A DNA stretch of 64,000 nt, taken from positions 64,001-128,000 of the forward strand of contig CBDCTA010000029.1 of NCBI GenBank assembly GCA_965221955.1, given 5' to 3'. Every line of letters starts with the position of its first letter. Within the stretch, counting starts at the first letter, position 1. Below are positions 1-64,000 of the stretch, piece by piece. The notes beneath the pieces are model-generated. The model made no database searches, was not told the DNA's origin, and was given only the letters and a program-made list of their open reading frames with translations. Made by a program: the position numbers and the translations under genes. The stretch comes from Gammaproteobacteria bacterium. Lineage in GTDB: Bacteria; Pseudomonadota; Gammaproteobacteria; UBA4575.

Positions 1-117
1 AATATTGCCGAAATAAAGATGTGTCAGTAAGGGTTGTTGAATGGGCAGCCTGTCCACATCTTCGCTGACCACGATGTCTAATGCAGCGGGGTCGTTCTTG
101 TCCAAATCTAAGCTCAT
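1..117 (-). CDS. Partial CDS (N-terminus only, runs off window start), product unknown
   Basis: Read manually: ATG at 117 opens MSLDLDKNDPAALDIVVSEDVDRLPIQQPLLTHLYFGNI with no stop to position 1; same strand as the upstream ABC operon. Confidence 0.4.
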   Translation of the reverse strand, partial: MSLDLDKNDPAALDIVVSEDVDRLPIQQPLLTHLYFGNI

Positions 118-212
118 GAAACTACTGTAGCGTGCTAGCTGATGTCTCGCTAGCAAGCAAAATTGATTTTAAGATTAATTTAACCGATTACTTGAAATGT
201 GCGTTAAGCATA

Positions 213-1572
213 TTATGTTCGGCGGCGGCGATGAATGCCAATAAATATCCCTGCTAGCAACACTGTAAGAGGCACGATCAGTAAATACGTGGCAGCAAGG
301 GTTGCGATGGCAGTATTGCTGAACTGAATTGAAACATCAGGCGGTCGATAGGGTAGTAGCGAGATGCGCTGGTCATCGTGGGTGAGCCACTGCAATACAC
401 TTACGATTAGTGTCAGATTTTCACCATGACCGATATAGGCATTGGCAGCAAAATCACTATCACCCATTAGCACCACACGTTGTTGAGTTTTTTTATCTAC
501 AACACGGCTGAGGCTTGCTGCGATAAGTAAAGGGCCTTCTGTATCACCTGTAGTACTGTCAAAAACGACGTTTTCACCGCTAAGAGCATTGGTCTCAGAC
601 CATGCACGAGGTAGCGAATAAAATAATGGCTTTGCTTGCCAGTTTTCGGGAGTGGAAATTGCAATGCCGCTAGCAAATGGAAATAAGGTTTGGTTTTTTA
701 AGTTAGCGGTGATGGTGTGTTGTTGATATTCGACCACGGGCACCACGGCTGGATGTTTAATTCCTAGAATAGAACGTAATTCTTGGTTAGCATCAATGAT
801 GGTGCCTTTCACCCAACTGAGGCCAAATGTGTTTGCTAATGAAGGGAGTGGTGAATTTTCATTAATCGGGTCAGATAACCACAGTAAATTTCCACCGGCT
901 TCTACATAATCTAAAATTAATTTTTCTTCACCTTCTAGCAACGCTGCTTGTGGTGCTGCAATCACTAATACAGCAACGTTGTCTGGTATTACTGTAGTTT
1001 GCAATAGATTTAAATCTTGAACTTCTACACCGCTAGATTCTAAAGTTTGTTTAAGCGTGCTATAGCCTTGGTTGTTTTCTTCGAAAGGGGTCACGTTCTC
1101 CATGACCGCTTAAAAAAGCCACCCAAGGTTTTTTCTGCCGGGTTAAGCGTTGCAAAGCGTTGGTAATTTCACTTTCAGAGATTACGTCTACGATTTCAAA
1201 ACGTCCTTTATAGTCGATACGTAGTTGATTGGGGTTATTTAGGTGTAGTTCTTTTGCTAGCTCAATTTGGGCATCAAGATCTAAAAACTTAAAATCAATT
1301 TCAGACTTAAATTTAAAATATTTATCAATTTGTCTCTTTATTGCCTGTCGCTCACTTGCTGCATTACGTGCTAGCACAGTCATTAATAAAGTGTCATCGA
1401 CTTGTTGTAAAATAGTGCGGCTGGTTTCTGTAAGTGTGTTGCGATTATCCCGCGTCCAATCAAATACGAAGTGATATTTTTGTGTTAACCATGCACAGAC
1501 ACTTATTATGGCAAATAAAAATAACAATTCAGTCCAGTTGCGGAAATACTTGTGTAATTTTTTAGCTGGCAT
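213..1572 (-). pseudogene. GldG-family ABC transporter auxiliary component, split by one frameshift near 1084-1090 (real lesion or sequence error)
   Basis: ORF 1060..1572 has DWTRDNRNTL and FLSGHGE motifs; ORF 213..1103 has LVIAAPQ...GGNLL...GDSDF and a C-terminal TM; removing one base in GACCCCTTTCGA gives GHGERDPFEENNQG. Confidence 0.8.
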
Positions 1573-2314
1573 TATTTAGTCTTAATCGTCTGATGCACAA
1601 GATTAAAAACAAAATGGTAAATAAAACAAAATATGCAATATGTTGAGTATCCACCGATCCAGTCAGTAGATTGGTTAAATGTGGAAAGTTAGATAAATAA
1701 AGAAATAGCTCACTGCTGCTGGCAGTAGCCGAGCCAGATAAATACAACATGACGAGTATTAATTGCAGACCAATAATGGCGGCGGTAGCAATAATTGGAA
1801 TACGTGTGAGATTTGCTATGAATAAAGCGGCTGCACTAAATGAACTGATAAATAAAAATACTGCTAAGCACGTTGCGGCTGTTTTGCCATAATCAATTTG
1901 TGTGAAGTAGCCAAGTATTAATGCGTAAGCACTACAAATGACTGTAAACGTTAGCGCTAGTAACACTAGCGCGAGGTATTTGCCTAATACGGTTTGCATT
2001 GCACTAATAGGCGCGCTGCTTAAAAGTAAATGACTACCAAAATAACGTTCTTCTGTGCTGCTACGTACTGCAAATAAGGGTACGAGTAAAATTCCCACTA
2101 CAGCCACCCAAAACATATAGGGCACAATGACTAAGTCAGTTAATCCAGGTGCGCGCTTTAAGCCAACAAGCTTTGCTTGTACTTCACTATAAAAATTATT
2201 CAACAAGATCAATAACAGCAAGCCTAATACGAACAAGGCAACTGCAAATAAAATCCACGCAATAGGAGTAAACCAAATACGTCTCAATTCATTTTGTGTA
2301 ATTGCCCAGGTCAT
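1562..2314 (-). CDS. ABC-2 type permease (GldF-like)
   Basis: About six TM segments, ELRRIWFTPIAW and EERYFGSHLLLSSAPIS...VLGKYLA motifs; between the ATPase and GldG-like genes. Confidence 0.85.
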   Translation of the reverse strand: MTWAITQNELRRIWFTPIAWILFAVALFVLGLLLLILLNNFYSEVQAKLVGLKRAPGLTDLVIVPYMFWVAVVGILLVPLFAVRSSTEERYFGSHLLLSSAPISAMQTVLGKYLALVLLALTFTVICSAYALILGYFTQIDYGKTAATCLAVFLFISSFSAAALFIANLTRIPIIATAAIIGLQLILVMLYLSGSATASSSELFLYLSNFPHLTNLLTGSVDTQHIAYFVLFTILFLILCIRRLRLNNAS

Positions 2315-3252
2315 ACTGAATCACGCATCACTAGATCAAGAAATACTTGTTCGAGTGAACCACCAATAGTGCCTATTTCATATAATTGCCAATCATTTTC
2401 TAGTGAACGCGCTTGTACTTTTTGAATAAATTCCATGTCATTATAACGACAAATATATTTTCCATATTGTGTACAACTTACTGACTCACATCCAGGGATC
2501 GCATTGAGATCTTCAATCGAAGGTTGGCCATTGAAACGAAGTTTTACACGCTTAGTTTGTTTATTGGTACTAGAGCTTTGGTTTAATTTTTCTAATGATT
2601 GGTCGAGTAATAATGAGCCTTGATCAATGATCAATACACGATCACAGGTGGTCTCAGCTTCGTTAAGTAAGTGTGTAGATAGCAATACACTGTGGTTTTT
2701 TGATAATTCACTTAACAGTTCACGAATATCTTGCATTTGCACAGGGTCTAAACCCACTGTAGGTTCGTCTAAAATGACCAAAGCGGGTTCGTGAATGATT
2801 GCTTGAGCAATGCCAACGCGTTGTTTATAGCCTTTAGATAAATGTGCAATCAGTTTTTTTTCTACTGATTCTAATGCACATATTTCTACTACCTGTTTAA
2901 TCCTGTTTTTAATTTCACTTTTGTTAACTTCATGTATGCGCGCAGCGAACTGCAAGTATTCATAAACTGTAAGTTCTCTATACAGAGGCGGCGTGTCAGG
3001 TAAGTAACCCAAATTGCGTTTTGCAAGCTTCGGGTGTTTAAAAATATTCTCACCACAAATACCCACATCGCCTGAATTCGGAATTAAATTACCCGTAATG
3101 ATATTCAAGGTTGTCGATTTACCTGCACCATTAGGCCCTAGTAGTGCGACGACTTCACCGCGGCAGATTTCAAAGCTGATATTTCCAATCGCTTTGTGAC
3201 CATCAAAATTACGCGATAAGTTTTGCACCGACAACAATGTTTCTTGTGTCAT
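2311..3252 (-). CDS. ABC transporter ATP-binding protein (GldA-like)
   Basis: Walker A GPNGAGKST, signature LSKGYKQR, Walker B VILDEPT. Confidence 0.93.
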   Translation of the reverse strand: MTQETLLSVQNLSRNFDGHKAIGNISFEICRGEVVALLGPNGAGKSTTLNIITGNLIPNSGDVGICGENIFKHPKLAKRNLGYLPDTPPLYRELTVYEYLQFAARIHEVNKSEIKNRIKQVVEICALESVEKKLIAHLSKGYKQRVGIAQAIIHEPALVILDEPTVGLDPVQMQDIRELLSELSKNHSVLLSTHLLNEAETTCDRVLIIDQGSLLLDQSLEKLNQSSSTNKQTKRVKLRFNGQPSIEDLNAIPGCESVSCTQYGKYICRYNDMEFIQKVQARSLENDWQLYEIGTIGGSLEQVFLDLVMRDSV

Positions 3253-3713
3253 ATAGCGGTTCTACAATAGAGGCTAAGCAAGCGATAGGTGGTTATAAAT
3301 AAACCTATTGATAGGTCGTTACAATAGTGCTGGGTATTACGCATATTTGGCAGAATGATTACTGGATTATACAAACATTTGTATATTGTGATGGTTTAGT
3401 TGCTGTTCGCAGTTGTAAATCAGCATACTTATATAGATCTAAATGTGAGCATGTCGATCATTATATAAGCTGAATAACTGATCAGCTGATGAATAATCAG
3501 CAACTTACAGAACCTGCTCTTGTGATTAGAAAAAATGCCACAATATAGCGATAAAGCCATTTGTTTATTTATGGCGGTCAGATATCAATAGTGCTACACC
3601 AATGATCATATGCTGCTTGCCCAAGAGGAATCTCAAGACGTATGATTTGCTTGTTGATAGGAAGCACAACTTGGAACACATAATAATAACAATAATTAAC
3701 TAGAGTCAATCAT

Positions 3714-4892
3714 ATGCTTAATGGACTAATTACTTTACCTTGGTGGGGCTACATTGTAGTCACACTAGTTCTTACTCACATCACCATTGTCTCTGTCACG
3801 CTATATCTGCATCGTTGCCAAGCTCATTGTGCACTAGACCTACATCCTCTGGTATCACACTTTTTTCGTTTTTGGTTGTGGGCGACTACAGGTATGGTAA
3901 CTAAAGAATGGGTGGCAATTCATCGCAAACATCACGCGAAAACAGAAACTGAGGATGATCCGCATAGCCCGCATACAAAAGGTATTGCAAAAGTTTTTTG
4001 GCAAGGCGCAGAGCTTTATCAAGAAGAAGCCAAAAATATGGAGACTATACAGAAATATGGTCACGGTACTCCAGATGATTGGCTAGAACGAAATTTATAT
4101 TCACGTTATAGCTTTATTGGTCTTAGTATTAGCTTTGTTTTAAATGTCATTTTATTTGGGCCTATTGGTTTGACTATTTGGGCAGTCCAAATGATTTGGA
4201 TACCATTATTTGCGGCAGGAGTGATTAATGGAATTGGTCATTACTGGGGCTATCGGAATTTTGAAACCGAAGATGGTTCAACCAATGTTATTAATCTTGG
4301 ATTTATTATTGGCGGAGAAGAGTTACACAACAATCATCATGCTTATCCAAGTTCTGCAAAGTTTTCGAGCAAATGGTGGGAAATTGATCTAGGCTGGTTT
4401 TATATTCAATTATTAAGTTTATTTGGTTTAGCAAAAGTTCGCAGACGTGCACCAAAGCCAATGCGCTTAATAAATAAAGACATTATTGATTTAGAAACTG
4501 CGAAAGCAATGGTGTCTAGTCAATTACATGTGATGGCCGAGTATGCACAAAAAGTTACTTTGCCGACTTTTCATGCCGAGCTACCCAATTTTGAAGATCG
4601 ATATAAAAAACTGGTGAGCCAAATGCGCACTGCATTAATACGTGAAGATAGCCGTATGAAGCCTTTGCATCGTGAACACTTGCAAGAACTATTACAAAAT
4701 AGTGAAGCATTGCATACTGTTTATGAATTTCGTCGTAAGCTACAAGCGCTTTGGAAAGAGACCCATGCCAGTCATGAACGCATGATTCAGGCCATTATCG
4801 AGTGGTGTAAAGAAGCCGAGGCGACCGGAATTAAAGTGCTAGAGGACTTTGCGCAGAGCTTACGAGGGTACGCATTACAGTCAGCGGTTTGA
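3714..4892 (+). CDS. desA: Membrane delta-9 fatty acid desaturase (DesA type)
   Basis: His boxes HRCQAH, HRKHH, HNNHH; DDPHSP motif; C-terminal helical extension typical of proteobacterial DesA. Confidence 0.88.
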   Translation: MLNGLITLPWWGYIVVTLVLTHITIVSVTLYLHRCQAHCALDLHPLVSHFFRFWLWATTGMVTKEWVAIHRKHHAKTETEDDPHSPHTKGIAKVFWQGAELYQEEAKNMETIQKYGHGTPDDWLERNLYSRYSFIGLSISFVLNVILFGPIGLTIWAVQMIWIPLFAAGVINGIGHYWGYRNFETEDGSTNVINLGFIIGGEELHNNHHAYPSSAKFSSKWWEIDLGWFYIQLLSLFGLAKVRRRAPKPMRLINKDIIDLETAKAMVSSQLHVMAEYAQKVTLPTFHAELPNFEDRYKKLVSQMRTALIREDSRMKPLHREHLQELLQNSEALHTVYEFRRKLQALWKETHASHERMIQAIIEWCKEAEATGIKVLEDFAQSLRGYALQSAV

Positions 4893-4956
4893 ATCTTTTT
4901 TATTTCTGGCAAGAAGTGAACGTTCAATTCACTAAATCATAGTCATCAAGTTAGTT

Positions 4957-5205
4957 GTTCGTTTTCTTTGCTTGTTCAAAGAAAACGAACCAAAAGAAAA
5001 GTGTTCTTGTAAGATTTAAAATATCAACATTAATACATTAATTACACGTCGTTCCCACCAACTTGCTCTTCGAGTACGTTCGTAATATCTAACAACCTTG
5101 GTTGGCATGATGATGTCATCCAGGCACAACATGCCTAAATCAACCATCCTTGGCTGATTTACCTGCAGTTGTTTCGAGTTTACTCACCAAGTTGAACGGG
5201 ATTCA
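4957..5205. repeat. Multi-hairpin intergenic element (MITE/REP-like)
   Basis: Perfect 14-bp stem GTTCGTTTTCTTTG/CAAAGAAAACGAAC (4957-4990) followed by CAAAAGAAAA; two adjacent hairpins with CATCC loops (5104-5135, 5136-5161). Confidence 0.55.
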
Positions 5206-5216
5206 GAAGTGCTTTG

Positions 5217-5246
5217 AATGCCTGCTTTCGGCCAATAGCGGACATT
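5217..5246 (-). repeat. 30-bp palindromic site, type B (core TGGCCG on gene strand)
   Basis: + strand AATGCCTGCTTT-CGGCCA-ATAGCGGACATT; 7 bp downstream of the stop of 5254..5712. Confidence 0.85.
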
Positions 5247-5253
5247 TAAAACT

Positions 5254-5712
5254 TTAAGAGAATAAAGCCGCAATTGATTGAAGCAATACATCAAAAGCCA
5301 CAATTGCACCGACATCCCTCCTCATCCCATCACTTTGCTTTATTTGATAGTCTCTAGAAGAATATGGCTTTTGCAAATTTGGCATTACATAATTTAATTC
5401 ACCTTTGTCGAAATAAACCCCACAACAGAATTCACAAAAATCTAATTCAATTCCACTAACCATTACAATATTTAGAGGTTTTGTATCACATAGTGGGCAA
5501 TTTCTAGTATCAGACAGATTTTGATTATCTTTAGAATATTGAACTAATTCGTCAATTTTGATTTTACTTTTCTGTGTTTCAATAAGCCTGGAAACACTAA
5601 CGCCACTAAGCCAAACTCCTTTACAGTTCTTGCATTCCTTAATAATTGTTGTATCTACTGGATAGCTAACTGATTTTGTATCCATATTGAATTTACAACT
5701 TGGACAATTCAT
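5254..5712 (-). CDS. Tandem zf-TFIIB-type zinc-ribbon protein (accessory)
   Basis: Two units: CPSC...CKNCKGVWL and CPLC...CEFCCGVYFDKGEL. Confidence 0.8.
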   Translation of the reverse strand: MNCPSCKFNMDTKSVSYPVDTTIIKECKNCKGVWLSGVSVSRLIETQKSKIKIDELVQYSKDNQNLSDTRNCPLCDTKPLNIVMVSGIELDFCEFCCGVYFDKGELNYVMPNLQKPYSSRDYQIKQSDGMRRDVGAIVAFDVLLQSIAALFS

Positions 5713-5735
5713 CTTATCAATATTACTTATCTGTT

Positions 5736-5765
5736 AATGTCCGCTTTGGGTCGTTAGCGTCCGTT
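5736..5765 (-). repeat. 30-bp palindromic site, type A (core CGACCC on gene strand)
   Basis: + strand AATGTCCGCTTT-GGGTCG-TTAGCGTCCGTT; 23 bp upstream of ATG 5712. Confidence 0.85.
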
Positions 5766-5783
5766 AAATTTTATGAAGTCGCT

Positions 5784-6019
5784 TCATTGTGTATTGTTCC
5801 CACTAAGTCTCCTTCCTATACGGATCAGAATAAAGCCAATTACAAACCCAATCCCACCAATCGTTACAATAGTTACTAGTTCTCCAACTCCCTCACGACC
5901 ACCCGTACCCTGATTGCACCCATTAAATATATCGCTCCAAAACCAAGTCCAATAGTGCCTACAGCAAATACTAACAATGCACCACTACCAATAAAGATAA
6001 TGCAAAATAGCTTTTTCAT
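5784..6019 (-). pseudogene. Small two-TM membrane protein (about 78 aa) with an apparent 1-bp frameshift near 5911; not in the ORF track
   Basis: ATG 6019 gives MKKLFCIIFIGSGALLVFAVGTIGLGFGAIYLMGAI; a shifted frame continues QGTGGREGVGELVTIVTIGGIGFVIGFILIRIGRRLSGNNTQ-stop at 5784. Confidence 0.55.
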
Positions 6020-6043
6020 GATTAGTGTAAATTTTTACTATCT

Positions 6044-6073
6044 AATATGCGCTTTGGGACATTTGATTGGCAT
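6044..6073 (-). repeat. Degenerate type-A palindromic site
   Basis: AATATGCGCTTT-GGGACA-TTTGATTGGCAT; gene-proximal arm recognisable; 24 bp upstream of ATG 6019. Confidence 0.45.
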
Positions 6074-6210
6074 AATTAATCCTTATTACTTTGATTAATT
6101 GCAATATCTTGAAGACCGCTATATGAGTTGATAGTGTAACTATTAACAGGGAGCCATAAATAAGAAGGCCGGTTGCTTAGTGGGTGATTGGCCTTTTTAT
6201 ATATAAACAA

Positions 6211-6240
6211 TTAATTATCATTCGGCCAATAGCGGTCATA
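6211..6240 (-). repeat. Type-B palindromic site (distal arm decayed)
   Basis: TTAATTATCATT-CGGCCA-ATAGCGGTCATA; 2 bp downstream of the stop at 6243. Confidence 0.75.
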
Positions 6241-6242
6241 AA

Positions 6243-6681
6243 CTAATTAAGTTTCATCATATCTAAAAAGCCAAGCTGCTTCATTGAAGTATAGTTGTCC
6301 CACTCTACCCATACCTCTACTATAATCCCGTCTTCAATTCGATACATGGCTAAATATTCAAAATCCACATCTTTATGTGAAATTGGATAAGGCCCCATTT
6401 CACCAAGTTGGGTTCCTTTAAATCTATGGCGTTGCAGCAACTTTATTTCCTTCTGCAATTAAATCTAAAATTTGATCTTTAAATTTTGGAAAAATTTTAT
6501 GTTGCGTACGCAAAAACTGAATTAAATCACCTCGGCACCTAACAACAGGTTCGCCAGCAGCAAAGCTATGTCGAATGAATCCATCAGATAAAAGATTATC
6601 AAGCCGGTCCCAGTTGTACGAGTTGATAACATCAGTATATTCGCGAACTAATGCCTTGTTATGCTCGATGTTGTTATCCAT
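6243..6681 (-). pseudogene. SnoaL-like ester cyclase (NTF2 fold), one frameshift near 6432
   Basis: HNKALVREY...LIAEGNKVAA joins RHRFKGTQLGEMGPYP...YRIEDGIIVEVWVEWDNYTSMKQLG if one A is removed from GCAACGCCAT. Confidence 0.8.
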
Positions 6682-6723
6682 ATTTAAAAACTAGCAAATA
6701 AGCTTGAATTTTAGCGAAGCCTT

Positions 6724-6753
6724 CATGTCCGCTTTGGGTCGAAAGCGGACATT
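6724..6753 (-). repeat. 30-bp palindromic site, type A (near-perfect arms)
   Basis: CATGTCCGCTTT-GGGTCG-AAAGCGGACATT; 42 bp upstream of ATG 6681. Confidence 0.9.
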
Positions 6754-6789
6754 ATAAACCAAATCATCTATCTCTTAATCGGGCATTAC

Positions 6790-6992
6790 ATCACGCTGAG
6801 AAGCGCAAGGTATTTTCAGACCAAGGCGAGCGCTGCTTGAGCGTAGCGAGTTTGCGAAGCCGTTGAAAATATCGAGCATTCGAGGTTCGAATAGCAAGTA
6901 AATGATGCTTCACAATCTGCTCAGTTATTTGCGATCTCGTGATGTTGAGCGCAATGATTTTGGGTACTTTTGGCGAAACAAAAGTACCTTGC
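6790..6992. repeat. Multi-hairpin intergenic element (MITE/REP-like)
   Basis: GC-richer stretch with TATTTTCA...TGAAAATA pairing around TTGAGCGTAGCGAGTTT; terminal 10-bp stem GGTACTTTTG/CAAAAGTACC (6963-6988). Confidence 0.5.
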
Positions 6993-7078
6993 TCTCTAAG
7001 AGCAAGTGTTGAATAAAAGAATAGGAACTTATGGAGAGAGCGAAAAAGTACTCAGTGGTACTTATGGATACAAAATAA

Positions 7079-7246
7079 TTACTTAATTTTTGCTTCTTTA
7101 TACATGACATGTTTCCTTACAACTGGATCATATTTTTTGATCTCAAGTTTTTCGGTCATGGTGCGTTTGTTTTTGCTAGTGGTGTAGTAATGTCCTGTAC
7201 CTGCACTTGATACAAGTTTGATTTTTTCGCGAACTGATTTTGCCAT
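7079..7246 (-). CDS. rpmG: 50S ribosomal protein L33 (not in ORF track, 55 aa)
   Basis: Manual translation [55 protein letters not shown]; directly downstream of rpmB. Confidence 0.97.
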
Positions 7247-7259
7247 GAGTTAAATTCCC

Positions 7260-7496
7260 TTATACTTTGATACCGCGTTTGCGTACATCCGCAAGTACTT
7301 CATCAATGCCTTTTTTGTCGATAATGCGCATACCTTTTGAAGACACACGTAGTTTTACCCACTTGTTTTCACTTTCCACCCAGAAACGGTGTGACTGAAT
7401 ATTAGGCATAAAGCGACGGCGTGTTTTATTATGGGCATGGGAAACGTTATTACCTGCCTTGGGTCGTTTTCCAGTAACCTGACATACACGAGACAT
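7260..7496 (-). CDS. rpmB: 50S ribosomal protein L28
   Basis: [29 protein letters not shown]. Confidence 0.98.
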
Positions 7497-7634
7497 AATA
7501 TTTACTCAAAATCCATTCAAATAGGGCGCGTGAAGATAACAGAATCACCATATTGGCTCAAGCCAAGACAGTCTAGAATGGGTTAGAAAAGCAGGTTCTA
7601 CCTACAAAAACCCAAAAACACGTATAGTTAGCTA

Positions 7635-7991
7635 ATGGACACAATATTTCTGCGGGATTTAGAGATTGATGCCACTATCGGTATCTTTGAATGGGAGAAG
7701 CGCATCAAGCAAAAGGTGCGTATTGACCTGGAAATGGCCTCAGATATTGCCAAGGCGGCGGCAAGCGACTCCATAGACGACACCTTGGATTATAAGGCGA
7801 TATCTAAGCGTATCATCCAGTTCGTTGAAGACAGCCAGTATGAGCTGATCGAGACATTGATTGAGAAGGTAGCTGAAATACTGCTGAATGAATTCAACAT
7901 TCCTTGGGTGAGAGTTACCATCAGCAAGCCTGGAGCCGTACGAGGCTCACGCGATGTTGGCATCATTATCGAACGTGGTGAGCGAAACTAG
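7635..7991 (+). CDS. folB: Dihydroneopterin aldolase
   Basis: IGIFEWEKRIKQ, LDYK, LIETL, KPGAV motifs. Confidence 0.95.
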   Translation: MDTIFLRDLEIDATIGIFEWEKRIKQKVRIDLEMASDIAKAAASDSIDDTLDYKAISKRIIQFVEDSQYELIETLIEKVAEILLNEFNIPWVRVTISKPGAVRGSRDVGIIIERGERN

Positions 7992-8515
7992 TGGCTCGCG
8001 TCTATGTCAGCATCGGTAGCAATATCGACACCCAAAATTAGAAAAAAATATTCTTTCATCGGTAGTAATATGAAAAAAATATTCTTTCATCTGTAAAAGC
8101 TCTGCAAGAACATTATGGTGAGTTGGAGATTTCCAATGTCTATGAAACCCAAGCGGTAGGATTTGAAGGCGATGATTTTCATAACTTAGTGGTGAGTTTT
8201 GATACCGATGAATCGCCTTTAGAAATTGCCCAAGTATTAAAACAAATCGAAGCTGATCATGACCGCACACGCGGCAAAGAAAAGTTTGAATCCCGCACTT
8301 TAGATTTAGATCAATTGTTATATGGTGATTTAGTCATGCAAATGGAGGGCGTGAATGTACCGCATCCGGATATTTTGCGTTACAACTTTGTGCTTAAACC
8401 ACTCGCCGATTTGGCTGGTGATGTAGAACATCCTGAAGAAGAAAAAAGCTGTAATGAACTTTGGAATGAATTTGGAGAAAAGGGTGGAATGAAAGTAGTG
8501 GAGTATGATTTTTAA
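7991..8515 (+). pseudogene. folK: 2-amino-4-hydroxy-6-hydroxymethyldihydropteridine pyrophosphokinase, disrupted near the 5' end by a short duplication
   Basis: GTG 7991 gives VARVYVSIGSNID, then a stop at about 8039 inside a duplicated stretch; downstream frame has SNVYET, RTLDLDQLLYG, VPHP, FVLKPL. Confidence 0.85.
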
Positions 8516-8605
8516 TCTCAATCTTCGACTAATTTTGGTGAGCGCAAAGATACGCTAATAAGAGGCACGTCATGTAAGATGCGGACAGATAATTCTGTAT
8601 TAATA

Positions 8606-8635
8606 AATGCCCGCTAACGGCCATTCAGGAAAACT
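8606..8635 (-). repeat. Degenerate type-B palindromic site
   Basis: AATGCCCGCTAA-CGGCCA-TTCAGGAAAACT; exact B core and one good arm; downstream of ppa. Confidence 0.55.
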
Positions 8636-8674
8636 ATTATTCTAAAGCTAAGACTAAGTAGTTATTTTTTAGAC

Positions 8675-9286
8675 TTAACTATCCCCAAATATCTCAGAAT
8701 AGTCTTCAATAGCAGCTGTTATTACAGACACAGCATGTGCATGATCATAAGGCTCACCGACGTGGACACTTTGCTCTTCACCAGAAAGAACCTTGTATGT
8801 AGTGAAATAATGTCTTAGGCGATCTATCATCGAAGCAGGTAACTCGGATAGTTCTCGAATTTCATTCCACATGCCGTCGTTATCAAGTATGGCAATAATT
8901 TTATCGTCCGCTTCGCCACCATCTAACATTGGAAGTCCACCAACAACACGTGCATTAAGAAGAACTTCTGAGCGCGTTATTGGACGTTCACTTATTACAC
9001 ATATGTCCAAAGGGTCTGAATCACCAGTTTTAGCATTGTCCATAAGTGCTCGTACGCGTTCACCACAATAGGTTCTGGGTATAAAACCATAGAGAGTTGG
9101 TGGAAGAGATGATGTGCGATGTGGTCGGTCTACTCGCAGGTATCCTGTATCTTTATCTATTTCATATTTCATCAAGTCAAAAGGTGTAATTTCGATATAA
9201 GCATAGACCAATGAGGGTGGGTTCGGTCCAACTTCAAGTCCATGCCATGGGTGTGGTCGCCACTGGTTAAATGTTGTTTTTTTCAT
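8675..9286 (-). CDS. ppa: Inorganic pyrophosphatase, family I
   Basis: [40 protein letters not shown] motifs. Confidence 0.93.
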
Positions 9287-9301
9287 TGCGCTTGGTTACA
9301 G

Positions 9302-9340
9302 GAAAATAGTAATTAATCATTTTGATTAATTACTATTTTC
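9302..9340. repeat. Perfect 18-bp AT-rich inverted repeat
   Basis: GAAAATAGTAATTAATCA-TTT-TGATTAATTACTATTTTC, 15 bp upstream of the ppa start. Confidence 0.8.
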
Positions 9341-9351
9341 AGTTAATTGAG

Positions 9352-9381
9352 AATGTTTGCTTGGGATCGTTAATAGGCAAT
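9352..9381 (-). repeat. Degenerate type-A palindromic site
   Basis: AATGTTTGCTTG-GGATCG-TTAATAGGCAAT; 21/30 identical by hand alignment to AATGTCCGCTTTGGGTCGTTAGCGGACATT; between the flavin reductase stop and the ppa start. Confidence 0.5.
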
Positions 9382-9405
9382 AGTTTTTCTATTCTTTTTA
9401 AGTAG

Positions 9406-9915
9406 TTACCCACCATAAAATACTTTCTCGCCCAAGTCTCCTAATACGAGAGTCTCTTCATCCGCACGACCTGATATTTCACGATTTAAACTTGCTTCAA
9501 TAACTTCTCCAATAAAAAGTGAATGATCACCTCGCTCGATAGAATCCACAAATTTACATTCAAGACATGCTGCAGCGTTATCAAAGATTGGCGCTCCAGA
9601 TGTGCCAATGGTAAATGGCTCACCGCCAATTGAGTTACCTTCACGCTCTAAAGTCTTAAAAAAAGTATATGCAAGATCTTGTTGTCCTTTGCCAAGAATA
9701 TTTAATGCAAATGTTTTAGTCTCTTTAACTATTTCATGAGCACCTGAATCAGTTTTAACACCAAGTGCAACTAATGGTGGTTCAAATGAAGCTTGAGTTA
9801 CCCAATTGATTGTTGCAGCCGCAATTTGGCCATCCTTTGATTCACTTGTAAGGATATATAATCCATATGGAATCATTCGTAGTGTGGTTTTCTTGATTTG
9901 TGCATCCATATTCAA
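9406..9915 (-). CDS. Flavin reductase-like (flavoredoxin) protein
   Basis: IPYGLYILT, WVTQASFEPPL, FALNIL, GDHSLFIGEV. Confidence 0.9.
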   Translation of the reverse strand: MNMDAQIKKTTLRMIPYGLYILTSESKDGQIAAATINWVTQASFEPPLVALGVKTDSGAHEIVKETKTFALNILGKGQQDLAYTFFKTLEREGNSIGGEPFTIGTSGAPIFDNAAACLECKFVDSIERGDHSLFIGEVIEASLNREISGRADEETLVLGDLGEKVFYGG

Positions 9916-10154
9916 TTACCTCTTATATTTTTATACAAACTTTATAAATTTTTTATAGAAACATTATTTGATTGATGTATCGAACTAGTTTAATCGAATT
10001 ATCAAATGAATATTTACTTTGGTTTATTTGTAGCCATTATGAATTTTTAAAACTGAAATTACCAATTGCTCTTCATAATTATTATAACAAGCTTAGCTTT
10101 AAACTATTCGAGCTATTCTTGACGCGATTCATATTCGCACGTTAAGCAGTCATC

Positions 10155-10892
10155 TTAATTACTCAATGTCCTGCCACCATCCACTGCGATAATTTGTCCA
10201 GTGATGTAGCCCGCTTTTTCAATTAAAAATAATGCGGTTTCTGCAATGTCTTTAGGGTGGCCTTCACGTTTTAAAGCCGTGCGTTCGATAATCGCTTGGT
10301 GCATGCCTTCATAATGTTGTTCTTCGGGCCACATGATGGCGCCGGGCGCGATACCATTTACACGAATTTCAGGTGCTAATTCACGTGCCATGGATTTAGT
10401 AAACATAATTAAACCCGCTTTGGCGATGCTGTAAACTGAATAATTTTTTAAAGGTCGATCACCGTGGATATCGACGATGTTAATAATGCAGCCTTTGTGT
10501 TGTTTTAAGTGTTCTGCTAAGGCCTGAGTTAGATATAAAGGGGCTTTGAGATTTACACCGACAAGGTCTTCCCAAATTTCTTCGCTTACATCTTTTAGAT
10601 CGTTTGGATAAAAAGAAGAGGCATTGTTAATCAGTACGTCGATGTGACCAAATGATGTGATGGCATCATTCATTAATCTAGGAATAGCGGAATAATCTTT
10701 TAAGTCTCCTTTAAGTAACTTAACGGAATCCGCACGTTTTGCGTTCAGTTGATCTGCAAGGGAGGTAGCATCTTGGCTGGAGCTGCGATAGTGTAGAACG
10801 ATATTCATGCCTGCTTGATGCAGGTGTCGAACCATTTCAGCACCTACGCGCCGTGCAGCACCGGTGATCAGGACTACTTTAGGTTTGCTCAT
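10155..10892 (-). CDS. folM: Pteridine reductase (FolM/PTR1-like SDR)
   Basis: TGAARRVG, NNASSF, YSIAK, ELAPEIRVNGIAPG; near folB/folK. Confidence 0.85.
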   Translation of the reverse strand: MSKPKVVLITGAARRVGAEMVRHLHQAGMNIVLHYRSSSQDATSLADQLNAKRADSVKLLKGDLKDYSAIPRLMNDAITSFGHIDVLINNASSFYPNDLKDVSEEIWEDLVGVNLKAPLYLTQALAEHLKQHKGCIINIVDIHGDRPLKNYSVYSIAKAGLIMFTKSMARELAPEIRVNGIAPGAIMWPEEQHYEGMHQAIIERTALKREGHPKDIAETALFLIEKAGYITGQIIAVDGGRTLSN

Positions 10893-10953
10893 TTATTTAT
10901 TGTCTCACCATAATATTTCTAAACTTTAACATACCTTTTTTAGTAGCAGCCCC

Positions 10954-12129
10954 ATGTCTAGTTCACAGCTCTCAAATTCAAATAATAATGCACAACAGCT
11001 TGCAACTCAGCGCTGTGCGCAAAGAATAAAAGAGGTCATTCAAAAGAAAGGTGATATCGGCTTTGATGAGTATATGTACATTGCGCTGTATGACCCGGAA
11101 GTAGGTTACTACCAACAGCAAGATGAGATATTTGGTAGTGAAGGCGACTTTACCACGGTGCCAGAGACCTCTGTGCATTTGGCTTATTGCTTAGCACACG
11201 CATGCGCAAAACTCATTCATGATGATGCAGAGCGAATAATATTAGAAGTGGGCGCAGGCAGTGGCAAGCTTGCGGTGGATATTTTGCACTATTTAGCAGC
11301 ATGGCAAATTTTGCCTCAGCGATATTACATTTATGAACCAAGTGCCACATTACGTGCAAAACAAATCAAGCAAGTAGAACAAGCGCTTCCCGATTACATG
11401 GAAAATGTTGTGTGGTTATCGGATCTATCCATTGAGCTTGATACCGTTATTATCATTGCTAATGAAGTATTGGATGCGCTGCCAGTTAAATGTTTTGAAG
11501 TACAGTCACAGAATATTAATGAAAGACGTGTAGGGCTAAATGACCAAGGTGGTTTTAGTTGGAGCTTAAAAAAACCATCTGAAACGCTGGATGCTGCATT
11601 TGATTATATTACCGTAATGCTGGATGAACCTCTGGCTGAAGGTTATCAAAGCGAGATCAATCTACAATATGAATCTACCTTGAAAGCTTGGGCGGATGCT
11701 TGTCAGCAGTGTGTAATGTTTTTAATTGATTATGGTTACCCTAGGCATGAGTACTATCACCCACAACGCAATATGGGCACCCTACGTAGTTATTTTAAAC
11801 ACCAAGTATCGGAAGATGTGTTGTGCAATCCAGGTATACAAGATATCACTGCAGATGTGGACTTTTCTGCGGTTGCAAAGATTGCGAGCTATTTGCAGCT
11901 AGGATTATTAGCTTTTAGCTCACAACGAAATTTCATGTTGGCAAATCATTTGCTCGAATGGCGGCCCAATGCAGATGATGAAGTGGAACGCCTGGCGCAG
12001 ATTGCACAGCTCAAACAGCTTACACTGGGCTCAGCAATAAGTGAACGTTTTCAAGTCATGGTGTTGGGTAAAGGTATCGACTATGGGGCAGACAAATTTA
12101 CGGTCCGGGACATGCGCGCACGACTATAA
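10954..12129 (+). CDS. SAM-dependent methyltransferase, MidA/NDUFAF7 family
   Basis: ALYDPEVGYY, GDFTT.PE, EVGAGSG, ANEVLDALP, IDYG, QDITADVDF. Confidence 0.9.
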   Translation: MSSSQLSNSNNNAQQLATQRCAQRIKEVIQKKGDIGFDEYMYIALYDPEVGYYQQQDEIFGSEGDFTTVPETSVHLAYCLAHACAKLIHDDAERIILEVGAGSGKLAVDILHYLAAWQILPQRYYIYEPSATLRAKQIKQVEQALPDYMENVVWLSDLSIELDTVIIIANEVLDALPVKCFEVQSQNINERRVGLNDQGGFSWSLKKPSETLDAAFDYITVMLDEPLAEGYQSEINLQYESTLKAWADACQQCVMFLIDYGYPRHEYYHPQRNMGTLRSYFKHQVSEDVLCNPGIQDITADVDFSAVAKIASYLQLGLLAFSSQRNFMLANHLLEWRPNADDEVERLAQIAQLKQLTLGSAISERFQVMVLGKGIDYGADKFTVRDMRARL

Positions 12130-12162
12130 CGAATAAAAAGAGATTTCATATATTTAAACATT

Positions 12163-12960
12163 ATGGATGCACTGCACGCATTTTTACTCGCTGTTATTCA
12201 GGGATTGACTGAGTTTTTGCCTATTTCAAGTTCAGCCCATCTGGTGTTATTGCCGATCATCATGCAATGGCAAGATCAAGGCGTGGTGGTGGATATTGCT
12301 GCTCATTTAGGAAGTTTGTTTGCAGTAGTATTTTATTTTCGTCACGATTTAAAGAGACTATTAAATAGTTGGCTACAGTCTGTTAGCTCAGGACATGAAA
12401 CTGATGATAGTAATTTAATTTGGTTGTTAGTTTGGGCAAGCTTGCCAATTTTTATTGTGGCATTAATTGTACAAGCTTATTTATTACCTTATATTCGTGA
12501 CGCAGTGGTTATAGGAATAGCCTCAATCGTATTCGCAATTTTACTTTGGTTTGCAGATAAGTACGGCAGTCAAACACGTGCCGATAAAGACCTAAAAGTC
12601 ATTGATGCAATTTTAATTGGTGTAGCTCAAGCGTTTGCCCTAATACCTGGTGCATCTCGTTCAGGTGTTACGATTACAGCGGGCTTGTGGTTAGGACTTA
12701 CACGTGTCGAAGCTGCACGGTTTTCTTTTTTATTAGCTATTCCCGCCATATTCGCAGCTTCTTTATATGGAGCTTATAGAGCTATGCAGCATGATTTTGT
12801 GATTCATTGGGCACTCACAATTGGCGTCATCGCATGTTCTGCAATTGTGGCCTTCTTATGCATAGACTGGTTTTTAAAAATGGTTGGTAAGATCGGCATG
12901 CTGCCCTTTGTGGTATACCGTATCTTGCTTGGAAGTGTGCTGTTAATTTTCTATTTATAA
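12163..12960 (+). CDS. uppP: Undecaprenyl-diphosphate phosphatase (BacA)
   Basis: QGLTEFLPISSSAH and ALIPGASRSGVT motifs. Confidence 0.96.
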   Translation: MDALHAFLLAVIQGLTEFLPISSSAHLVLLPIIMQWQDQGVVVDIAAHLGSLFAVVFYFRHDLKRLLNSWLQSVSSGHETDDSNLIWLLVWASLPIFIVALIVQAYLLPYIRDAVVIGIASIVFAILLWFADKYGSQTRADKDLKVIDAILIGVAQAFALIPGASRSGVTITAGLWLGLTRVEAARFSFLLAIPAIFAASLYGAYRAMQHDFVIHWALTIGVIACSAIVAFLCIDWFLKMVGKIGMLPFVVYRILLGSVLLIFYL

Positions 12961-12962
12961 AT

Positions 12963-14117
12963 TCATTTTCTGTTTTTTATTAATTTATTAAGCATATCAA
13001 GCTGTGCTTGTTGAATGTTGTGTGTTAGTTCTTCCGCGCTTACCTTTTCACGAATCCAGGTATCGATGCTTACATTCTCAACCTCCATCGCAATTGTTTG
13101 CAACCATTTTTTTTGCTCATATGATGTATTATTTTTTGCGCATGTATAAATGGTTTCGCAAATATCTAATAAAACGATAAAGCGCTCTGGGTTTCTTCGT
13201 GCATCTAATCTGCGTATTAGTTGCAGTAATTCTTCAGCATTTAATTGCAAAGCATTATGGCAGTCATGCTGTAAAGAAATGAGAAGTGTAATGAGTTTCT
13301 TACATATGTTCGGGAGTGGAAACTCAGTTGTGAAATTTTTAATGTTTTCATGGTTATTGTGGTCGTGAAAATGTAAGCCGCCAATAAAGCTTGCAAAACG
13401 AATATTTGCGTCAGAGTATTTTTTTGTTATGGCTGCTAACACTGTATGCCCAAGAGAACTGCTTTTGGGTGTCGAGAGTGGGGGATAAATTTGTGGAAAT
13501 ACCTGAGCTAATGCGCTTGTCTCTTTTAATACTAGAAAAAATTCTCCTGGAGAATCAGTTTCTAAAGCTTTAGTCGTTTCTTGCCATACTCGTTCTAGAG
13601 AAAGTTCTTTGAGTTCATTGGACGCTACGATTTGACGCATCAGAGACGAAGTCTCTTTATGAACAGTAAAACCTAATGAATGATATTTTGCGGCAAAGCG
13701 TGCTACACGCAATACCCGTAATGGGTCTTCAGAAAACGCATTGGAAACATGGCGTAGTATTTTTTTCTCTAAATCTTGTTGACCGCCATAAGGGTCTATA
13801 ATTTCACCACTTTCATTTTGTGCGATTGCATTAATGGTTAAATCACGACGTAATAAATCTTCTTCCAAGGTGACATCAGGAGACGTGTAAAAGTTAAAAC
13901 CTTGGTGCCCGCGTCCTTGCTTTTTTTCAGTCCGGGCGAGTGCGTACTCTTCTTTACTTTGTGGATGTAAAAAAACAGGAAAATCTTTCCCCACCGCTTT
14001 GAAGCCTTGAGATTGCATTTCTTCAGGGCTAGCACCCACCACTACCCAATCACGTTCGGTTACGGGCAGACCTAAAAGTTCATCGCGGACTGCACCACCG
14101 ACTAGATAAACTTCCAT
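12963..14117 (-). CDS. cca: tRNA CCA-adding nucleotidyltransferase
   Basis: VGGAVRD, ERDWVV, DLLRRDLTINA, EDPLRVLR. Confidence 0.95.
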   Translation of the reverse strand: MEVYLVGGAVRDELLGLPVTERDWVVVGASPEEMQSQGFKAVGKDFPVFLHPQSKEEYALARTEKKQGRGHQGFNFYTSPDVTLEEDLLRRDLTINAIAQNESGEIIDPYGGQQDLEKKILRHVSNAFSEDPLRVLRVARFAAKYHSLGFTVHKETSSLMRQIVASNELKELSLERVWQETTKALETDSPGEFFLVLKETSALAQVFPQIYPPLSTPKSSSLGHTVLAAITKKYSDANIRFASFIGGLHFHDHNNHENIKNFTTEFPLPNICKKLITLLISLQHDCHNALQLNAEELLQLIRRLDARRNPERFIVLLDICETIYTCAKNNTSYEQKKWLQTIAMEVENVSIDTWIREKVSAEELTHNIQQAQLDMLNKLIKNRK

Positions 14118-14150
14118 TGCTAGAACTGATGAGTGTGATAACGTAAAAAC

Positions 14151-15209
14151 ATGCTAGGAATTATAGGTCGATTATTTGTGCTTGGATGGCTTTTAATCAG
14201 CTTTTCAGGTTGTACTACAGTTGGTTATTACCATCAGTCTATTTTTGGGCATCTTAAACTAATCTCAAAACGTGAACCTATAATTGATATCGTAAACGAT
14301 TCAACGCGTGACGAGAAATTAATTGCACAGTTGCGCTTAGCACAAGAATTGCGATTATTTGCAACGCATGAGCTAAAGCTACCTGAGAATGACAGTTACC
14401 GCAGTTACGTTCAGTTAGATCATCCATATGTTACGTGGAATGTGTTTGCGGCACCCGAGTTTTCAACCGCATTACAGCAGTGGTGTTTTTTAGTGGTTGG
14501 TTGTGTGCCTTATCGTGGCTATTTTGATCAGGCAGATGCACACCATTATGCAGATCGGTTATCTAAGCGAGGTTTGGACGTCTATGTTGCAGGAGTGCCT
14601 GCATATTCCACTCTTGGTTGGTTTGATGATCCATTATTAAGCAGCATGATAGATCGTGGTGAGATTGTTACGGCTGCGTATATATTTCATGAATTAGCAC
14701 ATCAACAATATTATCTCAAAGGAGACGGTGCATTTAATGAGGCTTTTGCAACCGCAGTGGAAGAAATCGGTGTGTTGCGATGGCTAGAGCAGCAAAATCG
14801 TAGAGATGATGCAGAGAATTATGAGGATTGGTTAGCACAAAAAACACTCTTTTCAGCTTTTATTAAAAGCAGTCGAGATGAATTTGATGCTTTATATCAA
14901 CAAGAACATTCTCTTGAAAAAATGCAAGTTGAAAAGCAAATACTGATCGCTGAAATGCGAAGAAAGTTTGAAGATTTGAGTCTAGAAAATAAACATATTG
15001 CTAGATATTCAAAATGGATGTCTGGGCCATTAAATAATGCTCAACTCGGTGCTATTTCTTTATATCGTGAATTAGTGCCTGCTTTTCGAAATATATTTAT
15101 TTCATGTGGAAACGATTTTGAAAAATTTTATGCACGTGTACAAAATATTGCAAAAATGTCGGAGGAGAAACGAGTCGAGATACTTCAATCTGAAGATAAA
15201 TGTGCTTGA
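14151..15209 (+). CDS. Putative zinc aminopeptidase (probable lipoprotein)
   Basis: FSGC lipobox-like end of signal peptide, WCFLVVGCVPYRGYF, AYSTLGWFDDP, HELAH...FNEAFA. Confidence 0.85.
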   Translation: MLGIIGRLFVLGWLLISFSGCTTVGYYHQSIFGHLKLISKREPIIDIVNDSTRDEKLIAQLRLAQELRLFATHELKLPENDSYRSYVQLDHPYVTWNVFAAPEFSTALQQWCFLVVGCVPYRGYFDQADAHHYADRLSKRGLDVYVAGVPAYSTLGWFDDPLLSSMIDRGEIVTAAYIFHELAHQQYYLKGDGAFNEAFATAVEEIGVLRWLEQQNRRDDAENYEDWLAQKTLFSAFIKSSRDEFDALYQQEHSLEKMQVEKQILIAEMRRKFEDLSLENKHIARYSKWMSGPLNNAQLGAISLYRELVPAFRNIFISCGNDFEKFYARVQNIAKMSEEKRVEILQSEDKCA

Positions 15210-15230
15210 TTCGCCGCTATTGGTTTGTAT

Positions 15231-16172
15231 CTAACGTTTGGCGCGAAAATGCTCCATGTGTTTATAATGAGGATTACTAGTTAAATAATTTGGAACAACT
15301 GCTTCTAAACGGGTGGTGCAGTTTTCATTTTCGTTACTACATATGCTGTCTTGTTGCAGTGAAAGATAATTATCAATTGAAAAAGGTTTGCCAGGTACGA
15401 ATTCGAAAATATTGGCTTGCAACTTAGATGCCCAATTCGGCAGACTAATAATAATTCGATGGTGGCCACTCATAGTCGCTACATATTGGACCAGTTGTTT
15501 AAGGCTGTATTGCTTAGGTCCACATAAATTAATTCTTTGGTCGAAACTGTTGGGGTCATTCAGACTATTCACCATGACTTGAACGACATCACCGACAAAT
15601 ACCGGTGCAAATTTTGTTTTCGCGCAAGCAAGGGGTAGAAAACCTGGTGTAAATTTTAGCACTGAAGCGAAGCGATTTATGAATGAATCTTCAGGACCAA
15701 AAATCACCGAAGGCCTAAAACTGGTTACGGCAATCTTATTGGCTGCAAAAGTGTGTACATAATTCTCGGCTTCACCCTTAGTGCGAAGATAAAAGCTTTT
15801 TACATCGGGGCTGGCATTTAACGCACTCATGTGCAGCAATCTATTCACTTTACAGCTGGAACACATGGTAATGACTTTGCGAGCTAGCTCTACATGCGCA
15901 ATATGAAAGCCACTGCCATCATGGCCTTTCTCATTCAGAATGCCTACGAGGTTGATCACCGCGTCGCAATCTTGAAAATGCCGCTTAAGTTGAGCTTCGT
16001 TATGAATATCTGCTTGGATGAGTTGCAAGCTTGGCAACACTAATAAGTTACGATGTTTTTCACGCTGCCGAGTAAGTACTTTTATTTGGTACCCACGCTC
16101 AACCAATTCGGCACATAGATGGCTTCCTACAAAACCGGTGCCACCGAGTACACATATTGTTAGTTTCTTCAT
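15231..16172 (-). CDS. NDUFA9-like NAD(P)-dependent epimerase/dehydratase (atypical SDR)
   Basis: GGTGFVG, VINLVGILNE, HMSALNA, YLRTKGEAE, RPSVIFG. Confidence 0.88.
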   Translation of the reverse strand: MKKLTICVLGGTGFVGSHLCAELVERGYQIKVLTRQREKHRNLLVLPSLQLIQADIHNEAQLKRHFQDCDAVINLVGILNEKGHDGSGFHIAHVELARKVITMCSSCKVNRLLHMSALNASPDVKSFYLRTKGEAENYVHTFAANKIAVTSFRPSVIFGPEDSFINRFASVLKFTPGFLPLACAKTKFAPVFVGDVVQVMVNSLNDPNSFDQRINLCGPKQYSLKQLVQYVATMSGHHRIIISLPNWASKLQANIFEFVPGKPFSIDNYLSLQQDSICSNENENCTTRLEAVVPNYLTSNPHYKHMEHFRAKR

Positions 16173-16523
16173 CAGCAGGAATTAATTAGCTTATTCGCGT
16201 GAATTATGAATAAGCTACCAGGCTTTTGATAGCCTAATCTCTAAGGTGTCAAAAATTTGCCTGAGATAGGAGTGGCACCAAATCGGAAAGGAATTCACGC
16301 TGAAATATAGGCTAAAAAATCACCAATTATGGTGACGTCATTATTCAAATTACTACATTTATCGGCAAATTTAGCCATATTTAGCCTGTTAGCCAGTAAA
16401 TACTTGTAATCATATAAAGAATGCATAAAAATACAGCTATCTACTTTTGATCCCCTTGAGAGCATCATTTCAGGTGTTCGATTTCAAAAACAACACTTTA
16501 TTTATCGATTGGAGTTTTAATAA

Positions 16524-16850
16524 GTGAGCGAAAGTATTTGTCACGTTACTGATGACAGTTTTGAAGAAGAAGTATTAAATAGCGAGCAACCTGTATTAGT
16601 TGATTATTGGGCAGAATGGTGTGGCCCATGCAAAATGATAGCTCCGCTTTTGGATGAAATTGCTGGTGACTATGAAGGTAAGTTAAAAATCACCAAGCTG
16701 AATATCGATGAAAATCCAAACACACCACCTAAGTATGGTATTCGTGGAATACCCACACTCATGATTTTCAAAAATGGTAATGCCGAAGCGACAAAAGTCG
16801 GGGCGTTATCTAAATCGCAATTAACGGCTTTTATTGATCAAAGTATTTAA
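16524..16850 (+). CDS. trxA: Thioredoxin 1
   Basis: WCGPC active site; upstream of rho; GTG start with GGAG RBS. Confidence 0.97.
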
Positions 16851-17093
16851 CAAGAAACCAACCTTTATATCCACATTTACTAATTACATAAATAAATAAT
16901 TTTACCGACCGCATCTAAAAATAATTCAGATTTTAACTAGAAATTAGCCCAGAAATTATTCTGGCAACTGCTAGATAATTAACCAGCTATTTTTTAATTA
17001 TAAATAACGCTTCACGCGTTGATCTTACATGCTTTGCAGGACTGCACTGCAGTAAAACACATATATCTTTTGTTTATTTAACTAAAACATTTT

Positions 17094-18356
17094 ATGGCTA
17101 TGAATTTAACAGAACTAAAGAAAAAACCGGCATCAGAGTTAATTGATATTGCTGCGGACATGAAGATAGACAATCTATCTCGTTCACGTAAGCAAGATAT
17201 CATCTTTGCAATTCTTAAGGCGCATGCAAAAAATGGCGAAGACATCCTAGGTGATGGGGTATTAGAAATTCTGCAAGATGGGTTTGGTTTTTTACGTTCT
17301 TCAGATTGTTCATACCTTGCCGGACCTGATGATATTTATGTATCACCAAGTCAAATTCGTCGCTTTGGTTTACGTACAGGAGATACCGTTTCGGGGAAAA
17401 TACGTCCACCAAAAGATAGTGAACGTTACTTTGCCATGCTCAAAGTTGACAAGATTAACTTTGATAAACCTGAAAACGCTAAACGTAAAATCCTATTTGA
17501 AAATTTAACACCTTTGCATCCAGATGAGCGTCTAAAGCTTGAGCGAGGTAATGGTAGTACTGAAGATATTACGGCACGTATTATTGACATCTGCGCTCCA
17601 ATTGGAAAGGGGCAGCGTGGTTTGATCGTATCACCTCCCAAAGCCGGTAAAACACTAATGCTGCAAAACATTGCGCAAAGCATCACTTCCAATCAGCCAG
17701 AGTGTTTTTTAATTGTATTGTTAATTGATGAAAGACCAGAAGAAGTCACAGAGATGTCGCGCATGGTGCAAGGTGAGGTGGTTTCCAGTACTTTTGATGA
17801 GCCTGCCAGCCGTCATGTCCAAGTCGCGGAAATGGTGATCGAAAAAGCCAAACGTCTTGTTGAACATAAAAAAGATGTTGTAATTTTATTAGATTCGATT
17901 ACGCGCTTAGCGCGTGCTTATAACACCGTAGTACCTGCTTCGGGCAAAGTCTTAACCGGTGGTGTGGATGCCAATGCTTTACAACGACCTAAACGCTTCT
18001 TTGGTGCAGCACGTAATGTTGAAGAAGGTGGCAGTCTTACCATAATTGCAACCGCACTGGTTGAAACTGGATCCAAGATGGACGAAGTCATTTACGAAGA
18101 ATTTAAAGGTACTGGTAATATGGAAATCCATATGGACCGTCGTATTGCTGAAAAACGTGTATTCCCTGCAATAAATATCAATCGTTCTGGAACACGTAGG
18201 GAAGAATTAATTACGGATCAAGAAGAACTTGCAAAGATTTGGGTGCTGCGTAAGTTTTTGCACCCAATGGATGAAATAGAGGCCATGGATTTCATGTTGG
18301 GGCGTATGCAAACTACAAAAACTAATGATGAGTTTTTTGATGCAATGAAAAGATAG
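17094..18356 (+). CDS. rho: Transcription termination factor Rho
   Basis: [34 protein letters not shown]. Confidence 0.99.
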
Positions 18357-18408
18357 TTAAGCTGGTTAGAAAAACATATAGGATCTAACTAACTTTAAAA
18401 AACTTAGC

Positions 18409-18999
18409 TTAATTTTTATTTTCTAATACTTGAAATACTCGATCGATTGAATCGTTAATCGTATTTTTACTGGATTGTAGTTGCGCCAATACTCGATGAC
18501 CAAAAAGCAGCGTCATCAAAAAGCGCGCTAATTGAACGGGATCTTCATCGCAAACAATTTCATTATTTTCCTGAGCTTTCACCAGCAATATATACATCTG
18601 CGATTCAATTTCTTGCAGTTTTAACTGGATATAATAGCGCAGCTCTTTTTCTTCAGCTGGAATTTCAAATACCCCGTAGATTAAAAGACAATGCGCATCG
18701 AGACTTCGATTTGTAATTGCATTTCCTACTAATGTAAAAAAGTCTTTTAATGCAGCTAAGCTGGAGTCGTTTTGTTTTGCACATTCATCTAACACACTAA
18801 TCTGGCGTTTAGTGTAATGTTCTATAACTTCGGTATACAGCCCCGTCTTATTTGAAAACGCAGAATAAATACTTCCAGGTTGTAATCCAGTTGCTTTAGT
18901 AATGTCTTTAATTGTTGTGCGTTGAAACCCATTGCGCAAAAAAACTTCTGAAGCTTTGTCTAACACATCACTTCTTTCGAATGCAGGTTGCCTCCCCAT
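18409..18999 (-). CDS. TetR/AcrR-family regulator
   Basis: N-terminal MGRQPAF...GFQRTTIKDITKATGLQPGSIYSAF HTH. Confidence 0.9.
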   Translation of the reverse strand: MGRQPAFERSDVLDKASEVFLRNGFQRTTIKDITKATGLQPGSIYSAFSNKTGLYTEVIEHYTKRQISVLDECAKQNDSSLAALKDFFTLVGNAITNRSLDAHCLLIYGVFEIPAEEKELRYYIQLKLQEIESQMYILLVKAQENNEIVCDEDPVQLARFLMTLLFGHRVLAQLQSSKNTINDSIDRVFQVLENKN

Positions 19000-19346
19000 A
19001 GCAAAATGTCCTTAAGTTATTATTACATTCTTAAAAACTTGTTTTGTTCATTAAAAAATTAATGAGCGTACAATCAATTATTAAGCGAAATATGTGTATA
19101 TGTAGATATTGTTAATCTTAATATAAGTTATTTCCTCTTACTGTCAATCGAAATAAAGTTTGATTTCAATAAACTCGTGAAATACATACGAATTAAAATC
19201 TAAGAACTGAAAAAACAAGTAGATAAATACAACAAATTTGAATTCAAGAATTTGTTTTACAAAAATTTACATTAATTATGGATAAGAATCTTTAATGATG
19301 TGTATGAAAATTGAGTAAATATACTTGAGCGATTGTTCAAATATTT

Positions 19347-20618
19347 TTAAATTGCTTTGGATCCTATATCTTTACGATAAAACATATTGGGCCAAGATAT
19401 ATGTTTTACTAAATCGTATGCAGAATGTTGAGCACTTACAATGTCATGGCCTAGAGCGGTTGCACATAACACCCGTCCACCATTTGTTACAATGTTACCG
19501 TCCACTATTTTTGTCCCCGCATGAAAAACTTTTTGTGTATCAGTGTCAATTTTTTCTAAGCCTTGTATCACTAGACCTTTCTCGTAGCTTTCAGGATAAC
19601 CGCCTGCAGCTATTACTACGCCAACTGCAACACGTGGATCCCACTCAATAAAATGTTGGTTTAATTGTTTATTTGCGCCCGCTAAACATAATTCAGCCAA
19701 ATCAGATTGCATGCGCATTAAAATAGGTTGTGTTTCAGGATCGCCAAAGCGGCAATTAAATTCCAACACATAAGGATTGTTATTTTTATCAATCATTATG
19801 CCCGCATATAAAAAACCAACAAAAGGTGTGCCTTGATTTGCAAAACCTTTCACGACGGGATGGATCACTTGCTGAAGAATTTTTTCATGCATAGTTTCGT
19901 TAACAATTGGCGCAGGTGAGTAAGCACCCATGCCACCCGTATTGGGTCCAGTATCGCCTTCATCACGTGCTTTGTGATCTTGTGAACTAGCCAAAGCTAA
20001 GATGTGTTCTCCATCCACCATACAGATAAAACTCGCTTCTTCACCTTGAATGAATTCTTCTACGACTATGCGGTGACCGGCATCTCCAAAACTTGATCCA
20101 CTCAGCATGTGTTTGGCGCATTGCAGAGCGTCTTGTTTGTGTTTAGCAATGACAACACCTTTACCTGCTGCTAAGCCATCTGCCTTGATTACAATTGGAA
20201 ACGATTGGGATGAAATATAATTTTCAGCTTCTGAATAATCGGTAAATACTGCATAGTCGCCAGTAGGAATACTTTGTTGCTGCATAAATTTTTTGGCGAA
20301 AGCTTTCGAGCCTTCTAATTGAGCCGTTGTTGCAGACGGTCCAAATATTGTCAGTGAGTCTTTTTGAAACTCATCAACGATACCTGCAACTAAGGGTGCT
20401 TCAGGTCCAACAATGGTTAAATCAATATTTTCTTGCAGGGCAAAGTTTTTTAGAGCTGCAATATCTTCAGCATCTATTGCGATATTTTCTGTTTTTGGTT
20501 CAGTAGCTGTACCTGCATTCCCAGGGGCGACAAATACTTTTGATACTTTGTTGGATTGTGCAATCTTCCATGCAAGTGCGTGTTCGCGGCCACCACCGCC
20601 GACAATTAATACTTTCAT
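19347..20618 (-). CDS. purD: Phosphoribosylamine-glycine ligase
   Basis: GGGGREHALAW, KADGLAAGKGV, GPNTGGMG, RFGDPETQ. Confidence 0.98.
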   Translation of the reverse strand: MKVLIVGGGGREHALAWKIAQSNKVSKVFVAPGNAGTATEPKTENIAIDAEDIAALKNFALQENIDLTIVGPEAPLVAGIVDEFQKDSLTIFGPSATTAQLEGSKAFAKKFMQQQSIPTGDYAVFTDYSEAENYISSQSFPIVIKADGLAAGKGVVIAKHKQDALQCAKHMLSGSSFGDAGHRIVVEEFIQGEEASFICMVDGEHILALASSQDHKARDEGDTGPNTGGMGAYSPAPIVNETMHEKILQQVIHPVVKGFANQGTPFVGFLYAGIMIDKNNNPYVLEFNCRFGDPETQPILMRMQSDLAELCLAGANKQLNQHFIEWDPRVAVGVVIAAGGYPESYEKGLVIQGLEKIDTDTQKVFHAGTKIVDGNIVTNGGRVLCATALGHDIVSAQHSAYDLVKHISWPNMFYRKDIGSKAI

Positions 20619-20622
20619 TTTA

Positions 20623-21513
20623 TTATGTGTAACGAGTAAGAACGTATGCGAGTGCTAAAGGTAAAGTAATCATAGCGAATAAATTACCTAGTAACACGAT
20701 CGATGCAACTGACTTGGGTTGCTGATTAAATCTTTCTGCAAATAAAAAATTCATTACTGCAGGAGGAAGTGCGCCAAATAATAATAAAGAACCTGCTTGT
20801 ATCGCACTAAATTCAAATAACATTACTAAAAAGAAGGCAATTGCAAAACCGATTAGAGGAGTCAGCACAGCAAATAACAATCCCATTTTCCATTCTTGAA
20901 AATCGACACTAGCGATGCGCACACCTAAAGAAAATAACATCAGGGGAATAGCAATTTGGCCTAACATAGTAATGGGTAACATTACATTGCTAGGTATGAT
21001 GATGGGTGAAACATTGAAGATTAGAGCAAATGCCGCTGCCCAGAGCACGGCTTGGCGCAACAATATTTTAATGCCTTGTCCTGCACTCAATATATATGTG
21101 CCTAATCCATAATGTGTGATGTTGCCGACTAAAAATAGCACCAAGCCTGTAACTAAACCGGGTTTACCAAAAGCCAAGCTCATAATCGGCAAGCCAACAT
21201 TGCCTGCGTTATGAAACATCAGCGGTGGTGCGATGGTACGAAAGGCATAATGAGTCGTTTTTGAAATAATAAATGCCAGTATCCCTGCTCCCAAAACGAT
21301 CGCTAAACCTGCCAGTGCTAGAGAGACATGAGGCGCTAAATCAAAAGCTTTATCACTCAAGGAGGAAAACACTAATGCGGGAACAAACACATCTAGATTC
21401 AAACGATTGGCGGTATCCATATTCAAATTTGAAATACGGCCCATTACTGTACCGACTGCCACTATCGCTACAATGGGAAACATGATGCTGAGAATTTGAA
21501 TGACGAGTGTCAT
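20623..21513 (-). CDS. AEC (auxin efflux carrier) family transporter
   Basis: Multi-TM; VFVPALVF, NAGNVGLP, AIPLMLFSLG, LPPAVMNF. Confidence 0.85.
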   Translation of the reverse strand: MTLVIQILSIMFPIVAIVAVGTVMGRISNLNMDTANRLNLDVFVPALVFSSLSDKAFDLAPHVSLALAGLAIVLGAGILAFIISKTTHYAFRTIAPPLMFHNAGNVGLPIMSLAFGKPGLVTGLVLFLVGNITHYGLGTYILSAGQGIKILLRQAVLWAAAFALIFNVSPIIIPSNVMLPITMLGQIAIPLMLFSLGVRIASVDFQEWKMGLLFAVLTPLIGFAIAFFLVMLFEFSAIQAGSLLLFGALPPAVMNFLFAERFNQQPKSVASIVLLGNLFAMITLPLALAYVLTRYT

Positions 21514-21540
21514 ATTGATTTAGGTTTTAGGTGCTTTAAA

Positions 21541-21662
21541 TAATCGTAGATTTTGGTTTTAGATGAGGCGCAGTTCTTTCGAGAAGCAGAATTTACATGA
21601 AAATAAATAAGCATCGCAGAAAGCACTGCAACGAAATATCAAACCAAAAGATACATTAATAA
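21541..21662. repeat. Imperfect long palindromic intergenic element (MITE-like)
   Basis: Nested arms TTTTGGTTT/AAACCAAAA, GCAGTTCTTTC/GAAAGCACTGC, ATTTAC/TAAAT between purH and the AEC gene. Confidence 0.5.
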
Positions 21663-21669
21663 AAAGTGC

Positions 21670-23244
21670 CTAATGGCGGAAGTGTCGCATAGATGTTAAC
21701 ACCATGGCCATCCCATACTCATCCACTGCTTCTATCACATCTTTATCATTCATCGAGCCACCCGGCTGAATGATCGCAGTAATACCATTTTCATGTGCGG
21801 CATCAATCGCATCACGAAATGGGAAAAATGCATCAGACGCCATGACTGAACCTGCTACTTCCAAATTTTCGTCTTGCGCTTTAATAGCAGCAATGCGCGC
21901 AGAGTACACACGACTCATCTGACCTGCACCCACACCAATAGTTTGTTGTTTGCGTGCATACACAATGGCATTGGACTTAACAAATTTTACAACCTTCCAA
22001 GCAAATAATAAGTCATGAATTTCTTGCTCATTGGGTTGGCGTTTAGAAACAATTTTTAAATTGTCTTGATGGATTACGCCTAAATCACGGTCTTGCACAA
22101 GCAATCCACCCAGTACACGTTTGTAATCAAAGGCTTCAAATGTGCCATCCCAGGTGCCACACTCAAGTACACGAATATTTTTCTTCTCTGCTAAAACTTT
22201 GCGTGTGTCTTCTGGAACGGTTGGTGCAATGAGTACTTCAACAAACTGCCGATCAATAATCGTTTTTGCTGTATCTGCATCTAGCGTTTGATTAAAAGCG
22301 ATGATACCTCCAAAGGCTGAAGTTGGATCGGTTTGGTAAGCTAATTCATAGGCTTGTAAAATATTATCTGCAACAGCTACACCACAAGGGTTAGCATGTT
22401 TTACAATTACACATGCCGACTCAGAAAATTGTCGCACGCATTCTAATGCGGCATCTGTATCCGCAACATTATTATAAGACAGTTCTTTTCCTTGAATGAC
22501 TTTAGAGCCTGCAACACTTGGTTCTAAAACACCCTCTTCTATATAAAATGCACCACGTTGATGTGGGTTTTCGCCATAACGCAATACTAAGGATTGTTGA
22601 AACTGTAAATTTAATGTGCGTGGGAAAGTGGCATCGCTATCGGGTAGCTTAGTGCCTAAGTAATTCGCAATCATGCCGTCATATTGTGAAGTATGCTCAA
22701 AGGTTTTTACTGCAAGATCAAAACGCAGTTCTTCATCCAGTGCACAATTATTGTTGTTTAGCTTGTCGAGTATAGTTGCATAATCGCTGGGATTGACTAC
22801 CACAGCAACATAGCGATGATTTTTCGCCGCCGCACGCAGCATCGTTGGTCCACCAATATCGATGTTCTCTATTGCATTTTCTAATGTGCAATCTGGTTTA
22901 GCCACGGTCGCAGCGAATGGGTATAGGTTAATCACGACTAAATCGATAGGCGCAATTCCGTGTTCTTGCATTACCTCGTCGTCAGTACCACGACGTCCTA
23001 AAATACCGCCATGTATTTTTGGATGTAGTGTTTTAACACGTCCATCCATCATTTCTGGGAAACCGGTGTAGTCTGAAACCTCTGTAACGTCTAAACCATT
23101 TTCACTTAATAGCTTGGCAGTACCACCTGTAGAGAGTAACTCGATATTGAGTTTGCTGAGTTCACGTACAAATTCAACGACTCCGGTCTTATCGGAGACG
23201 CTGATTAAGGCACGACGAATAATTTGTGGCTCGGATTTAGCCAA
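21670..23244 (-). CDS. purH: Bifunctional AICAR transformylase/IMP cyclohydrolase
   Basis: [40 protein letters not shown]. Confidence 0.98.
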
Positions 23245-23298
23245 CTACTGAACCACCAATGATGTTGTTAGGAAAGCGCTTGAGATTCGCTTTAAGTA

Positions 23299-23580
23299 TT
23301 AGTTTAGGCCGTAGATTTTTAGTTTTTTACGCAATGTGCCGCGGTTAAGACCTAAGCATCTAGCCGCTTTGGTTTGATTGCCATTGCAATATTGCATTAC
23401 AGACTCGAGAAGAGGGCGTTCTACTTCTTCGATGAACATTTTGTACAGCTCTTCAGGTTCATGTCCACTTAATGAGTTTAAGTAAAGTCTTAAAGAGTTT
23501 TTAACATTATCACGCAAAGGTTGTTTGCGACGCTCTTGATGTAAGTTTGTTACTTGTGCTGTAGAAAATGATGCATTCAT
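23299..23580 (-). CDS. fis: DNA-binding protein Fis
   Basis: GNQTKAARCLGLNRGTLRKKLK; downstream of dusB. Confidence 0.93.
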   Translation of the reverse strand: MNASFSTAQVTNLHQERRKQPLRDNVKNSLRLYLNSLSGHEPEELYKMFIEEVERPLLESVMQYCNGNQTKAARCLGLNRGTLRKKLKIYGLN

Positions 23581-24602
23581 GCGGCTAACTCCGTTATGTT
23601 TGTACGCTGATATCTAAAGAATTCTTTCAAATATTTTTGTTGCTGTTGCGGACAATCCGTTTTTAACAACAAGTCTTTAAATATCGCATAGCCTTTATAA
23701 TTTTTTAAGTACCAAGTGATATGTTTTCGAGCAACACGTACACCCACTTTATTTCCATAATGCGAATATAACCCATGGGTATGAGTTATTACTACGCTTT
23801 CGATTTCTTCCAATGAGGGTGTGGGCAGCGTCTTTTTATTTTTTAGCAGGTAATTAACTTGTTTAAATATCCAAGGATTACCTTGCGCTGCTCTTCCTAT
23901 CATAATCGCATTTGCTCCAGTAAAAGCCAAGACCTTTTTTGCAGTTTGTGGAGAATTAATATCACCATTTGCAATTACAGGAATTGCCACCATATTTTTT
24001 ACAGATTTTATTGTTTCGTATTCTGCATTTCCTTTATACATGCATTGACGTGTGCGTCCATGTATGGCAAGCGATTGCACACCTGTGGATTCAGCAATTT
24101 TTGCAATGTTTATTGCATTTCTATTTTGTGGATCTATTCCGGTACGCATCTTTAGCGTAACTGGTGCATGCACTGCATTAACTACTGCTTCTAAGATGCG
24201 TGCTACATTTTTTTCATCTGCTAATAATGCGGAACCTGCATGACTACGACAAACTCTTTTCGCTGGACATCCCATATTGATATCAACAATTTGTGCGCCT
24301 TTATCTACACAAAGTTTTGCTGCGGTGGCCATCATTGCAGGTTTCGTTCCTGAAATTTGCACGATTCGCGGTTCAGGATCTGTAGGTTTGATAATACGTT
24401 GTGAGCTTTTATTACTTTTCCAATGTGCAATGTCTGAAGTAAGCATTTCAGAAACGGTTGCAGAGGCACCCGTTTGCATGCATATGGCACGATAAACACT
24501 ATCTGTAATCCCTGCCATAGGCGCCAAAAGTGTATGGCCCGACAATGTATAGGGGCCAATTTTTAAAGGCTTCAGTGCTGGGTTAAAGGAATTCGAATTC
24601 AT
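23577..24602 (-). CDS. dusB: tRNA-dihydrouridine synthase B (start uncertain)
   Basis: LAPMAGITD, DINMGCPAK, IHGRTR, ANGDI, MIGRAAQGNPW. Confidence 0.95.
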   Translation of the reverse strand: MNSNSFNPALKPLKIGPYTLSGHTLLAPMAGITDSVYRAICMQTGASATVSEMLTSDIAHWKSNKSSQRIIKPTDPEPRIVQISGTKPAMMATAAKLCVDKGAQIVDINMGCPAKRVCRSHAGSALLADEKNVARILEAVVNAVHAPVTLKMRTGIDPQNRNAINIAKIAESTGVQSLAIHGRTRQCMYKGNAEYETIKSVKNMVAIPVIANGDINSPQTAKKVLAFTGANAIMIGRAAQGNPWIFKQVNYLLKNKKTLPTPSLEEIESVVITHTHGLYSHYGNKVGVRVARKHITWYLKNYKGYAIFKDLLLKTDCPQQQQKYLKEFFRYQRTNITELAA

Positions 24603-25380
24603 ATGCGATCACAATATTGCCAGGGTCCAATACTTCTAAACGTGCGCCTACCGGTTGATTGGGGGACATAAGTGTATCCGCAAGTGATTTATTCACAAGA
24701 TAGTCTTTTGGGCTAAAACGACGGATGGCAACAATTTGTCCTTGAGTATTCAATAAGGAGATTTGTAACCAAGGGTAAAGTTGCGCGGATTGAGATTGAT
24801 TTACAATCGATGCAGTGATCATGAGTGCATTTTTTGCATTTGGATGTGTGTAAACATTGCGATTCAAAATTTTTATCGCAGTTAAGTCACGTTTATTATG
24901 ATCACCACAAGCAAAAGGTTTGCAAAAACTATTTATCCAAGTGCGTGGTAATACGTCAACGTTTTGCCAATAACTAATTTGCCCAAGAAAAAATATGGCT
25001 AAAGCAATCGCGCCTATGGTGAAAACAACAATTTGAATAGGGCTATTGGTTTTAGTAAGAACGTTGCCGCCAAAGTCATCACGAATCACCGTAGGGACGA
25101 CATCTGCATCGATCAATTCGTCTTCATCACTTTGTTCTATAACTTCTTCAGCTTCTTCCCAATCCTGATGGTCAAAACTTTGATCAGAATCCGATTCAAA
25201 TGATTCTTCAAGATGTTGATACTCTTCGACTTGTGCTTCTGGGTTATGGTCTTCATCGATATGCTCTCGGCCATTGAACACCGTATCGCAAATTCCACAG
25301 CGCACTAAACCATCTGCAATATTGAGTTGCTCTGTGGTAACGCGAAAGATGGCGTTGCATTCGGGGCATTTAGTGAACAT
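24583..25380 (-). CDS. Zinc-ribbon and DUF3426 domain membrane protein
   Basis: CPEC...VRCGIC zinc ribbon, acidic linker, TM, C-terminal beta domain; usual position between prmA and dusB. Confidence 0.85.
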   Translation of the reverse strand: MFTKCPECNAIFRVTTEQLNIADGLVRCGICDTVFNGREHIDEDHNPEAQVEEYQHLEESFESDSDQSFDHQDWEEAEEVIEQSDEDELIDADVVPTVIRDDFGGNVLTKTNSPIQIVVFTIGAIALAIFFLGQISYWQNVDVLPRTWINSFCKPFACGDHNKRDLTAIKILNRNVYTHPNAKNALMITASIVNQSQSAQLYPWLQISLLNTQGQIVAIRRFSPKDYLVNKSLADTLMSPNQPVGARLEVLDPGNIVIAYEFEFL

Positions 25381-25403
25381 AGAACTAAAAACTCTGACTC
25401 AAG

Positions 25404-26273
25404 TTAAGTCAACGAGGCTTCAACCAATAACCATTCATTTTTCGAGTACACTGCATCAAACTTAAAGTGGGTTTGGTATGCAGTTTCTAGCTGTGTAAGC
25501 TGTTGTTCTAGTATACCGGATAAAATTAATTTGCTTGAAGGTGAGAGGCTTTCTGCAAAATATGAGCTTAGCTCAATTAATGGTTGCAGTAACACGTTTG
25601 CAATAACGATTTCGCAGCTTTCTTGTATTGGTGTACTCGCCAAATCAATTTGTAAGATGGTTTCATCTACTTGGTTGTTTTTAGCATTCAATTGTGTAGC
25701 TTGGATCGCTTGTGGGTCATGATCGATGGCATAGATTTTTTCTGCACCTAAGAAATATGCAGCAATCGCCAAAATGCCTGAGCCACAACCAAAATCCATT
25801 ACTGTTTTACCTGACAGTGAATGACTGCTCAGCCATTCTAAGCATAAAGAAGTGGTAGCGTGACTGCCGGTGCCAAAAGCGAGTCCAGGATCCAATCTAA
25901 TATTGATGGCAAAAGGGTCGGGATACGTCGCCCAAGTAGGACAAACCCATAGACGCTCTCCAAACTGTAGCGGCTGAAAATTTTGCATAGATTTTTTTTG
26001 CCAATCTTGTTCTTGTATCTCTCGCTTATGTATTTCTATCGATGCGCTAAGGATCTGTTCAAGGCGTTGTTGCAAATCACGGATATCCAGATCCTGAGTA
26101 AAAAGAGCGGTGAGGGTGATGTATTGCCAAAGTGGGGTGCTTCCCACTTCTTCTACAAACACAGGATGATTTTCTGCATCTTCAAGACTGATGGAGGTCG
26201 CGCCTAAATCTTCAAGCAAGATTTCAGTGGCCAGAAATTGTGAGCGATTCAGGCGTACACTAATTTCGAACAC
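25404..26273 (-). CDS. prmA: Ribosomal protein L11 methyltransferase
   Basis: LDPGLAFGTGSHATT, DFGCGSGIL, LILSGIL. Confidence 0.96.
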   Translation of the reverse strand: MFEISVRLNRSQFLATEILLEDLGATSISLEDAENHPVFVEEVGSTPLWQYITLTALFTQDLDIRDLQQRLEQILSASIEIHKREIQEQDWQKKSMQNFQPLQFGERLWVCPTWATYPDPFAINIRLDPGLAFGTGSHATTSLCLEWLSSHSLSGKTVMDFGCGSGILAIAAYFLGAEKIYAIDHDPQAIQATQLNAKNNQVDETILQIDLASTPIQESCEIVIANVLLQPLIELSSYFAESLSPSSKLILSGILEQQLTQLETAYQTHFKFDAVYSKNEWLLVEASLT

Positions 26274-26307
26274 GATGTAGAGTGTTTTAAAAACTTAAGA
26301 ACAAAGC

Positions 26308-27648
26308 TTAGGAGGAAAGTTTAGTTTCGAGATAGTGGATATTATGTTTTGCGGCTACGAATGTTTCATCTACCATTAAATCTTGTAGTAGAGGAATATT
26401 GGTGGTAATACCATCTATGACGATTTCATGCAAAGCACCACGCATGCGCGTCAATGCGCCTTCGCGACTATGACCTACGGCAAGTAGCTTGCCAATCATA
26501 GAGTCATAGTAAGGGGGTACGTTATAGCCATTGTATAAATGCGTATCTACACGAATACCAGGGCCACCGGGACAATGAAAATGGCTGACCTTTCCAGGGC
26601 AAGGAATAAATTTATAAGGGTCTTCAGCATTGATACGACATTCGATAGCATGCCCACGAATCTTGATATCGTCTTGTGTGAAAGTCAGTTCCTCACCGGC
26701 AGCGATAAGCAGCTGTTGTTTCACAATATCAATACCTGTAATCATTTCGGTTACCGGATGCTCTACTTGCACACGGGTATTCATTTCAATGAAGTAGAAT
26801 TCCCCATTGGCGTATAAAAATTCAAACGTTCCTGCGCCTCGATAATTTATTTGACGACAAGCTTCGGTAATTCTTGCGCCAATTTTCTCGCGTTGTTCTG
26901 CAGTAATGCCGAATGCAGGTGCCTCTTCAATCACTTTTTGGTTACGACGTTGCATGGAGCAGTCGCGCTCACATAAATGAATCGCATTGCCATGTGTATC
27001 CGCCAAAACTTGAAACTCTACATGACGCGGCTTTTCTAGAAACTTTTCCATAAACAAGCGATCGTCATTAAACGCAGCACCTGCTTCACTGCGGGTGAGA
27101 GAAATTGCTTCGGGTAGTTCATCTTCTCGATGTACGACACGCATGCCACGTCCACCGCCGCCACCGGCAGCTTTAACCATTACCGGATAGCCAATTTCTT
27201 GTGCAATTTCTTTGGCACGATTCATATCATCGCTAATGGGTTCAATAGTGCCTGGGACGCAAGGTACACCAGCCTTTTCCATTGCTGCCTTGGCTGCAAT
27301 TTTATCGCCCATCATACGAATCGTTTCAGATTTTGGGCCTATAAAAACAAAACCACTGGACTCTACAACTTCAGCAAACTCTGCATTTTCAGACAGAAAC
27401 CCATAGCCAGGGTGAATTCCAGTAGCATCCGTTACTTCAGCTGCACTAATAATTGCAGGAATGTTTAAGTAGCTATCAAGAGAAGATGCAGGGCCAATAC
27501 AAACCGATTCATCTGCCATGCCCACATGCATTAAGTCGCGGTCGGCTTCTGAATGTACAGCTACTGTTTTGATTCCCATGTCGCGGCAAGCACGCAGAAT
27601 ACGTAATGCAATTTCACCACGGTTGGCTATTACAACTTTTTCGAGCAT
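26308..27648 (-). CDS. accC: Acetyl-CoA carboxylase, biotin carboxylase subunit
   Basis: [37 protein letters not shown]. Confidence 0.97.
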
Positions 27649-27672
27649 AAGAAATTTTTTTAACTATTATTT

Positions 27673-28131
27673 TTATTCGATGATGAAGAGTGACTGCCCA
27701 AATTCTACAGGCTGAGCATTTTCTACTAACTTAGCTTTAATCACGCCTGCTTTATCGGCTTCAATTTGATTAAGCATTTTCATTGCTTCGATAATACACA
27801 GTGTGTCACCAACATTTACAGATTGGCCTACTTCAACAAATGCCGCTTGGCCAGGTGCTGGTGATTCATAGAATGTGCCCACCATAGGTGAGTCTACGCT
27901 ATGCCCGCTAGGCACATCAGGAGCCGCTTCTTGGCTTGCAGGTGTTTCCACAGCAGCAGTTGGTGCAACGGGGGCAGCAGCCACTGGTGGTGGTAACATA
28001 ACCTGACTCTGAGCCGAGCTTGTTACACCGCGACTGATACGAACTGATTCTTCGCCTTCTTTAATTTCTATTTCGGCGATACCTGATTCTTCAAGTAACT
28101 CGATGAGTTTTTTAACTTTACGTATGTCCAT
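27673..28131 (-). CDS. accB: Biotin carboxyl carrier protein
   Basis: [25 protein letters not shown]. Confidence 0.97.
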
Positions 28132-28195
28132 GATTATCTCTTGTTATAGTTTAAGACTTATAATTTGAGGTTTAATACATCATTCAAGTAAAAAT

Positions 28196-28636
28196 TTATT
28201 TTGTTAACTTATCGTGTGCAGCTTCAACCGCGAGTTCATAACCTTTAGCACCCATACCTGAAATTACGCCTACCGCAATACCAGACAAAAAAGAGTGCTG
28301 TCGAAATTCTTCGCGTGCAAATACATTTGACAAATGTAATTCAATGAATGGAATGTTCACGCCTAACAATGCGTCACGCAGTGCGATACTGGTATGGGTA
28401 AATGCGCCAGGATTAAAAATAATCATATCCACCCCATCTTCTTTAGCTTGATGAATGCGATTGACTAATTCGTGTTCGGCATTACTTTGAAAATCTTCAA
28501 AGGTGTGTCCAAAAGACTTTGCTTTGGTTTGAGCACGTTCTACAACATCCGCTAAGGTGTCATGGCCATAGACTTCGGGCTCTCTTTGACCCAGTAAATT
28601 TAAGTTTGGCCCATTTAATAATAAGAGTTTGTGCAT
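28196..28636 (-). CDS. aroQ: Type II 3-dehydroquinate dehydratase
   Basis: [32 protein letters not shown]. Confidence 0.97.
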
Positions 28637-28805
28637 AATTTGGCGCTATCTTGATGCGAAATGCTGCTAAAATGCAAAATTATTGTCGTTATTAGGCAGT
28701 GTACACGAAATTGAATATGAATCTAGTTGATTTATCATGAAATTGTACATTTTCAGAAGTTCCTAGAAGTTATGCGTAAGTTCCTTGCAAGTTAGTGAAA
28801 TTTCT

Positions 28806-28832
28806 GAACCGCTGTCTTATTTGCGGGTCTAA
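28806..28832 (+). promoter_or_regulatory. Possible ECF (RpoE/AlgU-like) promoter for msrA
   Basis: GAACC-N17-TCTAA just upstream of msrA. Confidence 0.3.
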
Positions 28833-28852
28833 ACAGATTATAAGTCCTTGAA

Positions 28853-29581
28853 TTGATTGTGATTCCTAGATTTATGTCCATGAACCAAATAAATATGCTG
28901 CAAATAAAATTTCTACTCAAAAAATTTCGATGGACGCTGCTCACGTTGGTGTTAGTGATTGTTGTGAGTTGGTTATTTTCTGCAGATATGCGGGTTTTTG
29001 CAGAACCAAAACCAACCACTATGACTGCAGTATTTGCGGGTGGATGTTTTTGGTGTATGGAACCACCCTACGATAAATTGGATGGTGTGATCGCAACTAT
29101 TTCAGGCTACACCGGTGGTCATACGGAAAATCCTACTTATAAACAAGTGTCTACAGATTCGACCGGACATTTTGAAGCGGTAGAAATTACTTACGACTCA
29201 AACAAGATTGACTATCAAACTTTATTAAACGTTTTTTGGCACAATGTTGATCCATTAGATCAGCACGGACAATTTTGCGATAAGGGAAAAAGTTATCGCA
29301 CAGCAATTTTTTATCAGAATGAAACACAAAAACAATTGGCAAATGCGTCGTTGGCGGAACTAGTAGCGTCAAGCTATTTTGAAGTACTGATTGTTACTGA
29401 GATTTTGCCAGCAAAAACGTTTTATCCTGCAGAAGAATATCATCAGGATTACTATAAAAAAAATCCTTTACGATATAAATATTATCGCTTCGCTTGTGGT
29501 AGGGATAATAGACTTAAAGAGCTGTGGAAAGACTCGGCAGGCAAGGGAGGGTCACTGATTCCAGTAACTCTGAGTAATTAA
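28853..29581 (+). CDS. msrA: Peptide methionine sulfoxide reductase A, probably exported (true start likely downstream)
   Basis: FAGGCFWCME, GQFCDKG, FYPAEEYHQDYY, CGRD; hydrophobic N-terminal segment. Confidence 0.93.
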   Translation: MIVIPRFMSMNQINMLQIKFLLKKFRWTLLTLVLVIVVSWLFSADMRVFAEPKPTTMTAVFAGGCFWCMEPPYDKLDGVIATISGYTGGHTENPTYKQVSTDSTGHFEAVEITYDSNKIDYQTLLNVFWHNVDPLDQHGQFCDKGKSYRTAIFYQNETQKQLANASLAELVASSYFEVLIVTEILPAKTFYPAEEYHQDYYKKNPLRYKYYRFACGRDNRLKELWKDSAGKGGSLIPVTLSN

Positions 29582-29587
29582 CTTGGA

Positions 29588-30106
29588 TTAATATAGAGTA
29601 ATAACTTTATCATTCACGAAAGTATAACGAGGTTGTTTATACCAACCATAAAGTAATGCTTTGCGTGGCTCTTTATGAATTTTTTCTTTGTAAATTTTTA
29701 GTTCCCCATTCACTGGGCTCATCCAAAAATCTAAGTCATAAAGTTTTTTACGTTCACCTACAACGTGAAAATCAGTGCAGGCAAAGTAGGTGCTGCTATT
29801 AATAACACGTACTGGATCGTGAATTTTTACAAATTTAAGTTCTAGTATTTCACCGGTTTGGTTATCAAGCATGCGAAAAATTCCATTTTCATCGACGCGT
29901 TCCGCTAGGTGAATCTCCATGGCTTTTTTAATATCTTCAACATAAAATTTAGCCGGGTTTTTATCCGTACTTGCCGGTGGATCACTATGATCAATATTGT
30001 ACTGTTCGCCTATGTTTTCATCGGTTGCATGAAGGTTAAATACGAACCCTAGTAGTAACCAAGTTAGGATTGAGATGACTAAATAGTTTACTACTCGAGT
30101 TCGCAT
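29588..30106 (-). CDS. Exported hypothetical protein
   Basis: Signal-peptide-like N-terminus; FVKIHDPVR, YFACTDFH, YDLDFW segments; no family recognised. Confidence 0.7.
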   Translation of the reverse strand: MRTRVVNYLVISILTWLLLGFVFNLHATDENIGEQYNIDHSDPPASTDKNPAKFYVEDIKKAMEIHLAERVDENGIFRMLDNQTGEILELKFVKIHDPVRVINSSTYFACTDFHVVGERKKLYDLDFWMSPVNGELKIYKEKIHKEPRKALLYGWYKQPRYTFVNDKVITLY

Positions 30107-30124
30107 TCTTTTATTTCCTTGTTG

Positions 30125-30367
30125 TTATTCCTTGTTTTCAGCGGCATCACCTGCATGTTCTGCTTTTTTGCCTGCATGTTCTTTCTTTTCTTCAGCAGCT
30201 TCGCCTGCATGTTCTGCTTTTTTGCCTGCATGTTCTTTCTTTTCTTCAGCAGCTTCGCCTGCATGTTCTTTCTGCTCTTCTGCAGATTTTCCAGCGTGCT
30301 CGCCAGCGTATGCGACCATTAAAAACGCAGATAGAAACAAAGCGGTTAATAATTTAATAAATTTCAT
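30125..30367 (-). CDS. Small exported His/Glu/Lys low-complexity protein with six EHAG repeats
   Basis: Signal peptide ending AYA, AGGAG RBS upstream, co-oriented with neighbours. Confidence 0.75.
   Translation of the reverse strand: MKFIKLLTALFLSAFLMVAYAGEHAGKSAEEQKEHAGEAAEEKKEHAGKKAEHAGEAAEEKKEHAGKKAEHAGDAAENKE
30150..30269. repeat. Perfect 54-bp tandem repeat (about 2.2 copies) within the EHAG gene
   Basis: CCTGCATGTTCTGCTTTTTTGCCTGCATGTTCTTTCTTTTCTTCAGCAGCTTCG at 30150 and 30204. Confidence 0.9.
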
Positions 30368-30430
30368 ATTAGTACTCCTGGTTAGTTCATCTAAATGGTA
30401 ATAGTTGGTTCAAGGTTAGCCCAGTTTTTA

Positions 30431-31288
30431 TCAACTAGGCCCTGTTTTTTTACGTGTTATTTGGACAACACGTTCAGTAGCGAGGTTCAGGTTGCGAGAA
30501 CGGAAGGGCTCTAGCAGCCACGCGATTGGTGAAAAACATAATTCACGTGCTTCAGGCAAGCCTAAAGCATCTATCGGTTTGGTGGTTGCACCGTCTTCTT
30601 CTGGCTGAGAGTACGTACCAAACAGGCGATCCCAAATACTTAAAATAGTTGAAAAGTTAGCATCACCATAGCGTCTGTCTACCGCATGGTGAGAGGCATG
30701 AAATCTAGGTGTCACAATAATCCACGATAGCCAGCGTTCAACCCAGTTGGGGAAATCGATATTGCTGTGATGAAATTGAGCACACAAGCTAATGAGTGCT
30801 TCAAATAAAAACCAGGCCACAACAGTGGGTCCCCAAATGACAACCCAAGTGGCTTTAACAAAACCAGAGACGATTAACTCGGTTGGGTGAAAACGCAGTG
30901 CTGTAGTTACATCCATTGCGGTGTCTGAATGGTGAGCTTTATGGAAGCGCCATAAAATTGGAACACGATGGTTCGCACGGTGCCAAATGTAGTCAAAGAA
31001 ATCGAGTACTACGATGGATAAAATGATTTCTGTCCAACCATAAATTTCCAACCAACGTGAAATGCCCCAACCTTCTTCTTCTACATATACTACCCAAAGC
31101 AAAAAAGGCACGTAGATCAGAATGCGAATAATCACGGTGTTTAAGGCTGCAATACTGCCATGAAATGCAATTCGCTTAAGGCGTGAATCCTGCCATTCAC
31201 GTGTAGGAAATAATGTTTCGACAAGCAGAAATAAAAATAGTCCTCCAAGGAAGACGATGAGTTTGCCAGTGTCTAAATTGATCTCCAT
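30431..31288 (-). CDS. Sterol desaturase / fatty acid hydroxylase family protein
   Basis: YIWHRANH, WRFHKAHHSD, RFHP, HHSN, FHASHH, WDRLFGT. Confidence 0.9.
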   Translation of the reverse strand: MEINLDTGKLIVFLGGLFLFLLVETLFPTREWQDSRLKRIAFHGSIAALNTVIIRILIYVPFLLWVVYVEEEGWGISRWLEIYGWTEIILSIVVLDFFDYIWHRANHRVPILWRFHKAHHSDTAMDVTTALRFHPTELIVSGFVKATWVVIWGPTVVAWFLFEALISLCAQFHHSNIDFPNWVERWLSWIIVTPRFHASHHAVDRRYGDANFSTILSIWDRLFGTYSQPEEDGATTKPIDALGLPEARELCFSPIAWLLEPFRSRNLNLATERVVQITRKKTGPS

Positions 31289-31442
31289 GCGATAACTATA
31301 TGCTAAAAACTATGATTCAGAAATTGAATACTAGATCGCAAAACTAAACGAATAGTTTGGCCCTCTACATGAGACCGGAGAGCTTGAATTATGCTTACAA
31401 AAATTTTGACCACAATTTTACTGTGGCTAAGAAGTATACGAT

Positions 31443-33338
31443 TTAGTCGTTTAAAGCAATCGTTCCTGATTGTTTAAAGTTTTCGATATGCGCTGAAAAT
31501 TTTCCAGCATCCATAAAACCTACTACACGGAAGTTGCGTAGCTCATTTCCAGAAGGTTCATAGAATAAAATTGCTGGTGGGCCAAATAAACCTAATTCTT
31601 TTAATAAAGCTTTGTCTTGTTCATCATTCTTTGTTACATCCGCTTGCAACATTACGAAATTATTTAATGACTTTTGCACGCCACCATCACTAAAGGTAAA
31701 AGCTTCCATTTCTTTGCAGGATATACACCAATCCGCATAAAAATCTAACATTACGGGCCGGCCTTCTTTCGCTGCTTGGTTTAATGCTGTTTGCAGACCC
31801 TCTATACCTTTGATTTGTTGGAACGGAAGCGCATGTTCTGAGCCTGAACTAGAATGTGCGGCATCGTTATTCGCCAATTGTGTAGAACCCGCAATCCCTT
31901 GTAGTGGTTGTAACAAACTATGGCTTCCACCTGCCGCACCAATTACAAGAATGGCACCATATACAAGTGAAATAAGACCGAAACCTTTCCATAATTTAGA
32001 CCAACCGGATGCACCCTCTTTAATGGCATCAAGCGCGCCAAGGTAGATTGCTGAAACAATTAATAATGCGCCGGAAAGTAATAAAATAATCGGTGCCGGT
32101 AAAATTCTTTCTAACATCCAAATGGCTAAGGCTAAAAGCAATACACCAAACACAGCCTTGACTGCATCCATCCATGTCCCAGCTTTAGGTAAAATTTTTC
32201 CTGCTGAGGTGCCAATGGCAAGTAAAGGTGCGCCCATACCCATGCTGAGTGCGAATAAAGCGATACCGCCAATAAGTGCATCACCAGTTTCGGCAATATA
32301 AATAAGTGCACCAATTAATGGCGCAGTCACGCAAGGACCTACGATGAGTGCCGAGAGTAATCCCATTATGCCCGCGCCAACGTAAGAGCCTTGTTGTTGA
32401 CCAGAACTAATGGAGTTGAGTTTAGATTGGATACCACTCGGCATTTGCAATTCATAAAAACCAAACATCGCTAGTGAAAGTAAAACAAAAATGCCTGCGA
32501 ATACGCTAATTACCCAAGGGTTTTGAAACCATACTTGAATATTTTCACCTGATAATCCAACGATGACACCTGCAATGGTATACGTCACGGCCATGGCTAA
32601 TACATATACCAGTGATAAAGAAAATGCTTTGGAAGTTGAAATGTCTTCCCCTTGTCCAACAATGATGCTGGATAAAATTGGAATCATCGGGAACACGCAT
32701 GGTGTGAATGCAAGTAACAACCCTAAGCCAAAGAAGAAAAATACGGTAAACCAAAGTTTTCCAGAAGCTAATGTACCGGCAATTTTATCTTGCTCAGATT
32801 GAAACTCAGCTCCCGTTGATGAAGAACTGGCAACACCCTCATCATTTTCTGTAGAGGTTGTAGCACTAACAGCATTAGAGCTTAAATCCACGCGAAGCGT
32901 TTTAGTAATCGGCGGATAACATAAGCCTGCTTTGGCACAACCTTGATACTTAAAAATTAAATCTACTACATTCGTGTTGGCAGCTAATTTTTTAATCGGA
33001 ATGTCAGCGTTAAATTCATGATCAATACTTACAATTAATCCAAAGTATTCATCTTGTTTTTCCTTTCCTTCTGGAAGTGGAAGTTCGCCGAGTGCAATTT
33101 GAGATGCATCCGCAGGTGTAACACTGATTTTATCTTTATACAGATAATAACCGTCTTGAATCAGCCAATTAGTTTTGATGGTTTCCGCATCGCCTTGTTT
33201 GGCGGTGACAACAAAAGCAACGTCAGGGTCCAAAAATTCTTCTTCCTCCTCGCTTAAATTAGCAAGCGGGCTATCAGACCAAGCGGCTGTACTTAAAAAA
33301 GTAAAAAGTAGTAGTAGTGTTATGTGTGCAAATTTCAT
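31443..33338 (-). CDS. dsbD: Thiol:disulfide interchange protein DsbD
   Basis: QGCAKAGLCYPP, FTPCVFPM, GPCVTAPL, WCISC; start set at ATG 33338, which overlaps the cutA stop (TGATG). Confidence 0.96.
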   Translation of the reverse strand: MKFAHITLLLLFTFLSTAAWSDSPLANLSEEEEEFLDPDVAFVVTAKQGDAETIKTNWLIQDGYYLYKDKISVTPADASQIALGELPLPEGKEKQDEYFGLIVSIDHEFNADIPIKKLAANTNVVDLIFKYQGCAKAGLCYPPITKTLRVDLSSNAVSATTSTENDEGVASSSSTGAEFQSEQDKIAGTLASGKLWFTVFFFFGLGLLLAFTPCVFPMIPILSSIIVGQGEDISTSKAFSLSLVYVLAMAVTYTIAGVIVGLSGENIQVWFQNPWVISVFAGIFVLLSLAMFGFYELQMPSGIQSKLNSISSGQQQGSYVGAGIMGLLSALIVGPCVTAPLIGALIYIAETGDALIGGIALFALSMGMGAPLLAIGTSAGKILPKAGTWMDAVKAVFGVLLLALAIWMLERILPAPIILLLSGALLIVSAIYLGALDAIKEGASGWSKLWKGFGLISLVYGAILVIGAAGGSHSLLQPLQGIAGSTQLANNDAAHSSSGSEHALPFQQIKGIEGLQTALNQAAKEGRPVMLDFYADWCISCKEMEAFTFSDGGVQKSLNNFVMLQADVTKNDEQDKALLKELGLFGPPAILFYEPSGNELRNFRVVGFMDAGKFSAHIENFKQSGTIALND

Positions 33339-33655
33339 CAAGCTGTATTCGTTGTTAACCATGCCAAGTATTTTTCTGAACCATTGTTGATTAGAGTTGA
33401 AATAATCTCGGGAAGTTCGTAGGGGTGTTGTTCTTGTATATACTTCTCAAGTTTTTGGTAGCATTTTTCGGTGGTTTTGATTACCGCTAAATGCTCGTTT
33501 TCCTTACAAAGTTGGTTCTCCCACATATAGGTCGATTGCCCCGCAGGCATAATATTTACACATGCCGCCAACTTTGCCTGCACCATTCCTTCTGCAAGCC
33601 GCTGAGCGGTGTCTATATCTGGAAAAGTGGTCAGTACAAGGATGGGCGAGCTCAT
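33338..33655 (-). CDS. cutA: Divalent-cation tolerance protein CutA
   Basis: LAACVNI, HPYELPEII; adjacent to dsbD. Confidence 0.95.
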   Translation of the reverse strand: MSSPILVLTTFPDIDTAQRLAEGMVQAKLAACVNIMPAGQSTYMWENQLCKENEHLAVIKTTEKCYQKLEKYIQEQHPYELPEIISTLINNGSEKYLAWLTTNTA

Positions 33656-33691
33656 AATGGAATACCGGTATCGTTGCCTCTGAATTAACAG

Positions 33692-33719
33692 TTGAAGTTT
33701 GTGCCAGTTGACCCCATAT
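33692..33719 (+). promoter_or_regulatory. Sigma32 (RpoH)-type promoter upstream of fxsA-groESL
   Basis: TTGAA-N15-CCCCATAT matches the sigma32 consensus; 29 bp before ATG 33749. Confidence 0.7.
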
Positions 33720-33748
33720 TGCCAGCATCGCCCTTATCGAGAAACTAT

Positions 33749-34264
33749 ATGCCGCCGGTTCGTGTTCGTGTTTTTCCAATTTTGATGATCCTATTTTTGG
33801 TGATTCCGATTATTGAGATCTACCTACTAATCCAAGTTGGCAGCATGATTGGTGTGCTACCGACCATCGGGCTTGTAATATTGACCGCAATTATTGGTGC
33901 ATCCTTACTGCGTAGTCAGGGTTTGCAAACCTATATGCGTTTTAATCAATCACTTAGCCAAGGTAGAGTACCTGCTAATGAAATTCTCGAAGGGGTGGCC
34001 CTATTGGTAGGTGGTGCCTTGTTACTTACCCCTGGGTTTTTCACTGATATGATTGGTTTTTTCTGTTTACTGTCGATTACCAGAAGGCCTGTGGTGACCT
34101 TTATTGTGAATCGATTCAATCCCTTAGGGAATTTTTCGAGTGGCTCTTTTTCGGGATCCATTTCAGGAGTGGAGATGGGAGATCATCCATCGCGGCCCTC
34201 TCAAAGAGGTGGTTCTGGAAATGTCTATGAAGGTGAAGTGACTCAGCGTTCTAAAGATCACTAG
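33749..34264 (+). CDS. fxsA: FxsA family membrane protein
   Basis: IPIIEIYLLIQVG, GALLLTPGFFTD; start moved from TTG 33692 (inside the promoter) to ATG 33749. Confidence 0.92.
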   Translation: MPPVRVRVFPILMILFLVIPIIEIYLLIQVGSMIGVLPTIGLVILTAIIGASLLRSQGLQTYMRFNQSLSQGRVPANEILEGVALLVGGALLLTPGFFTDMIGFFCLLSITRRPVVTFIVNRFNPLGNFSSGSFSGSISGVEMGDHPSRPSQRGGSGNVYEGEVTQRSKDH

Positions 34265-34289
34265 TTAAGGGGTATTTCCTAGAAATTAC

Positions 34290-34343
34290 TTGACTTCAAG
34301 AAGCTCATTCGTATGATTAGCACTCATTAACTGAGAGTGCTAA
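34290..34343 (+). promoter_or_regulatory. Sigma70-type promoter overlapping a perfect CIRCE (HrcA operator, 34317-34343)
   Basis: TTGACT-N16-TATGAT, then TTAGCACTC-ATTAACTGA-GAGTGCTAA. Confidence 0.93.
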
Positions 34344-34409
34344 CAATAAAAGTACTCCATAGAAATACCATTTAAATTTATATATTTAACCTTAATTTAG
34401 GAGGCTTCG

Positions 34410-34697
34410 ATGAAGTTACGTCCTTTGCACGACCGAGTGGTCGTTAAACGTATGGAAGAAGAACGCACAAGTCCTGGAGGGATTGTGATTCCAGACTCTG
34501 CAACTGAAAAACCTATCAAAGGCAAAGTGATTGCAGTAGGTAATGGCAAAGTTACCGATAGTGGAGAGATTCGAAAGTTAGATGTTAAGAAAGGTGACGA
34601 AGTCTTATTTGGTAAGTACTCCGGCACTGAAGTAAAAGTTGATGGCGATGAATTATTAGTGATGCGTGAAGACGACATCATGGCAGTTGTCGAATAA
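34410..34697 (+). CDS. groES: Co-chaperonin GroES
   Basis: [36 protein letters not shown]. Confidence 0.99.
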
Positions 34698-34745
34698 GTA
34701 TCATCAACATATTTTTTAATTTTAAAAAGTTTTTAACGCATTTAG

Positions 34746-36407
<1,662 letters not shown>

Positions 36408-36435
36408 TCAATTCTTCTCATATTTTCTCGTAGTG

Positions 36436-36463
36436 AAAGGCCTCGCAATGCGAGGCCTTTTTT
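36436..36463 (+). terminator. Rho-independent terminator of groESL
   Basis: AAAGGCCTCGCA-A-TGCGAGGCCTTT followed by T-run. Confidence 0.88.
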
Positions 36464-36501
36464 ATGCATGTGAGAAAAAGAATACCAACAAATATTTTTT
36501 C

Positions 36502-36546
36502 TTGACTATTGTACCAATCGGTATATATTGTACCAATCAGTACAAT
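36502..36546 (+). promoter_or_regulatory. Promoter -35 with tandem palindromic operators (probable TetR sites)
   Basis: TTGACT followed by ATTGTACCAATCGGTATAT and ATTGTACCAATCAGTACAAT. Confidence 0.65.
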
Positions 36547-36565
36547 AATAACAGGAGAGATCACA

Positions 36566-37036
36566 ATGCCCGAAGAAAGACCTCCATTCCCACCTTTTAG
36601 TGAAGAAGACGCGAAAAAGAAAGTACGTATGGCAGAAAATGCGTGGAATTTACAAGACCCAGAAAAAATTGCACTTGCCTATTCACCTGATAGCCGTTGG
36701 CGAAATCGCGCAGAATTTTTTAATGGACGTGATGAAATCGTTGCATTTTTAAAACGCAAGTGGGCGCGAGAATTAGATTATAGGTTGATTAAAGAACTTT
36801 GGACGTATAACGGTAATCGTATTGCCGTGCGTTTTCAGTATGAGTATCACGATGATTCCGGTAATTGGTTTCGTGCACATGGTAATGAAAACTGGGAGTT
36901 TAATGACAAAGGTCTAATGCAACGTCGTGAAGCGAGTATCAATGATGTGCCAATAATAGAATCAGAGCGAAAGTTTTTATGGCCACAAGGTGCCCGCCCA
37001 GAAGATCATCCAGGGCTTACAGAGTTAGGTTTGTAG
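36566..37036 (+). CDS. DUF1348 / NTF2-fold protein
   Basis: [45 protein letters not shown]; ATG 36566 has an AGGAGA RBS. Confidence 0.9.
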
Positions 37037-37039
37037 CAT

Positions 37040-37609
37040 ATGCCAAAAGTCATTGCTGAACGAAGCGATGTCGTACCTGCGCTTGGAGAAATTTTTAGAG
37101 AGTATGGTTTTGCAGGTGCATCGCTTTCAGAAATAACTGATCGAACCGGTCTTGGTAAAGGCAGTCTGTATCATTTTTTTCCACAAGGAAAAACAGAAAT
37201 GGCAGAGGCTGTGCTGGATGATATTGATAGTTGGTTTGAAGATAATGTGTTTACGCCATTGCGTGAAACAGAAGATTCAGTTGCAAGTATTCGATTAATG
37301 TTTAATGAAGTGAATCGGTATTTCAGCTCTGGCAAGCGCATATGTTTAGTCGGTGCATTTGCACTCGACCAGACTCGTGATCAATTTTCAGAGAAAGTCA
37401 GTAACTATTTCAAAGTTTGGATTGATTCGCTTGCGAGTGCCCTGACACGATGTGGTTTAGCAAAAAAAGATGCTAAGTTAATTGCAGAAGAGGTGGTCGG
37501 TGGAATTCAAGGAGCACTTGTGTTGGCAAGGTCACAAGACGATGCAAAAATTTTCACACGTTCAATAAAACGTCTTAAAAAAAGAATTTTGGAAACCATT
37601 AATGGCTGA
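37040..37609 (+). CDS. TetR/AcrR-family regulator
   Basis: GFAGASLSEITDRTGLGKGSLYHFFPQGK HTH. Confidence 0.92.
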   Translation: MPKVIAERSDVVPALGEIFREYGFAGASLSEITDRTGLGKGSLYHFFPQGKTEMAEAVLDDIDSWFEDNVFTPLRETEDSVASIRLMFNEVNRYFSSGKRICLVGAFALDQTRDQFSEKVSNYFKVWIDSLASALTRCGLAKKDAKLIAEEVVGGIQGALVLARSQDDAKIFTRSIKRLKKRILETING

Positions 37610-38384
37610 GTTATTGAAAAATCATCATTGTTCATCGCAAATTGATGAGTTACACAGACAATTATCTAATCACAAGTTATATTGCATGATTGATACAAAA
37701 GAAAAACTCAAAATATTCATGCAGCATCATGTGTATGCGGTATGGGATTTCATGTCTTTGATCAAAGCTCTGCAAAATCACTTTTCACCTATCACATTGC
37801 CGTGGATACCTCCAAAAAATGCGCGTTATGCAAATTTTATTAATCAACTCGTGCTTGAAGAAGAGTCTGATTACGCATTAACGGATTCATCAAGCTCAAC
37901 GCACGCAAGTCATTTTGAAAGTTATCTTCTCGCAATGGAAGAAATTGGGGCTGATACCCAAGCGATTACTTCATTTGTTAATGCGGTGAGTAATAGAGGT
38001 CTTGATGCAGGATTGAAAATGCCAAGTGTTCCTGAACCAGCTAAACAATTCATGCGATTCACATTTGAACTGATTGAACAAAACAAATCGTATCTCCTAG
38101 CAGCCGCTCTAGCATACGGTAGAGAAGACCTCGTGCCTCAATTGTTTCGATCCTTACAAGATGGAATGCATATAAATTCTCAGGTGGCGCCAAATCTATA
38201 TGCTTATATGCAACGCCATATTCAGCTCGATGGTGAAGAGCACGGACCTCTCGCTATTCAACTTTTAAATGAACTTTGTGAAGATTCAAACCAAAAGCAT
38301 TCTGCAGTCGCGAATGCGGCTGAACGTGCATTGGCGGTCAGGCTGGATTTTTGGGATGGTATTCAAAGTGCACTTCAACACTAA
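37602..38384 (+). CDS. DUF3050 family protein (heme-oxygenase-like helical fold)
   Basis: FMQHHVYAVWDFMSL, EESD, SHFESYL, GREDL, RHIQLDGEEHGP. Confidence 0.85.
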   Translation: MAELLKNHHCSSQIDELHRQLSNHKLYCMIDTKEKLKIFMQHHVYAVWDFMSLIKALQNHFSPITLPWIPPKNARYANFINQLVLEEESDYALTDSSSSTHASHFESYLLAMEEIGADTQAITSFVNAVSNRGLDAGLKMPSVPEPAKQFMRFTFELIEQNKSYLLAAALAYGREDLVPQLFRSLQDGMHINSQVAPNLYAYMQRHIQLDGEEHGPLAIQLLNELCEDSNQKHSAVANAAERALAVRLDFWDGIQSALQH

Positions 38385-38411
38385 GTGTTAGTGCCTTTTG
38401 GGAGATAAAAC

Positions 38412-38999
38412 ATGAGAGAGTTTATAAGCGACATTGCATTTACCGATACGGTTAAAAAGATTCAAGAACAAAAAGGCTCTAGAACCATCTATGAACGCGC
38501 AGAAGAATTTGGTGGTTGGGAAAATATCGTAACAACTAAATTAAAAAAGTTTCTCGCTGAACGAGATTCTTTTTATATGTCTACAGTTAATAGTGAAGGC
38601 TATCCTTATATACAACATCGAGGTGGACCGAAAGGATTTTTGAAAGTAATTGATAAACACACCTTAGGGTTCGCCGATTTTTCAGGGAACCGTCAATATA
38701 TTTCTTATGGAAACTTAGAAGATAATAACAAGGTCTGTTTATTTTTTATGGATTATCCCAACAGGATGCGTATAAAACTTTGGGGCACTGCTGAAATAAA
38801 TGAAGAAGACAAAACATTAATTAATGAGCTCACGGTATCAGGATATAAAGCTATTGTTGAGCGTGCGTACCTTATTCATGTAGAAGCGTGGGACCGAAAT
38901 TGTCCTCAGCACATAGTGCCTAGATATACAAAACAAGAAATCGAAGATTTAGAGGTTTGTACTGGATGTGAACCTGAGCACAAGGATGTGCGAATATGA
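38412..38999 (+). CDS. Pyridoxamine 5'-phosphate oxidase-like FMN-binding protein
   Basis: PYIQHRGGPKGFLKV, FADFSGNRQYIS.GN, WDRNCPQHI. Confidence 0.88.
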   Translation: MREFISDIAFTDTVKKIQEQKGSRTIYERAEEFGGWENIVTTKLKKFLAERDSFYMSTVNSEGYPYIQHRGGPKGFLKVIDKHTLGFADFSGNRQYISYGNLEDNNKVCLFFMDYPNRMRIKLWGTAEINEEDKTLINELTVSGYKAIVERAYLIHVEAWDRNCPQHIVPRYTKQEIEDLEVCTGCEPEHKDVRI

Positions 39000-39083
39000 G
39001 TAGCGTCTTGGATGATGCGAACAGATTAGAGTTAGGTAAGTTAAAATGATGCACAGGTTGGGAAATTCTAATCAGATTAATAA

Positions 39084-39113
39084 AATGACTGCTAACGACC
39101 CAAAGCGGACATT
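39084..39113 (+). repeat. 30-bp palindromic site, type A
   Basis: AATGACTGCTAA-CGACCC-AAAGCGGACATT; 19 bp upstream of ATG 39133. Confidence 0.88.
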
Positions 39114-39132
39114 CTCAGGTTCCTAGTTATCA

Positions 39133-39402
39133 ATGAAAGATTTTTCAGTAGCAATATTAATTGGGCTTCTCGTCATTTCTTTACTAGGTATTGGCATAAG
39201 CTATTTTATTTCCATGCTTACAATGATATCTAATCACGATGAAGACAAAGGGTTAGTTATATTAAATTTTTTTCCTGTGTTTAAAACAGATACATTGAAC
39301 GAGAAAGGTGAAAAGGCAAGACGGGTATATAATAAATCGTTATTGGCATTTGCGATTTGGCTAATTGTCGCTTTAGCTTGCTATGTGGTTTTTAATTCTT
39401 AA
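39133..39402 (+). CDS. Small two-TM hypothetical membrane protein (accessory)
   Basis: 89 aa, hydrophobic at both ends; fills the space between two palindromic sites. Confidence 0.7.
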   Translation: MKDFSVAILIGLLVISLLGIGISYFISMLTMISNHDEDKGLVILNFFPVFKTDTLNEKGEKARRVYNKSLLAFAIWLIVALACYVVFNS

Positions 39403-39431
39403 ATGTCTGCTATTGGCCGAATGCGGACATT
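39402..39431 (+). repeat. 30-bp palindromic site, type B
   Basis: AATGTCTGCTAT-TGGCCG-AATGCGGACATT; first A is the last base of the TAA stop. Confidence 0.88.
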
Positions 39432-39456
39432 AATTATAAAAAATTTAAAATAAATT

Positions 39457-40005
39457 ATGCGAGTTGATCCAGTCAGTCATTTAATTGTGGGAGTGCGGTA
39501 TGTACCCTCTCCAAATTTTGATGAGCGACCTGCGGGTACGCAACTATCTTTAATTGTAGTTCATAACATTAGTTTGCCACCGAATGAATTTGGTGGCACT
39601 TACATAGAGCAGTTATTCACGAACCAGCTTGATCCAAATGATCACCCTTACTTTGCTAAAATTGCAGACAAAAAAGTTTCCGCACATATCTTAATTAGAA
39701 GAAATGGCAGCATGGTGCAATTTGTGCCTTTCAACATGCGTGCTTGGCATGCAGGTGAATCGAACTACAAAGGTAAACCGCGTAGTAATGATTATTCGAT
39801 TGGAATCGAATTGGAAGGTGCGGATGAAATACCCTATGAGCTTGAACAATATGCGGTGTTGGCAAGTTTAGTAGATTCACTTCGAATGGCGTACCCGTCT
39901 TTAACGAAAGAAAACCTTGCTGGACATTCTGATATCGCGCCTGGTAGAAAGAGCGATCCTGGCCTAGCATTTAACTGGAAAAAGTTTCGAGATCTTTTGG
40001 CCTAA
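39457..40005 (+). CDS. ampD: 1,6-anhydro-N-acetylmuramyl-L-alanine amidase
   Basis: SPNFDERP, HNISLPP, VSAH, RAWHAG, SIGIELEG, GHSDIAPGRKSDPG. Confidence 0.96.
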   Translation: MRVDPVSHLIVGVRYVPSPNFDERPAGTQLSLIVVHNISLPPNEFGGTYIEQLFTNQLDPNDHPYFAKIADKKVSAHILIRRNGSMVQFVPFNMRAWHAGESNYKGKPRSNDYSIGIELEGADEIPYELEQYAVLASLVDSLRMAYPSLTKENLAGHSDIAPGRKSDPGLAFNWKKFRDLLA

Positions 40006-40056
40006 GACTTTCTCCTAGCATTTAACTGGAAAACGTTTCGAGATCTTTTGGCTTAA
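39963..40056 (+). repeat. 43-bp direct repeat duplicating the ampD 3' end
   Basis: 39963-40005 vs 40014-40056, two mismatches, 8-bp spacer. Confidence 0.92.
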
Positions 40057-40066
40057 TCAATCATTT

Positions 40067-40753
40067 TTAAACGAGTTGCCATGCTTTGTCGATTAACCCT
40101 TCTATTGGCTTGAAATTCTTTTTATAACTCATTTTACGGCACTCTTTGATCCAATAACCTAGGTATAAATAATCGAGGGTTTGTGTTTTTGCATGTTCAA
40201 TGAGCTTTAGAATTGCGAGTGTGCCTAAGCCACGATTTTGAAATTCTGTAGCATAATAGGTGTATGCGGCCGATAGGCCTTGTGGCAAGCAATCAAATAC
40301 GGCAACACAAATTAATTTTCCGTTTAGACGAAATTCCATAAACTGTGTGTCCGACCAGGTACCGAGAATGAATTCTTCATAGTCTTGCTGGGTCGATAAT
40401 GTCATTGGGCTTTCATTATGCCGGTCTTGTAAATATCGCTTATACAGTTCGAAGTGCTCATCTAGAAACTGTTTTTCAATAATCTGTATTTCTAGATCTT
40501 GATTGCGTTTTAAAGTGCGTTGTTGAGAACGGTTAGGTTTAAAGTTTTTCACATCAACCCTAGTTGGAATACAGGCTTTACAATCAGGACATTGTGGGCG
40601 GTACAAATGACTGCCATTGCGTCGAAAACCATGATCAATTAACCAGCTATAAGTGCGTGTGGATATTTCCTTATTTGGGTCAGCGAATATGTTGATGCTG
40701 TATCGATTGGGTAAATAACCACAGGGATGCACGGGGGTTTGATAAAAATCCAT
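40067..40753 (-). CDS. ATE1-like arginyltransferase / Asp-Glu leucyltransferase (Bpt)
   Basis: HPCGYLP, GFRRNG..LYRPQC..CKAC, YLYLGYWI...KMSYK. Confidence 0.9.
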   Translation of the reverse strand: MDFYQTPVHPCGYLPNRYSINIFADPNKEISTRTYSWLIDHGFRRNGSHLYRPQCPDCKACIPTRVDVKNFKPNRSQQRTLKRNQDLEIQIIEKQFLDEHFELYKRYLQDRHNESPMTLSTQQDYEEFILGTWSDTQFMEFRLNGKLICVAVFDCLPQGLSAAYTYYATEFQNRGLGTLAILKLIEHAKTQTLDYLYLGYWIKECRKMSYKKNFKPIEGLIDKAWQLV

Positions 40754-40817
40754 GTGAATATTATTTACCCGCTATACTGTTAGATTCAATACTTAGATAA
40801 CAAGAATACGAAAATTC

Positions 40818-42419
40818 ATGTACCAGCAACTGCACGATACCTTAACTGCTATAGATAAGGATCAACAACTGAGTCTATTAGCAAGCGGTAGTATAGGTTT
40901 GGAGAAAGAATCTCTGCGTGTGGATAAAAATGGCAAGCTATCTCAGTTGCAACATCCATCAAGTTTAGGTTCTGCATTAACCAATCCTTATATCACTACC
41001 GATTACTCTGAAGCATTGCTTGAACTCATTACGCCGCCTTTACAGGGAGTTACAAAAGCGCGTACATTTTTAGAGAAGATTCATCAATTTGTATATACCC
41101 AAATTAAAGATGAATACATTTGGAGTGCAAGCATGCCCTGTGTGGTAGCAGGTGATGACGGTATCCCCATTGCACAATATGGAAACTCTAATCTAGGCAT
41201 GATGAAGACGGTATATCGGCGGGGATTAGGGTATCGCTACGGGAAAATGATGCAAGCGATTGCCGGTGTACATTTTAATTATTCCTTGCATGAAGATTTT
41301 TGGCCGTATTACCAGTCACTATGCAATCAAGAGCATGTGGTGTTGCAAGATTTTATTTCAGATCAGTATATGGGCTTGATTCGTAACATCCAACGTTATG
41401 GCTGGTTAATTTTTTATTTATTTGGAAGCTCTCCAGCAATATGCAAATCCTTTTTAAGTGGGCAACCTGGTGAACTTGAAAGATTTGATGAAAACACTTA
41501 TTACCTTCCGTATGCGACAACTTTACGTATGGGAGACATCGGATACACGAATAAAAAAGAAAATGAAACAGGTGTGCAAGCTTGTTATGACAGTTTGTCT
41601 TCGTATATAAAATGTTTGACTAAAGCCATCGAAACGCCGTGTCCAGAATATGAAAAAATTGGTGTCAAAGTGGGTGGTGAATATAGGCAACTGAATGCGA
41701 ATATTTTGCAGATAGAAAACGAGTACTACAGTACGATTCGGCCAAAACAACCTTTGGTTAAAAACGAAAAGCCTGTGCATGCCTTGGCGCAGCGAGGTGT
41801 TCAATATATAGAGCTTAGATCCTTAGATCTGAATCTATACGATTCTTTGGGTGTGAGTGAATCGCAATTGTATTTTTTGGAAGCGTTTATGTTGTTTTGT
41901 TTGTTACAAAAAAGCCCCTTAATTAATCAAGATGAGCGCGAGGCGGTAAAAGATAATGAAACCAAGGTTGCTCACCAAGGTCGTGATCCTGATTTAACAC
42001 TTTCAAGAGTGAATCAACAAGATTCTCTGCAAGATTGGGCGGGAGAGCTCTTGCATGAGATGCAAGCGATATGTTTCATTCTTGATGAGCAGGACAACTC
42101 AGATTGCTATAGTCAGGCATTGCAAGAACAACTGGCTGCAGTTGAAGACGTGGATCTAACACCTTCAGCGAGAGTACTACAGGACATGCATGAAAATAAT
42201 GAGTGTTTTTTTGAATTTTCAAGACGAGTATCCAAACAATACGAAAAACAATTGCGCAACAGTGTGTTAAGTGAAAAAGACCTAAACTTTTTCCAAACGA
42301 GCGTACGACAGTCGGTCGAAAAACAACGACAAATTGAGGCCTCAGACACACAAACATTCGATCAATTCCTGCACAATTATTTCACAAACACACTATCTGA
42401 ACAGGAAGTGGTGATATGA
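40818..42419 (+). CDS. gshA: Glutamate-cysteine ligase
   Basis: GLEKESLR, ITTDYSEALLELITP, RYGKMMQ, NILQIENEYY. Confidence 0.96.
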   Translation: MYQQLHDTLTAIDKDQQLSLLASGSIGLEKESLRVDKNGKLSQLQHPSSLGSALTNPYITTDYSEALLELITPPLQGVTKARTFLEKIHQFVYTQIKDEYIWSASMPCVVAGDDGIPIAQYGNSNLGMMKTVYRRGLGYRYGKMMQAIAGVHFNYSLHEDFWPYYQSLCNQEHVVLQDFISDQYMGLIRNIQRYGWLIFYLFGSSPAICKSFLSGQPGELERFDENTYYLPYATTLRMGDIGYTNKKENETGVQACYDSLSSYIKCLTKAIETPCPEYEKIGVKVGGEYRQLNANILQIENEYYSTIRPKQPLVKNEKPVHALAQRGVQYIELRSLDLNLYDSLGVSESQLYFLEAFMLFCLLQKSPLINQDEREAVKDNETKVAHQGRDPDLTLSRVNQQDSLQDWAGELLHEMQAICFILDEQDNSDCYSQALQEQLAAVEDVDLTPSARVLQDMHENNECFFEFSRRVSKQYEKQLRNSVLSEKDLNFFQTSVRQSVEKQRQIEASDTQTFDQFLHNYFTNTLSEQEVVI

Positions 42420-42880
42420 GTAGAGTTGGAACGTTTGTAGCAGTATTACTGGGTTTACTTTTTCTAGGCAGTACTGCACATGCAGAAATTTTCAAATGGG
42501 TCGATGCGAATGGCAAAGTTCATTACAGTGACCGCAAAATGAATACCCAAGCGCAAAAGTTAGATGTGGAAACAGGTGCTGCTTCTCTTGGCCAAGATTT
42601 AAACACTGTAGAACAACGTTTAATGCAACAGCAAAAATATGTGAATTATTTGCAGGCAGAACGTTTAGAACGCCAGGAAAAAAGACAAGAGGCCCAACAA
42701 GCTTCTGATAAAAAGAAAAAGCTTTGTTCAAAGCTACAAGACCAACTTAAGAACTTTACTCAAGGAAATTACCGTTGGTATGAGTTAGATGAAACATCAG
42801 GCGAAAGAAAATATTTATCTGATGATCGAATCGAAGCTAAAAAAGAAAAACTACAATCTGAAATAGCAGTTAATTGCTGA
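42416..42880 (+). CDS. DUF4124 family exported protein
   Basis: Signal peptide then IFKWVDANGKVHYSD, coiled coil, two Cys. Confidence 0.85.
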   Translation: MSRVGTFVAVLLGLLFLGSTAHAEIFKWVDANGKVHYSDRKMNTQAQKLDVETGAASLGQDLNTVEQRLMQQQKYVNYLQAERLERQEKRQEAQQASDKKKKLCSKLQDQLKNFTQGNYRWYELDETSGERKYLSDDRIEAKKEKLQSEIAVNC

Positions 42881-42888
42881 ATCTAAAA

Positions 42889-42916
42889 ATATGCTGGGTG
42901 CAACCACCCAGCATAT
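42889..42916. terminator. Hairpin between convergent genes
   Basis: ATATGCTGGGTG-CAAC-CACCCAGCATAT. Confidence 0.7.
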
Positions 42917-42937
42917 CTCTCTCAACTAATAATCAGC

Positions 42938-43786
42938 TTAATAACCCGGCGGGTAAGGGGCGTAACCCACTTCATAATCATCATGTGGCCAAAAACGATT
43001 TTTTCGTTCTTTGTGTTTGTAACCACAATCAATGATTTGTTTATGGCATAAAGTCTCCCGCCATTCATATTTGTAAAAACTTTTCATGCTAGCTTTACGT
43101 TTGGCATTAAATTGTACACGGCGTGCATATGAAGTTTGATGGTCGCCAAAACCTGTGCCTGCTTCAGCGTGGTCGTCACTTTCCGCTTCATTAGGTGATG
43201 CAGAGTCATGGGAGCGATTTGATGCTTTTGATTTTGCTTGGGGCTTTGAGCTAAGGATATTTTCGCGTCTTGTGAAGAAGGGTTGTTTTTCTTCATAGAC
43301 AGCAACTGCGATTACACCCATCGCTGAATCATCACCAAATGCATGTGCATAAGAATCTTCGATATCAGTAAAGTAAAAACGATGAATATCGCTACTACTT
43401 GTACGCCAACCTGCGTAGGTTTGTGTTTCGTATGCACCTAGTATGTACATGTTTTCACTATGCTTAAGATTTGATTTTTTGCCGGAAATTATATTTCTTC
43501 CATCCACTGCAATGACTAGGCCGACACGTTGGTTTGTATGATTACGAATTTGTATTGAATAATTTTCACCATTAATCGCCTCAAGATAAGCACGGGTTTC
43601 GTTTTTTAGGTGACGTTGAGTCACAGGATAGAGGGGGAAAAAACGACCGTCATCCGCAATGATTTGTATGTCTACAGGCGAATAATAAGGTGCGATTTTG
43701 CTCGATGCCATGCATGGAACTGTTACACTTAGGGCTAATAATAAATACAACCACCCATATCGAAGCTTGAGTTGTTTGATTTTCAT
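42938..43786 (-). CDS. Exported hypothetical protein
   Basis: Signal-like N-terminus; GLVIAVDGRNIISG, GWR, FYFTDIEDSYA, MGVIAVAVYEE, AGTGFG segments look conserved; function unknown. Confidence 0.8.
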   Translation of the reverse strand: MKIKQLKLRYGWLYLLLALSVTVPCMASSKIAPYYSPVDIQIIADDGRFFPLYPVTQRHLKNETRAYLEAINGENYSIQIRNHTNQRVGLVIAVDGRNIISGKKSNLKHSENMYILGAYETQTYAGWRTSSSDIHRFYFTDIEDSYAHAFGDDSAMGVIAVAVYEEKQPFFTRRENILSSKPQAKSKASNRSHDSASPNEAESDDHAEAGTGFGDHQTSYARRVQFNAKRKASMKSFYKYEWRETLCHKQIIDCGYKHKERKNRFWPHDDYEVGYAPYPPGY

Positions 43787-43886
43787 CTGTTTGATTCCTT
43801 TGTAAGTAAGTTAATGGACTAAAAACTGGTTCTAATGTTGTAAACGCTTAAAACAAAGAAATGGGTTAAATACTTTAGGAATTAAT

Positions 43887-46157
43887 TTGCAGGCTACTAA
43901 AAACACTCCGGTTATTAAGGATTTAGTGCTGATTGGTGGTGGCCACAGTCATGTGGCGGTATTGAAAAAATTTGGCATGAAGCCATTAGCGGGTTTGCAA
44001 ATTACTCTGATTACGCGTGATGTGCATACACCCTACTCGGGAATGTTGCCAGGCTTTATTGCGGGACATTATAGCTATGATGAAAGTCATATCGATTTAA
44101 GACCGTTAGCAAAATTTTGCGGGGCAAGGCTTTTTCATGCACCGGCAACATTTTTACATCTTGAAGATAAACAAGTTATTTGTGGCGATCGCCCACCGAT
44201 TCGTTATGACGTGCTTTCGATTAATACGGGGTCAACCCCATCCCATATAGAGGTTCCAGGTTCAAAGGAACATGCTCTCGCAGTAAAGCCCATCAATAAA
44301 TTTATACATGGTTGGGATGTGTTAATGCAAAATGTGCTTGAACGTAAAGGTGATTTTAAGGTTGTAGTAGTGGGTGCAGGTGCAGGGGGTGTGGAAGTAG
44401 CACTCGCCACGCAATTTCATTTGCGTAATTTATTGCGTGAAAATTCTTATACAGATGCAAAACTACGTTTTGATTTAGTATCTGGTAATGGGCCTATTTT
44501 AGCCACGCATAATCATTCTATACAAAGACGTTTCCGGCGTGTATTAGCTGAACGTGAAATTATAATTCATAAAGGCAGTAAAGCTAATCGAGTTAGCGCT
44601 AATAGAATCGAATTAGAAAATGGTGAGTCATTACATGCCGATGCAATCATATGGGCTACCCATGCATCAGCACCAAGCTGGTATAAGGAATCTGGTTTGG
44701 CTGTTGATGAACGAGGGTTCATTGCAGTTAATGATTCCTTGCAATCTATTTCCCATGAGAATGTTTTTGCAGCAGGTGATATTGCCACGGTGACAAATTA
44801 TCCGCGACCCAAGTCGGGAGTATTTGCAGTACGCCAAGGTCCACCGCTGTATAAAAACATTAGACGTGCGCTTACGAATAAACCACTAAAAAGACACGTA
44901 CCGCAAATAAGTTTTTTAAGTTTAATCAGCACAGGTGATAAGTGTGCAATTGGTTCAAGAGGAATGTTTGCTTTTGAAGGCGCTTGGATATGGAAACTTA
45001 AAGACTATATTGATCGTGAATTCATGCGTAAGTATCAGCAGCTTCCTGATATGGAAGAAGAACAAGATTCTATAAATAGTGAACTTGTGAGCAAAGATGC
45101 AGTAAAAGAAATCTCTGCTATTGCAATGCGGTGTGGTGGTTGTGGTGCGAAGGTGGGTAGCAATGTACTCAGTCGCGTGGTGAACCAACTTACTACCGTG
45201 AAACGCGATGATGTGGTGTTAGGCTTAGATGCTCCAGATGATGCAGCTGTGTTACAAGTTCCACCTGGTAAAGTACAAGTGCAATCGGTGGATTATTTTC
45301 GTTCATTCATTGATGATCCTTATGTTTTTGGACAGATAGCTGCGAACCATAGTTTAGGGGATGTGTTCGCAATGGGCGCAGAAGCACAGGCTGCAATGGC
45401 GATTGCCACAGTGCCATATGGAAAAGAGGAAGTCGTCGAACAACAGCTACTACAGATGATGCAGGGTGCGCTGCAAGTACTGAACCAACACAATGCAACA
45501 TTGATTGGTGGTCATTCCAGTGAAGGTGCTGAGTTATCCTTCGGCTTAAGTGTCACCGGTTTAGTAGAAAAAGAAGATTTACTGGCAAAAAGTGGTATGC
45601 AACCAGGTGATGTCATTATTCTTACCAAACCAATTGGTACTGGGACCTTATTTGCTGCAGATATGCGTGGCAAAGCAAAAGGGCGGTGGATTTCTGCAGC
45701 GATTCGCTCAATGATTCATTCTAACCATGCTGCTGCTCAGTGTCTTTATAAATATGAAGTGCATGCTTGTACAGATGTAACGGGGTTTGGTGTATTGGGA
45801 CACTTAGTCGAGATGCTGCGAGTTGGAGGGGTTGATATTAATATCAATATTAATACTCTACCGATTTTGAGTGGCGCGATTGAATCTATGCAACAAGGAA
45901 TTTATAGTTCTTTGCAACCATCAAATGTTCGTTTACGTAGATCGATTAAAAATCAGAAAGCCGCAGTAGAACATTCCTATTATCCATTGTTATTTGATCC
46001 ACAAACAGCAGGTGGTTTACTAGCCAGTGTGCCTGAAAAATATGAACAGTCCTGCATTTCTGAATTACAAGATTTAGGCTATTCAGATGCATGCGTAATT
46101 GGTCGTGTAGAAAAAGAAGGTGCATCGCTTGAGAGTATCCACATTAATCTAAACTAA
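43887..46157 (+). CDS. selD: Selenophosphate synthetase fused to an N-terminal FAD/NAD(P)H oxidoreductase domain (SenC role)
   Basis: N-terminal IGGGHSH, PYSGMLPG, VGAGAGG, FAAGD, KSGVFAVRQG; C-terminal MRCGGCGAK, DDAAV, GGHS, LTKPIGTG, TDVTGFG, DPQTAGGLL. Confidence 0.93.
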   Translation: MQATKNTPVIKDLVLIGGGHSHVAVLKKFGMKPLAGLQITLITRDVHTPYSGMLPGFIAGHYSYDESHIDLRPLAKFCGARLFHAPATFLHLEDKQVICGDRPPIRYDVLSINTGSTPSHIEVPGSKEHALAVKPINKFIHGWDVLMQNVLERKGDFKVVVVGAGAGGVEVALATQFHLRNLLRENSYTDAKLRFDLVSGNGPILATHNHSIQRRFRRVLAEREIIIHKGSKANRVSANRIELENGESLHADAIIWATHASAPSWYKESGLAVDERGFIAVNDSLQSISHENVFAAGDIATVTNYPRPKSGVFAVRQGPPLYKNIRRALTNKPLKRHVPQISFLSLISTGDKCAIGSRGMFAFEGAWIWKLKDYIDREFMRKYQQLPDMEEEQDSINSELVSKDAVKEISAIAMRCGGCGAKVGSNVLSRVVNQLTTVKRDDVVLGLDAPDDAAVLQVPPGKVQVQSVDYFRSFIDDPYVFGQIAANHSLGDVFAMGAEAQAAMAIATVPYGKEEVVEQQLLQMMQGALQVLNQHNATLIGGHSSEGAELSFGLSVTGLVEKEDLLAKSGMQPGDVIILTKPIGTGTLFAADMRGKAKGRWISAAIRSMIHSNHAAAQCLYKYEVHACTDVTGFGVLGHLVEMLRVGGVDINININTLPILSGAIESMQQGIYSSLQPSNVRLRRSIKNQKAAVEHSYYPLLFDPQTAGGLLASVPEKYEQSCISELQDLGYSDACVIGRVEKEGASLESIHINLN

Positions 46158-46175
46158 TCTTGAAGTTAATTAAGC

Positions 46176-46775
46176 ATGTATAAAATAATTTGGCTTAGTA
46201 TATTTTTTATCGTGTTTGTTTGGTCCGCAATCAACCCTAAAGACCAATTGACTTGGTTTTTAGAAGTGTCACCAGCAATAATTGGAATTATTGTAATGGC
46301 GTATACATATAATACTTTCCGTCTTACGCCGCTGGTATATCTCTTGATTTTGGTCCATTGTGTAATTGTGATGGTGGGTGGTCACTATACTTATGCAGAA
46401 GTACCGCTGTTTGATTATATTAAAGAGTGGTTTGGATTAATGCGAAATAATTACGACAAGCTGGGGCATTTAGTACAAGGTTTTATTCCTGCGCTCATCG
46501 CAAGAGAAATTATCATTCGTAAAAACATTATTCCTAAACCTTTTTGGCAATTCTTTTTTATTGTTTGTTTTTGTCTTGCATTCAGTGCGTTTTATGAATT
46601 AATAGAGTGGTGGGCTGCGCTAGCAGTGGGTGAGGATGCTGATGCATTTTTGGCTACACAAGGCTATGAATGGGATACACAATCTGATATGGGTTTGGCT
46701 TTGCTGGGCGCAATACTCGGTCTGTTAACTTTATCCAAGCTGCATGATCAGCAATTAAATCAATTAAAGTCGTAA
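46176..46775 (+). CDS. DUF2238 (YjdF-like) membrane protein
   Basis: WFLE, GGHYTYAEVP, RNNYDKLGH, YELIEWW, QGYEWDTQSDM. Confidence 0.88.
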   Translation: MYKIIWLSIFFIVFVWSAINPKDQLTWFLEVSPAIIGIIVMAYTYNTFRLTPLVYLLILVHCVIVMVGGHYTYAEVPLFDYIKEWFGLMRNNYDKLGHLVQGFIPALIAREIIIRKNIIPKPFWQFFFIVCFCLAFSAFYELIEWWAALAVGEDADAFLATQGYEWDTQSDMGLALLGAILGLLTLSKLHDQQLNQLKS

Positions 46776-46782
46776 TGCAAAA

Positions 46783-46816
46783 GAAAGCCCGCGTGGTTTT
46801 GTGTGAGCGGGCTTTC
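46783..46816 (+). terminator. Probable terminator hairpin
   Basis: GAAAGCCCGC-N14-GCGGGCTTTC just after the stop at 46775. Confidence 0.55.
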
Positions 46817-47139
46817 ATTGCAGGCTTATGTGTGTTTTTGAGATGTTTATTTGCGTCGAAAAATGCGTATTGGTGTTAATTTTGCCTCGTTGAGTAGTGT
46901 TCTACTTTTCCAAAGCATGAATATTAAGTTACGCCAATTCGATCTGCAGGTAGTTGTCTGTCAGCCTACGGTACAAACGACTTAAAAACATCCTCGGTTT
47001 TTAAGCTACGCTTGTTTTGAGTATAGAACAATTAAAAGTTCATTATATTTAAGATTAAACATTTTGATACATGAGCAAAGATTGCTCAATTTGATATTTT
47101 ATGTTTAAAAAACAAGTATAAAGCGTTCATTTAATTAGT

Positions 47140-48108
47140 CTATGTAAATTCATTAAGTAATTTTTTCAAGTTATTTTTTTCTTTTGCATAGGTAAATAAA
47201 GGCGCTTTACTTTTACACGCTTTTGTTAGCTTATTCAGGAAAGATTGATCATTTTCTGCTTTTAGCAATAAGCTTCGTAAAGCTTTTGTATCGCCGTATG
47301 GGTAATAACCAGGATAATTTTTACCTAGTAAACCGATCGATCCATCTATATTCGAAGCAAGCGCTGGCATACCGGCTACACAAGCTTCAGAAATCACATT
47401 GGCGCCTCCTTCCATCTTAGAACTCAGAACCATTACATCTGCATTTGCGTATTGTTGCCGAATTTTCCAATGGGGCACTTCGCCGTACCAGTGGTATCGT
47501 AAATTTGACATCATTTCTTTTTTTGCACGTTCCGCCCAAGCAAACTTATGCGCTTTGCCAAATTGTTTTACCCTAATACGTGAACAATCGGATAGTTTGC
47601 GTACGGCATAAGCGGTGCGCAGAGGGTCTTTTTCTTCTCTTAAATGTCCAATTACGCATACATCAAAATATCTTTTATTTTTGTTAGGTAAACGTTTAAT
47701 TTTTTTAGCAGATTGATAAATGACATTTACTTTTTTTCGATATTGTTTCGGTATTGCTAAATGGGCTAAATCGTGAAGCGATATGAGTGCATCCGCAAGC
47801 TTTATGGAGCGTAGTGTCGGTTTTGGATGAGAATGAATAAACCTGTATAAATCAGTACCAGTTAGTGCAACGATTAGCGGCTTTCCCGGACATTGTGTTT
47901 CGAAAGTAAGAATAGAACTTGCACTACGCCAAGCATGCAAAGCAATCATCATGTCTGATTTTTTGCTAATTTGTTGAATATCATCTTGACTATTTTTAAC
48001 AACTACACGATGCCCGAGGTCGGTCAGTATATTTCTCCAGCGTACAGCGGTAACTCGATTTCCAGCGCGTGCACTGGGTAGGGCTGGAGTTATAAGAAGA
48101 ATATTCAT
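47140..48108 (-). CDS. senB: Selenosugar synthase SenB (TIGR04348-type glycosyltransferase)
   Basis: GNRVTAVRW, IALHAWRS, LTGTDLY, GHLREEKDP, EGGANVISEA; between selD and senA. Confidence 0.88.
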   Translation of the reverse strand: MNILLITPALPSARAGNRVTAVRWRNILTDLGHRVVVKNSQDDIQQISKKSDMMIALHAWRSASSILTFETQCPGKPLIVALTGTDLYRFIHSHPKPTLRSIKLADALISLHDLAHLAIPKQYRKKVNVIYQSAKKIKRLPNKNKRYFDVCVIGHLREEKDPLRTAYAVRKLSDCSRIRVKQFGKAHKFAWAERAKKEMMSNLRYHWYGEVPHWKIRQQYANADVMVLSSKMEGGANVISEACVAGMPALASNIDGSIGLLGKNYPGYYPYGDTKALRSLLLKAENDQSFLNKLTKACKSKAPLFTYAKEKNNLKKLLNEFT

Positions 48109-48130
48109 AGATGTAATATATCTATCGCTA

Positions 48131-49480
48131 TTGTATGGTTATATACATTCAGATTTATTTTCTCCACATCTAGTCGTGAATTATAGCAGTGCCACCGTTG
48201 AGAGTATTTCATCCGCATTACTAGACGCGCGTTCCAGAACGCTTGCGCTAGTTTCTGGCTTAAGTGATGAACAACTAATGGGAAAGATATTGCCCACGAT
48301 TAACCCTTTACGATGGGAGATTGCTCATGCTGCGTATTTCCATGAGGTTTGGGTGCTGCGTCATTTAGGCCAGTTGCCAGCTGTACGAGAAGATGCAGAT
48401 GAACTGTTTGATTCCATCGAAATTCAACATGAGGATCGCTGGAGTTTACCATTGCCAAGCATATCGGCAACGTTTGAATATATGAATAATGTATTAGTGG
48501 CCGAATTGGAACTGCTTAGAAATATTGAACTAAATAATTATGCGAAATATTTTTACTTATTATCATTGTTCCATGAAGATATGCATAACGAGGCATTTAT
48601 TTATACACGGCAAACATTGTCGTATCCAGCGCCCGACTTTATCAAGAAGCAAAGCATAAACAAAAACTCATCTGCAACACATAATGAAGATATCCCGATT
48701 CCAGGTGGATCTTTTGTGCTCGGTGCTGAGCGTAATGATGAGTTTATTTTTGATAATGAAAAATGGGGGCATACAGTAAATGTAGCGCCCTTTAAAATCT
48801 CTAAATTTGCCGTTAGTAATGAACAATATTTAGAGTTTGTCGAAGCAGGTGGTTATTTAGAAGAAAAGTATTGGGACGATGTTAGTTGGCAATGGTGTAA
48901 ACAAAATAACCTTCAACACCCTATCTATTGGAAAAAAGATTCAGACGGTCATTGGTATGTAAGAGAATTTGACCAATGGAGGTCTCTTGAATTAAGTCAT
49001 GCCGTTATTCATGTGAGCTGGTATGAGGCCCAAGCTTTTTGTAAATGGGCGCAACGACGTTTACCAACTGAACACGAGTGGGAGTTTGCTGCGGCATGTG
49101 ACCCCTGTGGAGAAAAAGATAATCAGTATCAGAAAAATAATGATTCAAATAATAATAATCAAAAGTGCCATGCAAATCTTGATTGTGAACAATTAAGTAC
49201 CGTCGATGTAGCTGCCTTTTCAGAAGGAGAAAGTGCTTTTGGTTGTCGTCAAATGTTTGGTAATGTATGGGAATGGACTGCATCTACGTTTGATCCTTAT
49301 CCAGGATTTTCCCCAGATTGGTATACTGAGTACTCTCGTCCTCTATTTGGTATAACCAAGGTATTACGTGGTGGTGCATGGACGACGCGAAGCCGCATGT
49401 TGCGAAATACTTTGCGTAATTATTATGGTCCAGATCGGAATGATGTGTTTGCAGGATTTCGTACCTGCGCTCTTGATTAG
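48131..49480 (+). CDS. senA: Selenoneine synthase SenA (EgtB-like DinB + FGE-sulfatase domains); start may be GTG 48176
   Basis: INPLRWEIAH, HEDMHNE iron-ligand motif, FDNEKWGH, RRLPTEHEWE, GNVWEW, FAGFRTC; adjacent to senB. Confidence 0.83.
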   Translation: MYGYIHSDLFSPHLVVNYSSATVESISSALLDARSRTLALVSGLSDEQLMGKILPTINPLRWEIAHAAYFHEVWVLRHLGQLPAVREDADELFDSIEIQHEDRWSLPLPSISATFEYMNNVLVAELELLRNIELNNYAKYFYLLSLFHEDMHNEAFIYTRQTLSYPAPDFIKKQSINKNSSATHNEDIPIPGGSFVLGAERNDEFIFDNEKWGHTVNVAPFKISKFAVSNEQYLEFVEAGGYLEEKYWDDVSWQWCKQNNLQHPIYWKKDSDGHWYVREFDQWRSLELSHAVIHVSWYEAQAFCKWAQRRLPTEHEWEFAAACDPCGEKDNQYQKNNDSNNNNQKCHANLDCEQLSTVDVAAFSEGESAFGCRQMFGNVWEWTASTFDPYPGFSPDWYTEYSRPLFGITKVLRGGAWTTRSRMLRNTLRNYYGPDRNDVFAGFRTCALD

Positions 49481-49505
49481 TAACATTAAGCTTTAAATAT
49501 TATTT

Positions 49506-50336
49506 ATGAAATTGTGGGGTAAATTACTCGGCGGTGTTTTGGGCTATGCGCTTAGTGAATCATTTGTGGGCGCCTTGATTGGTGTATTTTTAGGGCACTT
49601 ATTTGATCGCGCAGGACGGCGGAATTACTCAGCACGCTCGGGTGAGTATAAAAAGAGAACACGTTTCGATCATAGTGCTCAAGAGCGTACACAACGAGAG
49701 TTTTTTAATGCAACATTCTCAGTATTAGGACACATATCAAAAGCGGATGGCCGTGTTTCACCGCAAGAGATACAACTTGCAGAACAGGTCATACAACAAA
49801 TGCGTTTGAGTAAAGAGCAACGCAGTGAAGCTATAGAATTGTTTAATCAAGGTAAACAGGCAGATTTCAATTTAGATGAGACACTATTAGAGTTTCGAGA
49901 AAAATGTAATGGCAAAACGATGCTGCTTCAAATGTTTATTGAGATCCAATTACAAGCTGCATATGCGGATGGTAACAAGAGCAGTGGTGAAGAACAGATC
50001 TTACAGCATATCTGTGAGGTATTAGGCTATCCTAAAGTACTATTGGCTCAGCTCGAGTCGATGTTATTTGCTAGCAAGCGTAGTCGAGCGTCATATGGTG
50101 CAAATGGTTCTTATACTTCTTCTGCTTCTGCGCTAGAGGATGCATACAAAATTATTGGCGTGAGTGAGTCGGCAACTGATGCAGAGGTGAAAAAAGCATA
50201 TCGCAGACTAATGAGTCAAAATCATCCTGATAAATTAATCGCTAAAGGTTTACCAGAAGAGATGATTGAAATTGCTACAAATAAAACCCAAGAAATTCAA
50301 AAGGCATACGATATGATTGCCGAAAGTAGAGCTTAA
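49506..50336 (+). CDS. djlA: Co-chaperone DjlA
   Basis: N-terminal TM WGKLLGG, TerB-like KADGRVS, C-terminal J-domain HPDK. Confidence 0.95.
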   Translation: MKLWGKLLGGVLGYALSESFVGALIGVFLGHLFDRAGRRNYSARSGEYKKRTRFDHSAQERTQREFFNATFSVLGHISKADGRVSPQEIQLAEQVIQQMRLSKEQRSEAIELFNQGKQADFNLDETLLEFREKCNGKTMLLQMFIEIQLQAAYADGNKSSGEEQILQHICEVLGYPKVLLAQLESMLFASKRSRASYGANGSYTSSASALEDAYKIIGVSESATDAEVKKAYRRLMSQNHPDKLIAKGLPEEMIEIATNKTQEIQKAYDMIAESRA

Positions 50337-50343
50337 GTAATTA

Positions 50344-50766
50344 ATGAGCAATTATATGAAAAAATTTTTTATTATTTTTGTTTTATTGTTTGCGACAAAT
50401 ACACTGTATGCGAGTGAGATTTACCATATTGACAATCAAGATCTTCAGCAGCTGATGCAACAAGGGGTTGCAGTGGTAGATGTTAGAGCGACTTCTGAGT
50501 GGCAGGAGACAGGAGTGATTGAAAATAGCCATTTGATTATGTTTTATGACGAAAAAGGCAAGTATGATTTAAACTCATGGCTTGAAAAAATTGCTAAAGT
50601 GGCAAATAAAAGTGAACCACTGGTTTTAATTTGTCATTCAGGCAGCCGAAGTAAACAACTCGCTAAATATCTGACAAAAGTAGTTGGCTATGAGGATGTG
50701 TACAATGTAAAGCGTGGCATAGCCTATTGGATAAAGAAAAATCACGCTGTTATTAAGTACCCTTAA
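50344..50766 (+). CDS. Exported rhodanese-like protein
   Basis: VDVRATSEWQETGVI, ICHSGSRS active-site loop, signal peptide. Confidence 0.88.
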   Translation: MSNYMKKFFIIFVLLFATNTLYASEIYHIDNQDLQQLMQQGVAVVDVRATSEWQETGVIENSHLIMFYDEKGKYDLNSWLEKIAKVANKSEPLVLICHSGSRSKQLAKYLTKVVGYEDVYNVKRGIAYWIKKNHAVIKYP

Positions 50767-50791
50767 TCTAAATATTTAAAATTATAATTAT

Positions 50792-51772
50792 ATGACAAGA
50801 CCCTATAACATTTTGATGTGGATGGTGGCATTTGTGTTTGCTGCTGCTATAGCAGTTACATTCGTCTATACCCCAGTTATTTTTGCTTTCAAAACCAATC
50901 CTTGGTTTAACGCCTTAATTTTATTCGTACTGCTTATTGGTGTTTTACACAATTTTCAACAAGTCATAAAGTTATTTAAGGAGATTTCCTGGATTGAGAA
51001 TTTTCGCGCCTCTAAAGGCAGTGCATCTACAGAAGTTATCACTCCACTGCTAGCGCCAATGGCGCGCATGTTGTCAAAAAAAGAAAGTGATCGTTTGACG
51101 CTTTCAACCATGTCGATGCGCTCGCTTTTGGACAGTATCAGTAGCCGACTGGACGAGTCACGAGATATTTCTCGTTACCTGATTGGTTTACTAATTTTTT
51201 TAGGACTGTTGGGTACTTTTTGGGGTTTATTAGTCACAGTAAGCTCAGTGAGTGATGTGATAAAAAACATGTCTGCACAAGGCCAGGATAGTTTGCTTTT
51301 ATTTGAAAACTTAAAAGAAGGTTTGCAACAGCCATTATCAGGCATGGGCATTGCGTTTAGTTCTTCATTGTTTGGGCTGGCAGGGTCATTGGTGTTGGGA
51401 TTCCTTGATCTTCAGGCTGGACATGCGCAAGCGCGATTTTTTAATGAATTAGAAGAATGGCTTTCCGGAATTACACACTTGTCTTCGGGTGCGCTGCCTG
51501 GGGATGGTGAAACTCCAGTGCCAATATATGTGCAAGCATTATTAGAACAAACTGCAGATGGTATTAATAGTTTGCAAAGAGAGTTAAGCAAACAAAATAG
51601 CGATCGTTCACGTTTAGACACACATTTGCTCAATTTGACGCAACAATTAGCAGGTCTAAGTGAATATATGCAGCGTGAACAACAACCTTTTTCTGAAGAA
51701 CTACGAAAAGAATTACGCATTCTCACAAAAACAATTGCTGCATCATTAAGTCATCAAAATAAATCGAACTAA
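50792..51772 (+). CDS. MotA/TolQ/ExbB-like proton-channel membrane protein
   Basis: LGLLGTFWGL and GMGIAFSSSLFGL TM motifs. Confidence 0.8.
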   Translation: MTRPYNILMWMVAFVFAAAIAVTFVYTPVIFAFKTNPWFNALILFVLLIGVLHNFQQVIKLFKEISWIENFRASKGSASTEVITPLLAPMARMLSKKESDRLTLSTMSMRSLLDSISSRLDESRDISRYLIGLLIFLGLLGTFWGLLVTVSSVSDVIKNMSAQGQDSLLLFENLKEGLQQPLSGMGIAFSSSLFGLAGSLVLGFLDLQAGHAQARFFNELEEWLSGITHLSSGALPGDGETPVPIYVQALLEQTADGINSLQRELSKQNSDRSRLDTHLLNLTQQLAGLSEYMQREQQPFSEELRKELRILTKTIAASLSHQNKSN

Positions 51773-51774
51773 TC

Positions 51775-52809
51775 ATGCACTATGCACATTCCAGTCGCCG
51801 ATCGATAAATATATGGCCAGGATTTGTTGATGCACTAGCCGCATTGTTGATGGTAATCATCTTTTTGCTGTTGATATTTTCAGTTGGGCAGTTTTATTTA
51901 TCCGAGGCTTTAAGTGGCAAAGAAAAAACTTTAATCGAATTAGATAGACAAGTGATTGAGCTTGGTGAGTTACTTTCACTTGAAAAGAGTACTTCTGCAA
52001 AGTATGAAGAAAAGCTAGGTATTTTGACTGCTCAGTTAGCAGTGCAGGGTGAAAATACTAAGCTTTTGCAGTCAGATGTAGATTTACTCATGCAAATTCG
52101 TGAGCAACTTGAAAAAGAAGTCGCTAGTTTGACCAATAACTTGCAGCAGGGTGAGGAAACATTACGGGCTGAGAAAGAGGTCTCTGCAAAATCACTTGCT
52201 CAAATTGAAATGCTTAATCGACAGGTCAAGGCACTGCGTGAACAGCTCGGTGCAGTCTCAAAAGCATTAGGTTTAGATTTAGATACTGAATCTGAGAGTA
52301 TAGAAAAGCTTTCAGAGCGCTTGAATGTAGCTTTAGCTGAGAAAGCACAAGAATTAGCACGTTACCGATCAGACTTTTTTGGCCGTTTGCGAGAGGTATT
52401 GGGTGAAAACCCCAACATACAAATCGTTGGTGATCGTTTCGTTCTACAATCCGAGTTATTATTTGAAAGCGCCTCTGCGGAACTTGGAGAAAAAGGTAAA
52501 AATCAGGTCAAAATTCTTTCACAAACCCTCAATTCAGTAGCTGAAAACATACCGAGTGATATCGAGTGGATTGTTCGCATTGATGGACACACGGATCGAA
52601 GGCCTATTAGTACCCCGGAATATCCTTCAAACTGGGAGTTATCTACAGCACGTGCGCTAGCAATTGTAAGATATATGATTTCTCAAGATGTACCCGCACA
52701 ACGACTTGCCGCAACTGGTTTCGGAGAATTTCATCCCTTGGATGCCAGTAAAACACAAGAAGCGTATGCAAAAAATAGAAGAATTGAAATTAAGCTTACT
52801 TCAAGATAA
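51775..52809 (+). CDS. MotB/OmpA-like peptidoglycan-binding protein with coiled coil
   Basis: WPGFVD TM with conserved Asp; DGHTD, NWELSTARA, NRRIEI. Confidence 0.85.
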   Translation: MHYAHSSRRSINIWPGFVDALAALLMVIIFLLLIFSVGQFYLSEALSGKEKTLIELDRQVIELGELLSLEKSTSAKYEEKLGILTAQLAVQGENTKLLQSDVDLLMQIREQLEKEVASLTNNLQQGEETLRAEKEVSAKSLAQIEMLNRQVKALREQLGAVSKALGLDLDTESESIEKLSERLNVALAEKAQELARYRSDFFGRLREVLGENPNIQIVGDRFVLQSELLFESASAELGEKGKNQVKILSQTLNSVAENIPSDIEWIVRIDGHTDRRPISTPEYPSNWELSTARALAIVRYMISQDVPAQRLAATGFGEFHPLDASKTQEAYAKNRRIEIKLTSR

Positions 52810-52818
52810 TTATTCACA

Positions 52819-53643
52819 ATGAAACTATCTGAATATTATCCCAGCGATGTTTTTGCTCAGCGAACGGTTTTTGTTACCGGTGGAGGGAGTGGTATCAATC
52901 TAGGCATTGCGAAGAGCTATGCATCCGTGGGTGCGCAAGTCGCGATTTGTGGTCGTAACGAAGACAAACTGGATCAAGCTAAACATGAGTTAGAAGATAT
53001 AGGTGCTAAAACGCATGCAGTAGTTGCAGATGTGCGTGACTTTGATGCCATGCAAGATGCATGTGATGAAATTCAGATTGCTTTGGGAGCGATTACAGAT
53101 TTAGTGTGTGGTGCTGCGGGTAATTTTTTATGTCCTGCAAATCAAATGAGTGCGAATGCGTTTCGTACCGTAGTGGATATCGATTTAAATGGTAGTTTCA
53201 ATGCAAGCCGTGCGGCATTTGATCAATTAAAAGAAACGCAAGGTTGTGTATTAATGGTTTCGGCTGGACAAGCCTACATGCCATATTCACATCAAGCGCA
53301 TGCAGGAGCGGCCAAAGCAGGTGTAGAAATGTTGGCAAAAAATTTAGCCCTTGAATGGGGACAATATGGTATTCGTGTTAACACTGTGGTGCCAGGACCG
53401 ATTGAAGGTACGGAAGGCGTTAAGCGACTCACAAATGAGAAACAAAAGCACATGTTATTGCAGTCCATCCCTTTAAAACGTTTGGGCTTAGCTGAAGAAA
53501 TTGGTCAAGTTGCAGTTTTTCTATCTTCACCCTTAGCGTCATATATTACTGGTTCACAGATCGTCTGTGATGGAGGTATGAACCTGTCAGGCTCAGCGTT
53601 GTTTAATATGGGTGCTATGCAAAATAGTACACAACAAGAATAA
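52819..53643 (+). CDS. SDR oxidoreductase, 2,4-dienoyl-CoA reductase-like
   Basis: TGGGSGINLGIA, GAAGNF, HAGAAKAG, PGPIEGTEG. Confidence 0.85.
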   Translation: MKLSEYYPSDVFAQRTVFVTGGGSGINLGIAKSYASVGAQVAICGRNEDKLDQAKHELEDIGAKTHAVVADVRDFDAMQDACDEIQIALGAITDLVCGAAGNFLCPANQMSANAFRTVVDIDLNGSFNASRAAFDQLKETQGCVLMVSAGQAYMPYSHQAHAGAAKAGVEMLAKNLALEWGQYGIRVNTVVPGPIEGTEGVKRLTNEKQKHMLLQSIPLKRLGLAEEIGQVAVFLSSPLASYITGSQIVCDGGMNLSGSALFNMGAMQNSTQQE

Positions 53644-53788
53644 TTTTATTAATAAGAATTAGATATTTTTATTAATAGACCGCTTATCCTTTGAAATGCA
53701 ACGCTTGTTTCTTGTCAAGGTTGTAATGAGTACTAATTCATATTTTCATGGTCCTAGGGTTATATCAACTAACGATTGGGACAAAAAT

Positions 53789-54346
53789 ATGAAAACTAAC
53801 TACTACTTCTTCATTTTAGTACTTCTATCAGCATTAATTCTTTTACCAGCGCATGCAGCTGAACAAGAGTTTTACCTAGGTGCAAGTATTGGAGAAAACT
53901 ACATCGAAGAAGACAATGTACTATTTGGTGAAGATTTTGATGATGAGGACACTGGTTTTAAAGCCTTTGGCGGTTATCAATTTCACAGAAATTTTGCTGT
54001 AGAGGCAAACTACACGGTATTTGGTGATACTGAAGATAATATTGCTGGAATTGATACTGAAGTTGAGTTTGATTCATTTGGCGTGAGCTTAGTTGGTATT
54101 GCCCCTATTGCAGATCGCTTTGATTTATTTGGTAAATTAGGTTTTGCTTATTGGGATGCAAGAGTAAAAGCTAGCGGATTTGGTTCTGATGATGAAGATG
54201 GAACAGACTTGTCTTATGGTTTAGGTGCGCGATTTAATTTCAATGAACAAGTTTCTGCTAGATTAGAGTATGAAGGTATTGATGTAGATGATTTAGATCG
54301 AGCTGATTTTCTATCTATGGGTGTTGAATTTAACTTTCAGTTATAA
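53789..54346 (+). CDS. Outer-membrane beta-barrel protein (OmpA-like, 8-stranded)
   Basis: Signal peptide from ATG 53789 (PAHA), FYLGASIG, GGYQF, YGLGARFNF, alternating aromatic C-terminal strand. Confidence 0.85.
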   Translation: MKTNYYFFILVLLSALILLPAHAAEQEFYLGASIGENYIEEDNVLFGEDFDDEDTGFKAFGGYQFHRNFAVEANYTVFGDTEDNIAGIDTEVEFDSFGVSLVGIAPIADRFDLFGKLGFAYWDARVKASGFGSDDEDGTDLSYGLGARFNFNEQVSARLEYEGIDVDDLDRADFLSMGVEFNFQL

Positions 54347-54371
54347 ATAGACACTTTAAATACTTAAAATT

Positions 54372-54410
54372 AAAAAAGCCCGAAAGTTTTATCAACTTTC
54401 GGGCTTTTTT
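54372..54410. terminator. Bidirectional rho-independent terminator
   Basis: AAAAAAGCCCGAAAGTT-TTATC-AACTTTCGGGCTTTTTT between convergent genes. Confidence 0.92.
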
Positions 54411-54423
54411 GTGATTAGTAATA

Positions 54424-55467
54424 CTATTTAATCGAATCAGGATGATATTCCGCTTCAAACATAACCCAGATGGCTAAAAAGAATGCAGCGATGATGGGGC
54501 CGATGACAAATCCAGATAAACCAAACAAACCAAGACCGCCTAGTGTACTGAGCAAAATTAAATAATCAGGCATTTTGGTATCGCGACCTACTAGTATGGG
54601 TCGCAGTACATTATCAATCATGCCAATAAGTAGCGCACCTACAACAAGTAGAATAACGCCTTTTACTATTTCACCATTGGCTAAAAAGATTATGGCTGCT
54701 GGCACCCAGACTAAGGCAGAACCTACAGCAGGTAGTATGGATAAGCCAATCATCACTACTCCCCAAAATACAGCAGACTCGATACCTAAAAGTGCAAACA
54801 TAATGCCACCCAAGGTGCCTTGGATAATGCCGACCACTAAAGTGCCTTTCACTGTGGCTCTGGAAACTTCAGCGAATTTTGATAGCAGATGACGTTCTGC
54901 ATCATCTCCGATCGGTAGTACTCGTATGATAAGTTCAATTAAATTTTTACCATCGCGTAGAAAGAAAAATAACAAATAAAGCATCAAGAAAAATAACACT
55001 GTAAACGTAAGTGCGTTTTGTCCGATATTGAGTAAATTAGTAGCGACCCATTGGCTTGTATTCAAGGCAGTACTTGAAAAGCCTTCTTTGAGCTTTTCGA
55101 AATCGATGCCAACTTTGCTTAACAAATCCGTGACTACTGGCAGGCTATTTTGCACCCATGCAATTGGCTTAGAGAAATCGTAAACACCTTCACGGATATC
55201 GTTATATAGATCTGCACCTTCATTCACAACTGCAATAGAAAGCGTGGTTGCGGGAACAACGACAGTAAATAAGATTAATAGCAAAGTAATAAATGCACTA
55301 AGGTTATTTTTATTTTTAAGTTTTCTTAAAATAAATTTATGCAAAGGCGAAAAAATAATTGCCAATGTAACGGCCCATAAAATAGGCTCGAAAAAGGGTT
55401 TGAGGATAAAGATAAATGCCAGGGTGGCAGCAACCAATATAGTAAAAAAGAAGATGTGTTTAATCAA
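54424..55467 (-). CDS. AI-2E family transporter
   Basis: LFFFLRDG, IDNVLRPILVG, GGLGLFGLSGFVIGP. Confidence 0.9.
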   Translation of the reverse strand: MIKHIFFFTILVAATLAFIFILKPFFEPILWAVTLAIIFSPLHKFILRKLKNKNNLSAFITLLLILFTVVVPATTLSIAVVNEGADLYNDIREGVYDFSKPIAWVQNSLPVVTDLLSKVGIDFEKLKEGFSSTALNTSQWVATNLLNIGQNALTFTVLFFLMLYLLFFFLRDGKNLIELIIRVLPIGDDAERHLLSKFAEVSRATVKGTLVVGIIQGTLGGIMFALLGIESAVFWGVVMIGLSILPAVGSALVWVPAAIIFLANGEIVKGVILLVVGALLIGMIDNVLRPILVGRDTKMPDYLILLSTLGGLGLFGLSGFVIGPIIAAFFLAIWVMFEAEYHPDSIK

Positions 55468-55478
55468 AATGAAAGCTT

Positions 55479-58400
55479 TTAAATAGTTGCGTGATTCGTT
55501 TGATTAAAGTTAGTTTTTACGTTGCCTAATTGCAATAAGCTCGGTAGTAAAATTAAAGTAAACGCTGTGCTTACAAACATTCCTCCAACAATAACACCTG
55601 CTAAACCCTTATATAATTCTGTTCCAGCACCAGGAATAATCAACAAGGGCAACATCCCGAAAATACTTGTAAGCGTGCTCATTAATATGGGTCTTAACCG
55701 TATACGTACAGACTCTTTAACTGCTTCACGTCGAGGTTTACCCTCTCGTTCAACTGTGCGTGCTTGATGGACTAATAAGATAGCATTGTTTACTACTAAT
55801 CCCAATAGAATTATAAAGCCGAGCATAGTAAGTAAGTCTGCAGGTAACTGTAGAAAGTGCAACATCAATACACCGCCCACAGTTGCTAAAGGTAGTGCAA
55901 GTACAACGAGCAAACTATCTTTAAATGAGCGGAAAAGAGCGCTGATCAATAAGTAAAGAATGATTACTGCAAGGATAAAACTGTTAATGAAGCTTTTAAT
56001 TGCAGTTTTTAAATTATCAGCTGAACCACTTAAACGAATTTCACCATCTTCAGGTAATTGCTGTTCCATTGCGGGAATAATTTCTTCTTGTATCTTTGTT
56101 AACGCTACTTCTAAAGGCATGTTTTGAGGAGGTCTAAGCTCTAGTGTTACTGTGCGACGCCGATCTAAACGTCGAATGCGATCTGGGCCTGCTGTACGTT
56201 TAATATCGACGAGCTCACCCACTGGTAGTACACCACTAGCAGGTGTGTAAAGTGGAATAGCAGCTAATTCTTCAGGAGTATGCCAAGGTTGAACACGTGC
56301 GATAATGTCGAGTTTTTCTTCTCCATTAAAATATTCGCCCACAAATAAACCTTGACCAAGTAACCGGGTTACGTTTGCCATGGTGCTTCGATCCCATCCT
56401 GCTTCTACTAAGCGATCTTCCTTCGGGTTCATTTGTAATTCAGGTTCGGCCAGCTGCAAACCTGGTCGAGGTCTAGCGCGTGTTTTCGGTCCGAACACTT
56501 GTGGAATTTGTACAAATCCTACTTGCGCTGCACGCAATAAACTATCAATGTCGCTGCCTTGAATATTGATATCGATTTCTGTGCGCCCGCCGACACCACT
56601 AAATAAAGAAGCTTTTTGAACGATCGCAAAGGTATCTGGAAAGCCCGAAACTGCACTACGAACCACGTTTAATGTTTGATCCACTTGTTCTTTGTCTGGA
56701 TTAGTAGCACGTGCGCCCAAGAAAATAGATCCGGCACTGGCAACAAAAAAGTAATGTTTAATGTTAGGTTCCTTTGTACCATCGATATATGGTTGCATGC
56801 GTTTAGCAATCACGTCACCCATTTCTTTTTCAATATGATCGATGTTGACACCAGGGGGAGGAATGACAATTCCAAATACTAAATTACGATTACCGGTTGG
56901 TAAGTAATCTGTTTTTGGGAAGGCTAAATAAGTTACAGCAGCTGAAACAAAAATTAATCCAAATATCCAAAATGCGCGTAGTGTTGGCGTTTTGGTTATA
57001 TTCATAATGAAATTTGTTGCGCGATTCCACCAGCTTGTGTGTAAATCTTCTAAATTGATATCAGCAGTGAATTTATACATTGCCGTTGGTATCACTAAGC
57101 TCGCAACGACGAGAGAGGTGGTAATGGCAGCAGAGATGGCTACCGCAAGGTCAGAAAACAATTGTCCGCTTTGGTCTTTTAAAAAAATGATAGGTAAAAA
57201 AATAGCAATGGTGGTAAGTGTGGATGCCAATAGGGCGGGCCAAACTTGTTTGGTGCCATCCAAAGCAGCTTGCAGTGATGACAAACCGCGTTCGCGCATG
57301 CGCACAATATTTTCTAGAACAATAATGGCGGCATCCATTACCATTCCAACTGCAAAAGCCATTCCTGCTAGTGAAATGACATTCATGGTACGCCCACTGG
57401 CTTTCATTACCATAAAGGTGACAAATAAACATAGCGGGATGGTCAAAGTCACAATGAGTGTGGCACGTAGTTTTCTTAAAAACCACCACAAAATTGCGAC
57501 AGCTAATAGAATGCCTAAACCTAAGTTGTTGCGTAGTAACTCAATTGCACTGTCAATATACACAGTTTCATCATAGACCTGTTCAATGTTTAGATTGGCA
57601 CGCTTAAAAGGGCCAGCTTCAATCTCTTTTACTGCTGCACGGAGATCACTCATGGTTTCTAAAACATTTACACCGGTTTCGCGATAGGCATTCACAGCAA
57701 TTGATTGACTGCCTTTAGTGATGACAAAATTATTTCGATCTACGGTGCGAACTTCGACTTTCGCAATATCACGCAAAGTAATGGCTTTGCCATCACGCCA
57801 CTCCAGATTGAGTTCGCTTAATTGTTGCGGTGTAAGTGCGCCGGTATAGCGTAAGGTATAACGGCGCTTACCAACATTTGCGGTACCACCTGATACATCA
57901 TCATTACCGCCTGCAAGTTGGGCTGCTTTTGGGAGTTCAATTCCAAGCCCCGCTGCTTTATATGGGTCAACTGTGATGCGTACTTCATATTCATGTCCGC
58001 CACGTACTTCTGAAAGTGCGACCCCAGTTACACGTTCAAAGCGGGTTTGTACAACTTCTTCTACAAAGTCTTTATAGGTTTCAATTGGCCGAGTGTTATC
58101 AGCATTCGGTTTAATAATGAACCATGCAATCGGTCTCCCACGACCTCCTGCTGTACTGAGTACGGGTTCGTCTGCATCTTCTGGGTAACTTGGAACTCGG
58201 TTAAGCCGATTGATGACTTCGATGAGCGCACGGTTTAAATCATAATCAACTTCAAAAGTAATAGTGATTTTACCACTACCAATACTGGCTTCTGATAACA
58301 GTTCTTTCATGCCCGGTAAGCCGCGTAGTTGTTTTTCCTGCGGTTCAATTATTTCGGACTCAATCTCTTCCGGCGCTGCTGCACGCCAACTGGTCGTGAT

Positions 58401-58538
58401 TACAATTTCAGGCTGCTCAACTTCAGGTGTGAGTTGGATAGGCAAACGGTCTAGGGCGAGAACACCGAAAATCCCAACAAGTAAACAGGCAACAAGTGTT
58501 GCAACAGGATTACCCAATGCAAGACGAAGAAAATTCAT
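55479..58538 (-). CDS. RND efflux permease (AcrB/AcrD/AcrF family)
   Basis: 1019 aa; VGMVMDAAIIVLENI, GLVVNNAILL, RLRPILMS. Confidence 0.95.
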   Translation of the reverse strand: MNFLRLALGNPVATLVACLLVGIFGVLALDRLPIQLTPEVEQPEIVITTSWRAAAPEEIESEIIEPQEKQLRGLPGMKELLSEASIGSGKITITFEVDYDLNRALIEVINRLNRVPSYPEDADEPVLSTAGGRGRPIAWFIIKPNADNTRPIETYKDFVEEVVQTRFERVTGVALSEVRGGHEYEVRITVDPYKAAGLGIELPKAAQLAGGNDDVSGGTANVGKRRYTLRYTGALTPQQLSELNLEWRDGKAITLRDIAKVEVRTVDRNNFVITKGSQSIAVNAYRETGVNVLETMSDLRAAVKEIEAGPFKRANLNIEQVYDETVYIDSAIELLRNNLGLGILLAVAILWWFLRKLRATLIVTLTIPLCLFVTFMVMKASGRTMNVISLAGMAFAVGMVMDAAIIVLENIVRMRERGLSSLQAALDGTKQVWPALLASTLTTIAIFLPIIFLKDQSGQLFSDLAVAISAAITTSLVVASLVIPTAMYKFTADINLEDLHTSWWNRATNFIMNITKTPTLRAFWIFGLIFVSAAVTYLAFPKTDYLPTGNRNLVFGIVIPPPGVNIDHIEKEMGDVIAKRMQPYIDGTKEPNIKHYFFVASAGSIFLGARATNPDKEQVDQTLNVVRSAVSGFPDTFAIVQKASLFSGVGGRTEIDINIQGSDIDSLLRAAQVGFVQIPQVFGPKTRARPRPGLQLAEPELQMNPKEDRLVEAGWDRSTMANVTRLLGQGLFVGEYFNGEEKLDIIARVQPWHTPEELAAIPLYTPASGVLPVGELVDIKRTAGPDRIRRLDRRRTVTLELRPPQNMPLEVALTKIQEEIIPAMEQQLPEDGEIRLSGSADNLKTAIKSFINSFILAVIILYLLISALFRSFKDSLLVVLALPLATVGGVLMLHFLQLPADLLTMLGFIILLGLVVNNAILLVHQARTVEREGKPRREAVKESVRIRLRPILMSTLTSIFGMLPLLIIPGAGTELYKGLAGVIVGGMFVSTAFTLILLPSLLQLGNVKTNFNQTNHATI

Positions 58539-59602
58539 GAGTCCGCTTGAAGCGGTGCAACGGTAACTGGCATTCCTGGGCGTAAATTTTCTCCTCCACG
58601 AGTGATGACAGAATCACCTGCTTGAATTCCACCAATGACTTCGATGCGACCAAGATCAGAGATACCTGTTTCAACTTGTATACGTTCTGCAATGGAGGCT
58701 GCATTCACTCTAAAAATGTAAACCCCTTCTCGGCGAAGGACTAAAGCATCACGAGGAACTAGAATTGCTTCGCGAGCATGCTCTGTGGGAATGGCCACAC
58801 GTAGTAATTTTCCTGCGACTAAAGTTTCATTATCAGTGCTAATACGCAATTCATATAAACGTGAAGCGTCGCCACCAATTGGAACCAGTGCCCGAACTTT
58901 TCCATGACTACTATTTGTTCCATCTATATAACTTAGTGGTGTGCCAATGGTGACAAATCGCAAACTGCTTGCAGGAATATGTGTTTGAATTTCAAGATTA
59001 CTGGAGCTGACTAAACGAATTATCGTGTCCCCATTGTTGGCCCATTCACCGCTTTGTAGCAACCGTTCTGATACCACACCATCAAAAGGCGCCGTAATGT
59101 TAGTGCGACGCAAGCGCTCTTGAGCTTGTGCAAGACGAGCTTTTGCGGAAGCCATATTACTGCGCGCCACAGCTTGGTCTGATATAGCTTGGTCTAATTG
59201 ATTGCGAGCAACGTTGTTATCCGTTAGTAATTCTGTAAAGCGCTTAACTTCTTTTGTGTGCAAATCATATTTTGCTTTTTCGCTTTGGATGATTGACTGT
59301 TCTTCGATAACTTGTTGTTTAATGAACACATCATCTAATTTAACAACTGAGTCACCCGCTTGGACACGATCCCCAACTTCTGAGACCCAAGTAATGCGGC
59401 CAGCAAGTTCTGCAGATAAATTTGCATCGTCACGACTAATTACTGTTGCGGAATAGAATGCAGTAGGTGCAATGTTTTCTTTTACAGCATGTTCCACCAC
59501 AACAATCGCAGGAGGAGGTCCTTTCCTTTCCTCTGCATGAAGCTGCGTTACAAGAACAAAAAACAATAGGAGACAAACTAAGTGTAAGTGATTCATAAAC
59601 AA
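58535..59602 (-). CDS. RND periplasmic adaptor (membrane fusion protein)
   Basis: Lipoyl half-motifs (GDRVQAGD, ITAPFDGVV), helical hairpin; overlaps the RND gene start. Confidence 0.93.
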   Translation of the reverse strand: MFMNHLHLVCLLLFFVLVTQLHAEERKGPPPAIVVVEHAVKENIAPTAFYSATVISRDDANLSAELAGRITWVSEVGDRVQAGDSVVKLDDVFIKQQVIEEQSIIQSEKAKYDLHTKEVKRFTELLTDNNVARNQLDQAISDQAVARSNMASAKARLAQAQERLRRTNITAPFDGVVSERLLQSGEWANNGDTIIRLVSSSNLEIQTHIPASSLRFVTIGTPLSYIDGTNSSHGKVRALVPIGGDASRLYELRISTDNETLVAGKLLRVAIPTEHAREAILVPRDALVLRREGVYIFRVNAASIAERIQVETGISDLGRIEVIGGIQAGDSVITRGGENLRPGMPVTVAPLQADS

Positions 59603-59692
59603 GATTGTATATGAAGAAGTGCGCTTATTTCAGAGGTTATAAAAAAATTCCTATGGTAATGCTGTAATAAAAGTAAGGATTAGCCCAAGAAT

Positions 59693-60655
59693 TTAATTAA
59701 ATGCACCACCACAGCTACTCCCTTGCCCTGCGGTACAACCATAACAATGATCTGCCACAGTAATGGCATTATTTTTTAAATCAATATTAATTAGCTCTGA
59801 TAAATGTGTGCGAATTTGATCATTATGAGGGAGAGTAAGACCTAACATTTGGTTAAAGTCACAATCATATGTATAACCTTGCCAATCCACGCTGATCATA
59901 GAACGACACATGACAAACTCAAGGTTTTCTGTGCTGTACGCATCACGCAGTAATTGCATGTATTCCTCAAATTTTCCTTTGCTAATAAGCATGCTGCCAA
60001 AGCGTTGAATAGGCATGTTAGTGATGGTGTAAAGTTCATCGAAACTGATATCAAAATTATCAGTTAAAAATTTGCGGTAATCTTGTTTTAAGCTCTGCTG
60101 AGAAGGGGGTAATTGTGGTCCTTGTGGGTTGTACACAAGAGTAAGCTTTAAATTTTTATTACCTTTTCCGTAACCCAGTACATTGAGTGCTTTAAGGCCG
60201 CGGATACTTTTTTCAAATACACCTTTACCACGTTGTTTATCCACATTTTCTTCTAAATAACAGGGTAGAGAAGCGACAATTTCAACTTGGTGTTGAGCTA
60301 AAAATTGTGCTGTATCTTCTTGGTCTGGTTCCTCCAATACAGTTAAGTTGCATCGATCCATCACGTGAACGCCTAAAGTTCTAGCTGATTGAATAATTTC
60401 TCTAAACTGTGGATGTAACTCAGGTGCACCACCCGTAAGGTCTAAGATACGTATTTCTTGTGCACGTAAATAATCAATAACAACTGCAACATTGTCTGCT
60501 GTCATCATTTCTTTGCGCTTTGGTCCTGCATTGACATGACAATGTGTGCAGGTTTGATTGCATTTATAGCCCAGATTGACTTGCAATGTTTCTAGTCTGT
60601 TACGAACAATGCTTGGGAAATCAGTCTTTTTTAATAAGTGTATAGTTTCATGCAT
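59693..60655 (-). CDS. arsS: Radical SAM Cys-rich protein, ArsS / TIGR04167 family
   Basis: CNQTCTHC, LDLTGGAPE, DRCNLT, ASLPCY, YDCDFNQML, HCYGCTAGQGSSCGG. Confidence 0.85.
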   Translation of the reverse strand: MHETIHLLKKTDFPSIVRNRLETLQVNLGYKCNQTCTHCHVNAGPKRKEMMTADNVAVVIDYLRAQEIRILDLTGGAPELHPQFREIIQSARTLGVHVMDRCNLTVLEEPDQEDTAQFLAQHQVEIVASLPCYLEENVDKQRGKGVFEKSIRGLKALNVLGYGKGNKNLKLTLVYNPQGPQLPPSQQSLKQDYRKFLTDNFDISFDELYTITNMPIQRFGSMLISKGKFEEYMQLLRDAYSTENLEFVMCRSMISVDWQGYTYDCDFNQMLGLTLPHNDQIRTHLSELINIDLKNNAITVADHCYGCTAGQGSSCGGAFN

Positions 60656-60680
60656 TATAGATTTTTATTGAATGTATTAT

Positions 60681-62810
60681 TTATTTACGCATGTAAGCAT
60701 GGAACTTTTGCACCCATTCCAATAAACGTTTTGGCGCATGCGCACGTTTCCATTCCCCCGCAGCATATTTATTCGCCTCAGCAAGAGTGGGGTAGATATG
60801 AATAGTGCCCAATATTTTATTTAATCCTAAACCGTGTTTCATCGCGCTCACATATTCACTTATTAAGTCACCTGCATGATCACCTACAATGGTGACGCCT
60901 AATATTTTATCTTTTCCAGGTATTGTAAGCACCTTAATAATACCGTGTGCTTCACCATCTGCAATGGCCCGATCTAATTCTGCTATATCAAAACGTGTTA
61001 CTTCGTATTCAATGTTCTCTGCTTGGGCTTGAGTTTCGTTTATCCCAACATGTGCTACTTCTGGCTCTGTAAAGGTGCACCATGGAATAACTGAGTAGTC
61101 AACACGAAACTTTTTAAAACAGCCAAATAGAGAATTCACGCTGGTATACCAAGCTTGGTGCGCTGCAGTGTGGGTAAGTTGATAAGGACCCGTTACATCG
61201 CCACAAGCATAAATGTTTGGATAATTTGTTTGTAAATATTCATTCACTTCTATGGTTCCGTTTTTGCGCAGTTCAAGATTTAAGTTTTCTGTCCAAACGT
61301 CACTTCCTCGTGCTTTACGCCCGACAGCAACTAATAAAGTATCAAATGGTAACAATAATTCATTATTATCACTTTTACATACCAGCGTATAAGCTCCTGC
61401 GTTTTGTTGAACTTCACTCGCAGTGTGGTTAGTTAATAGATTAACGCCATCACTTCTTAAACTCTGTTCTACCATTTCTGCTATTTCGGGATCTTCCATT
61501 AGCATAATGCGCGGTGCCATTTCGACTAAGCTTACCTTTGCGCCTAGTCGAGCAAAGCTTTGTGCAAGTTCGCAACCGATAGGGCCGCCTCCTAGCACAA
61601 CCATATTTTTAGGCAGCTCTTGTAAATTCCAAATCGTATCTGAAGTAAGGAATGGAGCTTGGTCTAAACTTGGAATGGGTGGAACAAAAGGTTCGGCGCC
61701 TGTTGCAAGAATAATATTCTTACTTGTAAGTGTCTGGCCATTTACCTCAATGGTCCAAGGATCTAATAATTTAGCTTCTCCTTGAATGCATTCAACGCCT
61801 AAGTCGGTGTATCGTTCAATTGAATCATGTGGTTCGATATCTTTAATAACGTTTTGAACACGGTTCATAACATCTTTAAAATCAAATTCTACATTGGCAG
61901 TTTTACAGCCATATTTTTGTGCTTTATGTACATGTGACACAAATTTTGCTGAGCGTATTAATGCTTTAGAAGGAACACAACCTGTGTTTAAGCAGTCACC
62001 GCCCATCTTATGTTTTTCAATCAGCACTACCTTGGCTTTTACTGCAGCGGCTATATAAGAGGACACTAAGCCAGCAGAACCCGCGCCGATGACGGCGAGG
62101 TTGTAGTCAAAACTTTTTGGTTTGTTAAAGCCTTTATAAATACGTTTTGACTTAATGATATTGATAATGAGTTTTGCAACCCAAGGAAAAATCGCAAGTA
62201 GAATAAAAGCACCCCAAATTTTGGGGGTTAAAATTCCGCTAACTGATTCAAGGTTCGCGAGTTGGGTGCCAACATTTACGTAAATTATTGTGCCGGCAAG
62301 CATTCCGAAAAAACTTGTTAACACATATGTGATAGTGCGCATGGGTGTGAGTCCCATCAACACATTTATCACAAAGAACGGAAATATTGGGATGAGTCGA
62401 AGTGTTAATAAATAAAATGCACCGTCTTTCTCTATTCCCGCATTGATTGTTTTTAATTTATCTGCGTACCTTTCTTGAATACTATTTCCCAATAAGTATC
62501 GTGCTAGCCAAAAAGCGATGGTGGCTCCAATTGTAGCGCCAAATATTACTAGAATGCTTCCCAACAACAATCCGAATATCGCTCCAGCAAGCAAAGATAA
62601 AATACTTGCTCCAGGGATCGAAAAACTTGTAACTAATATATAAATTATAAAAAATAATAAAATGCTTTGTGTGGGGTTGGCTTGGTAATAATCAGCAATT
62701 GCCAGTTGTTTTGATTTTATGTATGAGAAGTCTAAGTACTGATGCAAGTCAAAAATAAAAAAACAGGCAGCTAAAATTAAAATAACAAATAAGATAATTA
62801 TTTTTTTCAT
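60681..62810 (-). CDS. DedA/TVP38 (VTT) membrane domain fused to a pyridine nucleotide-disulfide oxidoreductase
   Basis: N-terminal LRLIPIFPFF DedA motif; GAGSAG, GGDCLNTGCVPSK, GGGPIG, IHIYPT. Confidence 0.9.
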   Translation of the reverse strand: MKKIIILFVILILAACFFIFDLHQYLDFSYIKSKQLAIADYYQANPTQSILLFFIIYILVTSFSIPGASILSLLAGAIFGLLLGSILVIFGATIGATIAFWLARYLLGNSIQERYADKLKTINAGIEKDGAFYLLTLRLIPIFPFFVINVLMGLTPMRTITYVLTSFFGMLAGTIIYVNVGTQLANLESVSGILTPKIWGAFILLAIFPWVAKLIINIIKSKRIYKGFNKPKSFDYNLAVIGAGSAGLVSSYIAAAVKAKVVLIEKHKMGGDCLNTGCVPSKALIRSAKFVSHVHKAQKYGCKTANVEFDFKDVMNRVQNVIKDIEPHDSIERYTDLGVECIQGEAKLLDPWTIEVNGQTLTSKNIILATGAEPFVPPIPSLDQAPFLTSDTIWNLQELPKNMVVLGGGPIGCELAQSFARLGAKVSLVEMAPRIMLMEDPEIAEMVEQSLRSDGVNLLTNHTASEVQQNAGAYTLVCKSDNNELLLPFDTLLVAVGRKARGSDVWTENLNLELRKNGTIEVNEYLQTNYPNIYACGDVTGPYQLTHTAAHQAWYTSVNSLFGCFKKFRVDYSVIPWCTFTEPEVAHVGINETQAQAENIEYEVTRFDIAELDRAIADGEAHGIIKVLTIPGKDKILGVTIVGDHAGDLISEYVSAMKHGLGLNKILGTIHIYPTLAEANKYAAGEWKRAHAPKRLLEWVQKFHAYMRK

Positions 62811-62900
62811 TTTTAAATAAGTTAGGCTAAATATATTGCTAGTTTGCGGTGTTGGTTATCGCTACAATATATTTTTCAAACTTCCTTTTTCATTATTAAA

Positions 62901-63791
62901 ATGCGTATCGCTACATGTAAATACAATGATCAAACGTATCTTGCTGTTGTGCAAGATGATTCAGTATTCCTTCCAGCCAAGCACAAAGATTGGTCTGGAC
63001 AAGTCAATAGCATGCTACAGTTGATCGATGCTGGCGATAAATCCTTACAGGCGCTACAAGAATTAGTTGCAGATACCGATTCTCAGCAATGGTTGCCACT
63101 GTCAAAGGTAGAGCTTATATCACCAATTCCGCGACCACGGCAGAATATTATGTGTCTGGGTTGGAACTATATCGAACATGTCGAGGAAACTAGTGGCAAA
63201 GCGCTGGAAGCACCAAAATTACCTAAATACCCCATTATTTTTACCAAGGCTGCATCGAGTATGAACGGTCCATTTTCTGCAATTCCGGTTGATTTAGAGG
63301 TTTCTAATAAAATGGATTGGGAGGTGGAATTAGCAGTGATCATTGGCAAAGATGGGGATGGAATCAGTAAAGAAAATGCTTTGGATCATGTATTTGGTTA
63401 CAGCATTATTAACGATATTTCAGCACGTGATTATCAAAAGCGTCATAAACAATTTTTCGTGGGCAAGAGTTTTACGGGTGCCTGTCCAATGGGACCATGG
63501 ATTGTAACCAAGGACGAAATAGCGGACCCACAAAATTTAGATTTAAAAAGTTGGGTCAATGGTGATTTAAAACAAGATTCTAATACTAAATATCAAATTT
63601 TTGATGTGGCGACCGTAATCGAGACCCTTTCAAAAGGAATGACATTAGAAGCTGGTGACATTATCGCTACCGGCACACCAAGTGGTGTAGGGTATGTGCG
63701 TAATCCGCCTGAATATTTAATGCCAGGTGATGTAGTGGAATGTGAGGTAGAAGGAATTGGGAAAATCTCTAACCCAATACAGGGAAAGTAA
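62901..63791 (+). CDS. Fumarylacetoacetate hydrolase family protein
   Basis: GWNYIEH, DWEVEL, NDISARD, GKSF, ATGTPSGVG; start moved to ATG 62901. Confidence 0.92.
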   Translation: MRIATCKYNDQTYLAVVQDDSVFLPAKHKDWSGQVNSMLQLIDAGDKSLQALQELVADTDSQQWLPLSKVELISPIPRPRQNIMCLGWNYIEHVEETSGKALEAPKLPKYPIIFTKAASSMNGPFSAIPVDLEVSNKMDWEVELAVIIGKDGDGISKENALDHVFGYSIINDISARDYQKRHKQFFVGKSFTGACPMGPWIVTKDEIADPQNLDLKSWVNGDLKQDSNTKYQIFDVATVIETLSKGMTLEAGDIIATGTPSGVGYVRNPPEYLMPGDVVECEVEGIGKISNPIQGK

Positions 63792-64000
63792 ATAATCCTA
63801 AAGCATTTCTCGTAGAGCCTGTTGTAAACCGCCTATATAATTATTTATGGAAAACAAAAATCCATTACCATGTCCACCCTGTAACTCTATAAATTTTTTT
63901 GGTTCATTTGCGATTGTAAAGTTGCGTTGACTATGCTCGTAGGGGATTACTTCATCACTTTTACTATGTGCGATTACAATTGGGCAGTGAATATCTTTTA

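What the first reader, a model, noticed from the sequence alone, without database searches (positions are those of the whole stretch)
5217..6753. Array of small accessory genes bracketed by 30-bp 12-6-12 palindromic sites: candidate non-integron gene-cassette system
Seen: five related 30-bp sites (5217, 5736, 6044, 6211, 6724) punctuate three co-oriented, unrelated small genes (zinc ribbon, two-TM protein, SnoaL cyclase) between desA and rpmG. The arms follow AATGTCCGCTTT/AAAGCGGACATT around a 6-bp asymmetric core. Sites lie 23-42 bp before starts and 2-18 bp after stops, leaving little room for promoters. Established: inverted arms around a 6-8 bp core is the layout of tyrosine-recombinase sites (dif 11-6-11, loxP 13-8-13). 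These arms match neither XerC/XerD boxes nor attC RYYYAAC/GTTRRRY ends. Inference: the genes are mobile cassettes handled by a recombinase encoded elsewhere. I cannot assign the site to a named system.
Basis: partly seen in the sequence, partly recalled or inferred. Interest (0 to 1): 0.88.

Follow-up and report, generated by a model that had tools for sequence, protein, structure and literature searches.

The report
Palindrome-bounded gene cassettes without an integron
The small genes between desA and rpmG sit in a decaying array of gene-sized modules bounded by two kinds of 30-bp palindrome, part of a widespread cassette-like system that has no integron integrase and that I could not find described.

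Summary
Three full 30-bp sites (5217, 5736, 6724) and two half-sites (6044, 6211) punctuate three minus-strand genes. Two of those genes are frameshifted.

The sites come in two types with the same left arm. Type A has core GGGTCG and type B has core CGGCCA. The genome holds 186 copies, almost all intergenic. A lies upstream of gene starts, B just after stops, and both follow the gene's orientation. 139 of the 186 sit in 18 clusters of three or more, with a median module of about 475 bp.

Evidence that the modules move:
- Strain-variant contigs are 99.5% identical in their flanks but carry different modules, with breakpoints exactly at sites.
- 11 of 12 relatives have desA directly beside rpmG.
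- Single modules recur A-to-B at other loci in other species.

The exact site also occurs in many copies in Alphaproteobacteria and other Gammaproteobacteria.

It is not an integron: closed, site-rich relatives lack IntI, and one relative's true integron uses canonical attC sites and no A/B site. It is not RAYT-driven REP, and the sites are unlike the genome's own dif.

The recombinase is unidentified. My best reading is exchange between like sites by a factor acting in trans. The main rival is REP/BIME-like repeats serving as portable homology.

The parts
4893..5216 (.). Left part of the lineage-specific insert. It holds another repeat (copies on contigs C5 and C18) and a sub-threshold TwoAYGGAY RNA match at 5046-5208(-).
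   Evidence: Absent from 11 of 12 relatives. Repeat copies. Rfam 31.3 bits against a gathering score of 43.
5217..5246 (+). Type B site, 2 mismatches to the B consensus. It lies 7 bp after the stop of the Zn-ribbon gene and forms the downstream end of the array.
   Evidence: Weak hairpin, z -0.2.
5254..5712 (-). Cassette 1: 152-aa Zn-ribbon protein.
   Evidence: ORF. PF13453, E 1.5e-13. Only one weak partial DNA match in 40 relatives.
5736..5765 (+). Type A site, 3 mismatches, 23 bp upstream of the Zn-ribbon start. It has no B partner.
5876..6019 (-). Cassette 2: 47-aa remnant of a 77-aa two-TM protein, frameshifted after ...YLMGAI.
   Evidence: ORF. Intact homologue inside a site array in G014, 80% DNA identity over window 5735-6035. 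One run's contig carries a 2-bp indel at 5911.
6044..6073 (+). Half-site: left arm and half the core of type A. The right arm is lost.
   Evidence: read by eye; (3 mismatches in the 16-mer).
6211..6240 (+). Half-site: core and right arm of type B, ending 2 bp after the SnoaL stop. The left arm is lost.
   Evidence: read by eye; (2 mismatches in the 16-mer). The 165-bp filler between 6059 and 6222 recurs in G004 and G002.
6243..6681 (-). Cassette 3: SnoaL-like gene split into two overlapping ORFs (6243-6458 and 6424-6681), which I read as a frameshift.
   Evidence: profile positions 2-73 and 71-126. Intact 144-145-aa homologues in G019, G024 and G015.
6724..6753 (+). A-type site with symmetric arms (TTTGGGTCGAAA), 42 bp upstream of the SnoaL start. 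It forms the upstream end of the array and a perfect 11-bp stem.
   Evidence: Fold -11.2 kcal/mol, z -4.7.
6754..7078 (.). Right part of the insert: a repeat of about 270 nt that also lies next to an A site at two other loci in this genome and occurs in many relatives.
39084..39113 (-). Type A site of a second, intact single cassette in the window, 19 bp upstream of its ATG.
39133..39402 (+). 89-aa membrane-protein cassette. By my reading of the two translations it resembles the ORF at C23:22995-23264.
   Evidence: Absent from the syntenic locus in G014; replaced by other genes in G011 and G007.
39402..39431 (-). Type B site overlapping the stop codon of the 89-aa ORF.

Best explanation
The five sites belong to a genome-wide family of 30-bp palindromes (12-6-12) of two types. 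Type A is AATGTCCGCTTT-GGGTCG-TTAGCGGTCATT. Type B is AATGTCCGCTTT-CGGCCA-ATAGCGGACATT.

Read in the sense of the gene, a module is: A, then about 20-30 bp, the gene, and B right after the stop. Neighbouring modules are joined B-spacer-A, with a spacer of 43 or 53 nt in this genus. Modules are gained, lost and swapped as units at the sites.

The desA-rpmG locus is an old, decaying array of three modules. Two of its sites are reduced to halves and two of its genes are frameshifted.

Inferred mechanism: conservative exchange between like sites (A with A, B with B), driven by a factor acting in trans. The two different, highly conserved 6-bp cores would keep modules oriented and allow cassette exchange, as heterospecific lox or FRT sites do in engineered recombinase-mediated cassette exchange.

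The enzyme is not identified. It is not IntI, a RAYT, an IS110-type or TnpB enzyme, or a reverse transcriptase. XerC and XerD are the only tyrosine recombinases common to the genus and remain a long-shot candidate.

What is shown: the anatomy, the polarity, the modular exchange at sites, the lineage-specific insertion, and the spread across classes. What is inferred: that the exchange is site-specific, and which factor performs it.
For: Anatomy and polarity:
- 186 sites lie within 8 mismatches of A or B.
- Of the 167 sites within 6 mismatches, 162 are intergenic, although a crude gene call puts coding sequence at 86%.
- With the site oriented '+', the right-hand gene is on the minus strand for 144 of 167.
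- B lies a median 11 bp from a stop (57 of 68 within 60 bp). A lies a median 31 bp from a start (51 of 74 within 60 bp).
- 139 of 186 sites sit in 18 clusters of three or more sites, and 16 of the 18 have a single orientation. 64 module intervals have a median of 474.5 bp and a range of 205-2129 bp.
- 32 A-B doublets have quantised spacers, 43 nt in 13 and 53 nt in 11, with conserved sequence.

Exchange at the sites:
- Contigs C14 and C23 share flanks at 99.5% identity but hold 4 kb against 12.4 kb of modules. C10 and C29:132-136 kb do likewise. Homology starts and stops at the 30-bp sites.
- The xerD-lptG locus varies from 0.85 to 12.4 kb across the genus.
- An OsmC-like module (C23:12699-13246) recurs from A to B at 81-87% identity in G007, G014 and G011, in other contexts.
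- desA abuts rpmG in 11 of 12 relatives, with no site there.
- The TM and SnoaL genes of this locus have homologues at unrelated loci in different relatives.

Constraint on sequence:
- Both cores are 90-100% conserved, as well as the arms.
- The stems show no compensatory covariation: observed pairing equals the shuffle control. This points to recognition of sequence rather than structure alone.
- The exact 23-mer occurs in at least 113 stretches from Gamma- and Alphaproteobacteria, Nitrospina and others.
- Three alphaproteobacterial MAGs hold 85-141 copies each, in clusters.
- In a sample of 251 genomes of the class, only G000, G014 and G038 have more than 2 copies. The distribution is patchy, which fits horizontal spread.

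Not an integron:
- IntI over cut-off was found in 1 of the 19 relatives with 11 or more sites, and in none of the closed genomes G001, G010, G014, G019 and G022.
- 0 of 5 distant site-bearing genomes have IntI over cut-off.
- In G015 the array beside IntI shows TAAC...GTTAG-type attC sites and no A/B site.
Against: - No enzyme was found. No gene family recurs near sites in 80 loci from many taxa.
- No XerD-like protein lies in 208 kb of large arrays from G043 and G019.
- The sites are unlike the genome's canonical dif, TCGCATAATATATATTATGTTAAAT.
- The one junction I could dissect (C14 against C23, first B site) fits a crossover inside the right arm rather than in the core, with one base left unexplained. 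That looks more like homologous than core-specific exchange.
- Symmetric hybrid sites, expected from core exchange between inverted sites, are rare (4 and 2 of 186).
- Not every variable gene carries sites. The SnoaL homologues in G019, G024 and G015, and the genes filling the ampD-side slot in G011 and G007, have none that I can recognise.
- The desA-rpmG insert is larger than the array and is flanked by other repeats, so it did not enter by a simple A or B crossover at a pre-existing site.
- Contigs from public runs gave no usable excision or empty-site junction.
Confidence: 0.45

Rival explanations
1. REP/BIME-like repeats. The palindromes would be extragenic repeats with an RNA- or DNA-level role in the host, such as transcript ends, mRNA stability or insulation of small genes. 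Modules would swap by ordinary homologous recombination, with the 30-bp sites and the roughly 105-115-bp doublets acting as portable homology. No dedicated recombinase would be needed.
For: - The sites are 30-bp imperfect palindromes, number in the hundreds, are extragenic, and occur in paired doublets of fixed spacing, like BIMEs and REPINs.
- Doublets fold as two separate hairpins in 3 of 4 folds.
- No enzyme is linked to the sites.
- One dissected junction suggests a crossover within an arm.
- The spacer keeps a fixed GGTTGGAA motif, which I read as a weak -35/-10 pair about 17 nt apart. Three of 35 spacers also match the IHF consensus (recalled), against 0.16 in shuffles.
Against: - A Y1/RAYT transposase was found in only 3 of the 19 site-rich relatives. 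None was found in G000 or in the closed genomes G010, G014 and G019.
- In Pseudomonas, classical REPs mark core regions, and mobile or strain-specific regions are 'REP deserts' (PMC3390384, passages read). Here the sites concentrate in hypervariable arrays.
- REP families are reported as species- or clade-specific (same paper). This site is identical across proteobacterial classes.
- The strict rule of A at 5' ends and B at 3' ends, and the conserved cores, are not explained by homology alone.
- Promoter-like and terminator-like motifs are not enriched in an array: 19 against 29.1 expected, and 6 against 3.6.
Confidence: 0.3
2. Non-autonomous transposable modules with hairpin ends, like the palindrome-associated elements of the IS200/IS605 family or another single-strand transposon. 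A transposase present only in some cells, or on unbinned DNA, would mobilise them in trans.
For: - The two ends differ (A and B), each can form a hairpin, and their orientation is strictly tied to the cargo.
- Modules appear at loci that are empty in relatives.
- The phylogenetic distribution is patchy.
Against: - No Y1 transposase, IS110-type enzyme, TnpB or reverse transcriptase was found in G000, which is 96.6% complete.
- Y1 transposases do not track site number in relatives.
- I saw no target-site pattern or duplication at the two insertions examined.
- Head-to-tail arrays with a conserved joint are not typical of transposition.
Confidence: 0.12
3. Ordinary integron attC sites, present as clusters lacking the integrase (CALIN) and left behind or inserted in trans by an IntI encoded elsewhere.
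For: - Array anatomy, module size (median about 475 bp), co-orientation and small unrelated ORFs all resemble sedentary integrons.
- Type A contains GTTAGCG / CGCTAAC, which resembles an R box (consensus recalled).
Against: - Type B has no AAC/GTT triplet.
- A and B are direct, self-palindromic units rather than one long R''-L''...L'-R' hairpin.
- IntI is missing from five closed, site-rich relatives and from 5 of 5 distant site-bearing genomes.
- The true integron of G015 uses other sites.
- Sites are abundant in Alphaproteobacteria. IntegronFinder found no integron, In0 or CALIN in 243 alphaproteobacterial genomes (PMC4889954, passages read).
Confidence: 0.03
4. dif-module-like elements. The sites would be Xer sites, with XerC/XerD moving the modules as proposed for pdif modules on Acinetobacter plasmids.
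For: - The layout is 12-6-12.
- XerC and XerD are the only tyrosine recombinases shared across the genus.
- The most variable array lies about 700 bp from xerD in every genus member with the locus. In G022 an array lies about 3.5 kb from xerC.
Against: - The arms bear no resemblance to the genome's own dif or to the conserved XerD arm TTATGTTAAAT (arm recalled; dif found).
- Both arms are nearly identical, which suggests one protein rather than a heterodimer.
- No hit for the site in 72,556 plasmids.
Confidence: 0.07

Closest known systems
Sedentary chromosomal integron cassette arrays and CALIN
   Same: Arrays of small, co-oriented, unrelated, strain-variable ORFs separated by a repeated structured element. 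Module size is similar. Content differs between near-identical strains. Site sequence is homogeneous within a lineage.
   Different: No IntI. The sites are two self-palindromic 30-mers in direct order rather than one R''-L''...L'-R' hairpin. Type B lacks AAC/GTT. There are many arrays per genome (18 clusters) instead of one platform. An A site sits right upstream of each start. The system is abundant in Alphaproteobacteria.
REP / BIME / REPIN elements of Enterobacteria and Pseudomonas
   Same: Imperfect palindromes of 20-40 bp, hundreds per genome, extragenic, in doublets with fixed spacing and a conserved linker. E. coli BIME-1 carries an IHF site in its linker (recalled).
   Different: No cognate RAYT. 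Enriched in hypervariable rather than core regions. Strict 5'/3' polarity relative to genes. The same sequence occurs across proteobacterial classes.
dif (pdif) modules of Acinetobacter plasmids
   Same: Gene-sized modules bounded by short inverted-arm sites with a 6-bp centre, shuffled between replicons, with no recombinase gene inside the module.
   Different: The arms are unrelated to dif. The arms are near-identical rather than forming a XerC/XerD pair. The system is chromosomal, absent from the plasmid collection searched, and Xer involvement is untested.
Engineered recombinase-mediated cassette exchange with heterospecific lox/FRT sites
   Same: Two site types share arms but differ in the core, and they flank a cassette so that like recombines only with like and orientation is kept. 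This is a functional analogy only.
   Different: That system is artificial. Here no recombinase is known and core-specific exchange is not shown.
Neisserial intergenic mosaic elements (dRS3 repeats)
   Same: Short palindromic repeats bound variable segments in intergenic mosaics near strain-variable regions (recalled, not checked in any call).
   Different: Those segments are non-coding repeats and are linked to IS110-like (Piv) recombinases. Here the segments are genes, and no IS110-type enzyme was found in G000.

Membership tests
Integron attC site / CALIN | Inverse core sites R'' (RYYYAAC) and R' (GTTRRRY) at the two ends of one site | tested here: not met
   Type A has CGCTAAC/GTTAGCG, but type B has CAATAGC with no AAC/GTT. 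The consensus itself is recalled.
Integron attC site / CALIN | A single imperfect hairpin pairing R''/R' and L''/L', with extrahelical bases and a variable terminal structure | tested here: not met
   Doublets fold as two independent hairpins in 3 of 4 single-strand DNA folds. A and B are direct repeats of one another. The structure definition comes from PMC4889954 passages.
Integron attC site / CALIN | Association with an integron integrase carrying the IntI-specific domain | tested here: not met
   TIGR02249 over cut-off in 1 of 19 site-rich relatives, in none of five closed ones, and in 0 of 5 distant genomes. G015's IntI array has no A/B site.
Integron attC site / CALIN | Score above threshold with the IntegronFinder attC covariance model | not testable with these tools
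   The model is a supplementary file of PMC4889954. It is not in Rfam, and supplements are closed.
REP / BIME / REPIN | Short imperfect palindrome, high copy number, extragenic, in doublets with regular spacing | tested here: met
   186 copies; 162 of 167 intergenic; 32 doublets with 43- or 53-nt spacers.
REP / BIME / REPIN | Cognate RAYT (Y1 transposase) in the genome, flanked by the repeats | tested here: not met
   PF01797: none in G000, G010, G014 or G019; present in 3 of 19 site-rich relatives and in site-free G018. Flanking was not examined.
REP / BIME / REPIN | Species- or clade-specific sequence enriched in core genome regions | tested here: not met
   The identical 23-mer occurs across classes. 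Sites concentrate in strain-variable arrays. Contrast with PMC3390384.
dif / pdif Xer site | 11-6-11 site whose arms match the XerC and XerD binding consensus of dif | tested here: not met
   The genome's own dif at C4:59807-59831 is canonical, and A/B share no arm with it.
dif / pdif Xer site | Recombination by XerC/XerD | not testable with these tools
   XerC and XerD are present and canonical. Needs a bench assay.
IS200/IS605-type hairpin-ended elements (PATE) | TnpA (Y1) or TnpB in the genome, with a fixed target motif 5' of the left end | tested here: not met
   No PF01797 or PF07282 in G000. I saw no common target motif at the two insertions examined.

The most novel reading that the evidence does not exclude
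A second, integrase-independent 'integron-like' system is widespread in environmental Alpha- and Gammaproteobacteria. Genes would be packaged between two heterospecific palindromic sites, A at the 5' end and B at the 3' end. They would be exchanged between many chromosomal arrays, and between species, by a still unknown or co-opted recombinase. This would amount to natural recombinase-mediated cassette exchange.
Probability: 0.4. Interest if true: 0.92.

Novelty: new variant of a known kind. Interest (0 to 1): 0.8.

Why it matters
Integrons are the only well-understood system that files single genes as exchangeable cassettes. They are reported as missing from Alphaproteobacteria (PMC4889954, passages read).

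A distinct site family does the same bookkeeping at dozens of loci per genome. It needs no IntI, and the identical 30-mer occurs across proteobacterial classes. If confirmed, it would be a new route of gene flow in marine and soil bacteria.

It could also explain many 'hypervariable islands' of small genes in metagenome-assembled genomes, and it would point to a new or repurposed recombinase.

There is a practical side. These repeats break assemblies: several arrays lie at contig ends and in duplicate strain-variant contigs. They also spawn spurious small ORFs, for example ORFs that start inside a site.

If the sites prove instead to be REP-like repeats used as portable homology, that still shows how short repeats can organise modular gene exchange.

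Tried and rejected
Enzyme hunts that led nowhere:
- IntI.
- Y1/RAYT.
- Serine recombinases. One 544-aa enzyme is at G000:C26:86441. The family is present in 5 of the 19 site-rich relatives and was not found in the closed genomes G001, G014 and G022.
- Reverse transcriptase, IS110-type enzymes and TnpB in G000.
- Tyrosine recombinases. Only XerC and XerD are shared. G006, at 91% completeness, shows just those two.
- All-against-all clustering of 547 ORFs of at least 120 aa from 80 loci around exact sites. No family spans more than 3 loci, and none of the listed representatives looked to me like a recombinase; they were not run against a family library.
- phmmer with XerD against ORFs of at least 90 aa from 11 array regions (208 kb) of G043 and G019. 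No hit.

RNA and expression readings:
- No Rfam family in two arrays.
- Near the finding, only a sub-threshold TwoAYGGAY match.
- Promoter-like and terminator-like motifs are not enriched in an array.
- The strict IHF consensus is present in 3 of 35 spacers.

Hairpin selection: stems show no excess pairing over a shuffle control. C7>T and G24>A behave as independent CpG transitions.

Hybrid sites from inverted recombination are too rare to argue either way.

Literature:
- Site strings and their translations appear in 0 papers.
- Keyword searches returned pdif, REP and integron papers but nothing describing this site. Apart from the two papers read, I saw only listings and the starts of abstracts.
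- Supplements were not seen, namely the REP logos of PMC3390384 and the attC model of PMC4889954. They could bear on the claims 'matches no described REP' and 'not attC'.

Plasmids and phages: no match for the 30-mer in plasmids. No match for a doublet in phages. Only two 36-bp matches, in AT-rich spacer, in two Proteus records of the plasmid collection; I take these for chance.

Public runs:
- Only assembled contigs were available, at 2-6x depth.
- The listed joints (for example 5245>5736) have sides under 30 nt with 'between: not known'. They are best read as other copies of the repeat, not as excision.
- No contig bridged an empty desA-rpmG site.
- Loose ends at the site borders only show that the sites occur in other contexts.
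- I draw no habitat or absence claim from these runs.

Ideas considered and dropped:
- DNA uptake sequences. The copy number is far too low and the spread across classes is unlike DUS/USS (recalled knowledge).
- An operator for a transcription factor. This cannot explain B sites placed after stops.

Rows dropped before counts:
- One search used the 167 of 186 sites with 6 or fewer mismatches.
- One search used the 35 of 37 pairs spaced 100 bp or less.
- Gene calls are my own crude longest-ORF set, not a gene finder.

The script machine was lost, so the planned shuffle control for loose site scans and a systematic crossover map were not done.


Full report
**What is at the locus**

Window 5217-6753 lies between a fatty-acid desaturase gene (3714-4892, +) and rpmG (7079-7246, -). 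It holds three minus-strand ORFs:
- a 152-aa Zn-ribbon protein (PF13453);
- a 47-aa membrane ORF;
- a SnoaL-like gene split over two overlapping ORFs.

Three full 30-bp palindromic sites are present at 5217, 5736 and 6724. Those at 6044 and 6211 are half-sites. Chance expectation for the full sites is zero in 100 shuffles. The 'nine sites in the window' do not: I find five full sites and two halves. The other two full sites bound a separate, intact cassette at 39084-39431.

**Two site types and a genome-wide grammar**

The window is G000:C29:64001-128000, in a 2.69-Mb assembly of 29 contigs with 38.6% G+C. The genome holds 186 sites within 8 mismatches of two consensus forms that share the left arm:
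- A = AATGTCCGCTTT GGGTCG TTAGCGGTCATT
- B = AATGTCCGCTTT CGGCCA ATAGCGGACATT

The cores are as conserved as the arms, at 90-100% per position.

Of the 167 sites with 6 or fewer mismatches, 162 are intergenic. My crude ORF set covers 86% of the genome. The sites are polar with respect to genes. With the site written '+', the gene to its right is on the minus strand for 144 of 167. B lies a median 11 bp from that gene's stop. A lies a median 31 bp upstream of the start of the gene on its other side.

Read in gene sense, a module is therefore A, gene, B. Adjacent modules are joined B-spacer-A. There are 32 such doublets, with spacers of 43 nt (13) or 53 nt (11) and conserved sequence including GGTTGGAA.

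139 of the 186 sites lie in 18 clusters of three or more, and 16 of these have a single orientation. The 64 module intervals have a median of 474.5 bp. The arrays hold small, mostly unrelated ORFs, many with membrane or signal-like N-termini.

**Modules are the unit of change**

The assembly contains strain-variant duplicate contigs.
- C14 and C23 are 99.5% identical on both flanks but carry 4.1 kb against 12.4 kb of modules between them, with one shared block.
- C10 and C29:132-136 kb behave the same way.
- In every case homology begins or ends at a 30-bp site.

Across the genus the same xerD-RDD...lptG slot measures from 0.85 to 12.4 kb.

An OsmC-like module (C23:12699-13246) recurs at 81-87% identity in G007, G014 and G011, with different neighbours. 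The homology runs from the A site to the B site.

For the finding itself, desA abuts rpmG (9-211 bp apart) with no site in 11 of 12 relatives. The twelfth, G003, has a different 4.3-kb insert. The TM module has an intact 77-aa homologue inside another array in G014. SnoaL has intact 144-145-aa homologues at unrelated loci in G019, G024 and G015.

The locus is thus a lineage-specific, three-module array that is decaying: two half-sites, two weak hairpins and two frameshifted genes. The source coverage is low, so assembly error in the frameshifts cannot be excluded.

**Distribution**

A degenerate 23-mer with up to 3 mismatches is present in all 14 other species of the genus (1 to 231 copies). 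It is also present in five other genera of the family and in one genome of another family. The reversed-pattern control gave 0-1 hits.

The exact 23-mer occurs in at least 113 stretches of the species-genome collection. By their record titles these include:
- gammaproteobacterial MAGs, including Woeseiaceae and Thiotrichales;
- Lysobacter dokdonensis and Aidingimonas halophila;
- Alphaproteobacteria, including Caulobacteraceae and Xanthobacteraceae;
- Nitrospina.

A few hits are probably mis-binned contigs. Three alphaproteobacterial MAGs carry 85-141 copies in clusters of tens of kb. They show the same doublet-then-gene layout but a 15-nt spacer and lineage-specific core variants.

In an even sample of 251 genomes of the class, only G000, G014 and G038 have more than two copies. 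The family is therefore patchy and shared across classes, which argues for horizontal spread and strong sequence constraint.

**What it is not**

*Integron.* No IntI over cut-off was found in G000, in the five closed site-rich relatives, or in 18 of the 19 relatives with 11 or more sites. None was found in 5 of 5 distant site-bearing genomes. G015 has both the sites and an integron. Its IntI-adjacent array shows TAAC...GTTAG-type attC sites and not one A/B site. Type B lacks the AAC/GTT triplets, and doublets fold as two hairpins rather than one. Cury et al. found no integron, In0 or CALIN in 243 alphaproteobacterial genomes (PMC4889954, passages).

*RAYT-type REP.* Y1 transposases are missing from G000, G010, G014 and G019 and do not track site number. 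Classical REPs mark core regions, while mobile regions are REP deserts (PMC3390384, passages).

*dif-like.* The genome has a canonical dif and canonical XerC and XerD. The A/B arms are unrelated to that dif.

*Other.* There is no Rfam family and no presence in the plasmid or phage collections.

**How it may work**

These facts fit exchange between like sites by a protein acting in trans:
- arms and cores are conserved in sequence;
- the stems show no compensatory covariation;
- there are two core types with a fixed 5'/3' assignment;
- orientation is kept within arrays;
- variable segments are bounded by B on one side and A on the other.

The two cores would act like heterospecific spacers.

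Against this, no enzyme co-localises with the sites. No known mobile-element enzyme family fits. The single junction I could dissect suggests a crossover within an arm.

Homologous recombination using the sites and doublets as portable homology is therefore a serious rival. The spacer's fixed GGTTGGAA motif, about 17 nt from a CAAAAT that overlaps the A site (my reading), hints that doublets may also carry a weak promoter. The generic scan shows no enrichment, however.

**Verdict**

The 'mobile cassette, not integron' reading is supported in anatomy and comparative behaviour. The 'tyrosine recombinase' step is unproven.

My searches found no description of this site family, and I could not see supplements. 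I rate it a new variant of a known kind (cassette arrays / structured extragenic repeats), with a substantial chance of being a new recombination system.

Noticed in passing
window 39084-39431: A second, intact single module: A site, 19 bp, an 89-aa membrane-protein ORF, then a B site overlapping the stop. It lies between a gene I read as pyridoxamine-phosphate-oxidase-like and a gene I read as ampD-like; both names come from the translations, not from a family search. The syntenic slot in G014 lacks the module and keeps only a partial B-like remnant. G011 and G007 hold other genes there, without recognisable sites.
   Followed up: yes
window 6754-7078; G000:C29:464066-464341; G000:C2:219980-220254: A repeat of about 270 nt with long internal inverted repeats lies directly next to an A site at three loci in this genome and recurs in many relatives. 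It could be an array 'leader' or an unrelated MITE.
   Followed up: partly
G000:C23:23275-23398, C10:3652-3775, C22:~167016-167129, C29:~609583-609697: A third composite, made of an A site, a conserved 64-nt element and a half A site, marks the upstream end of arrays at four distinct loci. Two further hits are strain-variant copies of the first two.
   Followed up: partly
window 3714-4892: The desaturase has a C-terminal region (residues 272-386) matching the ISL3 transposase family PF01610 (E 1.3e-10). The whole protein is conserved across the genus at 76-88% identity.
   Followed up: no
window 5046-5208 (-): Sub-threshold match to TwoAYGGAY RNA (RF01731): 31.3 bits against a gathering score of 43, E 0.031. 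It lies just beyond the terminal B site.
   Followed up: no
site positions 7 and 24, genome-wide: The commonest site variants are C>T at position 7 and G>A at position 24. Both are CpG transitions and occur independently of each other. This hints at cytosine-methylation-driven decay rather than stem maintenance.
   Followed up: partly
G000 contigs C14/C23, C10/C29, C11/C26, C19/C3, C24/C6 and others: The assembly contains duplicate strain-variant contigs at 90-99.8% identity. This fits the 4.3% contamination estimate. Several of them break at site arrays.
   Followed up: partly
L012, L046, L155 and window ORF 5700-5879: Sites generate spurious ORFs that start at the ATG inside the palindrome (MSANDPK..., MTAYDPKRT...). 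By recollection, similar peptide starts are common among 'hypothetical proteins' of Alphaproteobacteria. This was not checked.
   Followed up: no

Follow-up and report, generated by a model that had tools for sequence, protein, structure and literature searches.

A putative integrase-less gene cassette bounded by two polar 28-bp sites upstream of ampD, and its site family across bacterial classes

Single genes are stockpiled and shuffled, in the textbook case, by integrons, whose attC sites carry an R'' box (RYYYAAC) and an R' box (GTTRRRY), and dif modules are their plasmid-bound analogue, confined to one genus. REPs are short extragenic palindromes that are species-specific. As to structured elements, the main text of a preprint describes the TwoAYGGAY elements of Pseudomonadota as multicopy, enriched as divergent doublets and flanked by repeats, and places them upstream of REP arrays in P. 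fluorescens SBW25 (10.64898/2026.09.22.753630). That main text, in which the words cassette, recombinase and RAYT are absent, terms the expansion 'mobile-element-like' and leaves it without resolution (10.64898/2026.09.22.753630). The sites that we describe below are distinct from integrons, from dif modules and from RAYT-REP systems by every test run.

The window, that is, the whole stretch of DNA that was analysed, comprises 64,000 nucleotides of a contig from a gammaproteobacterial genome assembly. Between a PNPOx-like gene and ampD we found five parts, an element L, a spacer S, a site A, an ORF of 89 codons and a site B, and the best explanation of positions 39041-39430 is a single gene cassette, S-A-ORF-B, of an integrase-less cassette system. 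The parts of the locus are the following.

38412-38999: PNPOx-like gene (Pfam), upstream neighbour of the cassette locus
38975-39040, plus strand: L element, about 66 nt, with two NGGA-loop hairpins, TwoAYGGAY-like and CsrA-site-like
38978-38991 and 39003-39018, plus strand: the two hairpins of L, 5-6 bp each with NGGA loops; AACAGATTAGAGTTAGGT comes next
39041-39084, plus strand: spacer S, with a conserved CAGGTTGGGAAATTC motif and a promoter-like pair
39058-39063 and 39081-39086, plus strand: the promoter-like pair of S, TTGGGA and TAAAAT, 17 nt apart, the latter running into A
39085-39112, plus strand: site A, ATGACTGCTAA CGACCC AAAGCGGACAT, 11-6-11, 5' end of the cassette
39133-39402, plus strand: cassette ORF, 89 aa, two hydrophobic stretches by eye, stop codon TAA at 39400-39402
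39403-39430, plus strand: site B, ATGTCTGCTAT TGGCCG AATGCGGACAT, 11-6-11, 3' end of the cassette
39457-40005: ampD (Pfam), downstream neighbour of the cassette locus

Sites A and B are 28 bp each and consist of two 11-bp inverted arms with an asymmetric 6-bp core between them. A first-pass annotation of this DNA had placed both sites around the 89-aa ORF and had proposed, as an alternative, that B is an inverted and diverged copy of A. Both sites are real, each starting one base later than it had them (39085 and 39403, not 39084 and 39402), and, as the proposal holds, B agrees with the reverse complement of A along both arms and at 4/6 core bases. The stop codon was also said to overlap B, which is correct if B is counted from 39402, but with B at 39403 the TAA abuts the site. 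The ORF matched no Pfam family and only 2 matches were found among 5.8 billion proteins, and a paralogue with 58% identity is the first cassette of an array on contig C23 of the source genome. L begins within the final codons of the PNPOx-like gene, which it overlaps from 38975. The promoter-like pair of S matches at 9/12 positions, and the number of such matches in the region is not above that in shuffles. At the other end, the right arm of B holds a -35-like CGGACA, followed after 16 nt by TAAAAT just upstream of the ampD start codon (39424-39451). Because this hexamer sits in the arm of B, the cassette end may contribute to a promoter of ampD.

The source genome (2.69 Mb in 29 contigs, 38.6% GC) was scanned with the outer 8+8 arm bases, allowing at most 4 mismatches, and matches were assigned to a class when the core was within one mismatch of that of A or B. 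Of the 217 places found, 163 were classed (87 A and 76 B), and the 54 unclassed ones are at chance level, shuffled contigs giving 27 arm-only matches per 1.62 Mb. Only two discrete core classes were present, each at a fixed position relative to the gene. Where two sites lay no more than 120 bp apart, they were in 27/30 pairs a B followed by an A on the same strand, their starts being 73 bp apart in 14 pairs and 83 bp apart in 10. A cassette junction is B, 45 or 55 nt, and A, an inverted doublet of 101-111 bp, and cassettes stack head to tail (...ORF-B-S-A-ORF...) with A and B alternating in orientation along the arrays. The polarity noted in the first-pass annotation, with A before and B after the gene, was confirmed when tabulated genome-wide: in 48 intervals of at most 1500 bp in which one ORF covers at least 75%, A lay upstream of that ORF in 41/48, B downstream in 36/48, and the full A-ORF-B order was present in 33/48. 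A TTGGAW-17-TAAAAT-like register precedes A in nine array junctions read by eye, of 17 listed. The ORFs between junctions, about 70-390 aa long in the arrays of this genome, include a HAD hydrolase, a nucleotide cyclase, M23 and M48 peptidases, HSP20, an alpha/beta hydrolase, an SbtA-like transporter, a TPR protein and a Na/H exchanger.

The window itself contains a second, small array on the minus strand, given here in its reading direction.

6725-6752, minus strand: site A heading the array, its arms a perfect palindrome
6243-6681, minus strand: SnoaL-like cassette gene, broken into two ORFs (85 and 71 aa)
6212-6239, minus strand: site B with a degenerate distal arm
6045-6072, minus strand: degenerate A-type site, 9/11 bases in one arm, plus-strand core GGGACA
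5876-6019, minus strand: hydrophobic ORF of 47 aa
5737-5764, minus strand: site A immediately following the short ORF and not preceded by B-S
5254-5712, minus strand: Zn-ribbon cassette gene (PF13453)
5218-5245, minus strand: site B closing the array
5046-5208, minus strand: TwoAYGGAY-like element just past the last B, GGAT-loop hairpins visible

In the window, the arm pattern gave 10 matches (5 sites, counted on both strands) against 3.53 +/- 2.04 in shuffles, none of 100 shuffles reaching 10. The 47-aa ORF is the part that is open of a 'two-TM gene' formerly drawn at 5784-6019, and with this exception the observations of the first-pass annotation were confirmed, its interpretation being partly supported. 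The two SnoaL-like ORFs overlap each other and cover both halves of PF07366 (6243-6681), and either a frameshift or an assembly error could have split the gene. The element at 5046-5208 scored 31.3 bits on the Rfam model RF01731 (E 0.02), under the gathering score of 43, and it is co-oriented with the cassette genes, unlike the inverted L copies at other array ends.

The gene-proximal arms are the better conserved ones, as had been noted: position 25 of A is an A in 64/68 distinct sites, and position 4 is an A in 39 and a T in 22. Some arm mismatches are themselves conserved, position 4, mostly A, facing the A at position 25. Compensating changes between left and right arms were not above shuffles in 68 distinct A and 60 B sites of the source genome nor in 211 foreign A sites, the observed counts equalling the shuffle means in all three sets (for the pair 6-23, 4 against 3.9 in own A sites and 7 against 7.1 in foreign ones). 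Fold z-scores were -2.2 for A and -2.95 for B. Since the arms lack covariation and retain conserved mismatches, half-sites bound by protein on a duplex are favoured over a hairpin within the site, and the arm pattern, judged from sequence, fits what is expected of two unequal protein-binding half-sites on duplex DNA, as in tyrosine-recombinase core sites. At the level of RNA, the -10 of S runs into A, so the predicted transcript would start inside A and an A hairpin could not form in it.

Stacks are preceded by a leader (about 110-140 nt upstream of the first A) that is 75-84% identical at seven loci, and its first 76 nt, the L element, recur in about 60 copies in the source genome (nhmmer). 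A typical platform consists of L, repeated S-A-ORF-B units and then an inverted L. In the 18 L-to-inverted-L pairings listed there were 0-22 sites, and two of these pairings, at C22:45728-45935 and C29:575436-575617, were empty platforms, doublets of inverted L elements just 48 nt apart with only a degenerate site between them. The helices of L covary: on 21 copies 89% of cells were paired, and 29 double-sided changes were counted against 9.1 +/- 2.7 in shuffles, a value that 0/500 shuffles reach, and shifting the pairing partners by 1-3 columns reduced pairing to 6-49%. The two adjacent GGA-loop hairpins with covariation are as in TwoAYGGAY, but neither the window nor 13 loci contained an RF01731 match that reached the gathering score (best score 31.3 bits versus 43), and Rfam searches, run on both regions and on the whole window, gave no match to the sites themselves. 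The loops of L with their flanks (ACAAGGATGT at 38981-38990) resemble the CsrA consensus. A covariance model of L detected it in only 6 low-GC loci of the 100 searched (114 had been fetched), so the link between L and the sites is lineage-limited, as far as this narrow model sees.

Beyond the source genome, an exact 22-mer of A, GCTWWCGACCCAAAGCGGACAT, was found in at least 114 stretches of species-representative genomes from several classes and phyla. Among the matches listed, the carriers include Kiloniella, Lysobacter, Frateuria, Dyella, Noviluteimonas, Caulobacter and Sphingomicrobium, together with Comamonadaceae, Nitrospinaceae and a Nitrospirota bin, at 35-71% GC. Arrays in a single orientation are present in foreign carriers too: in Noviluteimonas caseinilytica (G001), 20/22 pattern matches lie in one 38-kb run in one orientation, and in Dyella single A sites alternate with small genes, a ribosome-binding site and ATG following each site at a distance of 20-45 nt. 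The arrays of Dyella and Sphingomicrobium have A sites only and no S, and in Sphingomicrobium CGACCC and CCACCC cores are mixed. A lay upstream in the sense direction in 16/19 intervals of low-GC foreign loci and in 45/58 of high-GC ones, where ORF calls are unreliable. The cassette system is nonetheless sparse in Pseudomonadota, for in an even sample of 401 genomes 37 had a match to a 14-base core pattern and only about 7 had three or more, lone matches in high-GC genomes being at the level of a reversed-pattern control. Clustering of the ORFs in the 114 foreign loci returned common families only (histidine kinases, LysR, SDR, TIR-TPR). Related ORFs were seen at five foreign site loci of different taxa (L035, L051, L093, L111 and L118), and the two that were scanned with Pfam (L035 and L093, about 630 aa) are TIR-TPR proteins, defence-like in appearance.

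The arrays change their content even between near-identical strains, as they do from species to species within the genus. Contigs C14:1-19227 and C23:1-27587 of the source assembly are two strain variants of one locus, 99.5% identical on the xerD-dsbC side, and as the assembly holds two strain variants, its two xerD copies reflect strain mixture and not paralogy. The flanks are 99.0% and 99.5% identical, whereas the arrays between the outermost A and the outermost B measure 4.1 versus 12.5 kb and have a single cassette in common, of 1492 bp. All alignment blocks between the two end at most 4 bases from a site edge, and the arms of the terminal B, compared between the two contigs, might fit a crossover in the core, one base excepted. 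Paralogous cassettes occupy different arrays, two further pairs sharing 77% and 86% DNA identity. At the ampD locus, L is retained in two relatives: in G019, of the same genus, a degenerate B comes immediately after the upstream gene and L, ampD is next, and 39053-39408 is absent, and in G012 L is followed by another gene without A or B. A third relative, G016, has yet another gene there. The first-pass annotation had raised the prospect of a different gene in the same A/B pair upstream of ampD, and relatives do have nothing or other genes at this place, but those of G012 and G016 do not lie between an A/B pair. At a second platform, on contig C29 (312302-312956), G011 and G013 have nothing, G015 has A-gene-B but no L, G007 has L-B-inverted L, and G008, G016 and G019 have 2.5-4 kb of other content, in the form of arrays. 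No target duplication was visible when filled and empty places of this platform were compared. Four sequencing runs, all of them contigs, aligned to A and B in loose-ended piles, as repeats do, and joints in such runs (for example 39113 to 39401) do not count as evidence of excision because their sides are just about 30 bases long; no circular or excised form of a cassette was observed.

We searched for an enzyme that could act on the sites. No IntI scored over the cut-off (TIGR02249, 265 bits) in 6/6 site-bearing genomes, the source genome and five others, and the search is able to detect IntI, since it did so in 75/121 genomes of the order of Noviluteimonas caseinilytica. The same six genomes, three of them closed or nearly closed, gave 0 matches to the Y1 transposase/RAYT family (PF01797). 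No recombinase was present among the 10 longest ORFs from wide array gaps (of 19 listed in the source genome), no recombinase family recurred in the ORF clusters of the 114 foreign loci, and a search for serine recombinases returned one large enzyme in the source genome, about 10 kb from an array, with no pattern across genomes. The source genome holds ordinary xerC and xerD, each strain variant contributing one of the two near-identical xerD copies, as well as one phage-type integrase of 437 aa. XerC and XerD were the only tyrosine recombinases seen in every site-bearing genome searched, and an array adjoins xerD in the source genome and in 3-4/9 other genomes of the genus. The site substrings retrieved only unrelated primer coincidences from full-text literature, and no earlier description of the site family was found in listings and abstracts on integron-like or palindromic cassettes, on REPs with cassette arrays and on dif modules, a literature in which sequences in figures are unsearchable.

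Our best reading, which we hold with slightly less than even confidence, is that a trans-acting site-specific recombination system exchanges A with A and B with B. A dimeric recombinase supplied in trans would bind the sites as double-stranded DNA, and strand exchange would require equal cores. In a stack, B x B exchange would move a unit S-A-ORF-B and keep the promoter with its gene, whereas A x A exchange would move ORF-B-S, and within arrays both could excise or insert units. Exclusion of A x B exchange, which would invert the gene, would protect gene orientation, and a solo cassette, having no partner site, would be stable unless both of its ends exchange. The first-pass annotation had proposed that non-identical cores block simple excision and permit cassette exchange. 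The block stands for solo cassettes only: an array contains direct repeats of A and direct repeats of B, between which A x A or B x B exchange could simply excise units, so that the idea fits the solos and overstates the block in arrays. As for exchange, the array between the outermost A and B of contigs C14 and C23 was indeed replaced, but homologous recombination in the 99% identical flanks is equally able to have done so. Several points weigh against trans-acting recombination, namely that no recombinase was found in or beside the arrays searched, that the arms are unlike the genome's dif, that an array adjoins xerD in only 3-4/9 other genomes of the genus, that no excised or circular cassette was seen, that B-S-A can also be folded into a long imperfect hairpin, and that A overlaps the -10 and predicted start of the promoter-like motif, a placement that would suit an operator. 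The breakpoints at sites, moreover, would also come from homologous recombination between the B-S-A repeats of about 100 bp or via identical flanks.

Homologous recombination is also the motor of the most serious alternative, which we consider unlikely, a REPIN/BIME-like mosaic in which B-S-A doublets and L would be selfish or structural repeats in variable gene islands, with a polarity that derives from a role in transcripts, in which L would be a target of CsrA and the ends of mRNAs would lie at the sites. The sites are indeed short extragenic palindromes in inverted doublets, and the 27 B-S-A units are doublets of the kind that can form a long hairpin, two of the junction units having fold z-scores of -3.5 and -5.1. 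The motif mosaic is REP-like as well, and L, with two covarying NGGA-loop hairpins and one copy reaching 31.3 bits on TwoAYGGAY, recalls the two-hairpin GGA-loop element to which palindromes are linked in Pseudomonas, multicopy and often in divergent doublets according to the main text of the preprint (10.64898/2026.09.22.753630). On this account, however, it would be hard to place that RAYT is missing from 6/6 genomes, that genes lie between the repeats and the sites cluster in arrays around ORFs instead of being dispersed, that the site sequence is common to several classes and phyla, far beyond the species range of REPs, that L stays below the Rfam gathering score, that the arms lack covariation, and that a transcript predicted to start inside A would contain no A hairpin. 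The overlap of A with the promoter-like motif would suit instead a pair of operators, with a dimeric regulator binding A over the start and B upstream, around the promoter of S, and silencing acquired genes, the 73/83-bp phasing allowing cooperative binding. A conserved -35/-10-like pair ending in A, B-to-A spacings that differ by 10 bp, one helical turn, and arms that act as independent half-sites are consistent with this. We find it improbable as an explanation of the whole, as it leaves unexplained the B after the last or the solo cassette, the A-only arrays of Dyella and Sphingomicrobium that have no S, and the breakpoints at sites, and it comes with no candidate regulator.

A non-autonomous transposon, or mobile insertion cassette, with A/B or L/L' as terminal inverted repeats and its transposase elsewhere, would account for B being near the reverse complement of A, for inverted L elements bracketing platforms and for A-gene-B alone in G015 where G011 and G013 are empty. 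It is nevertheless decidedly improbable to us, given that filled and empty places differ by no visible target duplication, that none of the 18 L-to-L' pairings listed holds a transposase gene flanked by L or A/B, and that stacking head to tail in a fixed register is unusual for transposition. Close in outward form are the sedentary chromosomal integrons, including cassettes without a nearby integrase (CALIN), with B-S-A in the place of attC. The arrays share with them co-oriented small cassettes, diverse and often orphan cargo, strain-variable content and a repeated junction element that can be folded as an imperfect hairpin, here a bulged one of about 100 nt, and the sRNA-Xcc1 beside the array of Noviluteimonas caseinilytica would, if integron-linked as we take it to be, point the same way. 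Yet the absence of IntI from 6/6 genomes is joined by the absence of conserved RYYYAAC/GTTRRRY boxes at the unit ends, which read ATGTCCGC...GCGGACAT, and by several traits foreign to integrons: 28-bp palindromes of double-strand type in two core classes, single ones of which serve as cassette boundaries in other taxa, a promoter-like motif at each junction and many platforms per genome. In the order of Noviluteimonas caseinilytica, moreover, 5 stretches of 18-19 kb with true integron arrays beside IntI contained 0 A/B sites, and we regard the integron reading as very remote.

Acinetobacter dif modules (pdif, XerC/XerD) are also close to the sites described here. They too have 28-bp sites of 11-6-11 that flank the module in inverse and alternating orientation, as A and B do, with arms that are unequally conserved, and the module lacks a recombinase gene. 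The pdif-like arrangement suggested in the first-pass annotation is correct in its alternation, but the arms are unlike the host's own dif (ACTTCGCATAA TATATA TTATGTTAAAT, contig C4), which shares only about 4/11 bases per arm with A and B, for which reason membership in the Xer/pdif family fails. Further differences are that the sites are chromosomal and occur across classes, that two fixed core classes are tied to gene polarity, and that stacking follows a 45/55-nt register. Returning to trans-acting recombination, we tentatively propose, as a possibility somewhat short of an even call, a third bacterial cassette system beside integrons and dif modules, with polar 28-bp exchange sites of two cores and a putative recombinase in trans (possibly XerC/XerD at non-dif sites), circulating in Alpha-, Beta- and Gammaproteobacteria and Nitrospinaceae and, in some lineages, lodged in platforms that CsrA-type TwoAYGGAY elements frame, an orphan RNA family that would thereby acquire a role. 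If true, the system would stand apart from the known cassette systems and have a conserved site of its own, in distant classes and in many copies per genome, that needs no linked integrase, and the known routes of single-gene movement would be widened. It would also provide a testable role for the unexplained multicopy TwoAYGGAY elements, make A and B a natural pair of incompatible sites, as used for cassette exchange in genome engineering, and change the annotation of such regions, which are now read as unannotated intergenic repeats.

Some further observations were made along the way. In G001, a genome without IntI, sRNA-Xcc1 (RF02221), presumably an integron-linked sRNA, is present at L137:4862-4944 with 77 bits against a gathering score of 53, about 2 kb past the last detected site of the 38-kb array. 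The A sites of G002 are forward almost only at 0.6-2.0 Mb and reverse at 2.16-2.69 Mb and 0.13-0.28 Mb, a replichore-like bias that could come from a gene-strand preference or from a single-strand step. BLAST searches of plasmids, phages and E. coli with a 34-nt site query gave weak matches, three of which were inspected; a weak match with 86.7% identity lies at one prophage place in 527/5426 E. coli genomes. On Pantoea and Klebsiella plasmids, single intergenic palindromes were seen with the same arms and the cores TGGCAC and TTACCA (L146:5006-5033 and L147:4005-4032), the Klebsiella one lying 9 nt from the stop codon of a small hypothetical gene.
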